Below, in pieces: positions 1 through 64,000 of a stretch of 64,000 nucleotides of DNA. A program made the position numbers and the translations under genes. The stretch is from Bacteroidales bacterium (GTDB lineage Bacteria > Bacteroidota > Bacteroidia > Bacteroidales > UBA10428): positions 143,457 through 207,456 of the forward strand of contig JAFGEO010000118.1 of the NCBI GenBank assembly GCA_016931575.1. Direction: 5' to 3'. The notes beneath the pieces are model-generated. The model was not told where the DNA came from. It saw nothing but the letters and a program-made list of their open reading frames with translations, and did no database searches. Numbering within the stretch: position 1 is the stretch's first letter; the number at the start of each line of letters is the position of its first letter.

Positions 1-207
1 GTCAAATTTATCTAATGCGTCTGTGTACACATCCTTATTTCGTTCAATAATACTTGCCTTGACGCTTTTTGAGTATCCCTTCACATTTTCATAGTACTCG
101 ACAGAATGGTAGGGGATATAGGGGTCAATCGTAGGCCAAATATGGATTTGAGCAGAAATCGGCAGGTTAAGAAACAGCAGAAAAAAAAAGGAGGGGATCT
201 TTTTCAT
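1..207 (-). CDS. hypothetical secreted protein (C-terminal part lies outside the window)
   Basis: Hand translation of the minus strand from ATG at 207-205 gives MKKIPSFFFLLFLNLPISAQIHIWPTIDPY... It stays open with no stop to position 1. The N-terminus is hydrophobic and signal-peptide-like. Confidence 0.5.
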   Translation of the reverse strand, partial: MKKIPSFFFLLFLNLPISAQIHIWPTIDPYIPYHSVEYYENVKGYSKSVKASIIERNKDVYTDALDKFD

Positions 208-366
208 GTACCATGAATTATGTAAAAGAACCAATTTAAGGAAATTACGCTTTCAAGTCAAGTTTAAAGGGAAATGTAATAAGCATGGCTTGTTGATCAA
301 TTCAAATACTTTTTCTCTTTTTTAGTTATTTTATGCAACTGACATAGGGTTGACACCCTGATATTT

Positions 367-374
367 TATATTTG
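367..374 (+). promoter_or_regulatory. Bacteroidota-type -7 promoter box (TAnnTTTG)
   Basis: tatatttg lies 27 nt upstream of the ATG at 401. Confidence 0.4.
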
Positions 375-400
375 ATCTGAAACCATAAACACAATTCACA

Positions 401-1225
401 ATGTTAGAGATACCCGAATCGAAAGTAATGAGCCTCCAGGCTGAGAATGTACTAAGAAATAGAACGATTGTTGAAGTATTTCCGCCTACCAGCAAGCATA
501 AATTTGCCTTCTTTAATGGCGATCCTTTGGATTATAAGAAGTTATTAGAGGGCAGGCAGATACTATCTGCCCATGGACATGGAATGTTTGTGGACCTTCA
601 GTGCGACAGGGATGTATGCATTTCAATTGGTGAAGGCATCCATATGAGGTACTATGCCCCTACGGAAAAGCATCCTGAGAAGCATCAGTCGTTGTTCGTA
701 TTGGATGATGGTAGCTTTTTGGCTTTCAGTGTTGCTATGTATGGCTGGATCTGGGCCTGCAAAGGGAGTTTCGATGCTTCATACTACCAAGGAAGCATTA
801 ACAGTATCTCACCCCTGAGTGACGACTTCAATGAATCCTGTCTTGATGCGATATTTCGAAATACAACGAAGGATCTATCTCTTAAAGCCTTACTGGCTAC
901 GGAACAACGCATCCCCGGACTGGGGAACGGTGTGCTTCAGGATATTTTATTTAACGCAGGGCTGCATCCCAAACGAAAAAAATCAAGCATCAGTGATTTT
1001 CAGCAAGAAGAACTTTTTCATAGCCTGAAAGTTACCCTGGAAAAAATGACAAATCTCGGAGGACGGGATACGGAAAAAGACCTCTTTGGGAAATCCGGAG
1101 GGTACAAAACCCTGCTTTCGAAAATCACCTACAAAGATCCCTGTCCCAATTGCGGTGATACCCTGGTGAAACAGGCCTATTTAGGTGGTTCCGTCTACTT
1201 TTGTCCTACCTGTCAGCCGCTGTAA
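401..1225 (+). CDS. Fpg/Nei-family DNA glycosylase-like protein (atypical N-terminus)
   Basis: 274-aa ORF. H2TH-type segment RIPGLGNGVLQDILFNAGLHP and C-terminal zinc finger CPNCG...FCPTCQ. N-terminus MLEIPES aligns with MPELPEV of Fpg, but Pro2 is replaced by Leu. Confidence 0.75.
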   Translation: MLEIPESKVMSLQAENVLRNRTIVEVFPPTSKHKFAFFNGDPLDYKKLLEGRQILSAHGHGMFVDLQCDRDVCISIGEGIHMRYYAPTEKHPEKHQSLFVLDDGSFLAFSVAMYGWIWACKGSFDASYYQGSINSISPLSDDFNESCLDAIFRNTTKDLSLKALLATEQRIPGLGNGVLQDILFNAGLHPKRKKSSISDFQQEELFHSLKVTLEKMTNLGGRDTEKDLFGKSGGYKTLLSKITYKDPCPNCGDTLVKQAYLGGSVYFCPTCQPL

Positions 1226-1340
1226 CTCAAATTTTCTTTCAAATGGATTGTTAATGGAATAGTTCAATAGCTCTTTAAGTTATTGATTCATCAATGTCGA
1301 ATAATAAAAAGTATTTTAGCTCTGGCTTAAACGAGATAAA

Positions 1341-1727
1341 ATGAAATTTGAACACCTTGCTCTAAATATCCAGGATCCTGCAGCCCTTGCTTCCTGGTAT
1401 GTTAAATATTTGGGAATGAAGATCGTAACGGCCCAGGATAAATCACCCTACGGACACTTCCTTTCCGATGATTCCGGGATGATGCTGGAGATTTATTGTA
1501 ACCCTAAAGCAGAAGTGCCGGATTACAGGAAACTCCACCATCTTACGTTTCACCTGGCTTTCATCTCCGGTGATCCCGATGGCGACCGGAAACGTCTGGA
1601 AGCTGCAGGTGCCGGGTTTGTGGAAGAGATCAAAACGCCCGATGGTTCGCACATTATTATGATGCGGGACCCCTGGGGAGTGGCGATACAGTTCTGCAAG
1701 AGGGGGACTCCGCTGAACAGGAATTGA
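1341..1727 (+). CDS. VOC (glyoxalase/bleomycin-resistance/dioxygenase) family protein
   Basis: 128-aa ORF. It begins MKFEHLALNIQD, has HLAF and ends with a GVAIQF beta-alpha-beta-beta-beta-like pattern. The size is typical of single-module VOC proteins. Confidence 0.6.
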   Translation: MKFEHLALNIQDPAALASWYVKYLGMKIVTAQDKSPYGHFLSDDSGMMLEIYCNPKAEVPDYRKLHHLTFHLAFISGDPDGDRKRLEAAGAGFVEEIKTPDGSHIIMMRDPWGVAIQFCKRGTPLNRN

Positions 1728-1941
1728 AGCAGACCTGGTATTGCCGGATTACTACCCCTTCATTCTATCAGATTTAGGATGGAAGTACTTCTGATATACC
1801 TCATTTAGTCCAAAAAAAAATTAACCGGACCGACTCCCGGAAACCGCATTATATCAGCCATTGTCAGTTGTAGGGTAATAGTAGCTTCCAAATATTCTGG
1901 TAATTATTGGTCAAATTGCATGGAGTGTCGTTTGATAACCA

Positions 1942-1949
1942 TACCTTTG
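1942..1949 (+). promoter_or_regulatory. Bacteroidota-type -7 promoter box (TAnnTTTG)
   Basis: tacctttg lies 63 nt upstream of the helicase ATG. A TTG sits about 23 nt further upstream. The predicted leader contains the hairpin ccgtatg-N15-catacgg. Confidence 0.45.
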
Positions 1950-2011
1950 CGCCTTAATAAATTCCGTATGGTTTTTAAGTGCGTACATACGGCATAACTA
2001 ATCAATAATAA

Positions 2012-3268
2012 ATGCAATTTGAAGAACTAGAGATTATAGAGCCGGTATTAAAAGCTCTGTATGAAGAAGATTATCGTGTACCTACCTCTATACAGGAAAA
2101 GGCAATTCCACTTATCCTGAAACGAAATGATGTGTTGGGTAGTGCCCAGACCGGAACAGGAAAAACGGCTGCTTTTGCCATTCCCATTCTGCAACACTTG
2201 TATATGGAACACCAGCAGAGCCGCCACCCCAGAATAATTAAGGCGCTCGTTATCACACCTACCCGTGAGTTGGCCATCCAGATTGGCGAGAGCTTTTCGA
2301 CCTATGGTAAGTATACAGGAATAAAGAATACAGTTGTTTTTGGGGGAGTCACCCAGGGAGCACAAGTAGATGCCCTCCGACGGGGTGTAGATATCCTTGT
2401 AGCTACTCCCGGCCGGCTTCTGGATTTAATGGATCAGGGCTTTATCAGCCTGAAACATATTGAATACTTTGTGCTCGACGAGGCGGACAGAATGCTCGAC
2501 ATGGGCTTTATTCACGATATCAGGAAGATTATCGCCAAACTACCCCTGAAGCGCCAGTCATTATTCTTTTCAGCCACCATGCCGGAAAATATTGTCGACC
2601 TTTCAAGAAAAATACTCAGTGATCCGAAGAAGGTGGAAGTCAGCCCGGTTTCATCAACAGCAGAGACCATTCAGCAATACCTTTACTACACTAACAGATC
2701 GAGCAAAAAGGACCTGCTGTTGCATATCCTGCAGGATCCGAAAATTGACCAGGTATTGCTGTTCTCCCGGACAAAACATGGCGCAGATAAAATTGCCGGT
2801 AATCTGCATAAGAAACGCGTAAAGGTTGGTGTTATCCATGGCGATAAAGCCCAGAATCAAAGGCAGAAGGCGCTGACACAATTTAAGGAAGGGCAGATAA
2901 GGGTGTTGGTGGCTACCGATATCGCAGCCAGGGGAATTGATATTGACAAACTGAAATACGTTATCAATTATGACATTCCCAACGTTGCTGAGACCTATGT
3001 TCATCGGATCGGAAGAACCGGAAGGGCAGGGGATGAAGGTATTGCGATCTCACTTTGCGAACCTGAAGAGAACAGCTTCGTGAAGGATATTGAAAAGCTG
3101 ATCAATATACAGATTACCCGGGTGAGCAATAATCCTTTTCCGCAGACTGAAAAACCAATGTCTGAAAAGGAGAAGAAGGAATTTGAAAAACAAAAGCAAA
3201 TTAAAAAACAGGAATTCTTCGCTGCCCGGAAAAAAACACAGAACAGGCCTCATTCTTCGCGGAGGTAG
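2012..3268 (+). CDS. rhlE: DEAD-box ATP-dependent RNA helicase (RhlE-like)
   Basis: Motifs AQTGTGKT, PTRELA, DEAD, SAT and HRIGRTGRAG, plus a Lys/Glu-rich basic C-terminal tail. Confidence 0.9.
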   Translation: MQFEELEIIEPVLKALYEEDYRVPTSIQEKAIPLILKRNDVLGSAQTGTGKTAAFAIPILQHLYMEHQQSRHPRIIKALVITPTRELAIQIGESFSTYGKYTGIKNTVVFGGVTQGAQVDALRRGVDILVATPGRLLDLMDQGFISLKHIEYFVLDEADRMLDMGFIHDIRKIIAKLPLKRQSLFFSATMPENIVDLSRKILSDPKKVEVSPVSSTAETIQQYLYYTNRSSKKDLLLHILQDPKIDQVLLFSRTKHGADKIAGNLHKKRVKVGVIHGDKAQNQRQKALTQFKEGQIRVLVATDIAARGIDIDKLKYVINYDIPNVAETYVHRIGRTGRAGDEGIAISLCEPEENSFVKDIEKLINIQITRVSNNPFPQTEKPMSEKEKKEFEKQKQIKKQEFFAARKKTQNRPHSSRR

Positions 3269-3396
3269 AATGTTCAGATGGAGTCGTTAAAAAGACTGAT
3301 CTTCAATGCTATGATCTACTGGGTTTCTTCTGAATAAGGTATTCTGAAGGGATCTCTGCAAGTTTAGCAGATTGAAGCAGATTTGTCTAAAAGAAA

Positions 3397-4050
3397 TTGG
3401 TTTTGAGTTACTCACACATCATTTTTGACCTGGACGGCACCCTGATTAACCCTGAAAAAGGTATTCGGGATTCTTTTGCTTATGCCATTCAAAAAATGCA
3501 GGTAGATATTAACCTTGACGATTATTATCTAAAATTAATTGGACCGCCTCTGCACCACGGATTTTCTAAAGTTTTAAAAATGAGCGATCATGATGCTGAT
3601 CGTGCTGTTAAATATTTCAGGGAATATTATGGCAAGCAGGGATTTCGTGATTCCGTTTTGTATGAAGGTATTCATAACCTTCATGAAGAACTCTGTAAAA
3701 ATGGGAAGAAGATCTACCTGGCCAGCTCCAAACTAGAGAAATATGCTATAGCAATCCTCAAAGACAAAGATCTGCTTAGGTATTATGAGTATGTTGCCGG
3801 TGCAACATATAAAGGTTCAGGGGCCGACAAGGACATACTCATTCGCAGGGTGCTTGAAAAAATATCTTTATCCGGAGGGGATCAGGTAGCTATGATAGGG
3901 GATACGAAATTCGATATCCTGGGAGCCCGCGATGCCGGGATTGATTCAATAGCTATCCTTTACGGGTATGGCAATGAGGCAGATTTTACCGAGGCAGGAG
4001 CCACACATATCGCTGCCGATGTTCAAGCTTTACGTTTGCTCCTGCTATAG
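3397..4050 (+). CDS. HAD-superfamily hydrolase (phosphoglycolate-phosphatase-like)
   Basis: IIFDLDGTL motif I, a SSK-type motif II region and GDTKFDILGA motif III/IV. The ORF begins with TTG at 3397. Confidence 0.75.
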   Translation: MVLSYSHIIFDLDGTLINPEKGIRDSFAYAIQKMQVDINLDDYYLKLIGPPLHHGFSKVLKMSDHDADRAVKYFREYYGKQGFRDSVLYEGIHNLHEELCKNGKKIYLASSKLEKYAIAILKDKDLLRYYEYVAGATYKGSGADKDILIRRVLEKISLSGGDQVAMIGDTKFDILGARDAGIDSIAILYGYGNEADFTEAGATHIAADVQALRLLLL

Positions 4051-4269
4051 ATTATTGAAAGGTATTAAAGTGAAGAAATGCTCAGTCTTAAAATAAGGAT
4101 CTGATCTCGTAAAAGGCCTGGTTTTAGTGGCAATAGGCGGGCTTCGTTAGGCTCATCCACCGGCAACCCAAAAACATAAGATTCCAAATCAGTGCATTCC
4201 TTCAGAAAGAAAGATGGATTTAAATGAAATAATATCTAAAATTTAAAACAGAAAGGGCGTAATAAAAAA

Positions 4270-4300
4270 AGAAAGCCTGCAATAGCAATGCAAGCTTTCT
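4270..4300 (-). terminator. putative intrinsic terminator downstream of kdsA
   Basis: Hairpin agaaagcctgca / tgcaagctttct with one mismatch and a 7-nt loop. On the minus strand it is followed by a T8 run (plus-strand aaaaaaaa at 4263-4270). Confidence 0.45.
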
Positions 4301-4409
4301 GGTAATATGGGTCAAATCGTTAGGGCTAATGGGGCACTAATATAAGAATTTCCTTTTGTATTCCAATTTTTATACAAAAAAATTAGTTGTTTGAAAAGTG
4401 GAAATGCTT

Positions 4410-5216
4410 TCAGGTAAGTGTATTCAGACTGCTTTTTAGCACGGATAACTCCCGAAGCAGTTGTTCAACCATGCTCAATTTCAACATGTTAGCTCCATCA
4501 GACAAAGCCTTCTCGGGGTGTGGATGGGTTTCCATGAAGATCCCGTCAATTCCGGAGGCGATACCGGCACGGGCAATAGTGGATATTAATTCCGGCCTGC
4601 CACCGGTAACACCGCTCGACTGGTTTGGTTGCTGGAGGGAGTGTGTGATGTCCAGGATAACCGGATAGCCGAAAGATTTCATTTCAGGAATGTTCCTGAA
4701 ATCAACGACCAGGTCGCTATAACCGAAGGTATTGCCCCTTTCGGTCAGCATGATGTTCGGATTTCCGGCTTCCTGAACCTTCTCAGCAGCAAATTTCATT
4801 GAGCCGGCAGAGAGGAATTGCCCTTTTTTAATATTTACAATTTTTCCGGTTTTTGCAGCTGCTGTAAGAATATCGGTCTGGCGGCATAGAAATGCCGGTA
4901 TTTGGAGAATATCAACGTAGGCAGCCGCCAGTTCTGCTTCAGCAGCGGAATGGATGTCGGTCACGACAGGAACATTGTATTTCTGCCTTATGGAACCCAG
5001 GATTTCAAGTGCTTTTTCATCTCCCAGTCCAGAGAAAGAATCGGATCGCGACCGGTTGGCCTTGCGGTATGAGGCCTTAAAAACGTAGGGGATCCCCAAT
5101 TTGGTCGTGGTTTCAATCAGACTTCCGGCTATCTCATCGCACAGGGAAAGGCTTTCTACAACACAGGGCCCCGCCAGCAGGAAGAAATTGGAATTGATCA
5201 GATCTGTGTTTTTCAT
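4410..5216 (-). CDS. kdsA: 3-deoxy-8-phosphooctulonate synthase (KDO-8-P synthase)
   Basis: FFLLAGPCVVES, FKASYRKANRS and LDITHSLQ motifs. The track ORF extends to 5261, but MKNTDLINSNFFLLAGPC (ATG at 5216) matches the usual N-terminus. Confidence 0.9.
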   Translation of the reverse strand: MKNTDLINSNFFLLAGPCVVESLSLCDEIAGSLIETTTKLGIPYVFKASYRKANRSRSDSFSGLGDEKALEILGSIRQKYNVPVVTDIHSAAEAELAAAYVDILQIPAFLCRQTDILTAAAKTGKIVNIKKGQFLSAGSMKFAAEKVQEAGNPNIMLTERGNTFGYSDLVVDFRNIPEMKSFGYPVILDITHSLQQPNQSSGVTGGRPELISTIARAGIASGIDGIFMETHPHPEKALSDGANMLKLSMVEQLLRELSVLKSSLNTLT

Positions 5217-5418
5217 TACTTTGTATACGCTTCGGATATTGCTTTCTGGTAACAGCTGCAAGTTGCAATTTATTGTTGAAAAAATAAGGGATGGCCGGCA
5301 CTTAATTGTATATAGAAGGATAATTGGTGTATACTTGCAGGTCTGGCAATTTGTCGGACAGCCATTTTAGTTTGATTATTCCATACCAGAACCAGTGTTA
5401 CCAAAACCATAATTGACC

Positions 5419-7596
5419 ATGAAAATTTTTAGTACAAACCTTTTCTTATTCACCTTGCTTGTTTTCATTTCCCGGCATGGCCATGCCCAGGAATATTCGA
5501 CGGTTGAATTTCCTTTCTCGTACTTTGAAGGGGTTTCTGAACCGGCTGCCGGATGGTATCTGCCCGGGTTTGACGATGCCGGATGGGAATCTGATACCGG
5601 GATCATCGGTTATGGGTATTTTGATGGGGAAAATCCTATGGAGGATGTGCAGGTTGGCACCTCGGTAAACACCTTGTACATTCGGGGGCATTTCCAGGTT
5701 GATAATAAAGCTGATTTTGAAGAAGTCAATTTCTTTGCCGATTACGATGATGGCTTCATCGCCTACCTGAATGGTCACGAGATCGTTCGTGTAAATGTGG
5801 ATCCGGAGCTTCCATATCCCGCCTATAACGATCTGGCTATCCGCTCACACGAGATGCAGATCTATGGTTGGGATAACGAGCCGGTACTTGGATATTACCT
5901 GGATTCCCTTCAGTTGGATTCAATACTGGTTGAGGGTGATAATGTCATCGCTGTTCAGGTGCTGAACGACAGCATTAATGGTTCGGATCTGCAATTCATT
6001 GGTATGCTGATGAACGTGACAGATTTCCCCTTTAACATGTACGACCTACCTTCCCGTTATAAAAGATATTACCCGGTAGATTCCACTTCAATGCCAATTG
6101 TCCTGATCGAGACCGATGAGTTTGGGATCCCATACCATCATATTCGCAGGGATGTCATTATGGGTATCATTGACAACGGGGCAGGGAAGTATAACAAACC
6201 CACCGATTCATGTAATAGCTTTTATGGCTATGCATCTATGTGGGTGAAAGGGGAATCATCGAAAGATTTTCAAAAGCGATCGTACCGTATCGAGCTGATT
6301 GACTCACTGGGAGCGGATTCCAGTGTCTCTTTGATGGGTATGCCTGCTGATGAAGACTGGGTGCTCGCCGGGCCTTTTCAGGATAAGGCCCTTTTCCGTA
6401 ATCCCATGGTCTTTGATTTGGGCAGGAAACTCAATGGAAGCTATCAGCCCAGAAGCCGCTTTGTGGAAGTGTATTTTAACGGAGAATACATCGGATTATA
6501 CTCTTTGATGGAAACAATCAAAAGGGGTAATGACCGGGTGGATATTGCCCGCCTCAGGGCTGAAGAAATTTCAGGTAATGATTTAACAGGTGGGTACATC
6601 TTACGTTTCGATAAACCAAATGGTTCCCTGCAGATAGACTACCCAAAGGCAGATGTTATTTCTCCTGAGCAAGAAGAATACATTATGGGATATTACCAGG
6701 AGTATAGTACCGTGTTAACCACCAGTTATTTTATGGACCCGGACTCAGGATATGTAAAATATATTAATGATACTTCACTGGTCGATTACCTCATTGTAAA
6801 CGAGATCACCAAGAATGCGGATTCATACCTTAACAGTACCTATTTCTATAAAGACCGCAATGACCGGGATCCCCGCTTCCATTTCGGTCCGCTTTGGGAT
6901 ATGGACCTTGCCTTCGGAAATTCACGCTTTCAGAATGGGGACCGCTACGACGAATGGCAGTTTGATAATCAATATAACTCCAATAACCGCCTAAAAGTCA
7001 GGAAACTATTCCAGGATCCTGCCCTGGTTGATCTTTTCCAGGAACGCTGGTGGGCTGCAAGGGAAACTAAATTCAGTACGGATTCGCTGGTGGCCTATAT
7101 CGATTCTGTGGTTGCCTTCCTGGGAGATGCAAGTACGAGGAATTGGTATGTGTGGCCTATGATCGATGAAAATATTTTTAATTGTAATTACCTCTCACAG
7201 AATTATGAAGAGGAAATAATTAATATTAAAAACTGGCTGATCGCGAGACTTGACTGGATGGATGAGAATATCGATGATATTTTCTATGAGGTTGTGATAC
7301 CCACAGAGGTTCCGTATGTGACTGAATATATGCAGTTTTCCTATGAGGTGTATCCAAACCCGTTTAGCGAAAAGCTGATCCTGGAGATTAATTCAACCGA
7401 GGTATCAGAGGTTCAGCTTCAGGTATTTGACCTTGTCGGAACACTTAAGTATGCAGCGGATTACGCGGTTCAGCCGGGAGCTACCACGGTGGAAATTGAT
7501 ACGTATGAGATGGGCAATATACCTTCCGGGATTTATTTAATGAAGCTTGCAGTAAATGGAAACCTGTTTGCTACACAACGTCTGACGAAACAATAG
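5419..7596 (+). CDS. secreted CotH-family (atypical kinase fold) protein with T9SS C-terminal sorting domain
   Basis: Signal peptide MKIFSTNLFLFTLLVFISRHGHAQ. CotH-like core (YRIEL..., DEDWVLAGPFQDKALFRNPMVFDLG, YFNGEYIGLYSLMETIKR). C-terminus YPNPFSEKLILEI...GIYLMKLAVNGNLFATQRL is typical of Por/T9SS CTDs. The track ORF starts at TTG 5413; an ATG is at 5419. Confidence 0.8.
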   Translation: MKIFSTNLFLFTLLVFISRHGHAQEYSTVEFPFSYFEGVSEPAAGWYLPGFDDAGWESDTGIIGYGYFDGENPMEDVQVGTSVNTLYIRGHFQVDNKADFEEVNFFADYDDGFIAYLNGHEIVRVNVDPELPYPAYNDLAIRSHEMQIYGWDNEPVLGYYLDSLQLDSILVEGDNVIAVQVLNDSINGSDLQFIGMLMNVTDFPFNMYDLPSRYKRYYPVDSTSMPIVLIETDEFGIPYHHIRRDVIMGIIDNGAGKYNKPTDSCNSFYGYASMWVKGESSKDFQKRSYRIELIDSLGADSSVSLMGMPADEDWVLAGPFQDKALFRNPMVFDLGRKLNGSYQPRSRFVEVYFNGEYIGLYSLMETIKRGNDRVDIARLRAEEISGNDLTGGYILRFDKPNGSLQIDYPKADVISPEQEEYIMGYYQEYSTVLTTSYFMDPDSGYVKYINDTSLVDYLIVNEITKNADSYLNSTYFYKDRNDRDPRFHFGPLWDMDLAFGNSRFQNGDRYDEWQFDNQYNSNNRLKVRKLFQDPALVDLFQERWWAARETKFSTDSLVAYIDSVVAFLGDASTRNWYVWPMIDENIFNCNYLSQNYEEEIINIKNWLIARLDWMDENIDDIFYEVVIPTEVPYVTEYMQFSYEVYPNPFSEKLILEINSTEVSEVQLQVFDLVGTLKYAADYAVQPGATTVEIDTYEMGNIPSGIYLMKLAVNGNLFATQRLTKQ

Positions 7597-7677
7597 AAAG
7601 TTACTGGGTTCAAAGGACAGGTTGTCGATGTCAGAATCCTGTGGAAGGCACAGCCGATTCATCGACAGTCTGAAAAC

Positions 7678-8985
7678 CTAATATCCATACCTCTTCGACC
7701 AGAGTTTCCGGAGTCGTTCAAGGAATTTCTGTTCGTGGGGATTGTCCTGAGGGGTATATAATCGTTTGCCTTTCAGCTCATCGGGGAGGTAATTCTGATC
7801 TGTGAAATTCTGCTCATAGTCATGGGCATATTTATATTCCTTACCATAACCTATCTCTTTCATCAGTTTGGTAGGGGCATTTCTGAGATGCAGGGGAACC
7901 GGCAGATCCCCGGTGGACTGAACGCTCTGTTGGGCTTCGTTGATGGCCATATATGCCGAATTGCTTTTTGGACAGTTAGCCAGGTATACTGCTACTTCAG
8001 AGAGTATGATCCGTGATTCCGGCCACCCGATTTTTGTCACGGCTTCAAAACCGGCATTTGCCAACAGGAGGGCATTCGGATTTGCCAGACCAATATCTTC
8101 AGAAGCAAGGATCAGCAACCTGCGGGCAATAAATTTTGGATCTTCGCCCCCTTCCACCATTCGCGCCAGCCAGTAGACAGCAGCATTGGGGTCACTACCC
8201 CTGATCGACTTGATGAAGGCGGAAATGATATCGTAGTGCTGTTCACCGTTCTTGTCGTAAACCGCCATATTCTCCTGCAGGCGCTCTGTCACCAGCTTAT
8301 TTGTGATGATCAGCTTTTTTGTGTCATGATGCGCCCGGTAAAGAAGTTCAAGGATATTAAGCAATTTTCTTCCGTCACCGCCTGAATAACGAAGGATGGC
8401 TTCATCTTCCTTTATAACGATCTTCGCCTGCTTAAAGACACTGTCCTCATCCAGTGCCCTGTTCAGAAGCTTTAGTAATTCCTCCTTTTGAAGCGACTTA
8501 AGGATATATACCTGGCACCGGGAGAGCAGGGGGGAGATCACTTCGAATGAGGGGTTCTCCGTTGTGGCACCGATAAGGGTTATGATACCTTCTTCAACAG
8601 CTCCCAACAGACTATCCTGCTGCGATTTGCTGAACCGGTGGATCTCATCGATAAACAGGATGGGATTAGGTTTGTTGAAGAATTGCTGTTTTTTTGCTTT
8701 TTCAATGGTTTCCCTGACATCTTTCACCCCCGAATTTACAGCGCTAAGTAAATAAAAGGGACGGTCCAGGGTGTTCGCTATAACCCTGGCCAGGGTTGTT
8801 TTACCTACACCCGGAGGACCCCACAAAATGAAAGAGGGGATCTGGCCTTTTTCAATAGCTTGTCTTAGTACGGCCTTCTCACCTACCAGATGCTTCTGCC
8901 CGATGTACTCATCGAGAGATTTTGGTCGCATTCGATCGGCTAATGGCTGATTACTCAACATTCGGGCATAATTTTCAGTAAACAT
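7678..8985 (-). CDS. rarA: replication-associated recombination protein A (AAA+ ATPase)
   Basis: Walker A GPPGVGKTTLA and Walker B LFIDEIHRF. MgsA C-terminal region (HYDIISAFIKSIRGSDPNAAVYWLARM). 435 aa. Confidence 0.9.
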   Translation of the reverse strand: MFTENYARMLSNQPLADRMRPKSLDEYIGQKHLVGEKAVLRQAIEKGQIPSFILWGPPGVGKTTLARVIANTLDRPFYLLSAVNSGVKDVRETIEKAKKQQFFNKPNPILFIDEIHRFSKSQQDSLLGAVEEGIITLIGATTENPSFEVISPLLSRCQVYILKSLQKEELLKLLNRALDEDSVFKQAKIVIKEDEAILRYSGGDGRKLLNILELLYRAHHDTKKLIITNKLVTERLQENMAVYDKNGEQHYDIISAFIKSIRGSDPNAAVYWLARMVEGGEDPKFIARRLLILASEDIGLANPNALLLANAGFEAVTKIGWPESRIILSEVAVYLANCPKSNSAYMAINEAQQSVQSTGDLPVPLHLRNAPTKLMKEIGYGKEYKYAHDYEQNFTDQNYLPDELKGKRLYTPQDNPHEQKFLERLRKLWSKRYGY

Positions 8986-9061
8986 AGAATAAATAATTGT
9001 ATCAGGAAATGCCTTTTCGTATTCAAGGATAATAAAACTTTTGATGCAAAGGGATTATTTA

Positions 9062-9069
9062 TAATTTTG
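9062..9069 (+). promoter_or_regulatory. Bacteroidota-type -7 promoter box (TAnnTTTG)
   Basis: taattttg lies 22 nt upstream of the ATG at 9092. Confidence 0.45.
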
Positions 9070-9091
9070 AGAACTTCCAAATCTGTATTGA

Positions 9092-9898
9092 ATGAAAGGC
9101 AAAGTTGTTATTATCACTGGAGCTTCCTCAGGAATAGGTTTTGCTTGTGCAAAAGCCTTTGCCCGTAAAAACTGTACTGTTGTACTTGCAGCCCGCTCAA
9201 AAGAAAAGCTTGAAGAGGTATCCGTTGAGATTAACGCTCTGGGAGGCAAATCCCTTGTGGTTCCTACAGATGTTTCCCTTGAAGAGGATTGCAGACGTTT
9301 GATTGATGTAACGATCGATACCTTTGGGCGGATTGATATTCTTGTTAATAATGCCGGGATATCTATGCGTGCTATATTGGATGATGTAGAAACACATGTC
9401 CTTCACCAGGTGATGGATGTGAACTTTTGGGGAACTGTATATTGTACAAAGTATGCTCTTCCGTTCCTTCAGCAATCCAGAGGAACCATTGTCGGTATTA
9501 GTTCTTTAGCAGGTTTTCACGGACTGCCGGGCAGATGCGCCTATTCAGCCTCCAAATTCGCAATGCATGGCTTTCTGGAAAGCGTCCGCATCGAAAACTG
9601 GAGGAAGAAGGTCCATGTTCTCATTGTGGCAGCCAGTTTCACGCGTTCCAATATTCGGAAGGCCGCTCTGAATGCGCAGGGGGTTGCCCAGTCAGAAACC
9701 CCTAAGGATGAGGAACGGCTAACAAGTCCCGAACGTGTGGCAAGGAATGTATTGCGTTCTATCCGAAAACGTAAAAGAACCCGGATCATGTCTCTGCAAG
9801 GGCAGCTCATGGTATTCTTTCAGCGCATCATCCCGTTCCTGACAGATTATGCAATCCTGAGGACATTCAGTAAAGAACGAAATTCTCCCTTTAAATAG
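9092..9898 (+). CDS. SDR-family oxidoreductase
   Basis: TGASSGIG cofactor motif, NNAG, and the catalytic YSASK. Confidence 0.85.
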   Translation: MKGKVVIITGASSGIGFACAKAFARKNCTVVLAARSKEKLEEVSVEINALGGKSLVVPTDVSLEEDCRRLIDVTIDTFGRIDILVNNAGISMRAILDDVETHVLHQVMDVNFWGTVYCTKYALPFLQQSRGTIVGISSLAGFHGLPGRCAYSASKFAMHGFLESVRIENWRKKVHVLIVAASFTRSNIRKAALNAQGVAQSETPKDEERLTSPERVARNVLRSIRKRKRTRIMSLQGQLMVFFQRIIPFLTDYAILRTFSKERNSPFK

Positions 9899-9907
9899 GA
9901 ATACACT

Positions 9908-10327
9908 ATGCTAACTTGTGAAGTTGAGATCAGAGTCAGATACGGTGAGGTGGACCGCATGGGATATCTGCATCACGGAAATTATCCATTATACCTCGAA
10001 GTCGGCAGGACAGAGCTGATCCGTCAGTTGGGACTCTCCTATAAAACAATGGAAGACCGCGGGGTATTATTACCTGTCAGGGATATATGTATCAATTACA
10101 AACAGGCAGCCCTGTATGATGACCTGGTTATTGTAAAAACCGTCATGAAGGAAAAACCCATGGTGAAGCTGGCCTTTGACTATACGATTCATAATACGGG
10201 AGGTGATCTGCTCTGCGACGCTCATACCACCCTGGTTTTTGTTGATGCAATTTCACGGAAGCCGATAAAGGCTCCGGAATTCTTCAATCAGCTTATTGCA
10301 CCTTATTTTCCCGGTTCCGCTCAGTAA
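9908..10327 (+). CDS. acyl-CoA thioesterase, 4HBT/YbgC hotdog family
   Basis: 139 aa. N-terminal VRVRYGEVDRMGYLHHGNY is typical of YbgC-type thioesterases. Confidence 0.75.
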   Translation: MLTCEVEIRVRYGEVDRMGYLHHGNYPLYLEVGRTELIRQLGLSYKTMEDRGVLLPVRDICINYKQAALYDDLVIVKTVMKEKPMVKLAFDYTIHNTGGDLLCDAHTTLVFVDAISRKPIKAPEFFNQLIAPYFPGSAQ

Positions 10328-10344
10328 GGTTTCCTGATTTGTCG

Positions 10345-10352
10345 TACTTTTG
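10345..10352 (+). promoter_or_regulatory. Bacteroidota-type -7 promoter box (TAnnTTTG)
   Basis: tacttttg lies 21 nt upstream of the ATG at 10373. Confidence 0.45.
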
Positions 10353-10372
10353 CATGAAATACAGACCTGGTT

Positions 10373-12577
10373 ATGATAGGAGATCTTGATGCTGTTGATA
10401 AGGTATATCTCAAAGCCTACTCTGAGCTAAAACACGAACTGAGAAACGGTCCCGGACAAGGTCCTGATGATATCATTGACAAGGCCTTTTTAAAGCTCGT
10501 GCAACTTAAAGCAGGAACTTACACCTCATTCGGAAAGGATTTTGTTCTGTCAACCCTGGGTGCAGCCCGAATAGCCGTAGGGGAAATCGGACTCGGCAGA
10601 ACATCCATCATCAGCCTCTTCATCTACCGAGCACTTTACAAGGATGTTTTCAATGCTAAAGAGGTTCTCGAGAGCTATAATCAGGAGATTGAGAAGATAA
10701 CGGAGGGATTAGCGAAGATCGATGATATTAATGAAGAAACCTCTTCTTCGCAAGCGGAAAATTTTCGACGGCTTTTATTGAACCTGGCCGGAGATGTCAG
10801 GGTTATCCTTATCAGGCTCGCGGAACAGATGGAGATCATGCGTGAGATGAAAAACTTTACGGAAGAGGAACAATATAAGATCGCCTCCGAGGCAAGTTTT
10901 CTCTATGCTCCCCTCGCACACCGTCTGGGGCTTTACCTGATAAAGTCCGAAATGGAAGATTTATCCCTCAAGTATACTGACAGGGATAACTACTCCCTGA
11001 TTGCCAGGAAACTTGCTGAGACAATGAGGGCAAGAAAAAGTTTTATCCAGGAATTTACCTCTCCAATTCGGGAAGAGCTTGTCGCGCAGGGATTTGATTT
11101 TGAAATTAAGGGAAGACCAAAATCAATATACTCCATCTGGAACAAAATGAAGAAAAAGGAGGTGGAGTTCGAAGATATCTATGATTTATTTGCTATTCGC
11201 ATTATTATCCGCACTGAGCTTAAAAATGAGAAGGCGGACTGCTGGCAGGTCTATTCCGCGGTTACAGATATCTATCAACCTAATCCGTTGCGGTTGCGCG
11301 ACTGGATCTCAGTTCCGAAGACAAACGGGTATGAATCTTTACACACTACGGTTATCGGGCCGGGCGGACGCTGGGTAGAGGTGCAGATCCGGACTGAACG
11401 CATGAATGAAATTGCTGAAAAAGGGGTTGCGGCCCACTGGAAATATAAGGGCGTAGAAGGTGAACAAGGTATCGATCATTGGCTGACTACCATCCGGGAA
11501 ATCCTGGAAACGCCTGAACAGGATGCAGGCAATTTCATTGATGATTTTAAACTTAGTCTCTATTCGAAAGAGATCTTCGTATTTACTCCAAAGGGTGACT
11601 TACGAAAATTTCCTGAGGGGGCATCTGTTCTTGATTTTGCCTATGAAATTCATACCGAAGTGGGCGCTACCTGCACAGGAGCCCGGGTGAATGGCCGAAA
11701 TGTTCCTATCCGGCATAAAATGCAAAATGGGGATAAGGTGGAAATCATGACTTCAAAAAACCAGGGTCCTAAGCTTGACTGGCTGAATTTCGTTGTGACT
11801 TCAAAGGCCCAGAAAAAGATCAGGCAGCAGCTTGACGAACAACTGGTCAAAGAAGCTGAGAATGGAAAGGAAATCATTAAAAGACGGTTTAAAAACTGGA
11901 AGGTAGATTATAATGACGATGTTATTCGCCGGATCCTCAAATATTTCAGGCTGGGGAATGCTCAGGAATTTTACCGTCAGATCTTCAACGAGAAAATTGA
12001 CCTTGCTGTAGTTAAAGACTACGTCACAAAGTCGGTTGACGAGGAAGAAAACCAGGAAAGCATACTGGAAAGCCTGCCACAAACCAAAAAGCAAACACAA
12101 AGCTCCTCCCGTTCCGAAGATTATCTCATTATTGATGAGAAAGTGGCCAATGTAGATTACAGGCTGGCAAAATGCTGCTCGCCCATTATGGGAGACAATA
12201 TTTTCGGGTTTGTTACCATTGGCGAAGGCATTAAGATCCATAGAACAAACTGCCCCAATGCTGTTGAACTTATCGGGAAGTATGGTTATCGGGTAGTGGG
12301 TGCCCGATGGACAAGAAGAGATTCAGGTTCAGTTTTTCCGGTGAATATCCGAATAACCGGAGAAGACTCTACCAGTTTGCTCAAAAACATTTCAGAGGCA
12401 ATTGCAAAAGATCTGAAGATGAGTGTGATGTCATTTAATATGAAAGCCGATGGAGGTATGGTTTCCGGTAAGATAGCCCTTAAGGTAAAAGACCTTAGCC
12501 ATCTCGACAATCTGATCAGCAGGCTTTCCCAGATCAAGGGCATCTACTCGGTAACACGCCTTGAACGGAACGAGTAA
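10373..12577 (+). CDS. relA: RelA/SpoT-homologue (p)ppGpp synthetase, hydrolase domain apparently degenerate
   Basis: Synthetase motifs RPKSIYSIWNKM, YDLFAIRII, GYESLHTTV and VEVQIRT. TGS region (FVFTPKGDLRKFPEGASVLDFAY). ACT-like C-terminus. The expected HD residues are absent (SLFIYRALYKD and AEQMEIM occupy the places of LLHDxxED and ADRLHNM). Confidence 0.9.
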   Translation: MIGDLDAVDKVYLKAYSELKHELRNGPGQGPDDIIDKAFLKLVQLKAGTYTSFGKDFVLSTLGAARIAVGEIGLGRTSIISLFIYRALYKDVFNAKEVLESYNQEIEKITEGLAKIDDINEETSSSQAENFRRLLLNLAGDVRVILIRLAEQMEIMREMKNFTEEEQYKIASEASFLYAPLAHRLGLYLIKSEMEDLSLKYTDRDNYSLIARKLAETMRARKSFIQEFTSPIREELVAQGFDFEIKGRPKSIYSIWNKMKKKEVEFEDIYDLFAIRIIIRTELKNEKADCWQVYSAVTDIYQPNPLRLRDWISVPKTNGYESLHTTVIGPGGRWVEVQIRTERMNEIAEKGVAAHWKYKGVEGEQGIDHWLTTIREILETPEQDAGNFIDDFKLSLYSKEIFVFTPKGDLRKFPEGASVLDFAYEIHTEVGATCTGARVNGRNVPIRHKMQNGDKVEIMTSKNQGPKLDWLNFVVTSKAQKKIRQQLDEQLVKEAENGKEIIKRRFKNWKVDYNDDVIRRILKYFRLGNAQEFYRQIFNEKIDLAVVKDYVTKSVDEEENQESILESLPQTKKQTQSSSRSEDYLIIDEKVANVDYRLAKCCSPIMGDNIFGFVTIGEGIKIHRTNCPNAVELIGKYGYRVVGARWTRRDSGSVFPVNIRITGEDSTSLLKNISEAIAKDLKMSVMSFNMKADGGMVSGKIALKVKDLSHLDNLISRLSQIKGIYSVTRLERNE

Positions 12578-12621
12578 TCCTGAATGTTTTTTTTTATCTT
12601 TAAACATCAAATCTTCCAGGC

Positions 12622-13239
12622 ATGAAAAAAGTTGTGTTTTATTTGGTTTTTATGGCAGGTTTTAGTCTGGTATGCGGACAGATGGTGACTGACAGCATGG
12701 ATCATGACCAGCTTGACTTTCCACAGCTTATTGAACAGGAAAAGGATGCTTCGGCTTCTCAAAAGAGACTTTCAGCCAGTTTTATGCTTGGCTCTTCCTT
12801 TGTGGTTTCCCCCGGTAATTTTTATGGTCCGACAGTATATGCGGCCCCTGCATTAAACTATCAGTTCAATCCCAGGTTTGCGGTCAGTGCCGGCGCAGGA
12901 ATCGAACAGGGGAGTTTCTACTCGCTGTCCAGGCTGAATGACAACAATGCAAACCTGATGCCTATGACCCGGGTCTTCATCTTTACCCGCGGCGTTTATC
13001 AGGTCACAGACCGTCTGAGTCTTGGTGGTACGGCTTACCAGGTCATAAACAGGATGCCCGCTCTAAATCCCTACTCTTCCCCATATCAGCAGCAGTTCCA
13101 ATCAATAGGGGTAGATCTGAACTATAAGCTTTCACCTGCCTTTTCTATAGGTTTCCGGATGAGGGTTCAACACGGAGGCTATTTACATGATAATGAATTA
13201 ATCCCTGCTGAAGGCTATGTTCCCTGGGGAGGGTTCTGA
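12622..13239 (+). CDS. hypothetical outer-membrane beta-barrel-like protein
   Basis: Signal peptide MKKVVFYLVFMAGFSLVCGQ. Alternating aromatic/small-residue strands and a C-terminal aromatic residue (WGGF). Confidence 0.5.
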   Translation: MKKVVFYLVFMAGFSLVCGQMVTDSMDHDQLDFPQLIEQEKDASASQKRLSASFMLGSSFVVSPGNFYGPTVYAAPALNYQFNPRFAVSAGAGIEQGSFYSLSRLNDNNANLMPMTRVFIFTRGVYQVTDRLSLGGTAYQVINRMPALNPYSSPYQQQFQSIGVDLNYKLSPAFSIGFRMRVQHGGYLHDNELIPAEGYVPWGGF

Positions 13240-14378
13240 ACGCCTGACCTTATTTCGCCGATGAACCTATCATAGAAAGGAAAGTCCTTCCGTATCTGAT
13301 CTGCAGTTAATCCGAACTTTTCAAGGCTGTATTCATGGAGGCTCGTGTAGCGTGTCTGCGTTCCGGCTTGTTTGTCGATAGCATCTTTCAGGGAACTGTC
13401 CGGTGTAATCTGGACATGATCCAGGATCTTTGTTATCGTTGGTTTGAAATTGACTCTTAATTCCTCGTATGCAACAAAGAGATAATCCGGCTGATCTTTA
13501 TAGGTAATGTAGGTTTTCTCCAGCCAGGTATAGTAGTGAATGGAAAGTGCATACAGATTTTTGAAGTAGTTTTCCCGTTTTTGAAAGACTTTCCTTATTC
13601 CATGCATATTTTGCTGCACACTCTCTTCCAGTGACATCATGGAAGGAATTGTTTCTGCAGGATCACGGATCAGGACAATGATTTTTGCATCCGGATGAAG
13701 TGCTTTAATATGCTCAATGTTGTACAGGGAAGAAAAAGATTTGGAGAGAATTCTTTTACCCGAATCAAACGAGAGTGCCTGGTATACTTTGCTCAAATAG
13801 GTAATAAACTTTTGCTGCCTGCATGTATTCAACAAGCTGCCGTGAAGCTCCTCCGGGGATTGAAAGTCCTGCCAGGCATGGAAATATATCCAGGATAGCA
13901 TCCCGTCAAGATACCTGAAATACAGGGCGATATCGTCAGTTTCTTCCTGTTGGAGTCCTGTTTTGTGGATTTTGGGATTATAAACCTTGTCCAGGGATAT
14001 CCTGGCGAGCAGGGGAAGGATAGGTTTCATCATCCTTTTCAGCGAACTTGGAGGTAGAATCATTTCCCAAAGAAAATAGGTGCGGAGGGAGGCGCAGTTC
14101 TTTGACAGGAAACGGTGCAGGAAGGTGGTTCCACTTCGCAGGTGCCCTATCATAAAAACAGGCCTGTCGAGTGAATGCCTGCGGATCGAAGGAAAAAAAA
14201 GTCTGTCCAGCAAAAAGAAAAATGAATTCATCCACCCAAGGAGGGTATTAAATGAAAACAGGATAAGGTATTTGGGCTTCAGCCGGAAAGTCGCTGCGAT
14301 AATTTTTAACAGCCTGAAATTTTTTCTCCATTTACTGTTTTTCATACAGAATTCCTCCCAGATAAAAACCGGAACCAA
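13215..14378 (-). CDS. PAPS-dependent-type sulfotransferase (Sulfotransfer_3-like)
   Basis: 5'-phosphosulfate-binding loop FMIGHLRSGTTFLHRFL. Last gene of the operon. The start could be ATG 14345 (MKNSKW...) rather than 14378. Either start overlaps the PKS stop. Confidence 0.75.
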   Translation of the reverse strand: MVPVFIWEEFCMKNSKWRKNFRLLKIIAATFRLKPKYLILFSFNTLLGWMNSFFFLLDRLFFPSIRRHSLDRPVFMIGHLRSGTTFLHRFLSKNCASLRTYFLWEMILPPSSLKRMMKPILPLLARISLDKVYNPKIHKTGLQQEETDDIALYFRYLDGMLSWIYFHAWQDFQSPEELHGSLLNTCRQQKFITYLSKVYQALSFDSGKRILSKSFSSLYNIEHIKALHPDAKIIVLIRDPAETIPSMMSLEESVQQNMHGIRKVFQKRENYFKNLYALSIHYYTWLEKTYITYKDQPDYLFVAYEELRVNFKPTITKILDHVQITPDSSLKDAIDKQAGTQTRYTSLHEYSLEKFGLTADQIRKDFPFYDRFIGEIRSGVQNPPQGT

Positions 14379-15402
14379 AACTTACTGCAATACCTTTGTT
14401 TTTTGAGGTGCCGGAATGATGAAAATGTTCAGAGAGCACAAAAAACACACTTGCGGAGCTCAGGTTGCCATACCGATAGTAGAGTTCCCTGGATGGAGCA
14501 ATTTTATGATCAGCAAGTCCAAGTAATTCTTTGTTTTGAAATTCATTCAGAATAGGTATCCCTCCCTGATGAAATGACCATTCATCGATGTCTGTCACCT
14601 TAAGATTGTTATCCCTGAGGAGCGGATCAATAATCCGGGAACAGGCTATCTGTGGAATGATTTTGTGGATCTTGTCATTGAGTTTGATTCCGGATTCATC
14701 AAAATGCATGGTATCGGTGGGCTCAAATGCCTGGCTAATACCTTGTATTTCAAGAAGGGTTGTGGAAAATTGTTTCCGCAAAACTTCAGGTATAAGGAGG
14801 ATCCCAACGCCTCCGTCTCCGAAAATCAGGCTGTTGATAAAGCTGTTTTTAAAATCAGGGTCCTGTTTGTCCTGGATGATGTTGGCTGCCCATGAACACT
14901 GATCAAAAACATATACGATCGCAGCTTTTTCTGATTTTTGACAATATTCCATGGCACGTTGCAATGCAAGGATACCTGAGGCACAACCATAGGATAATTT
15001 TTCTTCCGGGATAACATCAGGTCTCAGATTGGTACGCGAAAGGATTTGCGATGACAGGTTGGGAAGTGAGCTTCCAATTGAAGAAACATTATAAGCCAGT
15101 CCAAAAAAACCGATTTTTTCAACCGGTATTTTATGGGTTAGTCGATTTACCAGGTTGATTCCCCAGCTGAGGGAAGACTGGTCCTCATGAATCAATACCT
15201 TATCAGGAAGCTTGTCCGGGTTAATGATAAGGGGCCGGTACCTGATGTTGATCCGTTTGACTATTCTGTCTGTTATTATAGGAGACAGAGTATTATCGTC
15301 ACGGCAATAAACCCTTTTAACAATCTCATCGGATTTATAGAGAGGGGGGAGGATAGTCTGTATATCTGCAATATATACCTTATTCTGCTGTGCAATATCC
15401 AT
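14332..15402 (-). CDS. type III polyketide synthase (chalcone-synthase-like)
   Basis: 356 aa. Cys-His-Asn triad contexts SYGCASGILAL, WSFHQGGIPIL and YGNLSSASVFFVL, plus a C-terminal SFGSGF loop. Confidence 0.8.
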   Translation of the reverse strand: MDIAQQNKVYIADIQTILPPLYKSDEIVKRVYCRDDNTLSPIITDRIVKRINIRYRPLIINPDKLPDKVLIHEDQSSLSWGINLVNRLTHKIPVEKIGFFGLAYNVSSIGSSLPNLSSQILSRTNLRPDVIPEEKLSYGCASGILALQRAMEYCQKSEKAAIVYVFDQCSWAANIIQDKQDPDFKNSFINSLIFGDGGVGILLIPEVLRKQFSTTLLEIQGISQAFEPTDTMHFDESGIKLNDKIHKIIPQIACSRIIDPLLRDNNLKVTDIDEWSFHQGGIPILNEFQNKELLGLADHKIAPSRELYYRYGNLSSASVFFVLSEHFHHSGTSKNKGIAVSFGSGFYLGGILYEKQ

Positions 15403-16813
15403 AATTATTATTAAAATTTTCCATCAGAACTGCCCGATAGGGAAACCCCTCTGTTTCAATTTCCCAGATAATGTTCCCGGCATAATCAACCAGCGAGATA
15501 GCCTGGGCTGTTGTAGACAATACCAGTAAATTATGGTCTGAAGTTTGTTCTGCGCTGCCCATAATGTAACTGTAATACTGCCGGGGGAGTATAACCTCTT
15601 TTATCAACTCGGCATGAAAGCTTTGTTGATTAAGCCTGAAAAAAAGTATCCTTGATTGTGAAGCTTCATTGTTGTTGTCAAAAATGATCAGGTCCCCGAT
15701 ATCCGAGAGGTATACATGGTGCTGGCCACTCGGAAGGTATCTTTCCTCAATGTCAAAATCACCCTTCTCCCCGAACTTCCAGATTACCTCACCACTTTCC
15801 CTGTCAATTTTCCATATCTGGTTGTTATGCCGGAATGATACGATAAGATTTCCCCTATCATCTTCGCAGAGACTGTTTGCATGTAGCCAGTCGTTTCTTC
15901 TTACATAGGATACCGGATCCCCGAGGGGATCTGCCACATCAAATGCAGACCACTCCCAACAGACATTTCCTGCACTATCCAGCTCGGTGATCCCATCGCA
16001 GAATATGGTATCTGTCTCATGGTATCCCAGAGGTGAAAAGTCAACAATCCGGTAGTCATAATGGAGCGCATATATGGTGCCTTTTTTACTCCGTATCAAA
16101 TCGTGGTGAAGTCCTTTAGTGAATGAAGTCTCAGCTTTGCGAAAATAGCTCAGTGTGTCGCCATAGAGGTTTATCTCCAGGACTTCATCGCTCTCGGTAA
16201 GAAGGGAGCCATCTTTTGACAGCATGCACAGGATGGTTCCCCTGGAGGTCCACCTGAAAACATCCGGATTTTTATGGAATTTATGGTACCATACGATTTC
16301 TCCATCCCGGTTCAGGATGAGCAGCAGTTTTTTTTCATTTTCCCGCTGATGCACGATAATGAACTCATTGAAGCTGTTATCATGGATTTGGGGATAAGAG
16401 TTGAATGCGTATTTGTCATGCTCCACAGGAATACTGCCGGTTTGGAAAGTGTGGATTTCTGAGCGACTGATCTCACCGGAAAGGCTTTCGCTGACAAGAA
16501 TATAGGAGTATGAAGAGTTTTCCTCAAGGTTTAGTAGAATAAATGAATGATCTGTACTTTGTGCTGTTTGAGTTGTGATGAGCTGTTCTCCTTCATTTTT
16601 CCAGTAAATGATCGAACTTGAAACAGGATCGGATGTAGAGAATGTAATTTTCTTTCTAAGAACATTATTCCTGTAATCATCTGTTTTCAGGTTCTCAGGG
16701 AAGAAACCGGCAGGGACATCAGGGATACAATTGCATGCTTCCCGGTTAGCCAGTTTTTCACAGGAGAGAAGAAAAAGAGGTATTATTGAAAGGAGAAGAA
16801 AAAGGTTCTTCAC
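15380..16813 (-). CDS. arylsulfate sulfotransferase (ASST)-like beta-propeller lipoprotein
   Basis: Lipobox MKNLFLLLSIIPLFLLSC and an N-terminal FN3-like segment. ASST-like motifs DWLHANS, VSFRHNNQIWKID, GQHHVYL and IIFDNNN. The GTG start shares one base with the upstream TAG stop. Confidence 0.7.
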   Translation of the reverse strand: MKNLFLLLSIIPLFLLSCEKLANREACNCIPDVPAGFFPENLKTDDYRNNVLRKKITFSTSDPVSSSIIYWKNEGEQLITTQTAQSTDHSFILLNLEENSSYSYILVSESLSGEISRSEIHTFQTGSIPVEHDKYAFNSYPQIHDNSFNEFIIVHQRENEKKLLLILNRDGEIVWYHKFHKNPDVFRWTSRGTILCMLSKDGSLLTESDEVLEINLYGDTLSYFRKAETSFTKGLHHDLIRSKKGTIYALHYDYRIVDFSPLGYHETDTIFCDGITELDSAGNVCWEWSAFDVADPLGDPVSYVRRNDWLHANSLCEDDRGNLIVSFRHNNQIWKIDRESGEVIWKFGEKGDFDIEERYLPSGQHHVYLSDIGDLIIFDNNNEASQSRILFFRLNQQSFHAELIKEVILPRQYYSYIMGSAEQTSDHNLLVLSTTAQAISLVDYAGNIIWEIETEGFPYRAVLMENFNNNYGYCTAE

Positions 16814-17292
16814 TACTTGAACAGATTAAAATAATAAACAACTTCCAGAACGCCGAATATCCCGGGATCAATCACTCCGGAACGTGCAAAATTAACCTGT
16901 GTTTCAAGGCATATTGCCAGGTTATCGTTACCAGGTATCGGCCGGCATTCAATCCCAAAGGGCATCATGAAATAGAAGGTGAAATTATAGATGTCATCGG
17001 CAGATCCAACATTTATACGGGTAAATCCTTTGAGTCCCAGTCCTCCATAAAGGAAATAGTTATCGCGCTGAAGCAGTTTGATATTGCCGGTAATTTCAGG
17101 GGTGAAGCTGAAGTCGAAGCTTTCTATGCTGTAACCTGCACCAAATCCTGTGCGGAACGATGTAAAAAGGGTGTACTCATGAAACGGCTTCAGGCTGACC
17201 CCGCTTGTTCCCAAGCCGAGGCCAAGCTGGGCACTGGCAGTTGAGACGCTGAGAAGTCCAAAGAAAAGAAGAATAAGAAAAGGCTTCCTCAT
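16813..17292 (-). CDS. small signal-peptide protein, 8-strand-type outer-membrane barrel candidate
   Basis: MRKPFLILLFFGLLSVSTASAQ signal peptide, then Gly/aromatic-rich alternating segments, ending YYFNLFK. The track start at 17316 falls inside the -7 box, so ATG 17292 is preferred. Confidence 0.55.
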   Translation of the reverse strand: MRKPFLILLFFGLLSVSTASAQLGLGLGTSGVSLKPFHEYTLFTSFRTGFGAGYSIESFDFSFTPEITGNIKLLQRDNYFLYGGLGLKGFTRINVGSADDIYNFTFYFMMPFGIECRPIPGNDNLAICLETQVNFARSGVIDPGIFGVLEVVYYFNLFK

Positions 17293-17313
17293 GGGTGAAC
17301 ATATTTGTTTGAG

Positions 17314-17321
17314 CAAATATA
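17314..17321 (-). promoter_or_regulatory. Bacteroidota-type -7 promoter box for the sulfation operon
   Basis: The minus strand reads tatatttg, 21 nt upstream of ATG 17292. Confidence 0.45.
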
Positions 17322-17479
17322 GGAGAAAATGACTTTCCCTGAACCTGAATAGGAGAATAAGGGGAATTATCGCACTCAGATCTTCGGTGACTCCTACAGC
17401 TTGAGTTAAAATGGTTTTCTGGACTTGTAAAGCCTGGAACTTTTACCTAAACACTTCATGTTTTATGAGCCAGAAGGGA

Positions 17480-17923
17480 TTATTCAATAAACTGCCCGTT
17501 TTCATATCTGCCTTCCTGCTCTGAACCGTCAGCCCAGGTATATTTTCCCTTGCCGTGGAACAGGTTGTTCCTGAAATAGCCTGTGTATTTATCACCGTTT
17601 GTATAAAAGAATATGCCGTATCCGTCCTGGACTCCGTCCTTGAATTCTCCCACATACTTCGATCCGTCGGTCCAGGTATAGGTTCCCTGTCCGTAAAACA
17701 TGTCATTTTCCCACATGCCCTCATAGTTGTCCCCATTAGGTAACCAATACTTGCCCAATCCGGAGCGGATGCCGTTCTCCCAGTTGCCTTCATAAACATA
17801 CCCGTTTTCATATACATATTTCCCTTGTCCATCCGTACATGATCCGGAAACGCAACCTGAATTTTGGGCAAGCATACCGGCCGGAATAGCCAGTATGAGC
17901 AGGATTAGGAACAATCGATTCAT
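17480..17923 (-). CDS. MORN-repeat protein with signal peptide
   Basis: Signal peptide MNRLFLILLILAIPAGMLAQ, followed by about 5 tandem YxGxWxxGxxxGxG MORN units (YVYEGNWENGIRSGLG, YEGMWENDMFYGQG, YVGEFKDGVQDGYG, YTGYFRNNLFHGKG). Confidence 0.85.
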   Translation of the reverse strand: MNRLFLILLILAIPAGMLAQNSGCVSGSCTDGQGKYVYENGYVYEGNWENGIRSGLGKYWLPNGDNYEGMWENDMFYGQGTYTWTDGSKYVGEFKDGVQDGYGIFFYTNGDKYTGYFRNNLFHGKGKYTWADGSEQEGRYENGQFIE

Positions 17924-18008
17924 ACCATTTTGTGTTAGTGATACCTAAAGTTAAACTAAAATTCGATTTATGCAAATGCTGTGCCGAAGTGGTTAAAATG
18001 ATGGCTTA

Positions 18009-19538
18009 TTATCCTGAGATTTGCTTTGCTATCCTGAGCCCGTCAGCAGCGGAGCTGATGATGCCTCCGGACCAGCCACTTGCTTCACCGGCAAGGAACA
18101 GGTTTTCATAAGTACTGAAGAGCTTATCGGGATGCCGAAGCACCTGAACGGGAGAGGAGGTCTTGCTCTCCAGCCCAAGTATAATGCCTGTTTCGTAAGC
18201 CTTTAATTTTTTACAAAACTGTTTCAGACCTGATTGCAGCGGGGATATCACCGGGGCCGGGAGCAGATCTCGAAAGTCTGCATCAGCCAGGCCTAAGGGA
18301 TAGCTGGATTCGGGAAGATTTTTTGCGGCCTTATTTTCGAGAAATGCCTGTATGGTAGTTGCCGGGGCGGTATAGTTGCTGTACAGGTCGAAGTAGGAAG
18401 CCTCAAGCTTTTCAAGCCAGAACAGAGCCTCTTCAGCCGATACTTCCTTTCCCAGCATCTTTTCAAGATTAATCCCTGCCACAATTGCGGCATTTGCCCA
18501 TTTGCTGTCACGCTTATAGTAGCTCATTCCGTTTACAACACTGGTATGCGGGTAGGCCGTCGCCGGAACCACTTTGCCCCCGGGGCACATGCAGAAGGAA
18601 TAAACAGGCGTGTTGTCCGGGGTGCTTGACGTTAGCCGGTATTCAGCAGCTTTGACATTCGGAAGTTTTGCACAGCCCCACTGTGCCCTGTTAATTACTT
18701 CCTGGAGATGTTCAGCCCTGAAGCCAATGGCAAAATTCTTAGGGCGGAATGCTACTCCCTTTCTGATCAACATGCGATAGGTATCATAGGAAGAATGCCC
18801 GGTGGCCAGAATGAAATAATCGGCCTCAATTCTGCCCGTGGGGGTGTCACAACTTTCAATGCTGCCTGAACTGACCTCTACCTCGGTGAGTTGGTGATCA
18901 AAAAGAATCTGACAGCCCAGTTCAAGAAGTTCCTTCCGCAGGTTTTGTGTGATCCGGTATAAATTATCGGTACCGAGATGCGGATGGGTCATGTAGTGAA
19001 TTTCTTCAGGCGCTCCATGCCGGATGAGTTCACTGAATATGAAGTTCCTCTCAGGGGAGATCGATTTGGTCCGCGAGGTCAGCTTTCCGTCCGAAAAGGT
19101 TCCTGCCCCGCCTTCACCGAATGCGTAGTTGTTTGCCCGATCCAGGTTGCCGGTTTTTTCAAAATTCCTCACCGATTCCAGTCTTTTTTCCACTCTGCTG
19201 CCTCGTTCGAGCAGGCTTACCCGGAATCCGCTTTTTAATAGAAAGAGCGCAGCAAAAATGCCTGCCGGTCCGGTTCCTGCAATGACAACTTGCTTGTCCC
19301 GCGGCCTGAATTCCGGAACCAGGGTTTCAGCTTGCGGTTTTACGCCTGATTTAAGCTCACTGGATTGAAAACCAATGCGATATTGCCAGTATATATTGCT
19401 TTTATTCCTGGCATCCAGGCTTTTACGAAGGATTTGAAAACTGAAATCACGGAGACCGGATTTCTTCCGCAGATAGTGTTCCAAATCCGGCTCGGGAAGG
19501 GAGACAGGAACTTTCAGTTCTATTTCTTTGTAGCCCAT
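18009..19538 (-). CDS. FAD-dependent oxidoreductase (NAD(FAD)-utilising dehydrogenase family)
   Basis: Dinucleotide-binding VVIAGTGPAGIFAALFLLKSG...LLERG. C-terminal GEASGWSGGIISSAADG. 509 aa. Confidence 0.7.
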   Translation of the reverse strand: MGYKEIELKVPVSLPEPDLEHYLRKKSGLRDFSFQILRKSLDARNKSNIYWQYRIGFQSSELKSGVKPQAETLVPEFRPRDKQVVIAGTGPAGIFAALFLLKSGFRVSLLERGSRVEKRLESVRNFEKTGNLDRANNYAFGEGGAGTFSDGKLTSRTKSISPERNFIFSELIRHGAPEEIHYMTHPHLGTDNLYRITQNLRKELLELGCQILFDHQLTEVEVSSGSIESCDTPTGRIEADYFILATGHSSYDTYRMLIRKGVAFRPKNFAIGFRAEHLQEVINRAQWGCAKLPNVKAAEYRLTSSTPDNTPVYSFCMCPGGKVVPATAYPHTSVVNGMSYYKRDSKWANAAIVAGINLEKMLGKEVSAEEALFWLEKLEASYFDLYSNYTAPATTIQAFLENKAAKNLPESSYPLGLADADFRDLLPAPVISPLQSGLKQFCKKLKAYETGIILGLESKTSSPVQVLRHPDKLFSTYENLFLAGEASGWSGGIISSAADGLRIAKQISG

Positions 19539-19546
19539 AAGGTTGG

Positions 19547-21478
19547 CTATTGAACTTTGGTTTGTTTCAGGGGCAGATGAATGAAAAAACTTGTGCCTTT
19601 GGTCAGTGTGCTTTCAGCACGAATGTCTCCTCCCATGGAATCGAGGAAGGTCTTGCAGATCATTAATCCCAGTCCGGATCCCCTCTCTCCGAGTGTTCCA
19701 GCAGAGTGGACTATATCCTGGGAATCGAAGAGACGTTCAAGATTTTTTCTGTCCATCCCGACACCATTATCAGTAATTGAGATGATTACTTCATCAGCTT
19801 GTTTTTCGGCAGCAATAATCACTTTGCTCTTTGGGTGTGAGAACTTAATGGCATTTCCCATGATATTTCTAAGTACGGAAAGGATCATATTCTGATCCGC
19901 TTCAATGGTAATTTCAGGCACGTTGTTGATCATATCGATAGACTTGGCACTTGCCTGGTGTTGTGTATGGCGGATGGACTGGTCAACAACCTCATTCAGA
20001 TTGATCTCAATAAATGAAGGTTCGATTTTCTCCTTGTTGCATTTAGCCCAGGTAAGCAGGTTCTCAAGGAGATCGTAGGTAGAATCAGCTACAGGATAAA
20101 AGCTTTCCAACAGCTCCCGCACATCTTCTACATCATTCATGCATTCAAGGATAGTGGCTGCCGCACTCTTTAGTGTGCCAACCGATCCACGAAGGTCATG
20201 GCCAATAATGGAAAGTAGTTTTTCTTTTGAATCGTTGGCCAGCCGCAGCTGTCGTGTCAGATCACGATACATACGTTGCCGGCGGTATACCTGGATAAAG
20301 ATAATAGCCAGGCTGATGAACAGCAGGATACTTACCGATAAGAGTATCAGGTTAAGTTTTTGCTTCTTTTTATAGAGCTTGTTTTTCTCTTCTTTTTCAT
20401 TGGAAAGAGCATAGTAAAGGTCTTTTTCCTTTTTAAGGAGTTTGAACTGTTCCCGCTGTTCTTTCAACAGGTGCTTGGTTTCCAGGTTCAGGATCAGGGA
20501 TTGTTTGCCCCGTTCATAGAGGGTGTCCCGTGTAATATTATAGAGTTTGGCATACTCAAAGGCTTTTTTGTAGTTGCCTTCTCTTTCATAAATCTGGAAA
20601 AGTGTATTGTAATTTTCAAATTCAAGGTCGTAAGCACCATTTTCCTTGGCTGTTTTAAGCGACTTAAAGGCGAATTCCTTTGCATCAGACAACATGTTGA
20701 ATTTCAGGTATGTAACAGCAATGAATTGTTCGTCTAGTGCCATCAGCATCTTTTCATCTGCGATTACATCGTATGCGTATGCTTCCAGGTGATAGGCGAG
20801 TGCAGAATCGTATTCACCCAGTTCAAGGAAAACATTACCGATATTCGTCAGCGAGTAGGGGTCGGCCATACCAGTATGGCGGATCTCATAATTGTTGGTG
20901 AATCTAAGGTAATAGAGGGCTGAGTCGTATTGTTGTAAATCGGTAAAGGCCCTTCCGACATTGTGCAGGTCAACAATAATACCGCTGGAGTCCCCGACTT
21001 CTGATGAATATTTCAGCGATTGTTTATTGTGGTAGAGTGTTTCCTCATAGTTATCCATGCCGGCATGGATGGTAGCAATCCGGTTATGACAAAAACCTTT
21101 TAGTTTGGGATCAGGCTCGGCAATTTTGATGGCCTGATAGGCAAGTTCCAGCGAAACATCGTACTCGCCGATGGTGCTGTAAAAATCGCATTGACTCAGC
21201 ATGCTCCTGACAATTCCGCTTTTGTCATTATTTATTCTGGCCAGGGAGTCAGCTTTCACAGCATACTGCATGGCATCTCCGGGTTTGACAGTGCTGAGCA
21301 ATGCACTGAGTTTCAGAAATGTTTTCATCCTGACCCTATCATCATCCGTAGAGCTTATGATCGCATTAAGACTATCCAGCTCTACCTTCCAGGGCTGGGC
21401 TATTACTGCAAAGTTCAGGCTTAGAAAAATAAGGCTTATTGATAGGTGTCGGTACATGCACTGAGATTTCACCTGCAA
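19547..21478 (-). CDS. TPR-repeat sensor histidine kinase
   Basis: N-terminal signal/anchor, TPR-like repeats and a single TM (LILLSVSILLFISLAIIFIQV). H-box SIIGHDLRGS, N-box NAIKFS, G-boxes DNGVGM and GSGLGL. It lies 8 nt upstream of the FAD gene on the same strand. Confidence 0.85.
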   Translation of the reverse strand: MQVKSQCMYRHLSISLIFLSLNFAVIAQPWKVELDSLNAIISSTDDDRVRMKTFLKLSALLSTVKPGDAMQYAVKADSLARINNDKSGIVRSMLSQCDFYSTIGEYDVSLELAYQAIKIAEPDPKLKGFCHNRIATIHAGMDNYEETLYHNKQSLKYSSEVGDSSGIIVDLHNVGRAFTDLQQYDSALYYLRFTNNYEIRHTGMADPYSLTNIGNVFLELGEYDSALAYHLEAYAYDVIADEKMLMALDEQFIAVTYLKFNMLSDAKEFAFKSLKTAKENGAYDLEFENYNTLFQIYEREGNYKKAFEYAKLYNITRDTLYERGKQSLILNLETKHLLKEQREQFKLLKKEKDLYYALSNEKEEKNKLYKKKQKLNLILLSVSILLFISLAIIFIQVYRRQRMYRDLTRQLRLANDSKEKLLSIIGHDLRGSVGTLKSAAATILECMNDVEDVRELLESFYPVADSTYDLLENLLTWAKCNKEKIEPSFIEINLNEVVDQSIRHTQHQASAKSIDMINNVPEITIEADQNMILSVLRNIMGNAIKFSHPKSKVIIAAEKQADEVIISITDNGVGMDRKNLERLFDSQDIVHSAGTLGERGSGLGLMICKTFLDSMGGDIRAESTLTKGTSFFIHLPLKQTKVQ

Positions 21479-21540
21479 ATAAACAAAGATTTCTGTAAAT
21501 GTTCAAGGGAATGCTGCTATGAATGAATTGTAGCATTATT

Positions 21541-21576
21541 ATCAACGTAGTTAACTACGTATTAAACTACGTTGAT
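21541..21576. repeat. palindrome cluster with three AACTACGT half-sites
   Basis: atcaacgtagtt aactacgt atta aactacgttgat. The outer 12-nt arms are perfect reverse complements, and acgtagttaactacgt is itself a perfect 16-nt palindrome. It sits between the dnaE2 stop and the kinase start. Confidence 0.6.
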
Positions 21577-21693
21577 CTTACAGCCTTTTAAAGTCATCGT
21601 CTAACATCCAACAAACCCGGGATCCGATAAGCCTCACCCAGATTACCTCAAAAACCGGATTGTCTGACCAAATGTCAACCTGGTGAGCTAAAA

Positions 21694-24660
21694 TTAATAC
21701 CTTGGATCCTTCCGCAATGGCAGCTTAGCCATTTTCTGTACCTCAATGCCCGGAAAACCAAACTCTTCAACAACTTTCCCAAGGATCAGGTAGATGCCCG
21801 GACCCCTGTATGGATATTTTTTCAGGGTATCCGGGAAGTTTACCACATCGAAAAATTCACCTTCTACATCGAGAAAACAACCGAAATGCATCCATTCCTT
21901 TTTAACTGTGCGCACGTTTTTGATGGTTACCAGGTTTCCGATAATGCGTATGGTTTTCCCGATGCTTTCCGGCAGGTGCCGTGAATATATGCAACCCCTG
22001 AATCGGGTTTCAAGCATATCAAACTGGGACATGGTAACCGGGAATCCGATGAGCTCCATTTCATCGTAGGCATCTTCAATGCTTTCCTGTTCCAGGGGCG
22101 GAAGGGAAAATTTGCGGGGCTTTTCGAAAAACAGGTTCCGGGAAGATGCGTTTGGCTTGCTCTTTCCCAGTAGCATATGCGCTTCCCAGAGGAGTTCCTT
22201 TTTTGTCTTTCCAGTAAAGCGCAAGGCATTCAGCCGGATGAGAATGACAATCTGTTCGTTGCCGATGGGTATGCGGCTGATAAAATCGGGGAGATCAAGG
22301 TATTCCCCCCTGGCCTCACGTTCATCGATGATATGATGGGCCAGCCTGGTTTCCAGTCCCTGGACATGAACAAAGCCAATGTATATGTCGCTTTCGTAAA
22401 TGGTGGTCAGGTACTCGCTTCGGTTAACGCAGGGCAGATTGATGGCCGCTCCGCTGCGCCTGGCTTCATTAAAGTAAACCCAGGTATGGTAGAATCCGCC
22501 AAAATTATTGATTACGGCTACCATGAACTCCCGGGGAAAGTAGGTCTTCAGGAAAAGACTCTGGTAGCTTTCTACGGCATAGGAAGCAGAGTGCGCTTTT
22601 GAAAAGGCATAGCCTGCAAAAGATTCGATCTGGCGCCAAACCTCCTGTGTGAGTTCGACACTATAGCCCCGGGTAGCACAATTATCGAAGAACTTACCCT
22701 GGATTTCACCGAATTCCTTACGGGAGCGAAACTTTCCGGCCATGGCACGGCGCAGGATGTCTGCATCGGAAAGGTCGAGGCCGGCAAAATGGTGACAGAT
22801 TTTAATGACATCTTCCTGGTAGACCATCACACCATAGGTTTCCTCCAGCTGTTCTTTCATGATCGGATGCAGGTAGCTGAAATTGTCAGGATGATGGTAA
22901 CGGTGGATGTATTCCTTCATCATGCCTGATTTGGCAACACCCGGCCGTATGATGGAGCTGGCAGCTACCAGGGTCAGGTAGTTGTCACAATGGAGTTTTT
23001 TAAGCAGGCCACGCATCGCAGGACTTTCAATGTAGAAGCAGCCTGTGGCTTCCCCGTTATACAGGCGGTGGTTTACAAGCTCATCGCGTTTGAATTCCGC
23101 GACATTGTGAACGTCGATCTTTTTCTTTTTATTTCGTAGGACCAGGTCTACACAGTCGTTGATATGTCCGATTCCCCGCTGGCTCAGAATATCGAGTTTC
23201 TCATACCGGAGGTTTTCGGCTACATACATATCCCACTGGGTTGTTGGCAGCCCTTTTGGGGGCAGGTCGAGGGCTGTATAACAGGTAATGGGATCTTCTG
23301 AGATCAGGATGCCTCCGGCATGTACGCTGCGGATGTTGGGAAAATTCACTACCTGGCTGCCCATCTGGAACAGCTCCTGTGTTATTTGATTCTGGGAGCT
23401 TTCATCGTCCGGATGGCGCACCAGCCGGTCGATCTCCTCCTTGGGAAGGCCCCGGACCTTGCCGAGCTCCCGGAGGATCGACCTGTCCTTGAAGGTAGTG
23501 ATGGTGCCCAGCAGGGCAGTATGCTCACGCCCATAGCGTTTGAAAATGTAATCCTGCACCTCGTCACGGTCGCGCCAGGAGTAGTCAATGTCGAAATCCG
23601 GCGGACTGGTACGTTTGGGATTAATGAAACGCTCGAAATAGAGGTTGAGCTCGATGGGATCAACGTCCGTGATCTTCAGGCAGTAGGCTACGATGCTGTT
23701 GGCGCCACTGCCCCGTCCGACATGGTAAAACCCGCGGCTCATGGTATAGCGGATAATGTCCCAGGTGATCAGGAAGTAAGAGGAAAACCCCAGCTTGTCG
23801 ATTACCTGTAACTCGTGCTGGATGCGCCGTTTAGCCTCTGCATTGCTCTTTCCGTAGCGATAGGCCATGCCGTCATAGGCCAGCTTTTCAAGCAGTAGCT
23901 TGTCATCGTAGCGGCTACCGGAGAAGACCTTTTTGTTTTTAACCGACTTGAAATCAAAATCGATGCCGCACATGCGGGTGAGGCGCTCCGTATTTTTTAA
24001 CAGAAAGGGGTAGTCTTCATAGGCTATGTGCAGCAGGTCCGGCGCCAGGAGCTGTTCGCCCTGTAAAGCGACATCTTCGGGTTTTAACTTGGTAAGGAGG
24101 GTGTTCAGGTCCACAGCCCGCAGGTACCGGTGCAGCTTGTAGTCTCCGTTCCCTGCCAGGGTTACGGGATGAAAGGCCACCAGCTTATGCTTCAGCTCCC
24201 GGAGGGGCGAGGATACCAGTCTTCGCACTTCCTCCGGACGGACACCCACATACTCCTGTTCCTTTAATCGCCTGGGAGGCTTCCCGGAAAAGGGATAGAT
24301 GGTCAGCACCTGTTGAAAAACAGGGGGACAGGGAGGGAGAGGGGTCTTGTTCAGGTTGTGCCAGGTAAGAAAATCGTTGATCTCTTTAAAACCTGTATTG
24401 TCCCTGGCAATGAGGGTGTAGAGCAAACGATGCCCCTGGTCCCTGAACTCGACCCCTCCGATGGGGTGTATGCCATGCCTCCTGCATTCAGCCACGAAAT
24501 CAACCATGCCAGTTGTGTTGTTGATGTCTGTGAGCGCAAGCACACCGATCCCCAGCCGGTTGGCTTCCTCAACCAATCGCGAAGGGGACATTGTCCCGTA
24601 GCGGAGACTGTAATATGTGTGGCAATTTAAGTACAAGGCAAAAGCATTAGGCAAAAGCAT
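21694..24660 (-). CDS. dnaE2: error-prone DNA polymerase, DnaE2/ImuC type (Pol III alpha paralogue)
   Basis: PHP domain (LNCHTYYSLRYGTMSPSRLVEEA...LALTDINN), catalytic PPDFDIDYS and the FSKAHSASYA finger region. At 988 aa it is too short for replicative DnaE. The start is uncertain: ATG 24660 lies inside a repeat, and TTG 24636 would give MYLNCH. Confidence 0.85.
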   Translation of the reverse strand: MLLPNAFALYLNCHTYYSLRYGTMSPSRLVEEANRLGIGVLALTDINNTTGMVDFVAECRRHGIHPIGGVEFRDQGHRLLYTLIARDNTGFKEINDFLTWHNLNKTPLPPCPPVFQQVLTIYPFSGKPPRRLKEQEYVGVRPEEVRRLVSSPLRELKHKLVAFHPVTLAGNGDYKLHRYLRAVDLNTLLTKLKPEDVALQGEQLLAPDLLHIAYEDYPFLLKNTERLTRMCGIDFDFKSVKNKKVFSGSRYDDKLLLEKLAYDGMAYRYGKSNAEAKRRIQHELQVIDKLGFSSYFLITWDIIRYTMSRGFYHVGRGSGANSIVAYCLKITDVDPIELNLYFERFINPKRTSPPDFDIDYSWRDRDEVQDYIFKRYGREHTALLGTITTFKDRSILRELGKVRGLPKEEIDRLVRHPDDESSQNQITQELFQMGSQVVNFPNIRSVHAGGILISEDPITCYTALDLPPKGLPTTQWDMYVAENLRYEKLDILSQRGIGHINDCVDLVLRNKKKKIDVHNVAEFKRDELVNHRLYNGEATGCFYIESPAMRGLLKKLHCDNYLTLVAASSIIRPGVAKSGMMKEYIHRYHHPDNFSYLHPIMKEQLEETYGVMVYQEDVIKICHHFAGLDLSDADILRRAMAGKFRSRKEFGEIQGKFFDNCATRGYSVELTQEVWRQIESFAGYAFSKAHSASYAVESYQSLFLKTYFPREFMVAVINNFGGFYHTWVYFNEARRSGAAINLPCVNRSEYLTTIYESDIYIGFVHVQGLETRLAHHIIDEREARGEYLDLPDFISRIPIGNEQIVILIRLNALRFTGKTKKELLWEAHMLLGKSKPNASSRNLFFEKPRKFSLPPLEQESIEDAYDEMELIGFPVTMSQFDMLETRFRGCIYSRHLPESIGKTIRIIGNLVTIKNVRTVKKEWMHFGCFLDVEGEFFDVVNFPDTLKKYPYRGPGIYLILGKVVEEFGFPGIEVQKMAKLPLRKDPRY

Positions 24661-24698
24661 TAGGCAAAAGCATTAGGCAAAAGGTAAATGGCAAAAGC
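24637..24698. repeat. 13-nt tandem repeat (ggcaaaagcatta) x3 perfect copies plus 2 degenerate copies
   Basis: Perfect copies at 24637-24649, 24650-24662 and 24663-24675. Degenerate copies at 24676-24689 and 24690-24698. Each perfect copy carries an ATG on the dnaE2 coding strand. Confidence 0.9.
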
Positions 24699-25026
24699 TC
24701 AATGAAGAAACAGCCTGCATTTATCCGGCACCATGCCTGTAAAAAGGATTCCACCCTTCCATACTAACTACCACAAAAAATTTTAACTGAACAGCTTTAA
24801 ACTGCAACTTGTAATCAGGTAGTAAATACGCAATGCACCGTAAATCACATATTGACAGCTTCTTCGCCTGACAGCATAGGAGTTCGAAGAGAAATTTCAA
24901 CAACACCCTGCCCTGCGGATTAATAATAGCATCGCGTCTCTATCGAAAATCCTTGTCACTTATGATCGGTCAGTAAAGCGTAATGCATAGCGTCTTTTCC
25001 GAACAACAATAATCACTTAAAACTGA

Positions 25027-25200
25027 TCATCCAAAGGGTTCCGGGTTCTGTGTGATTAACAGCCCTTTGTAGCTACCCCGGCTCAGCAGGGTGTGGATAC
25101 GGTTCACGAGCTTTTCGTAGCTCAGTTTCTGGAATTCTGAAGGGATGTCGAACTTAGTCCACCCCTTGTCCTGCCTGGAAATGTATACCTGTGTTTTCAT
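25027..25200 (-). CDS. 57-aa hypothetical protein, first gene behind the palindromic boxes upstream of dnaE2
   Basis: Hand translation: MKTQVYISRQDKGWTKFDIPSEFQKLSYEKLVNRIHTLLSRGSYKGLLITQNPEPFG, stop TGA at 25029-25027. It is below the 60-aa track cutoff. Its G+C resembles dnaE2 rather than the AT-rich flank. Confidence 0.45.
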   Translation of the reverse strand: MKTQVYISRQDKGWTKFDIPSEFQKLSYEKLVNRIHTLLSRGSYKGLLITQNPEPFG

Positions 25201-25207
25201 AGTTATA

Positions 25208-25246
25208 TGATTATAATATAATCAAATCAGAGATTATAATATAAGA
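25208..25246 (-). promoter_or_regulatory. two palindromic boxes (candidate SOS/LexA-like operator)
   Basis: tgattata-a-tataatca (25208-25224) is a perfect 8+1+8 palindrome. agattataatataaga (25231-25246) is identical to 42081-42096. Both lie 8-46 nt upstream of ATG 25200. Confidence 0.5.
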
Positions 25247-25521
25247 AATATTTTTATAAAGTGTATGTTTTTTTTATTTTTATTACATCCGCCAGGCATG
25301 ATGTCCTTGAGTTAACTTGCTTTATACCTCTTCGTTTTATCCTTATCTGTTAGCGTATTGCTCAGGGACATAATTCTATTTCGTACAATTCTTGACTTTG
25401 CATAATTCTGCTAAAATCACCATCCGGGTTTTTATGTCCACCCCAAAACTTTGTTTTAATGGCAGCTGGTTAATTGAAATCAATCTAAATAAGCTCTAAA
25501 TAATCCATTTTTAATTGGAAT

Positions 25522-25576
25522 CGTGTGCGTACACGGAGCAATTTACTATATTTGCATCCTTCCGTGTACGCACACG
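25522..25576 (+). promoter_or_regulatory. perfect 16-nt inverted repeat bracketing the lacI-family promoter (candidate operators)
   Basis: cgtgtgcgtacacgga (25522-25537) and tccgtgtacgcacacg (25561-25576) are exact reverse complements separated by 23 nt. Each arm has internal cgtgt...acacg symmetry. Confidence 0.6.
25547..25554 (+). promoter_or_regulatory. Bacteroidota-type -7 promoter box (TAnnTTTG)
   Basis: tatatttg lies in the spacer of the inverted repeat, 50 nt upstream of ATG 25604. Confidence 0.45.
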
Positions 25577-25603
25577 GAGAACTGCATAAAGTGTACTTTC
25601 TTT

Positions 25604-26683
25604 ATGAAAAACAAGCAGGGAAATAAGATACGGATAAAGGATATCGCTGCCAGAGCCGGGGTTTCACCAGGTACAGTAGACCGTGTGTTGCATAAGCGCG
25701 GTGAAGTGGCAGAGGAGACCCGCAGACAGATCATGGAAATTGTGGATCAGCTGGGATACGAACCGAACCTTGTAGCCAAGTCACTCGCCATGAAAAAAAC
25801 CTGCCGGATTGCCGTTCTGATGCCCGATCCCGCAAATGATAATCCCTACTGGGAAAAACCCGAGTTCGGCATACTTCATGCTGCCCGGGAAGTGAAAGAT
25901 TTTAACACTTCCGTATCGATCTACAACTTTGGTATGAACTCTGAGAAATCCTACCTGAATGCCTTCTCCGAGCTGATGAAAGAGCCCCCTGACGGTCTGA
26001 TTTTTACTCCAATCTTTTACCATTCCTCATTTGATATTATCAGGGAATGCGAAGAGCATAGCATACCTTATATATTCATGAATATGCGGCTGGATGGCTG
26101 CAACAACCTTGCATATTTCGGTCAGAATGCAATCCAGAGCGGTTTTCTGGCGGGCAAGCTCCTGCATTTCAGTCTTCAGGAACACTCCAAAATCCTGATC
26201 GTCAAGCCTAACAGTCACCAGGGTACAGGCTTTCACCTTCAGAGACGGGAGAAGGGCTTCCTTTCTTTTTTCCTTTCCGGATCGAATGTAAAAGATATTC
26301 AGTGCCATGAAGCGGAAACTGATCCCTATAAGCGGGAAGTCCTTTTCAGGGATCTGGATAAAGCTTTTGAGCAATACCCGAATATTTCAGGGATTTTCAT
26401 CACCAATTCCCGGGCTTCAAAGATTGCCCAATACCTCTATGAACGAGGAAGGAAAGGGCTTATGCTGGTTGGCTACGACCTGGTTAATGAAAATGTCGAC
26501 TTTCTGGAAAGAGGCATCATTACTTTCCTGATTGGTCAGAAGCCTGAGGAGCAGGGGTACAAAAGTATCCTGGCTATGTTCAACTACCTGATGGCTGATA
26601 AGCATATGGAGAAGACAAACTACAGCCCGATTGACATCATTATGAAAGAAAATATCGATTACTATAAAAACTATAAATTCTGA
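25604..26683 (+). CDS. LacI-family transcriptional regulator
   Basis: HTH IKDIAARAGVSPGTVDRVLHKRGEV followed by a periplasmic-binding-protein-like sugar-binding core. The track ORF start at 25523 would run through the promoter and repeat, so ATG 25604 (MKNKQGNKIRIKDIA) is preferred. Confidence 0.85.
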   Translation: MKNKQGNKIRIKDIAARAGVSPGTVDRVLHKRGEVAEETRRQIMEIVDQLGYEPNLVAKSLAMKKTCRIAVLMPDPANDNPYWEKPEFGILHAAREVKDFNTSVSIYNFGMNSEKSYLNAFSELMKEPPDGLIFTPIFYHSSFDIIRECEEHSIPYIFMNMRLDGCNNLAYFGQNAIQSGFLAGKLLHFSLQEHSKILIVKPNSHQGTGFHLQRREKGFLSFFLSGSNVKDIQCHEAETDPYKREVLFRDLDKAFEQYPNISGIFITNSRASKIAQYLYERGRKGLMLVGYDLVNENVDFLERGIITFLIGQKPEEQGYKSILAMFNYLMADKHMEKTNYSPIDIIMKENIDYYKNYKF

Positions 26684-26686
26684 AAT

Positions 26687-27538
26687 ATGAACGAATTCAA
26701 CTTTTCGAATCTGAAAGATAAAGTCTGCGTGATCACAGGCGGTGCCGGAGTGATCGGAACTGCAATGTGTGAGTCGCTGGCAGCAGTAGGTATACGCCTG
26801 GCAATTATAGACCTGAATGAGGAATTGAGCCGGAAACTGGCTGAAAATCTTTCAACTAAATACCATACGAAGTGCCTCGGCCTTGCAGCAAATGTCCTCG
26901 AGAAAGAATCACTCGAAGCGGCAAAAGCCATAATTAATGAAAAGCTGGGTGAAGTAGACTTTCTGATCAATGGTGCCGGGGGGAATTCACCCCAGGCCAC
27001 AACAGCCGTTGAACAGATGGATGAAGGGGACCTCGATCAACTCGAGAAAACTTTCTTTGGGCTTCAGACTGTTGGTTTTGACAAGGTATTTGCACTGAAC
27101 TTTACGGGGACTTTACTGCCCTCTATCGTTTTTGCCAGAGATATGGCAGAGAGAAAAGAGGGTGTGATCATCAACATCTCAAGTATGAATTCCTACCGAC
27201 CGCTTACAAAAATCCCGGCTTATTCAGCAGCAAAAGCCTCAATCAATAATTTCACCCAATGGTTGTCAGTACACCTGGCAAAAGTTGGGGTGCGTGTGAA
27301 TGCCATTGCACCCGGTTTCTTCCTGACCAACCAGAACCGCTTCCTCCTGACAGACGAGAAAACCGGGGAACCAACACCACGGGGCCTGAAAATCATTTCA
27401 AGCACTCCTATGGGGAAATACGGCGAACCGGAAGATTTGCAGGGAACACTGCTATTTCTTCTTTCCGACTTATCAAGATTCGTAACCGGTGTAATCATTC
27501 CGGTTGATGGAGGATACAGCGCTTACGGAGGGGTATAA
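26687..27538 (+). CDS. uxuB: SDR-type D-mannonate oxidoreductase (fructuronate reductase) candidate
   Basis: SDR motifs TGGAGVIG, NGAG and YSAAK. Its position directly upstream of uxuA matches the short-chain UxuB form used by Bacteroidota. Confidence 0.65.
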   Translation: MNEFNFSNLKDKVCVITGGAGVIGTAMCESLAAVGIRLAIIDLNEELSRKLAENLSTKYHTKCLGLAANVLEKESLEAAKAIINEKLGEVDFLINGAGGNSPQATTAVEQMDEGDLDQLEKTFFGLQTVGFDKVFALNFTGTLLPSIVFARDMAERKEGVIINISSMNSYRPLTKIPAYSAAKASINNFTQWLSVHLAKVGVRVNAIAPGFFLTNQNRFLLTDEKTGEPTPRGLKIISSTPMGKYGEPEDLQGTLLFLLSDLSRFVTGVIIPVDGGYSAYGGV

Positions 27539-27595
27539 ACCTGGTTGAATGAAAAATTAGCACTACACCATGATTAATTCTTAATTATTACCAAG

Positions 27596-28816
27596 ATGGG
27601 AATGGAGCAAACCTGGAGATGGTATGGACCCAGTGATCCTGTTACCCTGGCAGATATCCGCCAGGCAGGAGCCACCGGGATTGTGACTGCCTTGCATGAA
27701 ATACCCATTGGGGAAGTGTGGACAGTCAAAGCACTCGAAGAACGCAAACAATTGATTGAATGGGATGAAAGTTCTACACCCAGAAAGCCTAGAGGGCTGA
27801 CCTGGTCGATCATTGAAAGTATACCAGTCCATGAAGATATTAAACAGGGAAAACCCACACGCGACAAGTGGATTGCGAATTACAAGGAAAGTATCCGGAA
27901 TGTCGGACAGGTAGGTATCCCTGTGATTACCTACAACTGGATGCCGGTGGTAGACTGGACGCGAACCAACCTGGAATTGGAACTGGAAGACGGAGCTCGC
28001 GCACTTGCCTTTGATATGCCTGAATTTGCAGCATTCGATCTCTACATGCTGCATCGTGAAGGAGCGGAAGATTCCTATCCGGACGAAATAAAAGCCATGG
28101 CGAAAGCACGCTTTGAGTCGATGTCCTCCGAACAACGGTATGTTCTGCAAAAAAATATTATTGCCGGTCTTCCCGGAGGGCAGGAAGGCTATTCGCTGGA
28201 TGATTTCAGGTCACGACTGGATAACTACAGGCATATCGATTCAGAGAAGTACCGCGAAAACCTGGCCTATTTCCTCCGGAAAATTATTCCTGTGGCTGTT
28301 GAATCAGGGGTGAAAATGGCCATTCATCCTGATGACCCGCCAAAACCCCTTTTTGGTCTGCCCCGGGTAGTAAGTACTGAAAGTGACCTGAATTTTATTG
28401 TCAATGTCGTCGATACCATTTATAATGGTTTGTGCTTTTGTACAGGCTCGCTGGGAGTTCGTCCGGATAATGACCTTCCCGGAATGGTGGAACGACTGGG
28501 TAATAAAATCAATTTTGCCCATCTCCGCAGCACTCAGAGGGATCAGAATGACAGCTTCCACGAAGCCAGTCATTTGCGAGGGGATGTGGACATGTTCAAT
28601 GTCATCACAGCCATCCTCAAAGAACAGAAGAAACGACATGCTGCCAACCGGAGGGACGAAGTTATTCCTATGCGGGCCGACCATGGTCATACCATTCTGG
28701 ATGACCTGAAGAAAAAAACAAATCCAGGCTACTCGGCAATAGGCCTCCTTCGGGGTATGGCTGAACTTAGGGGCCTGGAACTGGGAATTGAGAAAAGTGG
28801 CCTGATTTACCGCTAA
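27596..28816 (+). CDS. uxuA: mannonate dehydratase
   Basis: Characteristic N-terminus MEQTWRWYGPSDPVTLADIRQAGATGIVTALH. 406 aa. Confidence 0.9.
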   Translation: MGMEQTWRWYGPSDPVTLADIRQAGATGIVTALHEIPIGEVWTVKALEERKQLIEWDESSTPRKPRGLTWSIIESIPVHEDIKQGKPTRDKWIANYKESIRNVGQVGIPVITYNWMPVVDWTRTNLELELEDGARALAFDMPEFAAFDLYMLHREGAEDSYPDEIKAMAKARFESMSSEQRYVLQKNIIAGLPGGQEGYSLDDFRSRLDNYRHIDSEKYRENLAYFLRKIIPVAVESGVKMAIHPDDPPKPLFGLPRVVSTESDLNFIVNVVDTIYNGLCFCTGSLGVRPDNDLPGMVERLGNKINFAHLRSTQRDQNDSFHEASHLRGDVDMFNVITAILKEQKKRHAANRRDEVIPMRADHGHTILDDLKKKTNPGYSAIGLLRGMAELRGLELGIEKSGLIYR

Positions 28817-28828
28817 AAAAAGCTAATT

Positions 28829-30106
28829 ATGATCTATTACGAAAAAGGTTCTGCAACTACAGTGCTCTCCGCCGAGGATCTTCGCAGCGGATTGTACGAG
28901 GCCCTTGACAAACTCGGGGTGAAGAAGAAAGTGCTTGCCATACCCCCTGATTTTACACGCTTTCATTCTCAGGCAGGAATATTGACTTCACATGCCTATA
29001 CTTATTACAAGGCAGCAATGACAGATATTCTTCCTGCCCTGGGTACACATGTAGCCATGACTGAATCAGAACTTACCACGATGTTCCCCGGTGTACCACT
29101 TGACTTGTTCAGGGTACACGACTGGCGCAACGATGTGGTAACTGTGGGTATAATTCCGGGTGAAAAAGTAGCTGAAATCACGGAAAATGCTGTGACCTAC
29201 GACTGGCCCGCTCAGCTTAACAAACTTCTGATCGAAGGCGGGTATGACCTGATCCTGTCGGTAGGGCAGGTTGTGCCTCATGAAGTTATTGGTATGGCCA
29301 ACTATAACAAGAATCTCTTTGTCGGGACTGGGGGTTCGGAAGGGATCAATAAGTCGCATTTTGTTGGCGCTGCCTACGGTATGGAAAACCTGATGGGCCG
29401 GGCCGACAATCCGGTTAGGAGGTTACTGAACTATGCTTCAGATAACTTCATTCAGCATCTTCCTGTGGTATACGTTCACACGGTCATTGGCCGGAATGAT
29501 ACAGGTAAACTGGTTACCCGCGGTCTGTTTATCGGAGACGGGGAGGAAGTATTCCTGAAAGCCGCAGAGCTTTCCCTGAAAGTGAATTTCAGTATGCTGG
29601 ACAAGCCCCTGGATAAGGTGGTGGTTTACCTCGATCCTTCAGAGTTTAAAAGTACCTGGCTGGGGAACAAGAGCGTATACCGTACCCGTATGGTTCTGGC
29701 AGATAATGCTCAGCTGATTGTTTTGGCACCGGGCCTGAAAGAATTCGGCGAGGATCCGGAGATCGACCGCCTGATCCGGAAGTATGGCTATCGCGGAACG
29801 CCTGCAACCCTGGAGGCCGTTGAAAAGAACCAGGAACTAAAGGACAACCTGGGAGCCGCAGCACACCTCATACATGGAAGTTCCGAAGGACGCTTCAGCA
29901 TAACCTATTGTCCCGGAAATCTTACCCGGGAAGAAATTGAATCGGTGAATTTCAACTATGCTCCCCTGGAAGAGATGCTGAAACGGTACAATCCCGAAAG
30001 TCTTAAAGACGGATTTAATACCCTTGCTGATGGCGAAGAGATCTATTTCATCTCCAATCCTGCAGTGGGTTTATGGGCATTCAGGGACCGGTTCATTACC
30101 AAATAA
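28829..30106 (+). CDS. LarA-superfamily (lactate-racemase-like, DUF2088) protein; candidate hydroxyacid/aldonate epimerase
   Basis: Segments align with LarA functional motifs: PPDFTRFHS (DxTR), ALGTHVAM (His), VVPHEVIGMANYNKN (His...Lys) and KSHFVG (His). 425 aa. Confidence 0.6.
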   Translation: MIYYEKGSATTVLSAEDLRSGLYEALDKLGVKKKVLAIPPDFTRFHSQAGILTSHAYTYYKAAMTDILPALGTHVAMTESELTTMFPGVPLDLFRVHDWRNDVVTVGIIPGEKVAEITENAVTYDWPAQLNKLLIEGGYDLILSVGQVVPHEVIGMANYNKNLFVGTGGSEGINKSHFVGAAYGMENLMGRADNPVRRLLNYASDNFIQHLPVVYVHTVIGRNDTGKLVTRGLFIGDGEEVFLKAAELSLKVNFSMLDKPLDKVVVYLDPSEFKSTWLGNKSVYRTRMVLADNAQLIVLAPGLKEFGEDPEIDRLIRKYGYRGTPATLEAVEKNQELKDNLGAAAHLIHGSSEGRFSITYCPGNLTREEIESVNFNYAPLEEMLKRYNPESLKDGFNTLADGEEIYFISNPAVGLWAFRDRFITK

Positions 30107-30159
30107 AGAGAAAAGAAAACAGAAAAAAATAACTGAAACTAAAAACATCATTACTAAAA

Positions 30160-31614
30160 ATGGAAAAACTAGCTGATATTGGATTGATCGGGTTAGCCGT
30201 AATGGGCGAAAACCTGGTGTTGAATATGGAAAGAAATGGCTATACGGTAGCCGTTTTTAACCGGACTGTGGAAAAGGTGGATGCCTTTGTAAACGGTCGT
30301 GGAAAAGGTAAGAATTTTGTCGGGGCTCATTCTGTTGAAGAACTGGTTGCTTCCCTGAAACGCCCGCGTAAGGTCATGTTGCTGGTGAAAGCCGGCCAGG
30401 CAGTCGACAGCTTTATTGACCTGCTGATCCCACACCTGGAACCCGGAGATATCATCATCGATGGCGGAAATACCCATTACCCGGATACCAACCGCCGTAC
30501 AAAATATGTTGAAGAAAAAGGGCTTCTCTATATCGGAACCGGTGTTAGCGGAGGGGAAGAAGGCGCTCTTTGGGGTCCTTCCATTATGCCCGGCGGATCA
30601 AACGAAGCCTGGAAACATGTTAAACCTATCTTCCAGTCGATAGCGGCAAAAGTTGAAGATGGATCACCCTGCTGCGACTGGGTAGGAGAGAATGGTGCCG
30701 GCCACTTTGTAAAGATGGTTCACAACGGTATTGAATACGGAGATATGCAGCTCATCACTGAAGCCTATCAGATCATGAAGGTTCTTCTCGGCATGACCGC
30801 TGATGAGATGCATGAAGTATTCAAAGAGTGGAACGAAGGAGAACTGAGCAGTTACCTGGTCGAAATTACCCGCGATATCCTGGGATTCAAGGACGAGGAC
30901 GGAGGACCATTGGTAGAGAAGATTCTGGATACCGCAGGACAAAAGGGAACCGGGAAATGGACCGGAATTTCAGCCCTGGACCAGGGCGTACCGCTGACCC
31001 TTATCGGTGAAGCCGTATTTGCCCGCTGCCTGTCGGCGATGAAGGAAGAAAGGGTGGAGGCTTCGAAAATACTTACCGGACCCACACCTGAATTTAAAGG
31101 AAATAAAAAGCAGTTTATCGAAGACCTCAAGGAGGCGCTGTATGCTTCTAAAATGGTTTCCTACGCACAGGGATATGTTCTGATGCAGGCAGCAGCCAAA
31201 GAGTATGGCTGGGATCTTAACTATGGCGGAATTGCCCTGATGTGGCGTGGTGGATGCATCATTCGTTCGGTATTCCTCGGCAAGATCAAGGATGCTTTTG
31301 ACAACAATCCAAAGCTGAGTAACCTGCTGCTGGATCCTTTCTTCAAAGATAAGATCCTCAAGGCACAGGCCTCCTGGAGACGGGTAGTATCCGCAGCCTT
31401 TGAAAACGGTATCCCGATCCCGGCATTCTCCACTGCCCTGGCATATTTTGACGGCTACAGAAGCGAACGCCTGCCTGCCAACCTGTTGCAGGCACAGCGC
31501 GATTATTTCGGAGCCCATACCTACGAACGTATTGACAAACCCAGAGGCGAATTCTTCCATACCAACTGGACCGGTCGCGGAGGTACAACTGCTTCTTCAA
31601 CTTATTCTGTTTAA
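30160..31614 (+). CDS. gnd: 6-phosphogluconate dehydrogenase, decarboxylating
   Basis: [21 protein letters not shown] fold, [28 protein letters not shown] and the C-terminal [11 protein letters not shown]. Confidence 0.92.
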
Positions 31615-31638
31615 ACCTCAAACCTAAAAATTCATAAC

Positions 31639-32952
31639 ATGAATAATACGACAGAAAGAATGAGCTCATATCGGTATCGTATCCTTGCGATGCTGATATA
31701 CGCTACTACTATCAACTATTTTGATCGCAGTATCATTGGTGTGATGGCTCCTACCTTGAGCAAAATGTTTGACTGGACCAATGACGATTACGCCAATATC
31801 ATGATTGCTTTTAAAGTGGCCTACGCTATCGGTATGCTTACCATGGGAGGTATCATTGACCGTCTGGGAACCAAAAAAGGCTATACGCTCTCCATCGCGA
31901 TCTGGAGTATCTTTGGGATGCTGCATGCATTGGTAAGACCTGCCTTCAGCATCATCGGTTTTGCTGCAGCACGTTTTGGACTTGGATTTGGCGAGTCAGG
32001 TCACTTTCCGGCTGCACAGAAAACTGTCGCTGAATGGTTCCCGAAAAAAGACCGTGCTTTTGCTACGGGTTTGTACAATGCTGCTACCAGTATCGGTGCC
32101 ATCCTGGCACCATTTGTCGTTGGCTGGATCGTAAGTTCATCTGGTCATAACTGGCAGATTCCCTTCCTGATCACAGGAGGTATGAGTTCTATCTGGGTTT
32201 TCCTCTGGCTCAGGACTTATAAAAAACCGGAAGAACATCCGGAAATAAGTAAGACTGAACTGGATTATATCAATAGCGATACTCTCAAAGTTGAACAGGT
32301 CAAGAGTGTTGAGAAGTTACCCTGGAGAGCCGTTCTTCCTAAAAGACAAACCTGGGCTTTTGCAGCTGCAAAAATAACCGATGCGGTTTGGTGGTTCTAC
32401 CTCTTTTGGGGAGCAAAGTTCCTGGCTGCTCAGTTTGATGTTGATATCAAGAATATCGGGGTACCCTTCCTTATTATGTATCTCCTTGCCGATGGCGGAA
32501 GTATCTTCGGGGGCTGGATATCCGGAGCGTTCCTTCGTAAAGGCTGGACTCTAAACAAAGCCCGAAAAATGACGATGCTGATGTGTGCCATCATTATTTT
32601 ACCGGTAAGTTATGTGGCCATCACTGATAACAAGTGGCTGGCTGTGGTGCTCATTGGTATTGCAGCCGCCGGACATCAGGCCTGGTCAGCTAACATTTTT
32701 ACCCTTGTTTCTGATGTTTTCCCAAAGAAAGCTGTGGCTTCTGTTACCGGAATCGGAGGAATGGTTGGTGCCGTTGCTGGTATTATTGGGGATAAGGCCC
32801 TGGGGAAAGTCCTTGATTCATCCGGTAATGTCGGATATTTCTGGGCTTTTCTGATCGCAGGTTCTATGTACCTGATTATCTTGGGTTTTGTTCACCTGAT
32901 CATGCCGAAGATGAAGCCTCTCGATGAAAATTTGAATCTTATAAAGGAATAA
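31639..32952 (+). CDS. exuT: MFS transporter, hexuronate transporter family
   Basis: 12-TM MFS pattern. N-terminal YRYRILAMLIYATTINYFDR is typical of the ExuT/ACS family, and the gene sits in a uronate cluster. Confidence 0.75.
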   Translation: MNNTTERMSSYRYRILAMLIYATTINYFDRSIIGVMAPTLSKMFDWTNDDYANIMIAFKVAYAIGMLTMGGIIDRLGTKKGYTLSIAIWSIFGMLHALVRPAFSIIGFAAARFGLGFGESGHFPAAQKTVAEWFPKKDRAFATGLYNAATSIGAILAPFVVGWIVSSSGHNWQIPFLITGGMSSIWVFLWLRTYKKPEEHPEISKTELDYINSDTLKVEQVKSVEKLPWRAVLPKRQTWAFAAAKITDAVWWFYLFWGAKFLAAQFDVDIKNIGVPFLIMYLLADGGSIFGGWISGAFLRKGWTLNKARKMTMLMCAIIILPVSYVAITDNKWLAVVLIGIAAAGHQAWSANIFTLVSDVFPKKAVASVTGIGGMVGAVAGIIGDKALGKVLDSSGNVGYFWAFLIAGSMYLIILGFVHLIMPKMKPLDENLNLIKE

Positions 32953-32964
32953 AACTGAATTATT

Positions 32965-33810
32965 ATGAGTCATATTAAGTATGAAATTCGTTATGCATCA
33001 CATTTCAGGGATGCGAAGAACTATGACACTCAACGTCTGAGGGATGAATATCTGGTGCAAAACCTGTTCGTGAAGGATATGATCAGCATGGTCTATACTG
33101 ATTACGACCGGTTGATCGTTGGCGGGGCATACCCTGTTGATAAGGCTCTTAGCCTGGATAGTATCGATCCCCTCAAAGCAGATTATTTCCTGTTCCGAAG
33201 GGAACTGGGAATAATCAATATCGGGGGTGATGCAGTTATAACGCTCGATGGTGAAAAGATTGGGCTTGGAAATAAAGAGGCTCTATATGTCGGAAAAGGA
33301 ACAAAAGAGGTTATCATGGCTTCTGCTGACAGCAAGAAACCTGCGAAGCTGTACTTCAACTCCGCACCGGCTCATATGGAATACCCCTCAAAGAAGGTCA
33401 CCCTGGCAGATGCGGAAGTCGCTGAAATGGGCTCCCTGGAATCCTCAAACAAACGCAGGATCAACAAGCTGATCGTAAACAGCGTCGTAAAAACCTGCCA
33501 GCTTCAGATGGGAATGACTGCTTTTGAACCGGGCAGCGTCTGGAATACCATGCCCTGCCATACCCACAGCCGGAGGATGGAAGCATACTTCTACTTCGAA
33601 GTACCTGAAAACCAGGCAGTATGTCATTTCATGGGTCAGCCCCAGGAAACCCGGCATATCTGGATGAGTAACGAGGAAGCTGTGATCTCACCGACCTGGT
33701 CGCTGCACGCTGGTGCAGGTACCGCAACCTACACCTTTATCTGGGGTATGGGCGGTGAGAACCTGGATTACGGCGATATGGACATCGTGCAGCCATCCGA
33801 GCTGAGATAA
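32965..33810 (+). CDS. kduI: 5-dehydro-4-deoxy-D-glucuronate isomerase
   Basis: 281-aa cupin. The N-terminus (IRYASHFRDAKNYDTQRLRDEYLV) and the HTHSRRMEAYFYF metal-site region are typical of KduI. Confidence 0.85.
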   Translation: MSHIKYEIRYASHFRDAKNYDTQRLRDEYLVQNLFVKDMISMVYTDYDRLIVGGAYPVDKALSLDSIDPLKADYFLFRRELGIINIGGDAVITLDGEKIGLGNKEALYVGKGTKEVIMASADSKKPAKLYFNSAPAHMEYPSKKVTLADAEVAEMGSLESSNKRRINKLIVNSVVKTCQLQMGMTAFEPGSVWNTMPCHTHSRRMEAYFYFEVPENQAVCHFMGQPQETRHIWMSNEEAVISPTWSLHAGAGTATYTFIWGMGGENLDYGDMDIVQPSELR

Positions 33811-33834
33811 TAAGTTTTATGAAATCAGAAAACT

Positions 33835-34638
33835 ATGCTAATGACAAATCAATTATTTGATCTTACAGGGAAAGTTGCCCTGGTTACCGGTGGGACACAT
33901 GGAATCGGTATGGCCATAGCCCTGGCACTCGGAAAAGCAGGCGCAAAGATTGCTGTAAACGATCTGTCCGAGGAAAAACTCACCTCCTGCAAGGCAGAAT
34001 ATGCCAAAGAAGGGATCGATGTCTATACGCTGGTGTTCGATGTCACGAACGAAACTGCAGTGGACAAGGGGATCAGCGAGATCGAAAAGAACCTTGGTCC
34101 TGTGGATATCCTGGTAAACAATGCAGGTATCATCAAAAGGATCCCTATTCTGGATATGCCGGTTGCCGATTTCAAGCAGGTCATCGATATCGACCTGGTA
34201 GCACCCCTGATCGTTGCGAAACGGGTTGCTCCCGGAATGATCCAACGCCGGCAGGGAAAGATTATCAACATGTGTTCCATGATGAGCGTTTACGGAAGGA
34301 ATACCGTATCCGCATACGCTTCGGCAAAAGGTGGATTGAAGTTGCTTACAGCTACTATGTGCTGCGAATGGGCCAAATACAATGTCCAGATCAATGGAAT
34401 TGGTCCGGGATATATCGCAACCGCTCAGACTGCACCTATCCGCGAAGGCAACCACCCTTTCAATGATCTGGTAATGACCCGTACGCCTGCAGGACGTTGG
34501 GGTGAACCTGAAGATGTCGGGAATGCCGCTCTCTTTCTGGCTTCAAAAGCCAGCAACTTCGTGAATGGACATGTCCTGTACGTGGATGGGGGTATCCTGG
34601 CAAACTTCGGCTATGTCAAAGGAGAAAATGATCTGTAA
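33835..34638 (+). CDS. kduD: 2-dehydro-3-deoxy-D-gluconate 5-dehydrogenase (SDR)
   Basis: TGGTHGIG, NNAG, YASAKGG and the PAGRWGEPEDV tail. Adjacent to kduI. Confidence 0.8.
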   Translation: MLMTNQLFDLTGKVALVTGGTHGIGMAIALALGKAGAKIAVNDLSEEKLTSCKAEYAKEGIDVYTLVFDVTNETAVDKGISEIEKNLGPVDILVNNAGIIKRIPILDMPVADFKQVIDIDLVAPLIVAKRVAPGMIQRRQGKIINMCSMMSVYGRNTVSAYASAKGGLKLLTATMCCEWAKYNVQINGIGPGYIATAQTAPIREGNHPFNDLVMTRTPAGRWGEPEDVGNAALFLASKASNFVNGHVLYVDGGILANFGYVKGENDL

Positions 34639-34729
34639 ATCAGGGCATGCCTTTTAAGTTTCCCCCAGATTTGCAGGGTCAGTGAATGCATTGACCTTTC
34701 AACCTGAAATTGATAAAAGAAAGTATACT

Positions 34730-36130
34730 ATGAAACAATTTATGGATGAAAACTTTCTGCTTAAAACGAAAACGGCAGAAAAACTCTATCATGATCATGC
34801 TGCGAAACTTCCGATCATTGACTACCACTGTCATTTGATTCCACAGGAAGTGGGTGAGGACAAACAGTTCCAGAATCTTACCCAGGCATGGTTGTATGGT
34901 GACCACTATAAATGGCGCGGCATGCGCTCCAATGGGATCGATGAGCGGTTTTGTACCGGCAATGCCACAGACTATGAAAAGTTTGAAAAATGGGCCGAAA
35001 CGGTGCCCTATACCCTGCGAAATCCGCTCTACCACTGGACACACCTTGAACTGCGCAGGTATTTTGGAATTACGGATTTGCTGAACCCCCTTACGGCAAA
35101 AAAGATCTATACCGAAGCTTCGGCGAAGCTGGTCTCCAGGGAATACAGCGTACGCGGACTCATGACCATGATGAATGTGGAGGTGGTCTGTACAACCGAT
35201 GATCCGGCGGACGACCTGGCCTGGCATAAAAAAGTGAAACAAGAGGGATTCAGGATCAAGGTACTTCCGACCTGGCGCCCTGACAAGGCAATGGCAGTGG
35301 AGAATCCTGAGCTTTACAAATCCTACCTGAAGAAATTGGGAGAAACGGCGAATGTTGAGATCACAAGCTTCTCCAGCTTGCTTGAAGCTCTGTTGATCCG
35401 TCATGATTTCTTTGATGAAATGGGCTGCCGTCTTTCCGACCGCGGGTTGGAAAACTTCATTGCTGAAGATTATACGGAAGCGGAAATAGAAGCCATTTTT
35501 AAAAAGGTTTTAGCAGGGAAAATCCCTGACAAGACTGAAGTCCTGAAGTTTAAAACGGCGATGCTTTACCATTTTGGTGTGATGGACCACGCAAAGGGAT
35601 GGACCACGCAGTATCATGTTGGAGCCATGCGTAATAACAATACGCGGAGGTTCAAACAACTGGGACCCGATACCGGGTTCGACAGCATCGGTGATTATGC
35701 TGTGGCAACACCTATGTCCCGTTTTCTGGATAAGCTTGATTCTGAGGATAAACTTTCAAGAACCATCCTCTATAACCTGAATCCTTCAGATAACGAGGTG
35801 ATGGCGACCATGCTGGGCAACTTCCAGGGTGGGGGCATCCCCGGCAAGATCCAGTTTGGTTCAGGATGGTGGTTCCTTGATCAGAAGGACGGGATGGAAC
35901 GCCAGATAAATGCGCTCTCAACCCTTGGCCTGTTAAGCCGCTTTGTAGGAATGCTGACTGATTCACGCAGCCTCTTGTCCTATCCAAGGCATGAGTATTT
36001 CCGGCGCATCCTCTGCAACCTGATCGGGACAGATGTGGAAAACGGCGAGATGCCTAATGACATGGGACTATTAGGGCAAATGGTTGAGAACATCAGCTAT
36101 TACAATGCAAAAAATTACTTTAATTTTTAA
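34730..36130 (+). CDS. uxaC: glucuronate isomerase
   Basis: MKQFMDENFLLKTKTAEKLYHDHAAKLPIIDYHCHL N-terminus. The track ORF begins at GTG 34682; ATG 34730 gives the canonical start. Confidence 0.92.
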   Translation: MKQFMDENFLLKTKTAEKLYHDHAAKLPIIDYHCHLIPQEVGEDKQFQNLTQAWLYGDHYKWRGMRSNGIDERFCTGNATDYEKFEKWAETVPYTLRNPLYHWTHLELRRYFGITDLLNPLTAKKIYTEASAKLVSREYSVRGLMTMMNVEVVCTTDDPADDLAWHKKVKQEGFRIKVLPTWRPDKAMAVENPELYKSYLKKLGETANVEITSFSSLLEALLIRHDFFDEMGCRLSDRGLENFIAEDYTEAEIEAIFKKVLAGKIPDKTEVLKFKTAMLYHFGVMDHAKGWTTQYHVGAMRNNNTRRFKQLGPDTGFDSIGDYAVATPMSRFLDKLDSEDKLSRTILYNLNPSDNEVMATMLGNFQGGGIPGKIQFGSGWWFLDQKDGMERQINALSTLGLLSRFVGMLTDSRSLLSYPRHEYFRRILCNLIGTDVENGEMPNDMGLLGQMVENISYYNAKNYFNF

Positions 36131-36148
36131 TGATCAGACGAACAGGAA

Positions 36149-37183
36149 ATGAATAAAGTAGTAACGTTTGGAGAGGTGATGTTGCGACTGGCAACACCGG
36201 ATCATCAGCGGTTTGGGCAATCGGATGCACTGAGCGCAACGTATGGGGGTGGAGAGGCCAATGTGGCTGTTTCACTTGCCAATTATGGCATACCGGTAAG
36301 TTTCGTGACACGCCTCCCGAAAAATGATATCGCGCAGGCTTGCATCAACGAACTCCGGAGCTTTGGAGTTAGTACAGAGGATATCGTGTTCGGAGGAGAG
36401 CGCATGGGCATCTATTTTCTGGAAACCGGAGCGGTAAGCCGTGCCAGCAAAGTAATTTATGACAGGGCCTACTCGTCTGTTTCACAAATCGAACCCGGCA
36501 TGCTTGATTGGGATAAGGTACTTGAAGGAGCCACGTGGTTCCACTGGACAGGGATTACCCCTGCCATTTCGCAGGGTGCCGCCGAAGTATGCCAGGAAGG
36601 GATAAAGGCCGCGAATACAAAGGGTATCACGGTATCCTGTGACCTTAATTACCGTAAAAACCTGTGGAAATACGGGAAGACGGCAGGAGAGGTGATGCCC
36701 TTGCTGGTTGAAGGTTGCGATTTAATCCTCGGAAATGAAGAAGATGCTGAAAAAGCCCTGGGCATTAAGCCGGAAGGCGTAGATGTCAGCTCAGGACATG
36801 TCGAAGCTGGAGCCTATAAATCCGTTTCCGAGCAAATCATGAAAAAATTCCCCAGGTGTAAGAAAGTCATTACTACCCTGCGGGGTTCCATCAGCGCAGA
36901 TCATAACTCATGGTCGGGCGTGCTGTGGGACGGAAAGCAGCTTTTTGAGGCCCCTGCCTACCAGATCACGCATATTGTTGACCGCGTTGGTGGAGGAGAT
37001 TCATTCATGGGTGGCCTGATCTATGGTTTACTGACCTATAAGGACGATGACCAGTCAGCACTGAACTTCGCAGTTGCAGCATCCTGCCTGAAACACACCA
37101 TTTATGGTGATTATAACAGGATGTCTGTTCAGGAGGTTGAGAAGCTGATGAAAGGTGATGCATCTGGCAGGGTGAGTAGATGA
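36149..37183 (+). CDS. kdgK: 2-dehydro-3-deoxygluconokinase (PfkB family)
   Basis: PfkB signatures GGGEANVAV and VDRVGGGDSFMGGLIYG. Uronate-cluster context. Confidence 0.85.
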   Translation: MNKVVTFGEVMLRLATPDHQRFGQSDALSATYGGGEANVAVSLANYGIPVSFVTRLPKNDIAQACINELRSFGVSTEDIVFGGERMGIYFLETGAVSRASKVIYDRAYSSVSQIEPGMLDWDKVLEGATWFHWTGITPAISQGAAEVCQEGIKAANTKGITVSCDLNYRKNLWKYGKTAGEVMPLLVEGCDLILGNEEDAEKALGIKPEGVDVSSGHVEAGAYKSVSEQIMKKFPRCKKVITTLRGSISADHNSWSGVLWDGKQLFEAPAYQITHIVDRVGGGDSFMGGLIYGLLTYKDDDQSALNFAVAASCLKHTIYGDYNRMSVQEVEKLMKGDASGRVSR

Positions 37184-37379
37184 AAATGCCTGCACTGCAG
37201 GTAGCTATACGTGGAACTTGATACAGCAAAAAAGGAAAAATATCCTCATTTTCTGATTGATAAACGAGTTTTTCAGAACTATTCTTAGTAAATTGGTCCT
37301 ATTCGTTTTCAGATCCTTATTATTGGATATTTCACGCCTATAATTGTTGATTGTCAATGTTTAATTGATATCTGACATT

Positions 37380-37514
37380 GCGACCTCTGTAAATATGGAG
37401 GGTTTATTTTGTCAAACAACGGGTTTAGTAATATTCTTGCAACTAATAGCTATACGATTAATTAGCAGTGTTTAGTTGTTGTTTGGTTAAGAAGTTTGCA
37501 GAGGTCGCTTTTTT
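37380..37514 (+). ncRNA. candidate structured RNA / long-stem terminator-like leader upstream of uxaE
   Basis: gcgacctctg (37380-37389) pairs with cagaggtcgc (37499-37508), extendable to about 15 bp with G-U pairs, and is followed directly by TTTTTT (37509-37514). Nested helices caaacaac/gttgtttg (37413-20 / 37478-85) and ctaat/attag (37443-47 / 37461-65). Confidence 0.35.
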
Positions 37515-37547
37515 CTGATTATTAATCCTACTAATCTTTTTGTAACA

Positions 37548-38795
37548 ATGAAAATTGATAAGTATTCTTTTGGGGTTGGTGACCGCTTTGCCAAAGAGGG
37601 AAAGGCCCAGCTCAAAGCAATTGAAGCGATAAATAAACTGGGTGTGCCGGTGGTTCCGGTATGGAATAAGTCCTTCCGGGAGCATTCCATCGTTAAAACC
37701 AGCCAGCAATCTGTCAGGAAGGAAGCAGACGAGGCGGTAAAAAGTCTGGGATGGAAAAAAAATTATTACGTAGACGCTGACCATATTGGCCTGAAAACGG
37801 TGGATGAATTCCTGGAATACAGTGATTTCTTCACCATCGATGTGGCCCATTTTATTGGCACTCCTGCTGACGAAAAGGCACGCAGGGAGTTCGTGGAACG
37901 ACACAGCAAGTACATCGGTGACCTGAAAATCCCCGGAATTGATGAAGTATTCAAAGTTGATAAGGCCTACCTCGAAGCTGCTGCCGATAAATATCTGAAA
38001 GCAATTCAGGAGGTTGAAAAGATTTACATCCATATCCTGGTGCGCAAAGGGAAAGAAAATTTCATCGCTGAAGTATCGATGGATGAAACAGATCAGGCTC
38101 AATCCCCCCTTGAATTATTCTTTATCCTGGCAGAGCTGAAATTCCAGAAAGTGGAAGTGCAGACCATTGCCCCTAAATTCTCTGGTCTTTTTGCCAAAGG
38201 AATTGACTATTATGATAACCTGGAAAATTTCAGTAAGGAATTTGAACAGGATGTGGCTGTTACCCAGTATGCGATCAAAGAACTGGGATTACCCGAATCA
38301 CTGAAGTTGAGCGTTCACAGCGGAAGTGATAAATTCTCCATCTATCCTGCTATGGGAAAGGCCATTAAGAAATTCGATGCCGGGATCCATGTAAAAACGG
38401 CCGGCACTACCTGGCTGGAAGAAGTGATCGGACTGGCAAAGGCAGGCGGTGAAGGTTTGGAAATTGCCAGGAAGATCTATACACGTTCCCTTGAGCGTTA
38501 CGATGAGCTTACGGGTCCGTATGAAACCGTTCTGAATATTGACAAGTCGAAGCTGCCGGCTCCTGAGACCGTAAACGGATGGGATGCCAGACAATTTGCT
38601 AATGCCCTCATACATGATCCGGACTGCCCTGATTATAACATGCACTTCAGGCAACTGATCCATGTGGGATATAAAATTGCCGTAGAGTTGGGCGATGAGT
38701 TTAAGAATGCCCTGGAGAACTGCAGACAGGTTATAGAAGATCAGGTATATACCAATATATTTGAAAGACACCTTAAGAGACTGTTCTTACAGTAA
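37548..38795 (+). CDS. uxaE: tagaturonate/fructuronate epimerase
   Basis: N-terminus MKIDKYSFGVGDRFAKEGKAQLKAIEA...VPVWNKSFREH...YYVDADHI resembles the UxaE family as I recall it. Uronate-cluster context; no uxaA/uxaB in the window. Confidence 0.65.
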   Translation: MKIDKYSFGVGDRFAKEGKAQLKAIEAINKLGVPVVPVWNKSFREHSIVKTSQQSVRKEADEAVKSLGWKKNYYVDADHIGLKTVDEFLEYSDFFTIDVAHFIGTPADEKARREFVERHSKYIGDLKIPGIDEVFKVDKAYLEAAADKYLKAIQEVEKIYIHILVRKGKENFIAEVSMDETDQAQSPLELFFILAELKFQKVEVQTIAPKFSGLFAKGIDYYDNLENFSKEFEQDVAVTQYAIKELGLPESLKLSVHSGSDKFSIYPAMGKAIKKFDAGIHVKTAGTTWLEEVIGLAKAGGEGLEIARKIYTRSLERYDELTGPYETVLNIDKSKLPAPETVNGWDARQFANALIHDPDCPDYNMHFRQLIHVGYKIAVELGDEFKNALENCRQVIEDQVYTNIFERHLKRLFLQ

Positions 38796-38813
38796 GAACT
38801 CTGATAAGATTTG

Positions 38814-39374
38814 TCAGTTACCTTTATTAAAGAGCTCGTATGCAGGACATCCGAGCTCTTTTTGTTTGCAAGAGTTACAGGCCAGGCTGCCACGAACGTA
38901 ATTGTTACCGGCAGTGGTAAGACCTAAAATAGCCAGCATAGCGAAAAGGATCAACCAGTTAAAGTCAGTAATAAGCAGGTAAATACCTGCTGTCAGAGGG
39001 ATCAGGCTGATCAGTATATCAGGGATCATGCTTTTCCAGCTGATGCATTTCTGATTGAAAGTATCGGGATTACCCTTTTTAAAAAGCAGGGCACTGAGTT
39101 TACCCCTGCCGAAGGCGCAGCTTTTGTCGTAATAGTAACAATTTGTGCAGCTGTATCGAAGGAGCCTGAATTCCAGAAAAAGGATATAAGCTAAAAAAGA
39201 CAGGGCTATCCAGGGATTTAATACGGCAAGGATAAAGATTCCGGCAAAATAAATTCCGAAGGTGACCGCACTAGCAATCAGGATAGTATGCCATGGGTAG
39301 TTGATGAAGGAGCTTGGTCTGGTCATGGCTATTGTAGTGTTATGAAATTGCAGGGGCGTTGCATGCAACGCCAC
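38814..39374 (-). CDS. Cys-rich four-TM membrane protein, hypothetical
   Basis: Four hydrophobic helices. Two Cys clusters, CTNCYYYDKSC and CNSCKQKELGC. The start is GTG 39374 or ATG 39326 (MTRPSS...). It lies 15 nt downstream of the SPFH gene. Confidence 0.55.
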   Translation of the reverse strand: MALHATPLQFHNTTIAMTRPSSFINYPWHTILIASAVTFGIYFAGIFILAVLNPWIALSFLAYILFLEFRLLRYSCTNCYYYDKSCAFGRGKLSALLFKKGNPDTFNQKCISWKSMIPDILISLIPLTAGIYLLITDFNWLILFAMLAILGLTTAGNNYVRGSLACNSCKQKELGCPAYELFNKGN

Positions 39375-39389
39375 CTACGCAATTTCAGA

Positions 39390-40223
39390 TTAATTCCCAC
39401 CAAGGATAACAGGCAATCCATCTTCCCCGCTGCCGATGATGATAATCTTGGCATTTGGTGAAGCAGCCAGCTCCTGGGTGGCAATGATGCCCTTTTCTCT
39501 CAGGATGTTGTCCGTTAAACTGGCATTGAGGAGTCTGTTTGCTGCAGCCTTACCTTCTGCGTCAATCCGGCGCCGCTCGGCTTCCTGTTGTTCCTGTTGA
39601 AGGAGGTACTGGTATTTCAGGGCTTCCTGTTCGGCAGTAAGTTTATCTTCAATGGATTTTTGAATTGTGGCTGGTAACTTGATAGACCGTAACAGAAGCG
39701 CTTTGAGCTCTACATGGTTTTCCAGCAGGATTTGACGGGTGTTTTCCGAAATTTGCAGCTCAATTTCTCCCCTTTTGGTCGAATAGAGCTCCTCCGGCTT
39801 ATACTGACCAATAACCTGCCTGACAACCGAACGTACTTCGGGACGGATCAGGTTCTGGGCATAGTCCATTCTGAATTGTTGATAGAGGTAGCCAATTTTT
39901 TCAGGGATGGGCCTGTACCGCAGGGTGACATCAATGGTTATGTATAAACCATTCTCAGAGAGCACATCCATGGTTTCTTCAATTTGCTTTTCAGCAATAT
40001 CAAATTTGATCATTTCATTCCAGGGCGCAATGATATTGAGACCCTCAGTATGGATCTTGTCAACATCGAGTCCGCTGGAGTATTTCCGGAAAACTACACC
40101 TCGCTCAGTAGGCTTCAGGATCACAAAGGTACTTTTAGCCAGGATGATCAGTACAATAATGATTGCACCTCCTATAAGATAGGGTTTTAGTTTGCGCCAG
40201 TTGATTTCTTGGTATTCGCTCAT
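39390..40223 (-). CDS. SPFH/band-7 (prohibitin/HflC-like) membrane protein
   Basis: N-terminal TM (LKPYLIGGAIIIVLIILA), SPFH core (ERGVVFRKYSSGLD...) and a coiled-coil EQEALKYQYLLQQEQQEAERRRIDAEGKA. ATG 40223 is preferred over the track start 40259. Confidence 0.85.
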   Translation of the reverse strand: MSEYQEINWRKLKPYLIGGAIIIVLIILAKSTFVILKPTERGVVFRKYSSGLDVDKIHTEGLNIIAPWNEMIKFDIAEKQIEETMDVLSENGLYITIDVTLRYRPIPEKIGYLYQQFRMDYAQNLIRPEVRSVVRQVIGQYKPEELYSTKRGEIELQISENTRQILLENHVELKALLLRSIKLPATIQKSIEDKLTAEQEALKYQYLLQQEQQEAERRRIDAEGKAAANRLLNASLTDNILREKGIIATQELAASPNAKIIIIGSGEDGLPVILGGN

Positions 40224-40684
40224 TTTATTTTTTTTTGGTTCAGATATAAAGGTAAGCAATCTATGTTAGATTGGAACTATATATCGATAGGCGGCCACTG
40301 GATTTTGCATTGCTTTATTCATTGTAGCACATCGCTGCATAATGCCGCATCGGTCTTCCTCCACAAACCTGTGACTTATGAAAAAAGACCCTGAATATGG
40401 GCCTATGAAATTACATTCCTGAAAATCGGGAGAATGATTAGATAACAAGCGAAGTCTGTGAACAGGAGTTATCTATTTTCTGCTTCTGGCTTCTGAAATG
40501 GCGGTCAGAAAAGAATGCTTGTTTACCTGGTCTGGATCAAGAGACAACCCCATCCTTTTTCTGACGGCATTCATGCGCTTTAAATACTCTATGTCCGTCC
40601 TGCTTAACATTAGCAATTAGATTTATTTCTACTGTAATATTACGAAGTTCTACCAGCCTTTGATTGTGTCAGAATTACTCAAAT

Positions 40685-40900
40685 TTAAGGTATTACCACG
40701 CAATTTTCGCTTCGTAATAACCGACAGTTATCAACAAGTAAAGAACACTTAAATTTAAGTTGATTATCAATGGCTTCCAATGTTTTTTTGGTGAATGGTA
40801 TAATACCATAGGTAAAATGGGGTATGTCCGGAGTTAACAGATCCCGGCCGCCAGATTGGAGTTTATTGACTGGCAGCCTAAAAGTCTTAACGCCTTTCAC
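40685..40900 (-). CDS. 71-aa hypothetical ORF translationally coupled to dinB
   Basis: The GTG start overlaps the dinB TGA stop (GTGA, 40897-40900). No recognisable motif, and lower G+C than dinB. Confidence 0.3.
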   Translation of the reverse strand: MKGVKTFRLPVNKLQSGGRDLLTPDIPHFTYGIIPFTKKTLEAIDNQLKFKCSLLVDNCRLLRSENCVVIP

Positions 40901-42075
40901 AACCCCACCGCCCGCCGTACTGATCGCCTTCCATACCTTTTTCGCAGCATATCCATTGCTTTATAAAGGTTGACAGTTTTTGGGGTGTCTTCAAACATAT
41001 TGAGCTGCTGGACACCCTGCACCAGGTGACTGAACCGCACGCCGATGAGGCGGATGAGCATACGGCGCTGGTACAGCCGGTCAAACAGTTCCTTGGTTAC
41101 TTCCAGCAGCTGATGGTCGAAGGCTGTATAGGGAATGCGTTGCTGCAGGGTGTGTGTGTCGAAGTTTGAATAGCGGATCTTTACGGTGATACAGGAGGCG
41201 AGGCGTTGTTTCTTCCGCAGTTCAAAGGCCAGTTTTTCCACCATGCTGATCAGTAATTCCCGCATTTTTACCACATCGATTGAATCCTGGTCGAAAGTTT
41301 GTTCGGTACTGATCGATTTTCGTTCCGAATAGGGCCTGACGGGCGTATTATCGATACCGTTCGCCTTTTCCCAGATAGCAATGCCGTTCTTTCCCAGTAC
41401 TTTTTCGATCATTTCAGGGGGAATCTGGCTGAGGGTTCCAATGGAGGCGATGCCCATAGAACGCAACAAGTGGTAAGTCTTTTTACCGATCATGGGGATC
41501 TTGCTGATGGGCAGGGGGTGGAGGAAAGGAAGCACGCCCTGGAGCGGCACCTCCTTTTCTCCGTTGGGTTTGGCCTCGCCGGTGGCGATCTTGGAAACGG
41601 TTTTGTTGACCGAGAGTCCGAAGGATATGGGTAATCCCGTGTTCCGGATAACGGACTCCCGTAGTTCGTGCGTCCACTTCAGACAGCCGAAAAAACGGTC
41701 CATGCCGGTTACGTCAATATAAAACTCATCGATAGAGGCCTTTTCATAAAGCGGGGCCTTCTCGGTAATGACATCGGAAACCAGGTGCGAGTAACGCGAG
41801 TACAACTCCATGTCGCCACGGATAAAAATGGCATCGTTGCACAGCATGCGTGCCATCTTCATGGGCATGGCCGAATGTACGCCATATGTCCTCGCTTCAT
41901 AGCTGCAGCTTGATACAACACCCCGGTCCGACATTCCTCCGATAATTACCGGTTTTCCTACCAGTTTACTGTTTACCAGTCGCTCAACAGATACAAAAAA
42001 TGTATCCAGGTCGAGGTGTACAACATTCCGGTTCCCTATATTTTCACGCACCATCTCCGACGATATTATAATCAT
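40897..42075 (-). CDS. dinB: Y-family DNA polymerase IV
   Basis: VVHLDLDTFFVSVE and ASIDEFYIDVT catalytic motifs, SFGLSVNKTVSKIATGEAKPNG, and HPLPISKIPMIGKKT (HhH). The start may be the second Met (MVRENIG, 42054). Confidence 0.9.
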   Translation of the reverse strand: MIIISSEMVRENIGNRNVVHLDLDTFFVSVERLVNSKLVGKPVIIGGMSDRGVVSSCSYEARTYGVHSAMPMKMARMLCNDAIFIRGDMELYSRYSHLVSDVITEKAPLYEKASIDEFYIDVTGMDRFFGCLKWTHELRESVIRNTGLPISFGLSVNKTVSKIATGEAKPNGEKEVPLQGVLPFLHPLPISKIPMIGKKTYHLLRSMGIASIGTLSQIPPEMIEKVLGKNGIAIWEKANGIDNTPVRPYSERKSISTEQTFDQDSIDVVKMRELLISMVEKLAFELRKKQRLASCITVKIRYSNFDTHTLQQRIPYTAFDHQLLEVTKELFDRLYQRRMLIRLIGVRFSHLVQGVQQLNMFEDTPKTVNLYKAMDMLRKRYGRRSVRRAVGL

Positions 42076-42096
42076 TTATCAGATTATAATATAAGA
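42062..42096. promoter_or_regulatory. palindromic boxes in the dinB / lexA-like divergent region (candidate SOS operator)
   Basis: agattataatataaga (42081-42096) is identical to 25231-25246. gatattataatc (42062-42073) contains the same TATAATC half-site in the opposite sense. Confidence 0.5.
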
Positions 42097-42100
42097 TCAA

Positions 42101-42142
42101 TTGATTAAATAAACAACAAATACTTGCTTATTATTTAATCAA
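42101..42142. promoter_or_regulatory. 12-nt perfect inverted repeat upstream of the lexA-like gene
   Basis: ttgattaaataa (42101-42112) and ttatttaatcaa (42131-42142) are separated by 18 nt. The right arm overlaps a near-consensus -7 box (tcaatttg). Confidence 0.45.
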
Positions 42143-42181
42143 TTTGTAATATTGTGTATTGAAATATCAATAACAGATACA

Positions 42182-43012
42182 ATGAAAATACATTTCAGCA
42201 ACAACATCAAGTTCCTTCGCAAACGCAAAGGATATACCCAGGACGAAGTAGCTGAAAACCTGGGAATGAAGCGTTCTACACTGAGCGGAATTGAAAATGA
42301 AGTCAGCCAGCCTACTATCTCGGCACTGCTGACTTTCTCCAAGTTCTATAAAGTTGCTATTGATACACTTCTGAATGTCGACTTGCAGAAATTATCGGAG
42401 CTCCAGTTGCGGCAGTTGGAGCACGGCGAGGATGTATTTATTAAAGGAGGCCGGCTCCGGGTGCTTGCTACAACGGTCAATGCTGATAATGACGAAAACA
42501 TTGAACTGGTTGCCGAAAAGGCTAAGGCCGGTTATGCTACCGGCTTTGCAGATCCGGAATTCATCAGTCAGCTGCCGACCTTTCAGCTTCCTTTTCTTTC
42601 CAAACAGAAAAAATACCGGACCTTCCAGCTAAGCGGCGATTCTATGTTGCCCATTCCTGATAAATCATGGGTTACGGCTGAATACCTGCAGGACTGGAGC
42701 CAGATTGTCTCAGGGGAAGCTTATGTGGTCTTTACACTTGACGACGGGATTGTCTTTAAAGTGGCTGAAAACATGATCAAAGAGGAGGGGAAAGTCAGGC
42801 TCTACTCGCTGAATCCTCTCTACGAACCCTATGATATCCAGGTATCTGAGATTAAGGAAATATGGAAATTTGTCCACTTCATCAGTAAGGAAATCCCCGA
42901 ACCTATGCTCCCTCAGGATGAACTTCTGAAAACGGTTGCCAGCCTGAAAAGTGATATGGATAAGATGAAAAGGCAAATGCTCAGACCCGGGATTAGTAAA
43001 GATCCTGCATAA
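42182..43012 (+). CDS. CI-type HTH / S24 peptidase repressor (non-canonical LexA-like)
   Basis: XRE HTH (IKFLRKRKGYTQDEVAENLGMKRSTLSGIENE), an Ala-Gly candidate self-cleavage site (KAKAGYATG), and the Ser-Lys dyad contexts LSGDSMLP and IVFKV. The track ORF starts at TTG 42152; ATG 42182 is preferred. Confidence 0.8.
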   Translation: MKIHFSNNIKFLRKRKGYTQDEVAENLGMKRSTLSGIENEVSQPTISALLTFSKFYKVAIDTLLNVDLQKLSELQLRQLEHGEDVFIKGGRLRVLATTVNADNDENIELVAEKAKAGYATGFADPEFISQLPTFQLPFLSKQKKYRTFQLSGDSMLPIPDKSWVTAEYLQDWSQIVSGEAYVVFTLDDGIVFKVAENMIKEEGKVRLYSLNPLYEPYDIQVSEIKEIWKFVHFISKEIPEPMLPQDELLKTVASLKSDMDKMKRQMLRPGISKDPA

Positions 43013-43035
43013 ATGCATAAATTCCAGGGTAGGCG

Positions 43036-43070
43036 CAAAAAAAACGGATCTTGTTTTTTGAGTTTTTTTT
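43036..43070. terminator. A-tract/T-tract hairpin between convergent genes (weak bidirectional terminator candidate)
   Basis: caaaaaaaac-ggatctt-gttttttg followed by agtttttttt. The stem is A-U only and therefore weak. Confidence 0.3.
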
Positions 43071-43232
43071 CGGCAACACTTACTCCAACCAACAGACCCG
43101 TTAGTATTAAACTATCGTCGTATTACTAATTACAGAAACAAAGATACGAATATCTTAAATAGATTCTATCTGGATTTAGATTAAATTAATATTAAATTAT
43201 TCTGCATGGATAAAAATCTTATATACAACTAT

Positions 43233-46151
43233 CTAATTGTCTGCTGAAGGCTCGATGATACTTTCTTCATACATTTTCCTGAACTTGTAGTTTTCGTCGA
43301 TAATCACCGTAATGTATAGATAATAGTACTGGTAAGGGTCCTCCTGCTTGCTGCGAATGTAATAATCCATGTAATAGTTAACCTGAACAGCTCCATCTGG
43401 CAAAGGGTTAGCTTTGAAAGTAGCCCAGCGTATTTCGGTTCTTCTGTACCTCCAGCGATCAATGTATTTCCTATAACCGGTCAGGATCTTGTCGACAGGA
43501 TGGTTCATGCTATTGTACCATTGCTCCATCGGATCGTTATAAAAGCTTCTCAGCTTATCAAACTCCTCATTTCTCAATGCATTATAATAGGAAGTAATCA
43601 ATTGAATTAATTCATTTCTGAGCTGTTGTGAACTGGTACTTCGTCCGCTAAACTCTTCGCTGTTCAATAAATTTTCCTCATCTTTTCCCATTATTGGATC
43701 ATTCTTCAGGCATCGTACACTGAAGCGGTTTTCCTTTGGATAGTTTACCCTGGAAATTTCATTAGTCCCCGAAAGTGCCCTAAGCCAGGCATTGGAATAA
43801 CCTGATGGACTGGAGGTCCAGAAAGCTGTGAAACTCCCCATGCTCATGGATATGTTATTGAAAAAGGCACCTGCGGGAAAAGCATTAAAACCGCTTTCGT
43901 TGGAACCTGAGCCATTGTGACTCCAACCGGAACGTGATTTTAGCATCTTCCCCTGGGAGGAACCTCTTTCATTGGACTTGTCAGCATCTGTACGGCTCAT
44001 TCCCAGGAATAATTCCAGTTCCTTCCATTCATCATCGCTTGGCAGATGCCAGCCCTCCGGACAGGCTCCGGAAGCTGATTCCCAGTTGTACAGTCTGCCA
44101 AAGGAATCGCAGAGTTCCCGATGATTATCATAGCATGCTGATCCGGAAATGTTATAATTCAGATTTTCTGCCATCCAGACCTGGCTCCCAATGCGCACCC
44201 ACCGATAGATCTCATGGTCCCTCTGGTCCGGAAAGCTGCCGCTTGTTTCCGGGAGAAGCCTGAGAGTATAGTTATCCTGACCATTTTGTACGCTTTCTGT
44301 ACTCAAGTTGATATGCAGATCCGCGAAATAGTCCTTTTTAAGACTTATTTGATGTTCCGGGTGATCAGCATCCAGCGCGAGAGAGCACGGCGTTATTCCC
44401 ACATTAACACCATCCTGATATACTCCAGCGCCCGAAGGGGTACTCTGGATGCTAATCGACAGTCTCTTTTCCTGAAGGTAAAACTTATATGAACTCCTGG
44501 AGTTTTTGAGGTTTACAGGGGTATCTACAGGAAAATATCCTTCCATATCAAGGCTAAGGATGTATCTTTTAGCTTTAGGTTTAACTCGGAGCAAACAAGG
44601 TGTTTTTCCCTGGTAGATATCATTCAGGCAAACGCTTGCTCCATCTGGAACGCTCCTTACCCTGACAGTTTCCACCCCAAAGAAGAGCGTATACAGGATA
44701 CTGGAGATAATGATCAGCAGCATGATGCTCAGGCTCGCAATGAATTTACCTCTGAGACTCTTTATGCGTGCGATAAGCCAGGCCACGGAGAAGAGGACCA
44801 GTCCACACAGGCTAATGAGGCTCAATACCAGCAGCATCAGAGTGAACTCATTCTGATCGGGTCGATGATTGATCAGGGCCGGTCCATAATATACCATTCC
44901 GAGATATGCCCCGAAAATGAATCCATACAAGGGAACTGGATAGCTGATCGCCGCTATGAGCAGGCATGCCGATGCAGCAAGTATCGTGGAAATCTCAGGC
45001 GGAGAACCTTTAAGCTCCGTCAGTTCGCCGAGGATGTACATCAGGGCCCCTGTCACAATCAGCACCAGCATGTCGAAAGCTTTCCATGAAGTTTTTTTTA
45101 CATTCTGCTTTTCAGAGGTGTCAGCCTTTGCAGGCTTTTTCTTCCGCTTGCCCGGGGTACCCGGTTTGCCGATTTTTTTCTTTGGAGAGACCGGCACCTG
45201 GCTGCTAAAATTCATTTGCCTGAATATCCGTTCCAGCTGCCTGCCGTTGGAGATGCGCTCCTGCGGGTCCTTTTTTAACAGGCCGTTGATGACCTGCTCA
45301 AGAGATTCAGGGATCTGAGGGTTGTAATGTCTGGGAGATACCGGATCTGCATTAACAATTTTGTGAATGACAGTAAGTGGGTTGTCAGCCTTGAAGGGGA
45401 CCCTTCCCGTCAGGCATTCATACATAACAATTCCCAGACTGTAGAAGTCACTCCGGCCATCCACTTCATGCCCCTGGGCTTGCTCAGGGCTCATGTATTC
45501 CGGAGTTCCGATAATGCTACCGGTCTGTGTGAGTTTTGTGCTACTCACGGCATGTGCTATTCCGAAATCAGTTAGCACGGGTTTACCCTGTGAGCTGATA
45601 ATGATGTTGGAACTTTTAATATCCCTGTGGATAATACCCTTTGAATGGGCATGGTCCAGGGCATCCGCCATGGATTTTATAATCCGGACCGTTTCTGCCG
45701 GGTTCAGTGTTCCCCTGTCCCTTATCAGGCTGTGCAGATCTTTGCCTTCAAGGTATTCCATAGCAAGAATATGGGTATCGCTAATCTGGTCAATCTCGAA
45801 CAAGCTGACAATATTCGGATGATTCAGCAGGGAACTAAGTTGTGCCTCTCTGTGGAATCGGTCAACAAACTTATGGTCGTGCACAAGGTTGGTATGCAGA
45901 ACCTTCAATGCAACAATACGGTTCAGCTTTTTATGTTTTGCTTTATAAACCATTGCCATTCCACCCCTGCCAATCTCCTCAAGGATTTCGTAACGGTCAG
46001 CCAGCTGGTTTTTAACCATGCTGAACGAATCGGTATACTTGATCTTTCTGGTTGGATCCGGCCCACTTAGCCATTCACCACAGTGTCTGCATTTCTTTGC
46101 GTTGGCACTGATTTGTTCATCGCAATATGGACAGTGAATGGTTTTTGCCAT
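43233..46151 (-). CDS. multidomain transmembrane Ser/Thr protein kinase (zinc ribbon, kinase, about 5 TM, 2x PEGA, Fib_succ-type domain, NTF2-like tail)
   Basis: CPYCDEQ...CRHCGEW, then kinase motifs GRGGMAMVYKA, VALK, HRDIKSSN, DFG and GTPEYMSPE. A hydrophobic block follows. PEGA-like VPDGASV...GKTPC and TPSGAGV...GITPC. Lectin-like domain IYRWVRIGSQVWMAENLNY...GRLYNW...CPEGWHLPSDDEW...FSVRCLKN. Confidence 0.9.
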   Translation of the reverse strand: MAKTIHCPYCDEQISANAKKCRHCGEWLSGPDPTRKIKYTDSFSMVKNQLADRYEILEEIGRGGMAMVYKAKHKKLNRIVALKVLHTNLVHDHKFVDRFHREAQLSSLLNHPNIVSLFEIDQISDTHILAMEYLEGKDLHSLIRDRGTLNPAETVRIIKSMADALDHAHSKGIIHRDIKSSNIIISSQGKPVLTDFGIAHAVSSTKLTQTGSIIGTPEYMSPEQAQGHEVDGRSDFYSLGIVMYECLTGRVPFKADNPLTVIHKIVNADPVSPRHYNPQIPESLEQVINGLLKKDPQERISNGRQLERIFRQMNFSSQVPVSPKKKIGKPGTPGKRKKKPAKADTSEKQNVKKTSWKAFDMLVLIVTGALMYILGELTELKGSPPEISTILAASACLLIAAISYPVPLYGFIFGAYLGMVYYGPALINHRPDQNEFTLMLLVLSLISLCGLVLFSVAWLIARIKSLRGKFIASLSIMLLIIISSILYTLFFGVETVRVRSVPDGASVCLNDIYQGKTPCLLRVKPKAKRYILSLDMEGYFPVDTPVNLKNSRSSYKFYLQEKRLSISIQSTPSGAGVYQDGVNVGITPCSLALDADHPEHQISLKKDYFADLHINLSTESVQNGQDNYTLRLLPETSGSFPDQRDHEIYRWVRIGSQVWMAENLNYNISGSACYDNHRELCDSFGRLYNWESASGACPEGWHLPSDDEWKELELFLGMSRTDADKSNERGSSQGKMLKSRSGWSHNGSGSNESGFNAFPAGAFFNNISMSMGSFTAFWTSSPSGYSNAWLRALSGTNEISRVNYPKENRFSVRCLKNDPIMGKDEENLLNSEEFSGRSTSSQQLRNELIQLITSYYNALRNEEFDKLRSFYNDPMEQWYNSMNHPVDKILTGYRKYIDRWRYRRTEIRWATFKANPLPDGAVQVNYYMDYYIRSKQEDPYQYYYLYITVIIDENYKFRKMYEESIIEPSADN

Positions 46152-46164
46152 GGTCCGTGGTTTA

Positions 46165-47187
46165 TTAAGGCTTTATTTTTGTCAGGTCAATTACTCCAAA
46201 ATGGGACAGGACCATCATCAGGGCGAAAATGAACAGTAGAATTGCTAACATTAGTTCAATCAAATGCTGCAGCTTCCATTTTCTCAATCCTTTGTTCGCG
46301 GCGTTTTTCTTTCTGATCGTTTTTTGCTGCTCTGTTTTTTCTGTCTCAATGAGTTTGCTTTCATAGGGATTGATCTCATCGGTAGGAGGATAGGGGAAAT
46401 GTTTCAGTCTGAGTTTTTTCCTGGGGTAATCGCCCGTTTCGAATGTGACCACAGTGATGTTATCTCCGGATCCTTCATAGTAAGCATGGCTTATCAGGTC
46501 TTTCACAGCTTGTTCCAGGTTTTCTGATCCTGAAAGGTAATTCGCAAATAAGCGTGAATTTGTATTCGCCTTATCCAGTATCAAGCCATCGGAGCAGAGC
46601 ATAAAAATGGCATTCCTCCCCAGAGTCTGCTGGTCCCTTTCCGGAAAAATGTCCGGTGTATAGCTTCCGCCATCGATGCAACGGGTCAGAAAGTGACTGT
46701 ATTGTCTGATAATTTGTTCGGGGATTATCCTGCCATGCTGTTCCGCATACTCCTCTATGTATGTATGGTCTTTCGAGAGCTGATGGATTGTACCTTCTTT
46801 CAGAAGGTATATCCTGCTGTCTCCGATATTGGAACAGGCAAAGCAAGACTGATGGATCAATACTGTTGACAGTGTAGTCCCCATTCCACTAAGTTCCGGC
46901 TTTTCAGAAGATTCCTGCCGGATGGCTTCCTGGCATTTCCTGTTCAGCTCGATGAGGATATCATCCAATTCTTCAGGACCGACCGGCTTTTGGAAACGTT
47001 CCGTCAGATGATCTCTGGCGGTTTGAATACACAGTGCACTGGCTATTTCGCCACCCTGTATACCCCCCATGCCATCGGCAACTGCCAGGAAAAAGGTTTC
47101 CTCACCAGGTTTGAAAATACAATAGTTATCCTGGTTAGTTTTCCTTCTACCGACAAATGACTGGCCATAATGCTTCATGGTAGTCAT
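46165..47187 (-). CDS. PP2C-family Ser/Thr phosphatase with C-terminal membrane anchor
   Basis: RKTNQDN, VADGMGG, LCSDGL and DNITVV metal-site motifs. C-terminal TM LIELMLAILLFIFALMMVLSHFGV. Confidence 0.88.
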   Translation of the reverse strand: MTTMKHYGQSFVGRRKTNQDNYCIFKPGEETFFLAVADGMGGIQGGEIASALCIQTARDHLTERFQKPVGPEELDDILIELNRKCQEAIRQESSEKPELSGMGTTLSTVLIHQSCFACSNIGDSRIYLLKEGTIHQLSKDHTYIEEYAEQHGRIIPEQIIRQYSHFLTRCIDGGSYTPDIFPERDQQTLGRNAIFMLCSDGLILDKANTNSRLFANYLSGSENLEQAVKDLISHAYYEGSGDNITVVTFETGDYPRKKLRLKHFPYPPTDEINPYESKLIETEKTEQQKTIRKKNAANKGLRKWKLQHLIELMLAILLFIFALMMVLSHFGVIDLTKIKP

Positions 47188-47199
47188 ACGAATGAGGAT

Positions 47200-48183
47200 T
47201 TATACGAGGTACTTGAATTCCAGTTCGCCGGCACGGATTGTCGAGTTAGGCTTTAATTCTACCTCCTCACCGGGTTGAAGTTCCACTCCGTCAACCTGTG
47301 TAAGGTTGGTTTCACTCAGGTTCTTTACAAACAGTTTTCCCTCTTTTGAGATGATTTCAGCCTGCTTTCTCGAAATTGTCTGCTGTTTCAACTGGATGTG
47401 AGAGAAGGCTCTTTCTCCCTTGATCTCCTCTCTTCCAATGGTAACAATGTTCCCTTCAGGGGTCGGGTAGCCGGCAATTTTGAACGATTTGCCCTGGTCC
47501 TCACCGGAGACAATCTTTAATTCACCAGGAATAAATTTCATCGTTTTCGGTGTGGAAACAGCTATCTTAATAGTCTGAAAATCATCTGTAGGGAAGGCTT
47601 CTGCTTTCTCAAGTGTACCTTCCGCTGCTGGTTGACTGTATCCGGCTTCTCTTTCGGCTTTCCTTTTCATTGAAATCAATACGAGAACAACGATCAGTGC
47701 GAGTACAATAAGACCTGCACCTATCAGGATGTAAAGCAGGAGATTGCTCTCCTCATCCTCAGTTTCCTCCCCGTTTACCTCTTTCTTCATGTCGATTCCG
47801 GCAGCTCCCTCTTCAACAGCTCCCAGGTTGGTATTACTCTCAGGTTCTTCTTTTATCATTGTTCTTGTAACCTCGGCAATGGCCATCTTTTTTACCTGGT
47901 CATCATAGATGATGGTGCCGGTAACACGATACCATTTCAGTACCTCGGGTGTTCCTGAACCAGTATAGACACGAATGGTGTTTCCGTAATTGCTTTTAAG
48001 CAGGTAGTATTCGGTTGTTTCGTTTTTGTCAATAATGAATTGCTCCACATACCCTTCAACCTGCACGGATTCAAGCTTGTAATTGTAGGGATTGGTAACA
48101 ATATCATCGATTGTGGTTATTTTCTGGGCTTGTACTGATAACACGCTGAATAGCAGAATGCCCGACAGGAGGAAATGTTTCAT
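47200..48183 (-). CDS. transmembrane FHA-domain protein with extracytoplasmic OB-like N-domain
   Basis: Signal peptide MKHFLLSGILLFSVLSVQAQ and TM LLLYILIGAGLIVLALIVVLVLI. C-terminal FHA (TIGREE...ISRKQAEII...FVKNLSETNLTQVDG). Confidence 0.8.
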   Translation of the reverse strand: MKHFLLSGILLFSVLSVQAQKITTIDDIVTNPYNYKLESVQVEGYVEQFIIDKNETTEYYLLKSNYGNTIRVYTGSGTPEVLKWYRVTGTIIYDDQVKKMAIAEVTRTMIKEEPESNTNLGAVEEGAAGIDMKKEVNGEETEDEESNLLLYILIGAGLIVLALIVVLVLISMKRKAEREAGYSQPAAEGTLEKAEAFPTDDFQTIKIAVSTPKTMKFIPGELKIVSGEDQGKSFKIAGYPTPEGNIVTIGREEIKGERAFSHIQLKQQTISRKQAEIISKEGKLFVKNLSETNLTQVDGVELQPGEEVELKPNSTIRAGELEFKYLV

Positions 48184-48364
48184 GATCTTCAGGATTTGAT
48201 TTGAGGCTTAAGATAGTCATTTTTTTCGAAGGTAAGTCCTGACAAAACTGAAAATGAAAGCTCTCTGCAGGTTCTGAAAAGGCAGACAACCCTTTCCTTA
48301 ACAGGAATATGGTGAGGTCATTAGTTAGAATTTCAATACAATTAATGCCGTATTGTTTCTTGTA

Positions 48365-49543
48365 CTAACGACTCTTACGTATTGCCTGTTCAAAGTCAGC
48401 CAGGATATCATCTATATGTTCCAGACCAATTGATACCCGAATGAGGGATTCGGTAACATTTACGTATTCACGCTCCTCAGGTGTTAGCTTGGAATGAGTG
48501 GTTGTTGCCGGGTGTGTAATGGTGGTCCGGGTATCTCCGAGGTTCGGGGTTAGTGACAACATCTCAAGTTTATCCAGGAACCTGAGGCTCCTTTTCGGTC
48601 CTCCCTTCAGTTCGAAGGATATCATTGCTCCACCGAGTTTCATCTGTTTTCTGGCTAACTCCTGTTGGGGGTGCGATGGAAGGAAGGGGTAACGGACCGA
48701 CTGAATATCTTCCAGTTTATCAAGGTATTCGGCAACTTTTTGTGCATTCGCACAATGGCGGTCCATTCGAACCGCAAGGGTCTCGAGACTTTTAGAAAGG
48801 ATCCATGCATCGAAGGGGGAAAGGGTTGGGCCGATCTGCCTGGAGAGTGAACGTACTTCTGTAATTACGGAACCGGATCCAAGCACTGCGCCACTGATAG
48901 TCCTGCCCTGACCGTCAATAAATTTGGTGCTTGAATGACAGATCAGATGGGCTCCGAATTTGACGGGATTCTGGAGGTATGGACTGGCAAAACTGTTATC
49001 GACTACGAACAGGCAGTTGTTTTCTTTAGCAAGTTTCCCGATAAATTCCAGGTCTGCCAAATCGAGTGCGGGATTTGAGGGGGTCTCAGTGAATAGTAAC
49101 CTGGTCTGAGGCATAATGGCTTCCTCCCAGGCTTCATTATCGTCGATATCAACGTAGCTATGGGTAATTCCCCAGCGGGAAAGGATATTGGTAATAATGA
49201 GGTGTGTTGATCCGAAAAGACTGCGGGAGGATACAATATGGTCTCCCGCTCGCAGGTGCGATGTCAGTGCAAGGAAAATGGCAGACATACCACTCGCCGT
49301 TGCAATTCCGTCCTCCACTCCCTCCAGCAGACACATTTTCTCTATGAATTCATCGGTAGTTGGATTGGAATAGCGGGAATAGATATGTGCATCGATTTCC
49401 TCAGCAAAAGCTGCCCGTGCGGCTTCAGAATTTTTAAAGACAAAACTTGAAGTTTCGAAAATTGGGGTGCTGTGTTCGCCTTGACTGCTTCTATCAGTTT
49501 GCGTACGAATAGCGTCTGTTTCAAAATGTTTGCTCTTCTTCAT
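48365..49543 (-). CDS. PLP-dependent O-acetyl/O-succinylhomoserine sulfhydrylase (Cys/Met-metabolism family)
   Basis: FETDAIRTQ...EHSTPIFETSSFVF N-terminal pattern, YSRYSNPT, and the PLP-lysine context HSSTKFIDGQG. ATG 49543 is preferred over the TTG 49576 track start. Confidence 0.85.
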   Translation of the reverse strand: MKKSKHFETDAIRTQTDRSSQGEHSTPIFETSSFVFKNSEAARAAFAEEIDAHIYSRYSNPTTDEFIEKMCLLEGVEDGIATASGMSAIFLALTSHLRAGDHIVSSRSLFGSTHLIITNILSRWGITHSYVDIDDNEAWEEAIMPQTRLLFTETPSNPALDLADLEFIGKLAKENNCLFVVDNSFASPYLQNPVKFGAHLICHSSTKFIDGQGRTISGAVLGSGSVITEVRSLSRQIGPTLSPFDAWILSKSLETLAVRMDRHCANAQKVAEYLDKLEDIQSVRYPFLPSHPQQELARKQMKLGGAMISFELKGGPKRSLRFLDKLEMLSLTPNLGDTRTTITHPATTTHSKLTPEEREYVNVTESLIRVSIGLEHIDDILADFEQAIRKSR

Positions 49544-49720
49544 AGTAAGTTGTTTAATAACCCCGTTAGTGAACAACTGTCAGGAAGGAAAATGGATACT
49601 GTTTCTTATTTCCTGGTAATCAGTCCCCTTGCCTAATTAGGATTATTTTTCAATGGTTTAGTACGCTAATTTCGTATTTTTAGACCGAGAAATAATCAAC
49701 GAACTAAAAAAATTCGGAAT

Positions 49721-50344
49721 ATGTTTGCAGCTAACGACCTTCCCATTTTGGGAATCCTGAGAAATATTGAGGAGAAAGATATTGCCCCCCTGGTTGAAGT
49801 GTTTATTAAAACCGGGATCAGGCACATTGAAATTACGATGAATACTCCCGGTGCCGAATTACTAATCCGGAAGATGGCCGATGAAGCTAAGGGAAACCTG
49901 GTTGTAGGTGCCGGAACTGTTCTGGATTCGAAAATGTTGTTCTCTGCCCTGGAAAGTGGAGCAAGTTTCATCGTCAGTCCGTCTACTAAAAAAGAAATTG
50001 TTGAATATTGCGTAAATAATTCTGTGCCCGTTTTTCCGGGGGCGCTCACCCCGACAGAGGTTCACATGGCTTGGGATTACGGAGCCACAATGGTTAAATT
50101 ATTTCCCTCCGGAATGTATGGTCCTGGTTATATAAAAGCCCTGAAAGGGCCATTCGACAGCCTGAAGATCATAGCCGTTGGCGGCATTAATGAAGGTAAT
50201 GTTGCCAAATTCATCGCTCATGGTGCAGATGCTGTTGCTTTCGGTGCGGGTATCATTCGCCCGGTCTGGCTGGAGGAGGGAAAATTTGATATCATCACAG
50301 ATAAGATCAGACAGCTGACTACAAATTGCCGGGAAGCCTTATAA
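49721..50344 (+). CDS. eda: KDPG / 4-hydroxy-2-oxoglutarate aldolase
   Basis: 207 aa. ILGILRN, IEITMNTPGA, VGAGTVL, FIVSP and the Schiff-base lysine context MVKLFP. Confidence 0.85.
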   Translation: MFAANDLPILGILRNIEEKDIAPLVEVFIKTGIRHIEITMNTPGAELLIRKMADEAKGNLVVGAGTVLDSKMLFSALESGASFIVSPSTKKEIVEYCVNNSVPVFPGALTPTEVHMAWDYGATMVKLFPSGMYGPGYIKALKGPFDSLKIIAVGGINEGNVAKFIAHGADAVAFGAGIIRPVWLEEGKFDIITDKIRQLTTNCREAL

Positions 50345-50376
50345 CTTAACACCTTACCACCTTACACTCGTGCCTT

Positions 50377-50400
50377 GTCACTTGTCACTTAACAAGTGAC
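50377..50400 (+). terminator. hairpin downstream of eda (terminator candidate without U-tract)
   Basis: gtcacttgt-cactta-acaagtgac, a 9-bp perfect stem 33 nt after the eda stop. Confidence 0.35.
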
Positions 50401-50495
50401 ATCTATCATCCCTCACAGGGGATATAAATTACCGGTGCTCTATAATCTGGTTCAGCTTTTTTCCGTAGAAAGGAGCAGTAGAGGAGGATTTTGTG

Positions 50496-51731
50496 ATGCG
50501 CAGTATGATTAGCAGGCTTAGGATATTCGGGGTGTTGTTCATGATAATCGGGATGCTGAATGCCCAGGAATCACTTATGGATGAGAAAACCAGGACGCTG
50601 CTGGACAGCCTTGATCACCGTGCAGCACATCTTGAATCAGAACTACCTTCCTTACTGGAAAACAAATCGCCAAAATGGTTCTATAAGAAAAGAGAGCTGG
50701 ATTATACCCTATTTCTGAAACATTATCATAGCTACTTGTTTGAAGAAGAGCTGGGAATGGCAGATAAACTTATTGATTCACGGCTGGAGGGGGCTAAAAA
50801 ACGTGGCGATAAGGATGCCATTGATTTTTATCTGGGTTACCAGAAATTGATCGCAGTGAAGAAGTCTGAACACCAGAGACATTACCAACAGCTCTTTGCT
50901 AAGGAAAAAAATTTCCGGAAGGCTTTTATGGTTTTCGTTAAGCAAGGTGATGAATACTCCATGCATCGGGCCATCAGGATGACAGATCTGGCCATTAAGT
51001 ATGCCGAGGAAAAAAAACTCAAGGAGGTACAGGAGTATCTGAATACTTACCGCAATATGGCCCAGGCAGGTCTGCAGGACTTACAGACTGACTACGACCT
51101 AAAGAAAATGACCGATTCGGAAAAGATCTTTTTGGATGTATTTACTTCACTTGTTGAATCAGACAGCCTCGAATCAATTACGGAGGCAGGCAGGCTGGTA
51201 CAGGAATGTTTTACCTATTCGAAACTTTCAAAGTCAACACTTGACACAAGCTATTTCACGCATCAGGCAAAAATTGTCAGGACTTCAATATCGGACTATT
51301 ACGACCGCGAAGGAAATCTTGAGGATCTTGCATTAATGGAAGGTCAATCAATACTGGTCAGGACTGACTCACTAAATCGTGACGGTATCTATAAATGGCA
51401 TGATATGATCCTGGTAATCGGCTATTTTACTCCCGAAGCCAAATTTGTCAACGTACAAAAAGGTGAGGCGGTCATTCAGGCAGACAGGAGACTGATTGAC
51501 TATATCCGTGTCAACCGTCTGGCCAGTATTGGCAAGGACGTGAGCCTGGGGGCAGCAACCATTATCCCCTTTCAAAATACCGAAACGGCCTCACCCTTTA
51601 AGTACAATCCTGAAATAAAAAAATATCAATATATGATTTGCTACAGCCTGGTTGAAAATCAAAAAGTGACCCGGCAAATCACTAAGTTTTTACCTCCGCT
51701 ACTCTTTGATCTTGAATCAGAAAGCCTTTGA
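50496..51731 (+). CDS. hypothetical secreted protein
   Basis: Signal peptide MRSMISRLRIFGVLFMIIGMLNAQ. Helical, Lys/Glu-rich; no motif recognised. Confidence 0.6.
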   Translation: MRSMISRLRIFGVLFMIIGMLNAQESLMDEKTRTLLDSLDHRAAHLESELPSLLENKSPKWFYKKRELDYTLFLKHYHSYLFEEELGMADKLIDSRLEGAKKRGDKDAIDFYLGYQKLIAVKKSEHQRHYQQLFAKEKNFRKAFMVFVKQGDEYSMHRAIRMTDLAIKYAEEKKLKEVQEYLNTYRNMAQAGLQDLQTDYDLKKMTDSEKIFLDVFTSLVESDSLESITEAGRLVQECFTYSKLSKSTLDTSYFTHQAKIVRTSISDYYDREGNLEDLALMEGQSILVRTDSLNRDGIYKWHDMILVIGYFTPEAKFVNVQKGEAVIQADRRLIDYIRVNRLASIGKDVSLGAATIIPFQNTETASPFKYNPEIKKYQYMICYSLVENQKVTRQITKFLPPLLFDLESESL

Positions 51732-51806
51732 TTGGGATGTTTATCTCAGCGGCTAAGCCGTAACTTACAGTTTCTGTAAAACTGATCCGCAACTGGTCAG
51801 GTTTTC

Positions 51807-52352
51807 TTATGATTCTCTGACAAGGTATAGCAGATTATCCTCTACAAGGTAATACAGAGGTACAATCTTGACCTTAGGATATCTTAACCTTAGCCGCTGA
51901 GCTTCACTCAATACAAAATCAATTTCATTGCTGATCTCAAACATAGGGGAGAAGTGCATAAAATGGTCCTCAGCCATTTCTCTTTCCCAACCGGCATTTT
52001 CTACAAGACCATTGATAAAAGCAGCCCGCTTTGAATACAGGTTTACCATACCACAGTGATTATGACCGATCAGGGCAATATGTTTTACCTGCCCGACAGA
52101 AATTGCAAATGAGACCTTAAACTCGCTATGCCTCAGGTTTCCACCCCCGGAACGGATGATAAACGCAAAATTATCAGGGATACGAAGGCTCTTACGATTA
52201 TCCATGCACATACCGATAAGGATTTGAGCCACATCATAATTTTTATGTTCCTTCCCCAGATTATGGTATTCCAGCAATAATCCTATTGGAGTGTTAATGT
52301 AGGTTTCAGGGATATCATTTTCGTTTTGAATTTTTATCAGTCTGTCCATCAC
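51807..52352 (-). CDS. beta-class carbonic anhydrase-like protein
   Basis: Zinc-ligand motifs CMDNR and GHNHCGM with the spacing expected for beta-CA. Confidence 0.7.
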   Translation of the reverse strand: MMDRLIKIQNENDIPETYINTPIGLLLEYHNLGKEHKNYDVAQILIGMCMDNRKSLRIPDNFAFIIRSGGGNLRHSEFKVSFAISVGQVKHIALIGHNHCGMVNLYSKRAAFINGLVENAGWEREMAEDHFMHFSPMFEISNEIDFVLSEAQRLRLRYPKVKIVPLYYLVEDNLLYLVRES

Positions 52353-52450
52353 CTTAAGGTTTTATAATCTTCAGTTGGTAAAGAAAATAATTATTTGGCA
52401 GCTGACTTACCAAAATGACAAAAGTTATTTCTATTTGATTGAATTAAGAG

Positions 52451-52458
52451 TATTTTTG
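52451..52458 (+). promoter_or_regulatory. Bacteroidota-type -7 promoter box (TAnnTTTG)
   Basis: tatttttg lies 52 nt upstream of ATG 52510. Confidence 0.4.
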
Positions 52459-52509
52459 GACTCGAAAATCATGAATTTCTGTATAGTTACCGAAGGACTT
52501 GATACATAC

Positions 52510-53841
52510 ATGAAAATTACCCTGATCCAGTTATATAATACGTTTGTTCAGCAGGGGCAGATTTGGTATGCAAAAAAGCGTAAGATGGGATATGCTCCAA
52601 CTACCTTGCCTTCGCTGGCTGCCAGCATTCCAAAAGAGCTTGGTGTCGAGATTACCTTGATTGATGAAGGGGTAGAACTTGTTGATGTGGATGCAATTGA
52701 TGCGGATGTAGTGGGGCTGTCTGTTATGACACCAAATGCTTTCAGGGCCTATGAGATGGCTGATAAACTCAGAAAGCGCGGAATTATCACCATTCTTGGA
52801 GGATTTCATCCTACTCTGATGCCCGATGAAGCGCGGGAGCATGCAGATGCCATTGTTAGGGGGTTTGCGGAAGTGTCATTTCCAAAACTTATTAATGACA
52901 TCATTAAAAATAAGCTTCAGAAAGAATATTCAGACTCCTGTGCCGAGACTTTTGAGCATCAGATGTACGCACCTATGAGGGAAAAACTGAAGCTGAAACG
53001 GTATTTCTTGCCAACAACCCTTGAGCTTACCCGCGGATGTGTCAACCAGTGTTCTTTCTGCTCAATCCCTGCTTTCTGCGAGGGGCGCTATCTTAAACGG
53101 GATATTGACCAGGTTATTGAGGAACTGCGACCTTTCAGCCGAAAGCGCATAACATTTTTGGATTCCAGTCCGCCGGAAGATTCCGGCTATATCAAAGAGT
53201 TCTACAGGAAGCTAATCCCCTTGAAGCTGAAATGGTACAGCTGCGCAACCATGAAGCAGGCAGCGGATGAGGAATGGCTTGATCTGGCCGTGCGAAGTGG
53301 ATGTAAAGGAGTATTGATCGGTTTTGAGTCGATCCATAAGGAATCGGTTCAGGAGGGGAGGAAGCTGTTTAACCAGGTTGATAAATATGCGCAGTTTATT
53401 TATAACCTGCACAAAAAGGGAATTGCGGTATTGGGAACGTTTATGTTTGGCTTTGATCATGATAAACCTGATATTTTCAGACGCACAGCAGAATTTGTTG
53501 ATAAGACAAGAATGGATCTTATACATTATGCTATATTTACACCCTTTCCCGGAACGCCTGATTTTAAGCGGCTTGAGCGAGAGGGAAGGATAATAACCCG
53601 TAACTGGGCCCTTTATGACGGGACACATGCTGTATATAATCCTTCAGGAATGAGTAGGGAACAATTGGAAAATGGTTATTTTTGGGCCTCGAAAAGATCG
53701 CATACGATGCGCTCAGTTTTCACCCGAACCTTCGGCTCTGCTGCAGGATCATTATTTACATTATTAGGTAATGTTGGTTTCAGGCAACTGGCAAACGTGC
53801 TTGTACCCACAACTTTCAACTATGAGGAATATGAAGATTAA
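52510..53841 (+). CDS. B12-binding-domain radical SAM protein
   Basis: N-terminal Rossmann-like cobalamin-binding region (VVGLSVMTPNAFRAYEMADKLRKRGIITILGGFHPT). CX3CX2C cluster TRGCVNQCSFCSIP. Start taken at MKITLIQ (52510); the track ORF extends to 52375 across the -7 box. Confidence 0.8.
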   Translation: MKITLIQLYNTFVQQGQIWYAKKRKMGYAPTTLPSLAASIPKELGVEITLIDEGVELVDVDAIDADVVGLSVMTPNAFRAYEMADKLRKRGIITILGGFHPTLMPDEAREHADAIVRGFAEVSFPKLINDIIKNKLQKEYSDSCAETFEHQMYAPMREKLKLKRYFLPTTLELTRGCVNQCSFCSIPAFCEGRYLKRDIDQVIEELRPFSRKRITFLDSSPPEDSGYIKEFYRKLIPLKLKWYSCATMKQAADEEWLDLAVRSGCKGVLIGFESIHKESVQEGRKLFNQVDKYAQFIYNLHKKGIAVLGTFMFGFDHDKPDIFRRTAEFVDKTRMDLIHYAIFTPFPGTPDFKRLEREGRIITRNWALYDGTHAVYNPSGMSREQLENGYFWASKRSHTMRSVFTRTFGSAAGSLFTLLGNVGFRQLANVLVPTTFNYEEYED

Positions 53842-56119
53842 TCGCTATGTCATTATCAGCAAAATGACAATTTTTTTACTCAGGTATGCCTGGCTGGTTA
53901 TACTTATTAATGTCATTATGGCCGGTTTCTTCATATACCAAATGTCGAAACTTGAAGTAGATAATGACCTGGAAATCTGGTTTGGCCGGTCTGATCCTGA
54001 ATTTAAAGAATACAAAGATTTTAAGGACAGGTTCGGGAGCGATGAAAGCATCATCCTGATCTATAAAAATCAAAATCTTTTTTCGAAGGAACAGCTTGAC
54101 CTGAACCGGGAACTCACAGAGGAACTCGACAGCATGCCCGGAGTAAAATCAGTAGTCAGCCTTTCCAGTATCCAGGTTCCCGGATTGGTTGCCGTAAAAA
54201 AAGGTTTCTCGATAAAGATGGAAATGGGCATGGTTCCCCTGATCCCCAGAAATCCGGATAGTTACGATACATTACGACAGAAAATAACGGATCAGGAGAT
54301 CTTTGTCAGGAATATTATCTCACAGGATGGTAAAACCACAGGAATTGTGATTGTTCCTGAATCAAAAGATATCGAAGTACGAAAAAAAATGATCCAGGAC
54401 ATTGACAAACTGGTGAACTCAAAAAGGTATGCTTCTAACCACTATTCATTTTTTGGCAGTATACCGATTATAGCAGAGAGCAACCGGATATCCGGCCAGG
54501 AAACAAGAAATTTCCTTGTTTTTTGCATTATCCTCATTTTTGCCCTGCTCCTCTACTATATCCGGAATTTGATTCTTGCCCTTATTCCAATTCTGGCATC
54601 CCTTTTTAGTGTGGCATGGACCTTTGGCATCTTCTCGCTGACAGGTCATTCCACCAACATGGTGGCAGCAATGATCCCTTTGATTATTCTGGTGTTGAAT
54701 ATCGCCCTCTCGGTCCATATTCTCAGTCGGTACCAACATTATTGTTTAAGGATGGGATCAGGCAGAAAGGCGATCATTCTTGCCATTAACTCAGTCTTTA
54801 AACCTTGTCTGTATACCTCCATCACAACTTTTGTCGGCTTTCTGGCTTTCCTGACCTCAGATATGGCCCCGGTAAAAACAGCCGGATTATATACCGCAAT
54901 TGGAATATTACTCTCTTTTGGCCTTTCCTTCACACTTTTACCGGCTATGATGGGCTATCTGAAGATTAAAAAATCCAGACGTTCTGCGAAATTGAGCCAC
55001 AGCTGGGAAAAATGGGCCAAATTGTTTTCGATCTTTACAAAAACATACAAGTGGCACCTGATCATTGTAAGTTCTGTAATTTTTGTGATTTCCATCGCTG
55101 GGATTTTTCGCATTGGATTTGAAAGTGATCAGATCAAATATTTCAAAGAATCAAATGCTGTAAGAAAGGCAAATAATATGGCGGATGCCTGGTTTGATGG
55201 GATCTACCCGGTTGAGCTGATTTTTACGCTGCCAGAGAACATTTACAAGTCGGAAAACCCTGAAAAATACTACGGGCTCTTCGATAGCCTCGAACACAGC
55301 ATTCGTAAGGTGGAGGCCGTAAAAGGTGTACATTCTCCTCTGGTATTCCTGAACAGCATCATTCCTGATAAGGAGAACAAAACCGGTTTCAGTTTTGATA
55401 AGATCTCTGAAAAGGATATGGAACAAATCAGGGCCAACGATTTTCTGAAAACCTATCTGAATGAAGATGGTTCGCATTACAGGATTTCCGTCAAAACGCG
55501 GTGGTTGAATAATGAACAGACCATTGCCCTGACTGAGAGCCTTGATAAAGTTATCGATCCTATGATTGAAGGATCGGGAATAAATTATTATGTGACCGGT
55601 CTGGCACCCATGTATGTCCGTCTGAACGAGCGTCTGCTGGGGAACCAGATCCGAAGCTTTGCCTTCTGTTTCTTCCTGATCTTTATTATTCTGCTCTTCC
55701 AGTTCAGAAAGCTTTACCTGGCTTTGATCGGGCTAATTCCCAACCTTCTGCCGGTTGTAACCACGCTGGGTATAATGGGTTGGCTGGGGATCTCTCTCGA
55801 TATTGCTACCATTCTGATTGCTGCCATTTCGCTCGGGATTGCCGTAGATGATGCCATCCATTTCCTGACTGCATACAAGCAAAACCGGTTGATGCACATT
55901 TCCATGAGGCTAAGAATCCAGAAGACCTTGGAGAAGGTCGGACGTCCGATAACCCTGACCAGCATCCTGATCATCTCCGGATTCATGATTATGGTCTTCT
56001 CGACTTATATCCCCTTCATTTATTTCGGGATATTCCTGTCATTAAATATTTTCCTGGCTTTTGTGTTCGATCTGCTATTGGTTCCTGCTATACTCTATGT
56101 TGCTGATAAGAATAAATAA
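53822..56119 (+). CDS. MMPL/RND-superfamily transporter (HpnN-like, two 6-TM bundles with SSD-type region)
   Basis: Two hydrophobic 5-6 helix blocks are separated by large soluble loops, with conserved-type GIAVDDAIHF in the second bundle. The start ATG 53822 or 53831 overlaps the radical SAM stop (53841). Confidence 0.75.
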   Translation: MRNMKINRYVIISKMTIFLLRYAWLVILINVIMAGFFIYQMSKLEVDNDLEIWFGRSDPEFKEYKDFKDRFGSDESIILIYKNQNLFSKEQLDLNRELTEELDSMPGVKSVVSLSSIQVPGLVAVKKGFSIKMEMGMVPLIPRNPDSYDTLRQKITDQEIFVRNIISQDGKTTGIVIVPESKDIEVRKKMIQDIDKLVNSKRYASNHYSFFGSIPIIAESNRISGQETRNFLVFCIILIFALLLYYIRNLILALIPILASLFSVAWTFGIFSLTGHSTNMVAAMIPLIILVLNIALSVHILSRYQHYCLRMGSGRKAIILAINSVFKPCLYTSITTFVGFLAFLTSDMAPVKTAGLYTAIGILLSFGLSFTLLPAMMGYLKIKKSRRSAKLSHSWEKWAKLFSIFTKTYKWHLIIVSSVIFVISIAGIFRIGFESDQIKYFKESNAVRKANNMADAWFDGIYPVELIFTLPENIYKSENPEKYYGLFDSLEHSIRKVEAVKGVHSPLVFLNSIIPDKENKTGFSFDKISEKDMEQIRANDFLKTYLNEDGSHYRISVKTRWLNNEQTIALTESLDKVIDPMIEGSGINYYVTGLAPMYVRLNERLLGNQIRSFAFCFFLIFIILLFQFRKLYLALIGLIPNLLPVVTTLGIMGWLGISLDIATILIAAISLGIAVDDAIHFLTAYKQNRLMHISMRLRIQKTLEKVGRPITLTSILIISGFMIMVFSTYIPFIYFGIFLSLNIFLAFVFDLLLVPAILYVADKNK

Positions 56120-56341
56120 TATTCATCAGTAGTTAAACCTTCCGGTTCTGGTTTCAGAAAAAGGGGATCCTTCCGGTCAGGATTTATTAACCAGCAGAGG
56201 GATGTTTTCCTTACTTCCGGGAGGGTCTGAGATATGGAAAATCTCCTGTTTTACCGAAATGTTTCAGGATACCTGGATATAGTATATTTTTATACAAATA
56301 TTCTACCGTTCACGAAACGGAGGCCTCATAAGAATTTCTTG

Positions 56342-56349
56342 TACCTTTG
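56342..56349 (+). promoter_or_regulatory. Bacteroidota-type -7 promoter box (TAnnTTTG)
   Basis: tacctttg lies 16 nt upstream of ATG 56365 and overlaps the TTG used as the track ORF start. Confidence 0.45.
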
Positions 56350-56364
56350 TTGAAAAGAGATTTA

Positions 56365-56820
56365 ATGCCGGAACAGACTTATCAGTATCCCTATCCACGC
56401 CCAGCGCTTACAGTAGATGCAGTACTTTTTAGATATCTTGGCATCAGACTCCAGATTTTATTGATAAAAAGAGGTGATGAGCCTTTCAGGGATTGCTGGG
56501 CATTTCCCGGGGGATTTGTGGAGGAAGGTGAGACTGTTGAGGAAGCAGTTGTGCGCGAAGTTGAGGAGGAGACAGGGGTGCATGTTCACAATCTGGAACA
56601 GGTCTACACTGCTTCAAAACCTGGAAGGGATCCCAGAGGGTGGACGGTTTCAGTGATTTTTACAGGCTATATTTCAGAGGGAGGAGATACTCTTCAGGCC
56701 GGAGATGATGCCGCTGAAGCAGTATGGCACGATTTGGATCAACTGCCCGTTCTTGCTTTCGATCATCAGGAAATCCTGGATCGGGTACGTAAAAAAATTG
56801 AGCATGGTGGAAAGTCCTGA
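56365..56820 (+). CDS. NUDIX hydrolase
   Basis: Nudix box GGFVEEGETVEEAVVREVEEETG. Confidence 0.85.
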   Translation: MPEQTYQYPYPRPALTVDAVLFRYLGIRLQILLIKRGDEPFRDCWAFPGGFVEEGETVEEAVVREVEEETGVHVHNLEQVYTASKPGRDPRGWTVSVIFTGYISEGGDTLQAGDDAAEAVWHDLDQLPVLAFDHQEILDRVRKKIEHGGKS

Positions 56821-56931
56821 AAAAGCTGCTCTTAAGTTATGCTGAAATCTTAATCCCAGACTTAATACAGAGATGTTTAAGATATAGATATACAGGTAGA
56901 TAAGTGAATTTCGGAAAAGGTTCAAAATGGA

Positions 56932-58530
56932 TTAGTCTTTAATACATCTTACGGGAGTCCCATTTGGGGCATACCCCGTCGTTCGAAGGACTGCAATTTC
57001 TTCATGGTCCAGCAATCGATAAATAATGGTGTTTACATCCACAATTGTAGAAGTCCAGAAGGTAGTGTAATCGTTTATACCTCCAAATGCATCACTGTCC
57101 TCTATACTATACCCACCCGGAAGGGCTGAAAATCCTGAAGAATTCGTAGCGTTATTGGGAGAAGTCCAGATTGATGTGCCTGTTGCCTTTAGTTGTGCTC
57201 CCTGATCGGTTCCCCGCCAATCAAAAAGGTCAAGCGTGTTGGAGCTCATACCCAATGCCTCCTCCATAGTTTTCCATTCCTGATCGGAGGGCAGGTGCCA
57301 TCCATCAGGGCAGACACCCTGAACGGATTCTGTCTCAGTATACTGCATCATTTCCGGCCAGGTGTATAATCCACCGAATAAATCACAGTTGCTGTAATCA
57401 TTATCGTAGCAGTATTTTTCAATGACAGAATTATCGGATTGGCCGACTGAAATATTAATTTGGGTACCAACATTTAAGTTTTTAGCCATCCAGCATTGAT
57501 CACCAATAAAAACAACGGGATAGATCTTACCATCCCTGGAATCTTCCATTTGCGTAATAAATTCTAATATCTCCCCATAGGCTATTCCATTAATATTGAA
57601 GACATAGGCCCGGATGTAATAACGAGTTGCCGGTTCCAACCCCGTAATGGTAAGGGAGTATGTACCTGTCCCGACAGATTCTGCATGCAGGTGATTATCA
57701 TCATACTCCGGATAGGAACTGGTAGACCAGCATACTCCCCGTTCTGTAACTTCAGCTCCGCCATCTGAGGTTACCGTACCCCCACACATGAGTGAAGTTG
57801 GATTAATTGCGCTGGTTTCGGAAACAACAGCAGCATAGGTGTTGGTTGTAAACTCAATGACTTCACCAAATTGGGTCCCTATAGCATTACTTGCATATGC
57901 CCTGACATAGTATTTCGTCAGATCTGACAGTCCGGTCATTACGCTCGAAAAACTTCCTGTCCCACTCCCTTCATGGGTAATGTGATCCTCAAGTGATGGT
58001 TGACCGTTTGTATTCCAGCATATTCCCCTGTCAGTCACGGGATACCCGCCGTCAGCAGTGATCTCTCCCCCGCATACTGCTTCCGACCGCGTTATCTCAG
58101 TAACTTCCTGGGTCGCTATCTCAGGAATCCCGGCAGCAACTGTGCTAAATGATTTATTCTCCCCGTATAACACACCCTCAGCGCTAATGGCATAGGCCCG
58201 AACAAAGTAGGTTGTCCCGGGGGTAAGACCTTCCAGGTGGCTTTCGAACGTGCCTGTGGTTTTTTTTTCACCCAGTGAGGTTTTGGAACCTTGCTCCCGG
58301 CTTGGATTTTCAGAAGTCCCCCAACAGTGTCCATGCTGGCTTACTCCTTTTTCACCCGCATCCAATAGATTTCCTGATACAGTTGAAGAAGTATAGCTTA
58401 TCGAGGAAACACCTTCTGTTTCTACATAGACCACCCGCTTGGGTTCAATTTTTTCGCATTGGATGGGTAGGAGCAGAATGCCTGTAATAAGCAAAAGATT
58501 AAGTCTGTATTTCCTCTCTGAGTGCTTCAT
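56932..58530 (-). CDS. lipoprotein with three FN3/Ig-like repeats and a C-terminal Fib_succ-type lectin-like domain
   Basis: Lipobox LLLPIQC. Three roughly 95-aa repeats. C-terminal IYPVVFIGDQCWMAKNLNV...GGLYTW...CPDGWHLPSDQEW...TPVRCIKD is paralogous to the kinase ectodomain at about 43.7-44.3 kb. Confidence 0.8.
   Translation of the reverse strand: MKHSERKYRLNLLLITGILLLPIQCEKIEPKRVVYVETEGVSSISYTSSTVSGNLLDAGEKGVSQHGHCWGTSENPSREQGSKTSLGEKKTTGTFESHLEGLTPGTTYFVRAYAISAEGVLYGENKSFSTVAAGIPEIATQEVTEITRSEAVCGGEITADGGYPVTDRGICWNTNGQPSLEDHITHEGSGTGSFSSVMTGLSDLTKYYVRAYASNAIGTQFGEVIEFTTNTYAAVVSETSAINPTSLMCGGTVTSDGGAEVTERGVCWSTSSYPEYDDNHLHAESVGTGTYSLTITGLEPATRYYIRAYVFNINGIAYGEILEFITQMEDSRDGKIYPVVFIGDQCWMAKNLNVGTQINISVGQSDNSVIEKYCYDNDYSNCDLFGGLYTWPEMMQYTETESVQGVCPDGWHLPSDQEWKTMEEALGMSSNTLDLFDWRGTDQGAQLKATGTSIWTSPNNATNSSGFSALPGGYSIEDSDAFGGINDYTTFWTSTIVDVNTIIYRLLDHEEIAVLRTTGYAPNGTPVRCIKD
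57571..58425 (-). repeat. three tandem intragenic domain repeats (about 95 aa each)
   Basis: Repeated pattern ...GG.V..DGG..V..RG.CW.T...P......H......GTG.F...L.GL.P.T.YY.RAYA.N..G..YGE...F.T is seen three times in the 532-aa translation. Confidence 0.7.
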
Positions 58531-58532
58531 GT

Positions 58533-59684
58533 TTATTTTAAAATGAAAATAAAATCTCCCCCTTCATCCCCAACGCCGCTAATCTCACCAAATTGAGGGA
58601 TAGCATTACTGTTATTAATCACCGCTATTCTGAAACCACTGAAAAGTTGTTCTGCGGATAAATATTTTTCATCGTTTTTCGACAGACGATCAAGCAGAAA
58701 TTCAACGAATGCACTCTTGTCAGGCACTTCTGTCAGAGTTCCGCTTGTCATGGCTTTTCGGCTGGGGAGTTCATAAAGTTTTTCAATAGCCCTTGGTGCA
58801 TTGTCAAAAGCTGCCCGGGTTTTGAATATAGCTCCGGCAAAACATGCATCCGTAATCAGGAGGGTATGCTGACATCGGATTTCTTTCAGGTAGTCCACCA
58901 GGGTACTATTCCTGAACCAGGCTGCCTTATTATCCTTTTTTGCATCTGCAGGAAGCCAGTATCCGATGTTGGCGTTTTCATCCCACCAGCCATGACCCGC
59001 ATAAAAGATCAGGAGGTTATCATCCGGGGTTATCTTATTGCTCAGATCATCGAGGGCAACAATGATATCCTCACGCCTGGCATCCTCAATAAGCTTCACA
59101 TTTTCCGGGTCAAAGGTATACTTGAGTGTTAGGACATTTTGTAACCGCCGGGCATCGTTTATCGGGTTATCAAGGTTAGTAATCCTGAAATCTTCATAGT
59201 TGTCTATTCCGATTATCAGGGCATAGAATTTAGATTCTTTGTCGAGCTTCTCTGCAAGGGAAATTTCCGGAGGTGAATAGTTGACTATAATCTTTTGCTC
59301 AGTAAAGTTGTTGTTTTTATCAAATGCAACCAGGTGGAACTCGTTAGTTCCCGGCTGAAGGGTGAGTTTCCGGTTAAATATGCCGGTTGGGGTGCATTCA
59401 ACCCGCTCAGCATTGATCATGATGGCCTGAATTTCACTGTTATCCCTGACCTGTCCTACCAAACCCAGCTCTGATTTTGTGGATTCATAGACCTGGTTTA
59501 CAATCACCGGGGTAATAAATTCGATAAGGGGCCGGGTTGTGTCAGGCTCACCTGTTCCCTCAGGAATGGCAACAGTTTCCTCTCCCAAATAGATAGATTT
59601 CCGCTCACTACGGATAACCTGAGAATTGGAATATACTGAGAAAATCCCAAGCAACAGAATGAAAATATATTTCAAAGCCTTCAT
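58533..59684 (-). CDS. secreted caspase-family (peptidase C14, clan CD) protein with N-terminal Ig-like domain
   Basis: Signal peptide MKALKYIFILLLGIFSVYS. His-Cys dyad contexts LLIFYAGHGWW and LLITDACFAG, and YALIIGIDNY at the domain start. Confidence 0.8.
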   Translation of the reverse strand: MKALKYIFILLLGIFSVYSNSQVIRSERKSIYLGEETVAIPEGTGEPDTTRPLIEFITPVIVNQVYESTKSELGLVGQVRDNSEIQAIMINAERVECTPTGIFNRKLTLQPGTNEFHLVAFDKNNNFTEQKIIVNYSPPEISLAEKLDKESKFYALIIGIDNYEDFRITNLDNPINDARRLQNVLTLKYTFDPENVKLIEDARREDIIVALDDLSNKITPDDNLLIFYAGHGWWDENANIGYWLPADAKKDNKAAWFRNSTLVDYLKEIRCQHTLLITDACFAGAIFKTRAAFDNAPRAIEKLYELPSRKAMTSGTLTEVPDKSAFVEFLLDRLSKNDEKYLSAEQLFSGFRIAVINNSNAIPQFGEISGVGDEGGDFIFILK

Positions 59685-59693
59685 ATATATAGT

Positions 59694-60599
59694 TTAGAAT
59701 GAGACCGATAGAAATAATGAAGCGACTCCGGATTTAGGATCAATACCCGGTTGAATGAGAATTCCCGACAGCTGCCGGTGGGCTTTCAAAGGTTCAAAGG
59801 CTATCCAGATCAGCTCAATAGTCCAGATCCCGATTGCAGACCAGGCCATAATTTCAGACAAATTGTCCTGATTGGAAGAAGCATTGAAATAGGTATTACG
59901 GTCTTCTGTTGTGGCAGCTGCCAGATACTGATTATAAGTCTTGATGGATAAGCGGTTGAATATTACCGAAGAAACGATAAGTCCATAACCGGTTAGTCCT
60001 TTTGCCAGGTGAGCGGACGAACGGTCCATCCAGGTGAATCCCAGCCCCGGGAAAAGTACTGACCTGTAAAGTGCCTTAACTTTGGTAAAGTGTAGGGCAG
60101 AGGATGCTGCAGACTCACTGGCCTCTAAAACATTACTTTCAGTGGAATTTGTATTTAACTCACTATCAGAGAGATTATCTTTATTAACTTCCTTCTTGGC
60201 CAGAGTTGCTGATTCTTTTGGATCAAGCAAAACCGGTTCAGGTTTCTGTACGTCCTGGATAAGCTCGGCACATACCTCAAGGAAGACTTCCTGATTCACA
60301 TCCCTCATATCCTTGTAATAATCCCAGACTATCTGATATTCATCCCCGCCAATGATTTTGCTGCCTATATCTCCTGACAGTGATAAAGCGTTAATGGTTT
60401 GATCTTTAGCATCATAAACTTCTATCCAGACTTTAAATAAATTTTCCGGATTGGAATTGGTAATACGATAATCAATGACAAGTTTATGATCAATAATGGA
60501 TAGTTCCATTTTTGTAGCAAGACGGTTCGACTGGGAAAAACCGACAGAACAAATACTGGAAAACAAAGTCAGTATCAGATATGATAGGGGCTTAGACAT
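59694..60599 (-). CDS. hypothetical membrane protein (signal peptide, Ig-like ectodomain, low-complexity linker, C-terminal TM bundle)
   Basis: MSKPLSYLILTLFSSICSVGFSQ. C-terminal hydrophobic segments (LYRSVLFPGLGF..., GLTGYGLIVSSVIF, AWSAIGIWTIELIWIAF). It lies 9 nt upstream of the caspase gene. Confidence 0.6.
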   Translation of the reverse strand: MSKPLSYLILTLFSSICSVGFSQSNRLATKMELSIIDHKLVIDYRITNSNPENLFKVWIEVYDAKDQTINALSLSGDIGSKIIGGDEYQIVWDYYKDMRDVNQEVFLEVCAELIQDVQKPEPVLLDPKESATLAKKEVNKDNLSDSELNTNSTESNVLEASESAASSALHFTKVKALYRSVLFPGLGFTWMDRSSAHLAKGLTGYGLIVSSVIFNRLSIKTYNQYLAAATTEDRNTYFNASSNQDNLSEIMAWSAIGIWTIELIWIAFEPLKAHRQLSGILIQPGIDPKSGVASLFLSVSF

Positions 60600-60619
60600 A
60601 TCGTGATTTTGGCAGGTGC

Positions 60620-60677
60620 TTCAGTAAATTTACTTATAATTTTACTGAAAGTCAAGTATTTGACTTTGACTTTCAGT
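60620..60677. other. two mutually exclusive hairpins sharing the segment actgaa
   Basis: ttcagtaaa (60620-28) pairs with tttactgaa (60641-49). actgaaagtcaa (60644-55) pairs with ttgactttcagt (60666-77). The 3' arm of the first overlaps the 5' arm of the second. Confidence 0.5.
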
Positions 60678-60855
60678 GGAGTATAAAAGCTTATTTTGAG
60701 CGGGAATTAACCCTTTGAAATTTTCAATGCATGAGATAGAAAGAGTGCTGAAAGCTTGAGAAACATTTGGGAAAAGATGTTGAATTTCCGGGATAAAAAA
60801 TCAGCTCTGACCACCAGCGATGGTTCTTTTTACATAAGTTGCGAGTGGGGCAGTT

Positions 60856-61194
60856 TTAAAGTTCAGCTTTATAGTTGAAATTCAGCATGGCATATCCTGA
60901 GCTTTTACTGAAATAGGCTTCCCTGCCGGTGACAAGCGACCTGGCTTTGAAATATTCCTGAGTAACTTCAGTGACAACACAGCGGCTGTTGTTCACCCTT
61001 ACAATATGCCCAACGCCTATTTCCGTTAAGTTTCGGGGTTTATAACTTAGTTTTTTAAGACGATGTGAATACTCATAATTAATTTTCTTCATCGTCTCAT
61101 TATCACCACCACGATCCGGATGATAGGTCATTACCAACCTTCGATACGCACTTTTTAACTCCTCAAGTGTTAATACCTTCTCAAAATAGTTCAT
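60856..61194 (-). CDS. mini J-domain protein
   Basis: LEELKSAYRRLVMTYHPDRGGDNETMKKINYEY contains the HPD tripeptide. 112 aa from ATG 61194 (the track ORF extends to 61215). Confidence 0.7.
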   Translation of the reverse strand: MNYFEKVLTLEELKSAYRRLVMTYHPDRGGDNETMKKINYEYSHRLKKLSYKPRNLTEIGVGHIVRVNNSRCVVTEVTQEYFKARSLVTGREAYFSKSSGYAMLNFNYKAEL

Positions 61195-61292
61195 ACGCTC
61201 ACAAATGCAAATCACTACTAATTTACAAACAAGTTTTATTCAATCATTTTTCTTTTTATAGAAATTACCTAATTTTTGACAAAATTATTAAC

Positions 61293-61691
61293 ATGCAAAA
61301 TACACTTTACGATTCTGACATCGTTTCACTGAGTTATTTACCTGAAGATAAACTTATTGAGATGATTTGGAAGAAAAATGCCACTTCAGAAGAGTATCGG
61401 AAAATGTTTGGTATTGTAATAGAGTTTTCTGAAAAGAACCAAATTCGTTCCGTTCTCTCCGATATGCGCAATGAGGGGCTGGTCAGGCTTGATGATGTCA
61501 GATGGCTTGATAAGGAGGTATTGACCCGGGCGATTGAGCATAAATTACAACGAATAGCCCTGATTATTGAAGAGACTATCTTCTCTTCCGTCTATACTGA
61601 CGTTGTGAAAAAGAAGCTTGATAAATCGCCGGTACAGGTCAGGGCTTTCTATGATCTAAGCTCTGCCAGGGCCTGGTTATTAAGTGAATAG
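61293..61691 (+). CDS. hypothetical protein (132 aa)
   Basis: ATG 61293, MQNTLYDSDIVSLSYLPEDKLIEMIWKK... The upstream part of the track ORF overlaps the divergent J-domain gene and is rejected. No motif recognised. Confidence 0.5.
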   Translation: MQNTLYDSDIVSLSYLPEDKLIEMIWKKNATSEEYRKMFGIVIEFSEKNQIRSVLSDMRNEGLVRLDDVRWLDKEVLTRAIEHKLQRIALIIEETIFSSVYTDVVKKKLDKSPVQVRAFYDLSSARAWLLSE

Positions 61692-61714
61692 TAATCCTTT
61701 TAAATACCACACTC

Positions 61715-64000
61715 ATGAATTACAAAAGACAATTTATTTCTTTTTTGCTTGCTACATTTATTGTATCACTTATTGCAGCTCAGGAATTCGATGCCGGAAA
61801 GAAATTACCGGTTGATGAGCATGTAAAGATCGGTAAGCTGGAGAACGGATTTACCTATTATATCCGGCAAAACCAGAAACCGGAAAGACGGGTTGAAATG
61901 CGCCTGGTCGTAAATGCCGGATCAAGCTTTGAGGATGATGATCAGCAGGGATTGGCACATTTCATAGAGCACATGGCTTTTAACGGGTCCACGCACTTTG
62001 AGAAGAACGAATTAAAGAACTACCTTGAATCGATCGGGATTCGTTTTGGACCTGAGCTGAACGCCTACACTTCGTTTGATGAAACAGTGTATATGCTGAC
62101 CATTCCCTCCGACTCAATGGAACTGCTTGAGAAAGGATTCCTGGTAATGGAAGACTGGGCGCATGGTCTTACCCTGACTGATGAAGAGATTGATAAAGAA
62201 CGGGGGGTGATTATAGAAGAATGGCGAATCGGACAGGGATGGGCGCAGCGTATGAGGGATAAGTTCTGGCCGCTGCTTTTTGCCGGTTCCAGGTATGAAG
62301 TCCGACTACCAATCGGCAAGAAAGAGATCATTGAGGGCTGTAGCTACGAAACCCTCCGCAGATTTTACCACGATTGGTATCGCCCGGGCCTCATGGCTTT
62401 GATTGTTGTTGGAGATATAGATCCCGGGTTTGCCGAACAGAAGATAATCAGTCACTTCGAAGGATTAAGTGATCCCGAAAATCCAAGGCCCTGGAAAAGT
62501 TATGATATCCCGGACCAGGAAGGAACTTCTGCCATGACAATTACTGACCCTGAAGCTCCCTACAACATAGTTCGTGTCATCATCAAGGATGATGTAATGG
62601 AAAGCAAGACCTATGGGGATTACCTTGAAGCTCTTAAATTCCGTTTTGTTACAGGTATACTGAACCGCCGGTTGATGGAGTTGACCGAAAAAGAAAATCC
62701 GCCCTTTATTGCCTCAAGCTTCTATTATGGGGGCCTGGCCGCCAGGACCAAGAACGCTCTTCAGGGATATGTCCTGGCTGCAGAAGGCAGTATCGAAAAA
62801 GCTATGGGAGCATTGCTCACCGAGCTCCAGCGGGTTGATCTGTATGGTTTCACTGATCAGGAATTTGAGCGCTACAAACTTGAAGTGTTGAAGCTTTATG
62901 AAAATTTGTATAACGAGCGTGATAAGACTGAATCCTCTGATTTTGTTGAAGAATACACACGTAATTTTCTTGAGGATGAAACAATTCCCGGAATCGATTT
63001 TGAATACATGTTTGTTAAGGAAAACCTTAACAGGATTCAGCTTTCTGAAATCAATACCCTGGCACAGGAGCTAATCTCGGATGAGAATAGGGCTATTATC
63101 GTCCAGGCTCCTGAAAAGGAAGGAGTGGCCCTGCCAGATGAACAACAAATCCTGGCTCTGGCAAAAGCTGTAGAATCAGAAAAAATCGAACCTTACCTGG
63201 AAGATAAAGTGGCAGACCAATTAATGCTGACAAAACCAAAAGCAGGAAAAATTAAAAAAGAGAAACAACTGAAGTCTATCGAAGCAACGGAACTGATACT
63301 TTCGAATGGTGCCCGGGTTATTCTGAAGCCTACAGATTATAAGAATGATGAAGTGTTACTGACCGCCTTTAGCATGGGAGGACACTCACAATATTCTGAT
63401 GACGATCACTTTTCAGCTATAAATGCCGATGGTATTGTGCAGGAATCCGGCTCAGGAGGCTTTTCAAAGTCAGATATCTCAAAGATACTGGCAGGAAAAT
63501 CCGTTTACGTAGCCCCTGCGATTACCTATAACAGTGAAATAATGTCTGCACAGGCCAAGTCCTCAGATCTTGAGAGTATGTTCCAGCTTATGTACCTGTA
63601 TTTTACAGATCCACGGATAGACCAGTCTGCATTTAATTCCTATATGCAAAAGAAACGGGATCTGTTTGAGAATCTGTCCAAGGAACCCCAGAATTATTTT
63701 TACGATAAGTTCTATCGAATACTATCTCAGGATCATCCACGCGGAGATTACCTGCCTCTGTCCGAAGATTGGGATAAAGTTGATTTTCAACGGGCAATGG
63801 AGATTTATAAGGACAGGTTTGCAGATGCAGGAAATTTCACCTTCGTTATGGTTGGTGCCTTTGATGTCGAAACTGTCAGGCCTTTACTGGAAACTTATGT
63901 TGCCAGTCTGCCGACCCTGGATAGGAAAGAGGCCCCTGTAGACCTGGGAATGCGTCCTCCCTACGAGAGCAAAGTTGAGAAGATCTATAAAGGCAATGAT
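61715..64000 (+). CDS. M16-family (pitrilysin/insulinase-like) zinc peptidase; C-terminus lies outside the window
   Basis: Hand translation from ATG 61715: MNYKRQFISFLLATFIVSLIAAQ... with the inverted zinc motif GLAHFIEHMAFNGS and downstream ELNAYTSFDETVY. The frame is open through 64000. It is not in the ORF track because it has no stop. Confidence 0.85.
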   Translation, partial: MNYKRQFISFLLATFIVSLIAAQEFDAGKKLPVDEHVKIGKLENGFTYYIRQNQKPERRVEMRLVVNAGSSFEDDDQQGLAHFIEHMAFNGSTHFEKNELKNYLESIGIRFGPELNAYTSFDETVYMLTIPSDSMELLEKGFLVMEDWAHGLTLTDEEIDKERGVIIEEWRIGQGWAQRMRDKFWPLLFAGSRYEVRLPIGKKEIIEGCSYETLRRFYHDWYRPGLMALIVVGDIDPGFAEQKIISHFEGLSDPENPRPWKSYDIPDQEGTSAMTITDPEAPYNIVRVIIKDDVMESKTYGDYLEALKFRFVTGILNRRLMELTEKENPPFIASSFYYGGLAARTKNALQGYVLAAEGSIEKAMGALLTELQRVDLYGFTDQEFERYKLEVLKLYENLYNERDKTESSDFVEEYTRNFLEDETIPGIDFEYMFVKENLNRIQLSEINTLAQELISDENRAIIVQAPEKEGVALPDEQQILALAKAVESEKIEPYLEDKVADQLMLTKPKAGKIKKEKQLKSIEATELILSNGARVILKPTDYKNDEVLLTAFSMGGHSQYSDDDHFSAINADGIVQESGSGGFSKSDISKILAGKSVYVAPAITYNSEIMSAQAKSSDLESMFQLMYLYFTDPRIDQSAFNSYMQKKRDLFENLSKEPQNYFYDKFYRILSQDHPRGDYLPLSEDWDKVDFQRAMEIYKDRFADAGNFTFVMVGAFDVETVRPLLETYVASLPTLDRKEAPVDLGMRPPYESKVEKIYKGND

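Follow-up and report, generated by a model that had tools for sequence, protein, structure and literature searches.

Four overlapping genes on the minus strand of an uncultured Bacteroidales genome (positions 13215-17292 of the window, the whole 64,000-nucleotide stretch of DNA that was analyzed) encode a small predicted outer-membrane barrel, an exported arylsulfate sulfotransferase (ASST), a divergent type III polyketide synthase (PKS) and a PAPS-dependent sulfotransferase (ST). We propose, with a probability of about one half, that this operon is an analogous, independently assembled and self-contained two-step sulfate relay for extracytoplasmic sulfation. The analysis establishes the layout of the genes, the families of their products, the catalytic residues, the export signals and the conserved linkage, and the chemistry is a proposal; the operon may show where the widespread, seemingly "donor-less" exported ASSTs obtain their sulfate.

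Organization of the operon

The four co-directional reading frames of the original prediction are all present, and direct reading of the sequence bears out each overlap claimed for them (16813; 15380-15402; 14332-14378): base 16813 is common to the TAG stop of the barrel gene and the GTG start of the ASST gene (ttcaagTAGTGaag), the ATG region of the PKS gene overlaps the 3' end of the ASST gene by 23 nt (15380-15402), and the PKS stop (14332) falls within the ST reading frame. The ST start is likely the ATG at 14345, giving a 14-nt overlap with the PKS gene (ATGAAAAACAGTAA); the TTG at 14378 is an alternative that would lengthen it to 47 nt. Overlaps of 1, 23 and 14 nt between four co-directional genes imply co-translation. 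The quoted motifs likewise all occur in the translations (SYGCASG, WSFHQGG, YGNLSSAS, GHLRSGTTFLHRF, DWLHANS, SFRHNNQ, GQHHV, IFDNNN and FLLSC).

A TAnnTTTG box had also been claimed ahead of the operon. The sequence TATATTTG is indeed present on the minus strand (17314..17321), where it fits the Bacteroidota -7 consensus and lies ~22 nt upstream of the first gene's likely start codon, in the 187-nt intergenic gap that follows a MORN gene; the motif occurs in the window at chance frequency (42 found, 47 expected), so that position alone favors its reading as a promoter. Neither a sigma-70 signal nor an intrinsic terminator rises above background. Although the first reading frame can be extended to a TTG at 17316, this codon lies inside the box and was rejected as a start, the ATG at 17292 being the most likely one.

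The operon is surrounded by housekeeping genes (RelA/SpoT, DNA polymerase III alpha) and, as originally stated, by no antibiotic cluster within the window. The 64-kb window holds no PAPS-synthesis genes; no transporter or flippase gene lies in or adjoining the operon, which leaves the inner-membrane crossing of an anionic sulfate ester without explanation, and no acceptor-making genes are linked to it.

The polyketide synthase and the PAPS sulfotransferase

The third gene (14332..15402, minus strand) encodes a type III PKS of 356 aa lacking a signal peptide. A Pfam search matches Chal_sti_synt_C (1.3e-10) and ACP_syn_III_C (4.4e-9) and returns no Chal_sti_synt_N match; the best NCBIfam model is DpgA (60 bits, versus 33 bits for FabH), both being far under cut-off. 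Profile and fold both place it with the type III PKSs and not with FabH: the best 60 PDB matches of the clade profile are all type III PKSs, headed by PKS18 (7.7e-26), and so are the top 50 Foldseek matches of the AF2 model (pLDDT 89.9), which include the M. marinum PKS, PKS18, PKS11, CylI and ArsC with TM up to 0.82. In sequence and fold, the protein is nearest to the alkylpyrone/alkylresorcinol synthases PKS18, PKS11 and CylI. The C140, H278 and N313 triad is invariant in 25 clade members, and the clade also occurs on its own in Persephonella, Sulfuricurvum, cyanobacteria and Flavobacteriaceae.

The last gene (13215..14345, minus strand) encodes, from its ATG start, a cytoplasmic sulfotransferase of 376 aa without signal peptide, of the Sulfotransfer_3 or mycobacterial Stf type. 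Pfam matches (Sulfotransfer_3 6.1e-21; Sulfotransfer_1 2.2e-13) together with the GHLRSGTTFLHRF loop uphold its identification as PAPS-dependent. The best PDB match is 2ZQ5 (2.2e-7), which we take to be M. tuberculosis Stf1, and relatives carry the JGI label "omega-hydroxy-beta-dihydromenaquinone-9 sulfotransferase". Both the 3'-phosphate-binding residues and the PAPS loop are intact; residues invariant in 28 diverse members comprise G67, R70-S71-G72-T73-T74 (the 5'-phosphosulfate loop), H127, K202, R227 and S235. The conserved N-terminal region is hydrophobic-amphipathic, with a maximum 19-residue hydropathy of 1.52 (residues 27-45) that is borderline for a membrane helix.

The exported ASST and the small barrel protein

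The ASST (15380..16813, minus strand; 477 aa), of the PAPS-independent type, starts with GTG and combines an N-terminal FN3-like domain with a C-terminal ASST propeller. Tested against the ASST families, it gives strong Pfam matches (Arylsulfotrans 2.1e-33; Arylsulfotran_2 8.9e-20), and its subfamily profile matches PDB 9KF4, a "Sulfotransferase" (1.5e-35), and E. coli AssT 3ELQ (2.4e-15). The AssT residues H252, H356 and R374 align with H236, H311 and the arginine of SFRH, and the AssT nucleophile H436 aligns with H365, which is invariant in the subfamily. The prediction of an exported, lipid-anchored protein agrees with the lipoprotein signal (MKNLFLLLSIIPLFLLS/C), the lipobox cysteine C18 of which is at least 90% conserved in the subfamily; among the 150 closest cluster representatives, at least 80 have a lipobox. 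Judging from this survey and from BvASST (see below), an exported lipoprotein is the norm in the subfamily and is thus not special to this locus.

The first gene (16813..17292, minus strand) encodes an orphan protein of 159 aa with a cleavable SPI-type signal (MRKPFLILLFF...ASA/QL from ATG 17292; …STASA/QL). It has no Pfam or NCBIfam match, even at E<=10, and only 10 homologues among 5.8e9 proteins, each at least 55% identical over the aligned part; in all three contigs looked up, those long enough to include the next gene, the homologue lies directly upstream of an ASST, and Marivirga atlantica has one at the equivalent position (37% identity). The barrel-like character first attributed to it is supported by modeling: the AF2 model (pLDDT 72.7) has eight strands, and its best Foldseek matches are OmpX, Ail, the OmpA transmembrane domain, NspA and OprF-N (E 6e-5 to 1e-3; TM 0.5-0.58), which suggests an 8-stranded OmpX/OmpA-like outer-membrane β-barrel. 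Invariant residues are S55, I56, E57, F59, D60, T64, P65, E66, Y82 and R92.

Conservation and gene linkage

The expected synteny in related genomes is kept across two orders of Bacteroidota. The four-gene block recurs in the same order in loci L001-L003, the P0004 contig and cultured Marivirga atlantica (L075), and L072 retains its first three genes up to a contig end within the PKS gene; such recurrence points to an arrangement beyond chance. At least four metagenomic relatives carry the block, with PKS identities of 57-69% and in two different chromosomal neighborhoods; gene order and the 1-nt overlap are shared by the related Bacteroidales contigs and, at 28-43% identity, by Marivirga (ASST WP_201917905.1, PKS WP_201917903.1, ST WP_201917901.1).

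Beyond the block, of 80 metagenome loci anchored on the ST gene, 56 have a KS-III gene immediately upstream of it. These loci are not phylogenetically independent, and many of them are soil contigs (GC 0.62-0.68); the KS partners belong to two unrelated clades, 10 window-type PKSs and 46 FabH/OleA-like KSs. Conversely, an ST gene is immediately downstream in 10/61 PKS-anchored genome loci (Poribacteria, Spirochaetales, Myxococcales and others), and five loci (L013, L060, L077, L088, L093) form PKS-ST-CysC-CysD-CysN cassettes. An ASST accompanies KS-ST or ST in at least eight distinct architectures or lineages (the window type, Marivirga, L074/L094, L006, L059, L119/L135, L121/L150 and L141), and in L086 and L148/L151-153 it adjoins an ST gene that has no KS partner. 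Those of these ASSTs with a visible terminus (N or C) are either lipoproteins or proteins with a T9SS tail. ASST lies <=8 kb from ST in 15 of the 80 ST-anchored loci, the rough chance expectation being ~0.4% if a 4-Mb genome had one copy of the gene. Most KS-ST pairs (47/56 in the metagenomes, about 9/10 in the genome set) have no ASST within 8-10 kb; in many organisms, the pathway thus probably ends with the sulfated polyketide.

A proposed sulfate relay and its alternatives

The topology fits a relay: PKS and ST lack signal peptides, the ASST has a lipobox and the barrel an SPI-type signal. In the cytoplasm, the PKS would make a small phenol-like polyketide, the likeliest candidates being 4-hydroxy-2-pyrones and resorcinols that bear an alkyl tail from a fatty-acyl starter, and the Stf-type enzyme would sulfate its acidic hydroxyl from PAPS, as gene linkage suggests. 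FabH-like KSs such as MxnB (PDB 4V2P, itself among the matches) also produce 4-hydroxy-2-pyrones, so that both KS clades could supply the same kind of donor. Once the sulfated polyketide had arrived in the periplasm or at the outer membrane, the ASST lipoprotein would, by the known ASST ping-pong mechanism, take the sulfuryl group onto H365, hand it to an acceptor in the envelope or outside the cell and free the polyketide. More speculatively, the co-translated 8-stranded barrel may serve the ASST as a partner or outer-membrane anchor, or else pass the hydrophobic donor or acceptor in the manner of OmpW/AlkL-type barrels.

A serious, if less probable, alternative is that the sulfated alkylpyrone or alkylresorcinol is itself the product, an envelope lipid or signal akin to sulfated adipostatins or mycobacterial sulfomenaquinone, ASST and barrel only remodeling, recycling or redistributing envelope sulfate or acting on the lipid secondarily. 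The many KS-ST pairs without ASST, the PKS fold nearest to long-chain synthases, the Stf-family ST with relatives labeled as sulfomenaquinone enzymes and its hydrophobic N-terminus all speak for it, as do the PKS-ST-CysCDN cassettes, which resemble the adp cluster with its sulfated resorcinols as end products (PMC12135136). It leaves unexplained, however, why the PKS is, from Bacteroidales to Marivirga, translationally coupled to an exported ASST that precedes it, and why ASST is found repeatedly next to two different kinds of KS, or next to an ST with no KS; by its mechanism, moreover, the ASST would strip sulfate from any aryl sulfate it encountered.

Gene set, topology and ASST chemistry would be identical to those of the relay if a pyrone or resorcinol with membrane or antibacterial activity were sulfated in the cytoplasm, to be harmless and soluble for export, and then unmasked by the surface ASST with transfer of its sulfate to any available phenol, the desulfated polyketide being the functional product. 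We consider such a pro-drug or self-protection role unlikely: sulfate esters are usually unmasked by a sulfatase, the operon has no linked genes for resistance or export, and it is vertically conserved among housekeeping genes, even though violapyrones (presulficidins) are antibacterial (PMC4924298) and ASSTs are promiscuous for acceptors (PMC13426309, PMC12809581).

The reverse direction, in which the exported ASST moves environmental aryl sulfate onto an exported unsulfated polyketide or other phenols and the ST has a separate substrate, finds a parallel in BvASST of Phocaeicola vulgatus, which can draw on phenolic sulfates from the host as in vitro donors (PMC12809581). It appears quite improbable, since ST is the tightest and most widely linked partner of the KS (56/80 loci) and also occurs with PAPS-synthesis genes, which makes a separate ST substrate unlikely. 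That the four genes are neighbors without common function, a view to which the "hypothetical" annotation of all four Marivirga proteins leaves some room, is highly improbable given their overlapping frames, the order and overlaps kept at 28-43% identity across orders, the two chromosomal contexts and the 15/80 loci with ASST within 8 kb of ST against ~0.4% by rough estimate.

Comparison with known systems

The mycobacterial and other bacterial long-chain type III PKSs PKS18, PKS11, CylI and ArsC are the closest solved structures and share the Cys-His-Asn triad; the window PKS is only 17-20% identical to them and its N-terminal domain is not recognized by Pfam. We know of none of the four that is coupled with a sulfotransferase and an ASST.

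BvASST (BVU_0583, from a Bacteroidales species), a predicted SPII lipoprotein (PMC12809581) likened here by description, and E. coli CFT073 AssT (PDB 3ELQ), which is linked to DsbL/DsbI (PMC13426309), share with the window ASST the family, the His nucleophile and export, the relationship to AssT being only distant (profile E 2.4e-15). Neither has a known physiological donor or linked donor-making genes, whereas the window enzyme is linked to genes that may make one.

In the adp cluster of Streptomyces davaonensis (AdpPKS, AdpST and a PAPS cassette), a type III PKS likewise adjoins a PAPS sulfotransferase, and its "sulfation cassette" is resembled by CysC/D/N in the five loci named above. That cluster has no ASST, and AdpST is reported to group with just a handful of STs from actinomycetes (PMC12135136); the window operon, by comparison, lacks PAPS genes and adds an ASST and a barrel.

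The original prediction of "exactly these three enzyme classes" as in Cpz6/Cpz8/Cpz4 of caprazamycin biosynthesis (Streptomyces sp. MK730-62F2) holds at the level of class and fails at that of orthology. Cpz8, its sequence reconstructed from the supplement of PMC6731281, is a Sulfotransfer_4 protein (3.3e-64) and gives no match to the family HMM of the window ST, which is Sulfotransfer_3/Stf-like; Cpz6 is reported to be THNS-like (53% identical to THNS-like VioA; PMC4924298), whereas the PKS of the window sits in a small clade of its own and has no Chal_sti_synt_N match. The window operon also differs in lying outside an antibiotic cluster, in its Gram-negative host, lipoprotein ASST and outer-membrane barrel, and in its translationally coupled ASST-PKS-ST order. 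As the enzymes are not orthologues, the Cpz precedent applies by analogy only. In that system, PAPS-sulfated triketide pyrones are reported to be genuine ASST donors (Tang et al. 2013, as summarized in PMC4257720, PMC4924298 and PMC6731281); in both systems the three enzyme classes are clustered, and the predicted logic is alike, sulfate passing from PAPS to a polyketide sulfate and from there to an acceptor.

The operon and its products

Four consecutive open reading frames occupy the minus strand of the window between 17321 and 13215 and encode, in order of translation, a small barrel-like protein, a PAPS-independent arylsulfate sulfotransferase (ASST), a polyketide synthase (PKS) and a PAPS-dependent sulfotransferase (ST). 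Base 16813 is common to the TAG stop of the first gene and the GTG start of the ASST gene (…ttcaagTAGTGaagaac…), the PKS ATG at 15402 lies 23 nt inside the 3′ end of the ASST gene, and the ST gene, if read from its most plausible start codon, ATG 14345, overlaps the PKS gene, whose stop lies at 14332, by 14 nt; the alternative ST start, TTG 14378, extends this overlap to 47 nt. The reading frames, their overlaps and the peptide motifs quoted in the original prediction are all found in the sequence. The TAnnTTTG box placed in front of the operon is likewise present, as TATATTTG at 17321–17314, in a 187-nt gap and about 22 nt upstream of ATG 17292, but the motif occurs in the window at chance frequency (42 observed versus 47 expected); it was thus dropped as statistical evidence for a promoter, and the box is suggestive by its position only. 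Sigma-70 and terminator scans were uninformative. The true start of the small-protein gene is likely ATG 17292 (N-terminus MRKPFLILLFFGLLSVSTASA/QL), because TTG 17316 falls inside the box.

The DNA comes from a Bacteroidales MAG, where it forms part of a 220-kb contig (locus tags JW801_14285 and 14295), and genes for RelA/SpoT, a thioesterase, an SDR, a MORN protein, a FAD protein, a histidine kinase and DnaE flank the operon. These neighbours place the operon outside any biosynthetic cluster for the final acceptor, and the expected setting outside an antibiotic cluster holds. Genes for PAPS synthesis were not seen among the ORFs of the 64-kb window, those outside 9–20 kb being judged by inspection of their N-termini. 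A 205-aa ORF on the opposite strand (12622–13239, +) runs towards the ST gene and shares 25 nt with the 3′ end of that gene; its product carries a signal peptide (MKKVVFYLVFMAGFSLVCGQ), has a C-terminus of the classic outer-membrane type (…GYVPWGGF), matches no Pfam family and is unrelated to the small barrel. As a candidate fifth member of the operon it was rejected, being conserved only alongside the RelA/SpoT flank (on the related P0004 contig and at metagenomic locus L068) and absent from locus L001 and from the Marivirga atlantica locus (L075).

The ASST (477 aa; 15380–16813, −) was tested against PF05935/PF14269 and matches Arylsulfotrans (2.1e-33, 116 bits, cut-off 24.2) as well as Arylsulfotran_2 (71.7 bits, cut-off 27), while its subfamily profile matches PDB 9KF4 and Escherichia coli AssT (3ELQ). 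Profile alignment to 3ELQ and to the H436N mutant 4P04 brings the AssT nucleophile H436 to the invariant H365 of the window protein; in the same way, H252 corresponds to H236, H356 to H311 and R374 to the arginine of SFRH, a residue that is not conserved throughout the subfamily. PDB 9KF4/9KF6, an entry named only “Sulfotransferase” (472 aa), is the closest solved structure to the subfamily (profile E 1.5e-35) and lies much nearer to it than E. coli AssT does; a literature search for its origin found no describing paper. The N-terminus, MKNLFLLLSIIPLFLLS|C, reads as a lipoprotein signal by inspection and regular expression only, and its Cys18 is conserved in at least 90% of the subfamily alignment. 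The enzyme is accordingly annotated here as a predicted exported lipoprotein, as originally proposed. A lipobox occurs in at least 80 of the 150 nearest ASST cluster representatives, the others having SPI signals or long forms; together with the conserved Cys18 this argues for export as typical of the whole subfamily. BvASST of Phocaeicola vulgatus, a predicted SPII lipoprotein, is in line with such an exported subfamily (PMC12809581).

The PKS (356 aa; 14332–15402, −) scores higher with Chal_sti_synt_C (41.9 bits, cut-off 27) than with ACP_syn_III_C (36.8), a narrow margin, and among NCBIfam models DpgA (60 bits) exceeds FabH (33). Chal_sti_synt_N (PF00195) has no match in the window PKS or in its 26 closest relatives; alkylresorcinol synthases that this search returned at greater distance do carry PF00195, and the missing match marks a divergent clade. 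The best 60 PDB matches of a profile built from 25 clade members are all type III PKSs, headed by Mycobacterium tuberculosis PKS18, to whose GCA, HPGG and GNM motifs the residues C140, H278 and N313, invariant in the 25 members, align. The AF2 model (pLDDT 89.9) agrees, the top 50 Foldseek matches in the PDB being all type III PKSs (TM up to 0.82); they include the M. marinum PKS, PKS18, PKS11, CylI and ArsC, which make long-chain alkylpyrones or alkylresorcinols. Sharing 23–30% identity with canonical bacterial type III PKSs and forming a small clade of its own, the window enzyme is best described as a divergent type III PKS, not a FabH, with iterative condensation of malonyl-CoA to a pyrone or resorcinol as its predicted activity. 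The structures most like it belong to enzymes that use long acyl starters, which makes an amphiphilic donor plausible.

The ST (376 aa; 13215–14345, −) matches Sulfotransfer_3 at 76 bits (cut-off 27), and its PAPS loop (GxxRSGTT), R227, S235 and H127 are invariant in 28 diverse members. The nearest solved relative is PDB 2ZQ5, which we take to be M. tuberculosis Stf1, and relatives are labelled at JGI with the orthology term of Stf3 (sulfomenaquinone). These features point to a PAPS-dependent sulfotransferase of the Sulfotransfer_3, mycobacterial Stf type. Neither the ST nor the PKS has a signal peptide. All three enzyme classes named in the original prediction are thus recovered by profiles, and by fold in the case of the PKS.

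The small protein (159 aa; 16813–17292, −) has no match in Pfam or NCBIfam, even at E≤10. A search of 5.8 billion proteins yielded just ten homologues, each sharing at least 55% identity with the window protein over the aligned part. By inspection it starts with an SPI-type signal. Its AF2 model, built from this shallow 10-sequence alignment (pLDDT 72.7), has eight strands, and the best PDB matches are OmpX, Ail, the OmpA transmembrane domain, NspA and OprF-N (E 6e-5 to 1e-3, TM about 0.55; OmpX 1QJ9 at E 6.3e-5, TM 0.56). The model thereby supports with moderate confidence the outer-membrane nature claimed for this protein, as a putative 8-stranded barrel of the OmpX/OmpA-TM/OmpW-like kind. 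With regard to a C-terminal aromatic beta-signal residue, the window protein ends in …VVYYFNLFK, homologues in …YYFN plus 2–5 residues of which the last or one close to it is K or E, and the Marivirga homologue in …SYYFNR; the aromatics stand 1–3 positions before the end, and the last residue is not aromatic. A polar block (S55, I56, E57, F59, D60, T64, P65, E66 and R92) is invariant. The invariant, strongly polar motif GAGYSIESFD…TPE (residues 51–66) with R92 would be an unusual feature if the 8-stranded barrel had a structural role alone, and might mark a binding or catalytic site.

Conservation of the four-gene block

The block recurs in metagenomic relatives as a protein of about 160 aa followed by ASST, PKS and ST, with PKS identities of 57–69%. 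At three loci (L001–L003) it stands in another chromosomal neighbourhood, with Hdr-like genes; the P0004 contig and L068 have the RelA/SpoT flank in common with the window, and at L072 the upstream part of the block is visible. The ST-anchored look-up also found the four genes in the same order in a cultured member of the Cytophagales, Marivirga atlantica, where the barrel and ASST genes again overlap by 1 nt. Identities to the window proteins are 37% (barrel), 33% (ASST), 28% (PKS) and 43% (ST), the ASST has the lipobox ITSS|C, and the RefSeq entries (WP_201917907, 905, 903 and 901) are all annotated as hypothetical. The synteny that the original prediction called for thus extends from Bacteroidales to Cytophagales.

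Two further genes lie between the MORN and small-barrel genes at L072 (1316–4698) and on the P0004 contig, one for a DUF6057 membrane protein (about 611–620 aa) and one for a PD40-repeat, beta-propeller-like lipoprotein (about 516 aa). Both were rejected as members of the module, being absent from L001, from the Marivirga locus and from the window, in which the MORN gene is the immediate neighbour of the operon; the window thus differs from these close relatives by an insertion or deletion at the 5′ boundary of the operon.

Wider linkage of ketosynthases, ST and ASST

Taken alone, a PKS-anchored census by word-index search and by pattern scan of GTDB genomes made the trio seem limited to a few contigs, and it missed Marivirga and all partners of FabH-like type, which were recovered by an ST-anchored search. 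The PKS clade is present in 61 species-representative genomes from many phyla; 10 of these genomes, among them Poribacteria, Spirochaetales and Myxococcales, have an ST gene immediately downstream, and in only 2 is an ASST gene nearby. The clade also occurs by itself in Persephonella, Sulfuricurvum, cyanobacteria and Flavobacteriaceae. In the chemolithotrophs among these, PKS genes without ST or ASST adjoin genes for desulfoferrodoxin and leucyl aminopeptidase in Persephonella (Aquificota; L004, L007, L020, L024, L034, L038) and gltX in Sulfuricurvum (L042–L044, L048, L053).

When the ST is taken as anchor, a ketosynthase (KS) of the KS-III type, either of the window clade or FabH-like, is encoded immediately upstream in 56 of 80 metagenome loci, and a KS is absent in only 15 of the 65 ST loci having enough upstream sequence. 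The upstream KS belongs to the window clade at 10 loci and to an unrelated FabH/OleA-like clade at 46 (L092, L094–L104, L106–L126, L128–L132, L134–L135, L137–L139, L141, L145 and L150), many of these 46 being non-independent soil contigs of GC 0.62–0.68. The pairing of such a FabH/OleA-like KS-III (ACP_syn_III type) with an Stf-type ST is a very common two-gene module, found mostly on GC-rich soil contigs; literature searches aimed at the trio returned no description of it.

Cys genes occur near the ST in 4 of the 80 metagenome loci. The order PKS-ST-CysC-CysD-CysN is found at L077, L088 and L093 and at the genome loci L013 and L060, which represent complete “sulfation cassettes” outside the actinomycetes and resemble the adp cluster for sulfated resorcinols of Streptomyces davaonensis. 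At L060 (6518–12761) a PiT-like permease gene lies upstream of the cassette, and at L013 (10007–14285) a membrane protein is encoded between ST and CysC.

An ASST gene, sought within the locus only, is present at 15 of the 80 ST-anchored loci, and at 6 of these 15 it is directly upstream of the KS gene on the same strand, as in the window. At L119 and L135 (GC about 0.6) a lipoprotein ASST is followed by KS and ST, and a Myxococcales MAG (L059) provides a further ASST-bearing architecture. ASST genes also adjoin ST without a KS, at L086 and in the group formed by L148 and L151–L153; in the latter (GC 0.37–0.39) two or three ASST paralogues flank the ST and no KS gene lies close by, a direct ST–ASST association that is independent of a polyketide synthase.

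Two of the loci differ in their company. In a Bacteroidales MAG (L074, 117–11778) SusC/SusD-like genes and two lipoprotein genes are followed by a FabH-like KS and ST, on which genes for an ASST and a PCMD-domain protein converge; both of these proteins have T9SS C-terminal sorting domains, so that this ASST is predicted to be secreted or surface-attached rather than lipid-anchored. At the GC-rich L006 (2357–10150) the PKS-ST pair is divergent from genes for a UbiA-family prenyltransferase and an FAD-dependent oxidoreductase, with a 637-aa protein without family and an ASST lipoprotein (…LLLG|C) also encoded; this arrangement suggests a prenylated polyketide variant.

A possible sulfate relay and its alternatives

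The physiological sulfo donors of ASSTs, and mostly their roles, are stated to be unknown (PMC12809581, December 2025; PMC13426309, July 2026). These are widespread exported enzymes, for whose donors the caprazamycin system of Streptomyces is the single exception, and the operon links one of them to a cytoplasmic donor-making pair in a Gram-negative lineage. The strongest claim concerns this pair: adjacency across phyla, the use of two KS clades with one ST family and the PAPS cassettes argue strongly that the ST acts on the KS product and draws the sulfate from PAPS. Some FabH-like KSs, MxnB, PpyS and PyrS among them, likewise produce 4-hydroxy-2-pyrones, which would explain why the two KS clades are interchangeable. 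That the sulfated product is then passed to the exported ASST has moderate support from translational coupling, from conservation between Bacteroidales and Marivirga, and from at least eight architectures in which an ASST accompanies KS-ST or ST alone.

ASSTs carry out PAPS-independent, ping-pong transfer of sulfate between phenolic compounds, and this chemistry, with the Cpz precedent, makes a two-step relay the most economical reading of the operon. A pyrone- or resorcinol-type polyketide would be built and sulfated in the cytoplasm, and the ASST would move the sulfate from it onto a periplasmic or surface acceptor; the barrel could, speculatively, act as partner or anchor for the ASST lipoprotein or as a passage for hydrophobic molecules. 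If this is true, it would allow molecules of the envelope or outside the cell to be sulfated in a compartment beyond the reach of PAPS. Most KS-ST pairs, however, have no ASST nearby, and neither a transporter nor an acceptor pathway is linked to the operon, which makes the main rival a reading in which the pathway ends with the sulfated phenolic lipid, like that of the adp cluster (PMC12135136); the association of ASST with the pair, or with ST alone, is what speaks for the relay. Unmasking of a pro-drug would involve the same ASST chemistry as the relay and differ in its purpose.

The original prediction is partly supported: the gene anatomy, families, export and synteny on which it was built hold, and the two-step relay is plausible but unproven as a reading of the operon. 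The KS-ST-ASST link is found across phyla, built from non-orthologous components, and this suggests that polyketide sulfates made by the cell itself may in general serve as the ASST donor. In its broadest form, to which we give a probability of only about 30%, the proposal is that KS-III, Stf-type ST and exported ASST constitute a general, independently assembled route for activated sulfate across the inner membrane, in which the cell's own pyrone or phenol sulfates would be the periplasmic equivalent of PAPS and the long-sought ASST donors, and which the barrel would extend to the surface in Bacteroidota. The operon also offers a first functional context for the very common KS-III–sulfotransferase pair, still annotated as hypothetical, and the presence of the same four genes in cultured M. 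atlantica (WP_201917901/903/905/907) makes the hypothesis directly testable.

Comparison with the caprazamycin system

Searches of the searchable literature yielded nothing relevant on a type III PKS/ST/ASST system in Bacteroidota or on sulfated pyrone clusters. For the caprazamycin system, three citing papers describe PAPS-sulfated triketide pyrones as genuine ASST donors (PMC4257720, PMC4924298, PMC6731281). Like Cpz6/8/4, the window encodes a type III PKS, a PAPS sulfotransferase and an ASST together, a combination conserved in its relatives. The proposed match to Cpz6/8/4 therefore stands for the three enzyme classes but fails for the ST, which is not of the Cpz8/LipE family: Cpz8 belongs to Sulfotransfer_4, and the window ST is Sulfotransfer_3/Stf-like. 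The Cpz8 sequence was rebuilt from the machine-read, codon-optimised supplement of PMC6731281, with reading errors repaired by means of the homologue LipE; the resulting protein (212 aa) matches Sulfotransfer_4 at 3.3e-64 and gives no hit, at E≤10, with the HMM built for the family of the window ST. Cpz6 is reported to share 53% identity with the THNS-like VioA (PMC4924298); judged from this published description, orthology between Cpz6 and the window PKS is unlikely. The two systems also differ in their setting, as the window operon stands outside any antibiotic cluster, with the same block carried between other flanks at L001, and in their cellular context, a diderm envelope with an added outer-membrane component. 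The window system would thus be Cpz-like in its working but is independently assembled, an analogy to Cpz6/8/4 and not a homologue.

Follow-up and report, generated by a model that had tools for sequence, protein, structure and literature searches.

Paired GATTA-N5-TAATC palindromes as candidate operators of a non-canonical LexA at error-prone polymerase genes of a Bacteroidales bacterium

The two palindromes that precede a small open reading frame (ORF) and a dnaE2-like polymerase gene in this Bacteroidales genome are, with a probability that we put at about 85%, paired operators of the genome's single non-canonical LexA, an HTH/S24 repressor encoded at 42182-43012 of the window (the whole stretch of 64,000 nucleotides that was analysed). 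The original prediction had proposed that these boxes are operators of this repressor and unite two separate polymerase loci, that of dnaE2 and that of dinB, and every computational test available to us supported the proposal. The motif also stands, in the same paired layout, at the repressor gene in about 40 relatives; it is found at dinB-dnaE2 or small-ORF-dnaE2 units and at recA, and a matrix built from other genomes ranks the sites of the window as top matches. Judged from sequence, the system is a Bacteroidota non-canonical LexA, and its GATTA-N5-TAATC motif, the pairing of its boxes, its regulon and its breadth are previously undescribed.

The pair at the small-ORF/dnaE2 unit is no more than 46 nt away from the minus-strand ATG at 25200, and re-reading the sequence confirmed both boxes as they had been described: TGATTATAATATAATCA fills 25208-25224 and reads as an 8+1+8 palindrome without a mismatch, and AGATTATAATATAAGA is present at 25231-25246. 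Within these stretches, the putative promoter-proximal operator occupies 25209-25223 (GATTATAATATAATC) and is a perfect GATTA-N5-TAATC that ends 8 nt before the ATG, and the putative promoter-distal operator occupies 25232-25246 (GATTATAATATAAGA), with one arm perfect and the other reading TAAGA and not TAATC. Scored with a matrix made from relatives only, the proximal box is the best match in the entire genome (23.1 bits); the distal box scores 10.9 bits, and the pair, at 34.0 bits, is the second best in the genome. A repeat search returned the 13-mer that the two boxes share, GATTATAATATAA, as a direct repeat with a spacing of 23 nt. In seven related loci (L079, L081, L082, L083, L091, L092 and L099) a perfect box stands at the equivalent place before the small-ORF homologue, and at the position of the distal box the small-ORF promoters of relatives carry TATTATATTATAATC.

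The two boxes are separated by an 8-nt spacer (25224-25231, minus strand), tctgattt, which together with the G of the proximal box ends in TTTG, a candidate Bacteroidota -7 element. The minus-strand ctgatttg at 25223-25230, noticed earlier as a near -7 box, is this spacer joined to the first G of the proximal box. The primary promoter of Bacteroidota uses the -7 consensus TAnnTTTG and not TATAAT, and 8 of 10 related small-ORF promoters keep a TTT(T)G right next to the proximal box. From this arrangement we infer that the TTTG in the spacer is a -7 promoter element, the -7 and -33 elements having been assigned by eye.

Comparison with relatives changed the definition of the motif. The conserved unit had been given as GATTATA-N-TATAATC with a TTATA-A-TATAA core, a description that did not hold: the central five positions vary in relatives, the GATTA and TAATC arms are fixed, and what is conserved is a 15-bp palindrome, GATTA-N5-TAATC, which occurs in pairs with 8-9 nt between the boxes and with centres 23-24 bp apart. 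The recurrent pair was first seen in the 200 nt upstream of repressor homologues. The matrix was derived from 39 distinct boxes in the repressor promoters of other genomes, and the source was a set of 78 loci with repressor homologues of 38-80% identity, which came from Bacteroidales metagenome-assembled genomes, Marinilabiliaceae, Draconibacterium, Maribellus and Geofilum. Almost all of the information in the matrix resides in the outermost five positions of either side, and the TTATA-A-TATAA core is therefore largely spacer; the central five positions are A/T-rich but variable, and relatives have N5 spacers such as GTTTT, AAAAT and AATTT between arms that stay invariant. Of 74 repressor-homologue loci, 48 have a pair in the 400 nt before the gene, about 40 of them with at most three arm mismatches. 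Upstream of these homologues, the boxes are separated by 8 nt in 24 loci and by 9 nt in 22, with single loci at 6 and at 10 nt, and each of the three pairs in the window (dnaE2 unit, dinB and repressor gene) has the 8-nt spacer.

The second pair in the window belongs to dinB (40897-42075, minus strand), which encodes a Y-family DNA polymerase IV of 392 aa with the Pfam domains IMS and IMS_C; the product scores 277.6 bits against the NCBIfam DNA polymerase IV model PRK02406, for which the cut-off is 256. A 16-mer identical to 25231-25246 does stand at 42081-42096, as the first reading of the sequence had reported, 5-6 nt from the dinB ATG (42075, minus strand), and it contains the putative dinB-distal operator (42082-42096, again GATTATAATATAAGA and identical to 25232-25246). 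That reading missed the putative dinB-proximal operator at 42059-42073 (GACGATATTATAATC; minus strand GATTATAATATCGTC), which starts on the G of the ATG at 42075, scores 16.8 bits, and pairs with 42082-42092 as an inverted repeat that is perfect over 11 nt. If translation begins at the alternative ATG at 42054, the proximal box lies 4 nt upstream of it; at one related locus (L001), a perfect box lies 3 nt from the dinB ATG. The dinB pair, at 27.7 bits, is the third best pair in the genome.

Also missed at first was a pair in front of the repressor gene itself. Its putative distal operator (42103-42117, GATTAAATAAACAAC) is half-degenerate with a perfect outer arm, and its putative proximal operator (42126-42140, GCTTATTATTTAATC) shares bases with a -7-like box, TCAATTTG (42139-42146), 36 nt from the repressor ATG. 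Judging by its sequence, this -7-like box is probably the -7 element of the repressor promoter. With scores of 3.0 and 16.5 bits the pair is degenerate, yet it is one of only five pairs genome-wide. Taken together, the two boxes give GATTA-N28-TAATC, and this is kept in the closest relatives (L001 and L002). An operator motif in the regulator's own promoter, the mark of autoregulation, is present as this degenerate pair (42103-42140) in the window and as clear pairs in about 40 relatives.

The motif is highly specific in the genome, which we scanned as 4,824,774 bp in 168 contigs (45% GC, with intergenic DNA of 61% A+T). The 13-mer GATTATAATATAA occurs exactly three times, always at the dnaE2-unit and dinB loci, against about 0.4 occurrences that we estimate from base composition for the genome. 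The perfect pattern GATTA-N5-TAATC is found four times against about eight expected by composition, and not once inside the body of a coding region. The matrix ranks the dnaE2-unit box highest (23.1 bits), followed by a box at a Zn-ribbon gene (22.3 bits) and one at recA (21.4 bits). When the 4.8 Mb were scanned for two boxes 8-9 nt apart, five sites were returned, namely the Zn-ribbon gene on contig C116, the dnaE2 unit, dinB, the repressor promoter, and a weak unannotated site on contig C6. Seven control matrices (reversed, complemented and five column permutations) gave 0-1 pairs and 0-2 matches of at least 20 bits. One perfect match, at C12:10012, coincides with the tuf stop codon, and we set it aside as probably due to chance; most near matches to the 15-mer are inside coding regions and likewise look like chance.

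Two of the strong sites lie outside the window. The box on contig C98 (GATTATAATCTAATC) is 34 nt upstream of recA, and its distal partner is weak. The box on contig C116 is 15 nt upstream of an 87-aa gene of the Zn_ribbon_2 family, for which no homologue was found in 30 relatives. The original prediction had called for a genome-wide search for enrichment at repair genes: enrichment was found at recA, dinB, dnaE2 and the repressor gene, but the other recognisable repair genes had no match of at least 12 bits in the 200 nt upstream, which indicates that the regulon is small. The wider regulon was read from the proteins encoded downstream of intergenic matches of at least 12 bits, with a family scan that covered the Zn-ribbon and SocA_Panacea proteins only. 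A search of both regions against Rfam returned nothing at the boxes and only spurious microRNA matches on a LacI-promoter palindrome.

In 80 loci with DnaE2 homologues, the probable ancestral layout has the repressor gene and a dinB-dnaE2 unit diverging from a shared pair of boxes. A box of at least 15 bits is present in 44 of 45 complete divergent regions between the repressor gene and dinB, 37 of which have a pair, and boxes are about 430 times as dense there as in the rest of those loci, although there is some circularity in these scores, the matrix having been derived from promoters of the repressor gene. Only the dnaE2-unit sites, the recA sites and the sites of the window's genome are independent of the source of the matrix. 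About 15 loci have a pair that stands apart from the repressor gene, immediately before dnaE2 or before a small-ORF homologue that dnaE2 follows. The nearest relatives (L079-L083 and L086, with 72-79% DnaE2 identity) have the same order as the window, that is, two boxes 8 or 9 nt apart followed by the small ORF and dnaE2, and loci L091 and L092 carry both pairs within one locus. The cassette is split in the window's genome, where dnaE2 follows the 57-aa ORF about 16 kb from dinB.

The recA site is conserved over a narrower range. In the three closest genomes, a box is found at -32 to -37 of recA (GATTATTATTTAATC, GATTATCATTTAATC and GATTATGAAATAATC), in which TGATTAT..A..TAATCA is invariant and the spacer and flanks have diverged. 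In more distant relatives recA is fused behind bcp and has no box, so that the recruitment of recA is specific to the clade of the window's genome. On a broader scale, a perfect pair is present in 42 of 401 evenly sampled genomes of the order, which represent 32 of 236 genera, and most of these genomes have it only once; the reversed pattern, used as a control, is present in none of the 401.

The repressor (42182-43012, plus strand; 276 aa) combines an Xre/CI-type HTH with an S24 self-cleaving peptidase domain. Both Pfam matches are above their cut-offs (HTH_3, 5.4e-13; Peptidase_S24, 6.7e-08, 32.7 bits against a cut-off of 23.3), and the protein has no match to PF01726 (LexA_DNA_bind), the winged helix that defines canonical LexA. 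By tblastn, it is the sole HTH/S24 homologue in the genome. The residues A116-G117, S154 (within GDSM) and K193 are invariant in 20 homologues. An AlphaFold model of moderate confidence (pLDDT 71), good in both domains and below 50 in the linker and the cleavage-site region, has five N-terminal helices. Foldseek searches with this model placed a lambda-186 hybrid repressor first, with full-length LexA also in the top ranks; LexA C-terminal domain chains were superposed with an rmsd of 2.3-2.6 A over about 95 columns and a UmuD chain with 3.8 A, and SinR, ImmR and P22 c2 fit the N-terminal domain with an rmsd of 1.1-1.4 A. Single-sequence and profile searches against the PDB reached only HTH proteins, and not the S24 domain.

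The repressor is connected to the boxes by the covariation of its recognition helix with the arms of the motif. The helix KRSTLSGYEN goes with GATTA arms, and the helix KRTT[IV]NA[LI]EN goes with GATAA-N5-TTATC or GATAA-N5-TAATC in all five Maribellus and Draconibacterium loci that have it. A second paralogue in Maribellus has GACTATAATTTAGTC upstream, which is an ACTA-TAATT-TAGT palindrome.

These observations are consistent with a model of cooperative repression. One repressor dimer presumably occupies each 15-bp palindrome, and two dimers on adjacent boxes probably bind cooperatively, as is suggested by the fixed distance of 23-24 bp between centres and by the pairing of a perfect box with a half-degenerate one. 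Cooperative binding would in turn allow one half-degenerate box per pair to be tolerated. In phage lambda, the CI operators OR1 and OR2 are 17 bp long with centres about 24 bp apart, and CI binds them with cooperativity through its C-terminal domain and undergoes RecA-stimulated self-cleavage. The system in the window is like that of lambda in its CI-like HTH and S24 domain, in boxes centred 23-24 bp apart, and in the pairing of strong and weak sites, but its operators are 15 bp long and of other sequence, and its repressor is chromosomal and would control repair genes rather than the choice between lysis and lysogeny.

At the dnaE2 unit, the pair flanks the TTTG on both sides and comes as close as 8 nt to the start codon, so that bound repressor would occlude RNA polymerase. 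Since the TTT(T)G lies directly before the proximal box and resembles TAnnTTTG, the start of transcription would fall within that box, with the -33 region of the small-ORF promoters lying under the distal one. The same occlusion would operate at dinB, where a box starts on the ATG, at the repressor promoter, leading to autoregulation, and at recA on its separate contig. We infer that the repressor binds the boxes, that it does so cooperatively, and that it represses rather than activates. By analogy with its homologues, DNA damage would generate RecA filaments that lead to self-cleavage of the repressor at Ala116-Gly117 by the Ser154/Lys193 dyad, and the targets would be induced. Cleavage would free the operators and release a compact SOS regulon made up of the small ORF and DnaE2, Pol IV, RecA and the repressor itself, perhaps with the Zn-ribbon protein.

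Some protein other than the S24 repressor could instead bind the boxes, or the boxes could themselves be promoter elements, for instance -10 boxes of the TATAAT type or A/T-rich UP elements that serve an alternative sigma factor. TATAAT does occur on both strands of the window's boxes, and a sigma-70-type scan flags them as -10-like hexamers. In relatives, however, it is the arms and not TATAAT that are conserved, in about 40 genomes the motif goes with the promoter of the repressor gene itself, its arms covary with the recognition helix, and the primary promoter in Bacteroidota is known to be TAnnTTTG; we regard this explanation as quite improbable. It is more nearly negligible that the palindromes are functionless products of chance in AT-rich intergenic DNA or of local duplication. 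The A+T content of 61% and the two identical 16-mers might suggest such an origin, copying in the latter case, but the 13-mer is confined to two loci, the control matrices return 0-1 pairs against five for the real one, the reversed pattern is absent from the 401 genomes of which 42 have the real pair, and boxes are kept in genomes whose flanks have diverged and are concentrated about 430-fold between repressor gene and dinB.

A different alternative grants that the repressor binds the boxes and denies that it senses damage. It could be a regulator that is constitutive or under some other control, an activator of the mutagenesis cassette, or an immunity repressor that was acquired together with a mobile repressor-dinB-dnaE2 module, and there are reasons to take this into account: the repressor-dinB-dnaE2 cassette is compact and rearranged between genomes, the N-terminal domain resembles those of the phage and ICE repressors ImmR, SinR and P22 c2, and the authors of the work on homologous repressors state that activation cannot be formally excluded (PMC8565304). 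We nevertheless find it improbable, as homologues of 38-80% identity all keep the Ala-Gly, Ser and Lys residues for cleavage, the box is found in four genomes at recA, which is a core SOS gene of the chromosome and lies on a different contig, the boxes overlap start codons and -7-like elements at positions typical of repression, and homologues are induced by mitomycin C (PMC8565304). The reading of the boxes as paired operators of a damage-responsive repressor is the one that we prefer.

The regulated unit at the first pair begins with the 57-aa ORF (25027-25200, minus strand), which represents a conserved family of uncharacterised small proteins. The ORF has no Pfam or NCBIfam match. A profile search reached 62 clusters at E<=0.001, mostly of proteins of 58-118 aa, and in an alignment of nine sequences G13, W14, I49, T50, N52 and P53 are invariant. 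The downstream gene (21694-24660, minus strand) encodes a DnaE2-like second DNA polymerase III alpha subunit of 988 aa, which matches the Pfam domains PHP, DNA_pol3_alpha, finger and HHH_6 and the NCBIfam models for polymerase III alpha and error-prone polymerase. A scan of the 366-nt gap between the two genes found no terminator-like site, and the two genes abut in relatives, on which grounds the small ORF and dnaE2 are likely to be co-transcribed.

[quoted passage not shown] That study showed by EMSA that homologous Bacteroidetes repressors bind dyad-N5-dyad palindromes and that their targets are induced by mitomycin C, and it declared both ortholog groups absent from Bacteroidales. The original prediction had left open whether its boxes agree with the published motif, and they do not: GATTA-N5-TAATC fits neither GGA-N5-TCC nor CTAA-N5-TTAG, and what is shared is the dyad-N5-dyad design. 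Genome-wide searches for CTAA-N5-TTAG, GGA-N5-TCC and TTAC-N5-GTAA found none of these upstream of dinB, dnaE2, recA or the repressor gene. The protein clade is already known, since the tree in the 2021 paper labels regulators of the CTAA group in Draconibacterium, Prolixibacteraceae, Labilibaculum, Salinivirga and Dysgonomonas (PMC8565304), and homologues of the window's repressor are found in Draconibacterium and Prolixibacteraceae at about 55% identity. The study also left diverged paralogues with untested candidate palindromes (PMC8565304). Its Table S10 names just one related perfect palindrome, ACTA-TAATT-TAGT, an unvalidated candidate for a diverged site in Draconibacterium sp. M1, and its main text has no GATTA motif. 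Within the literature that we could search, no subsequent paper deals with an SOS motif of Bacteroidales.

[quoted passage not shown] It differs from this group in its GATTA and TAATC arms, in a near-fixed pair of boxes 8-9 nt apart, and in a very small regulon. A precedent for a shift of the dyad with the N5 retained is the Elizabethkingia anophelis paralogue WP_078407279.1 (TTAC-AAATT-GTAA; PMC8565304), which is also divergent to an error-prone polymerase gene and is mitomycin C-induced (PMC8565304). Its dyad is a different one, however, and arose through paralogy in the Weeksellaceae, whereas the repressor described here is single-copy and its motif is present in a broad set of genera. The proposed pairing of a second polymerase III alpha with a Y-family polymerase under a common S24 repressor also recalls the damage-inducible imuA-imuB-dnaE2 cassettes that canonical LexA controls in Proteobacteria and Actinobacteria. 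In contrast to those, the system here has no PF01726 domain and no ImuA, its Y-family protein scores as Pol IV and not as an inactive ImuB, and its cassette is split.

We tentatively propose, at somewhat less than even odds, that these boxes represent a third major class of Bacteroidota operator, which works through obligatory lambda-like cooperative pairs and serves the SOS response of broad, mostly uncultured GTDB Bacteroidales lineages, that it is tunable through the recognition helix (GATTA, GATAA and GACTA), and that in one clade the 57-aa protein replaces ImuA/ImuB beside DnaE2. The known principle that an S24 repressor controls error-prone polymerases is unchanged. What the locus adds is a third operator sequence that is open to testing, with boxes paired at a fixed distance and a compact regulon, and the natural series of covarying helices and operators could help to work out what determines specificity among repressors of this family. 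The conserved 57-aa protein is a candidate new component of a DnaE2 mutasome. About 10% of the sampled genomes of the order carry a perfect pair. The motif would allow damage-inducible mutagenesis genes to be annotated in hundreds of uncultured Bacteroidales genomes.

The 57-aa open reading frame upstream of dnaE2 (window 25027-25200, minus strand) is a genuine gene of a conserved small protein. Homologues lie at L079:1155-1331, L081:2315-2491, L082:598-774 and L083:2309-2485, among other loci fetched from relatives, and the alignment of the family contains an invariant GW...ITxNP signature. Neither Pfam nor NCBIfam has a family for the product; searching with a profile recovered 62 clusters at E<=0.001, mostly of proteins of 58-118 aa. 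Gene order is constant, with a box pair (two copies of the GATTA-N5-TAATC palindrome, the predicted operator of the HTH_3/S24 repressor) followed by the 57-aa ORF homologue and then dnaE2. The small ORF and dnaE2 abut in the relatives, whereas a gap of 366 nt separates them in the window. We consider the small protein a candidate DnaE2 accessory factor where ImuA/ImuB are not encoded beside dnaE2.

In the window, a tandem repeat of 13-nt, AAGCATTAGGCAA-like units (24629-24707) spans the region of the dnaE2 start codon and includes four 26-nt copies in register. A palindrome is located at the start of a LacI-family gene (25520-25578); its weak, sub-threshold Rfam matches to microRNAs were rejected as artefacts of a long inverted repeat.

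Among the relatives, sub-clades of the repressor differ in the arms of their operators, and the residues of the recognition helix shift alongside. Arms of the GATAA type occur at L052, L054, L055, L056 and L064, and arms of the GACTA type occur at L195. Certain clades conserve just the TAATC arm of each box (L057-L061, L076, L029, L036 and L039), resulting in a direct-repeat-like TAATC-N18-TAATC arrangement. The repressor homologue of Geofilum rubicundum JCM 15548 (L051/L190) carries a TAG codon in frame, and an in-frame TAA is present in one of the Maribellus paralogues (L196); these homologues may be pseudogenes or reflect sequencing errors.

Elsewhere in the organism's own genome, a second Y-family polymerase homologue is encoded on the recA contig (C98:85908-86921, minus strand), approximately 1.7 kb from recA and past bcp. 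It is 31% identical to the dinB product of the window, and no box of at least 12 bits, under the matrix built from the relatives' repressor promoters, was found within 200 nt upstream of it. A single box, GATAAGATTATAATC (C64:94722-94736; 18.5 bits), immediately adjoins the ATG of a 145-aa SocA_Panacea (PF13274) antitoxin-like gene. The top pair score genome-wide belongs to GATTAAAATTTAATC-N9-GATAATATTTTAAAC (C116:7737-7775), with an 87-aa Zn_ribbon_2 (PF12674) gene, for which no homologue was found among 30 relatives, starting 15 nt downstream and an MFS transporter gene starting 114 nt downstream. This site may represent an additional member of the regulon.
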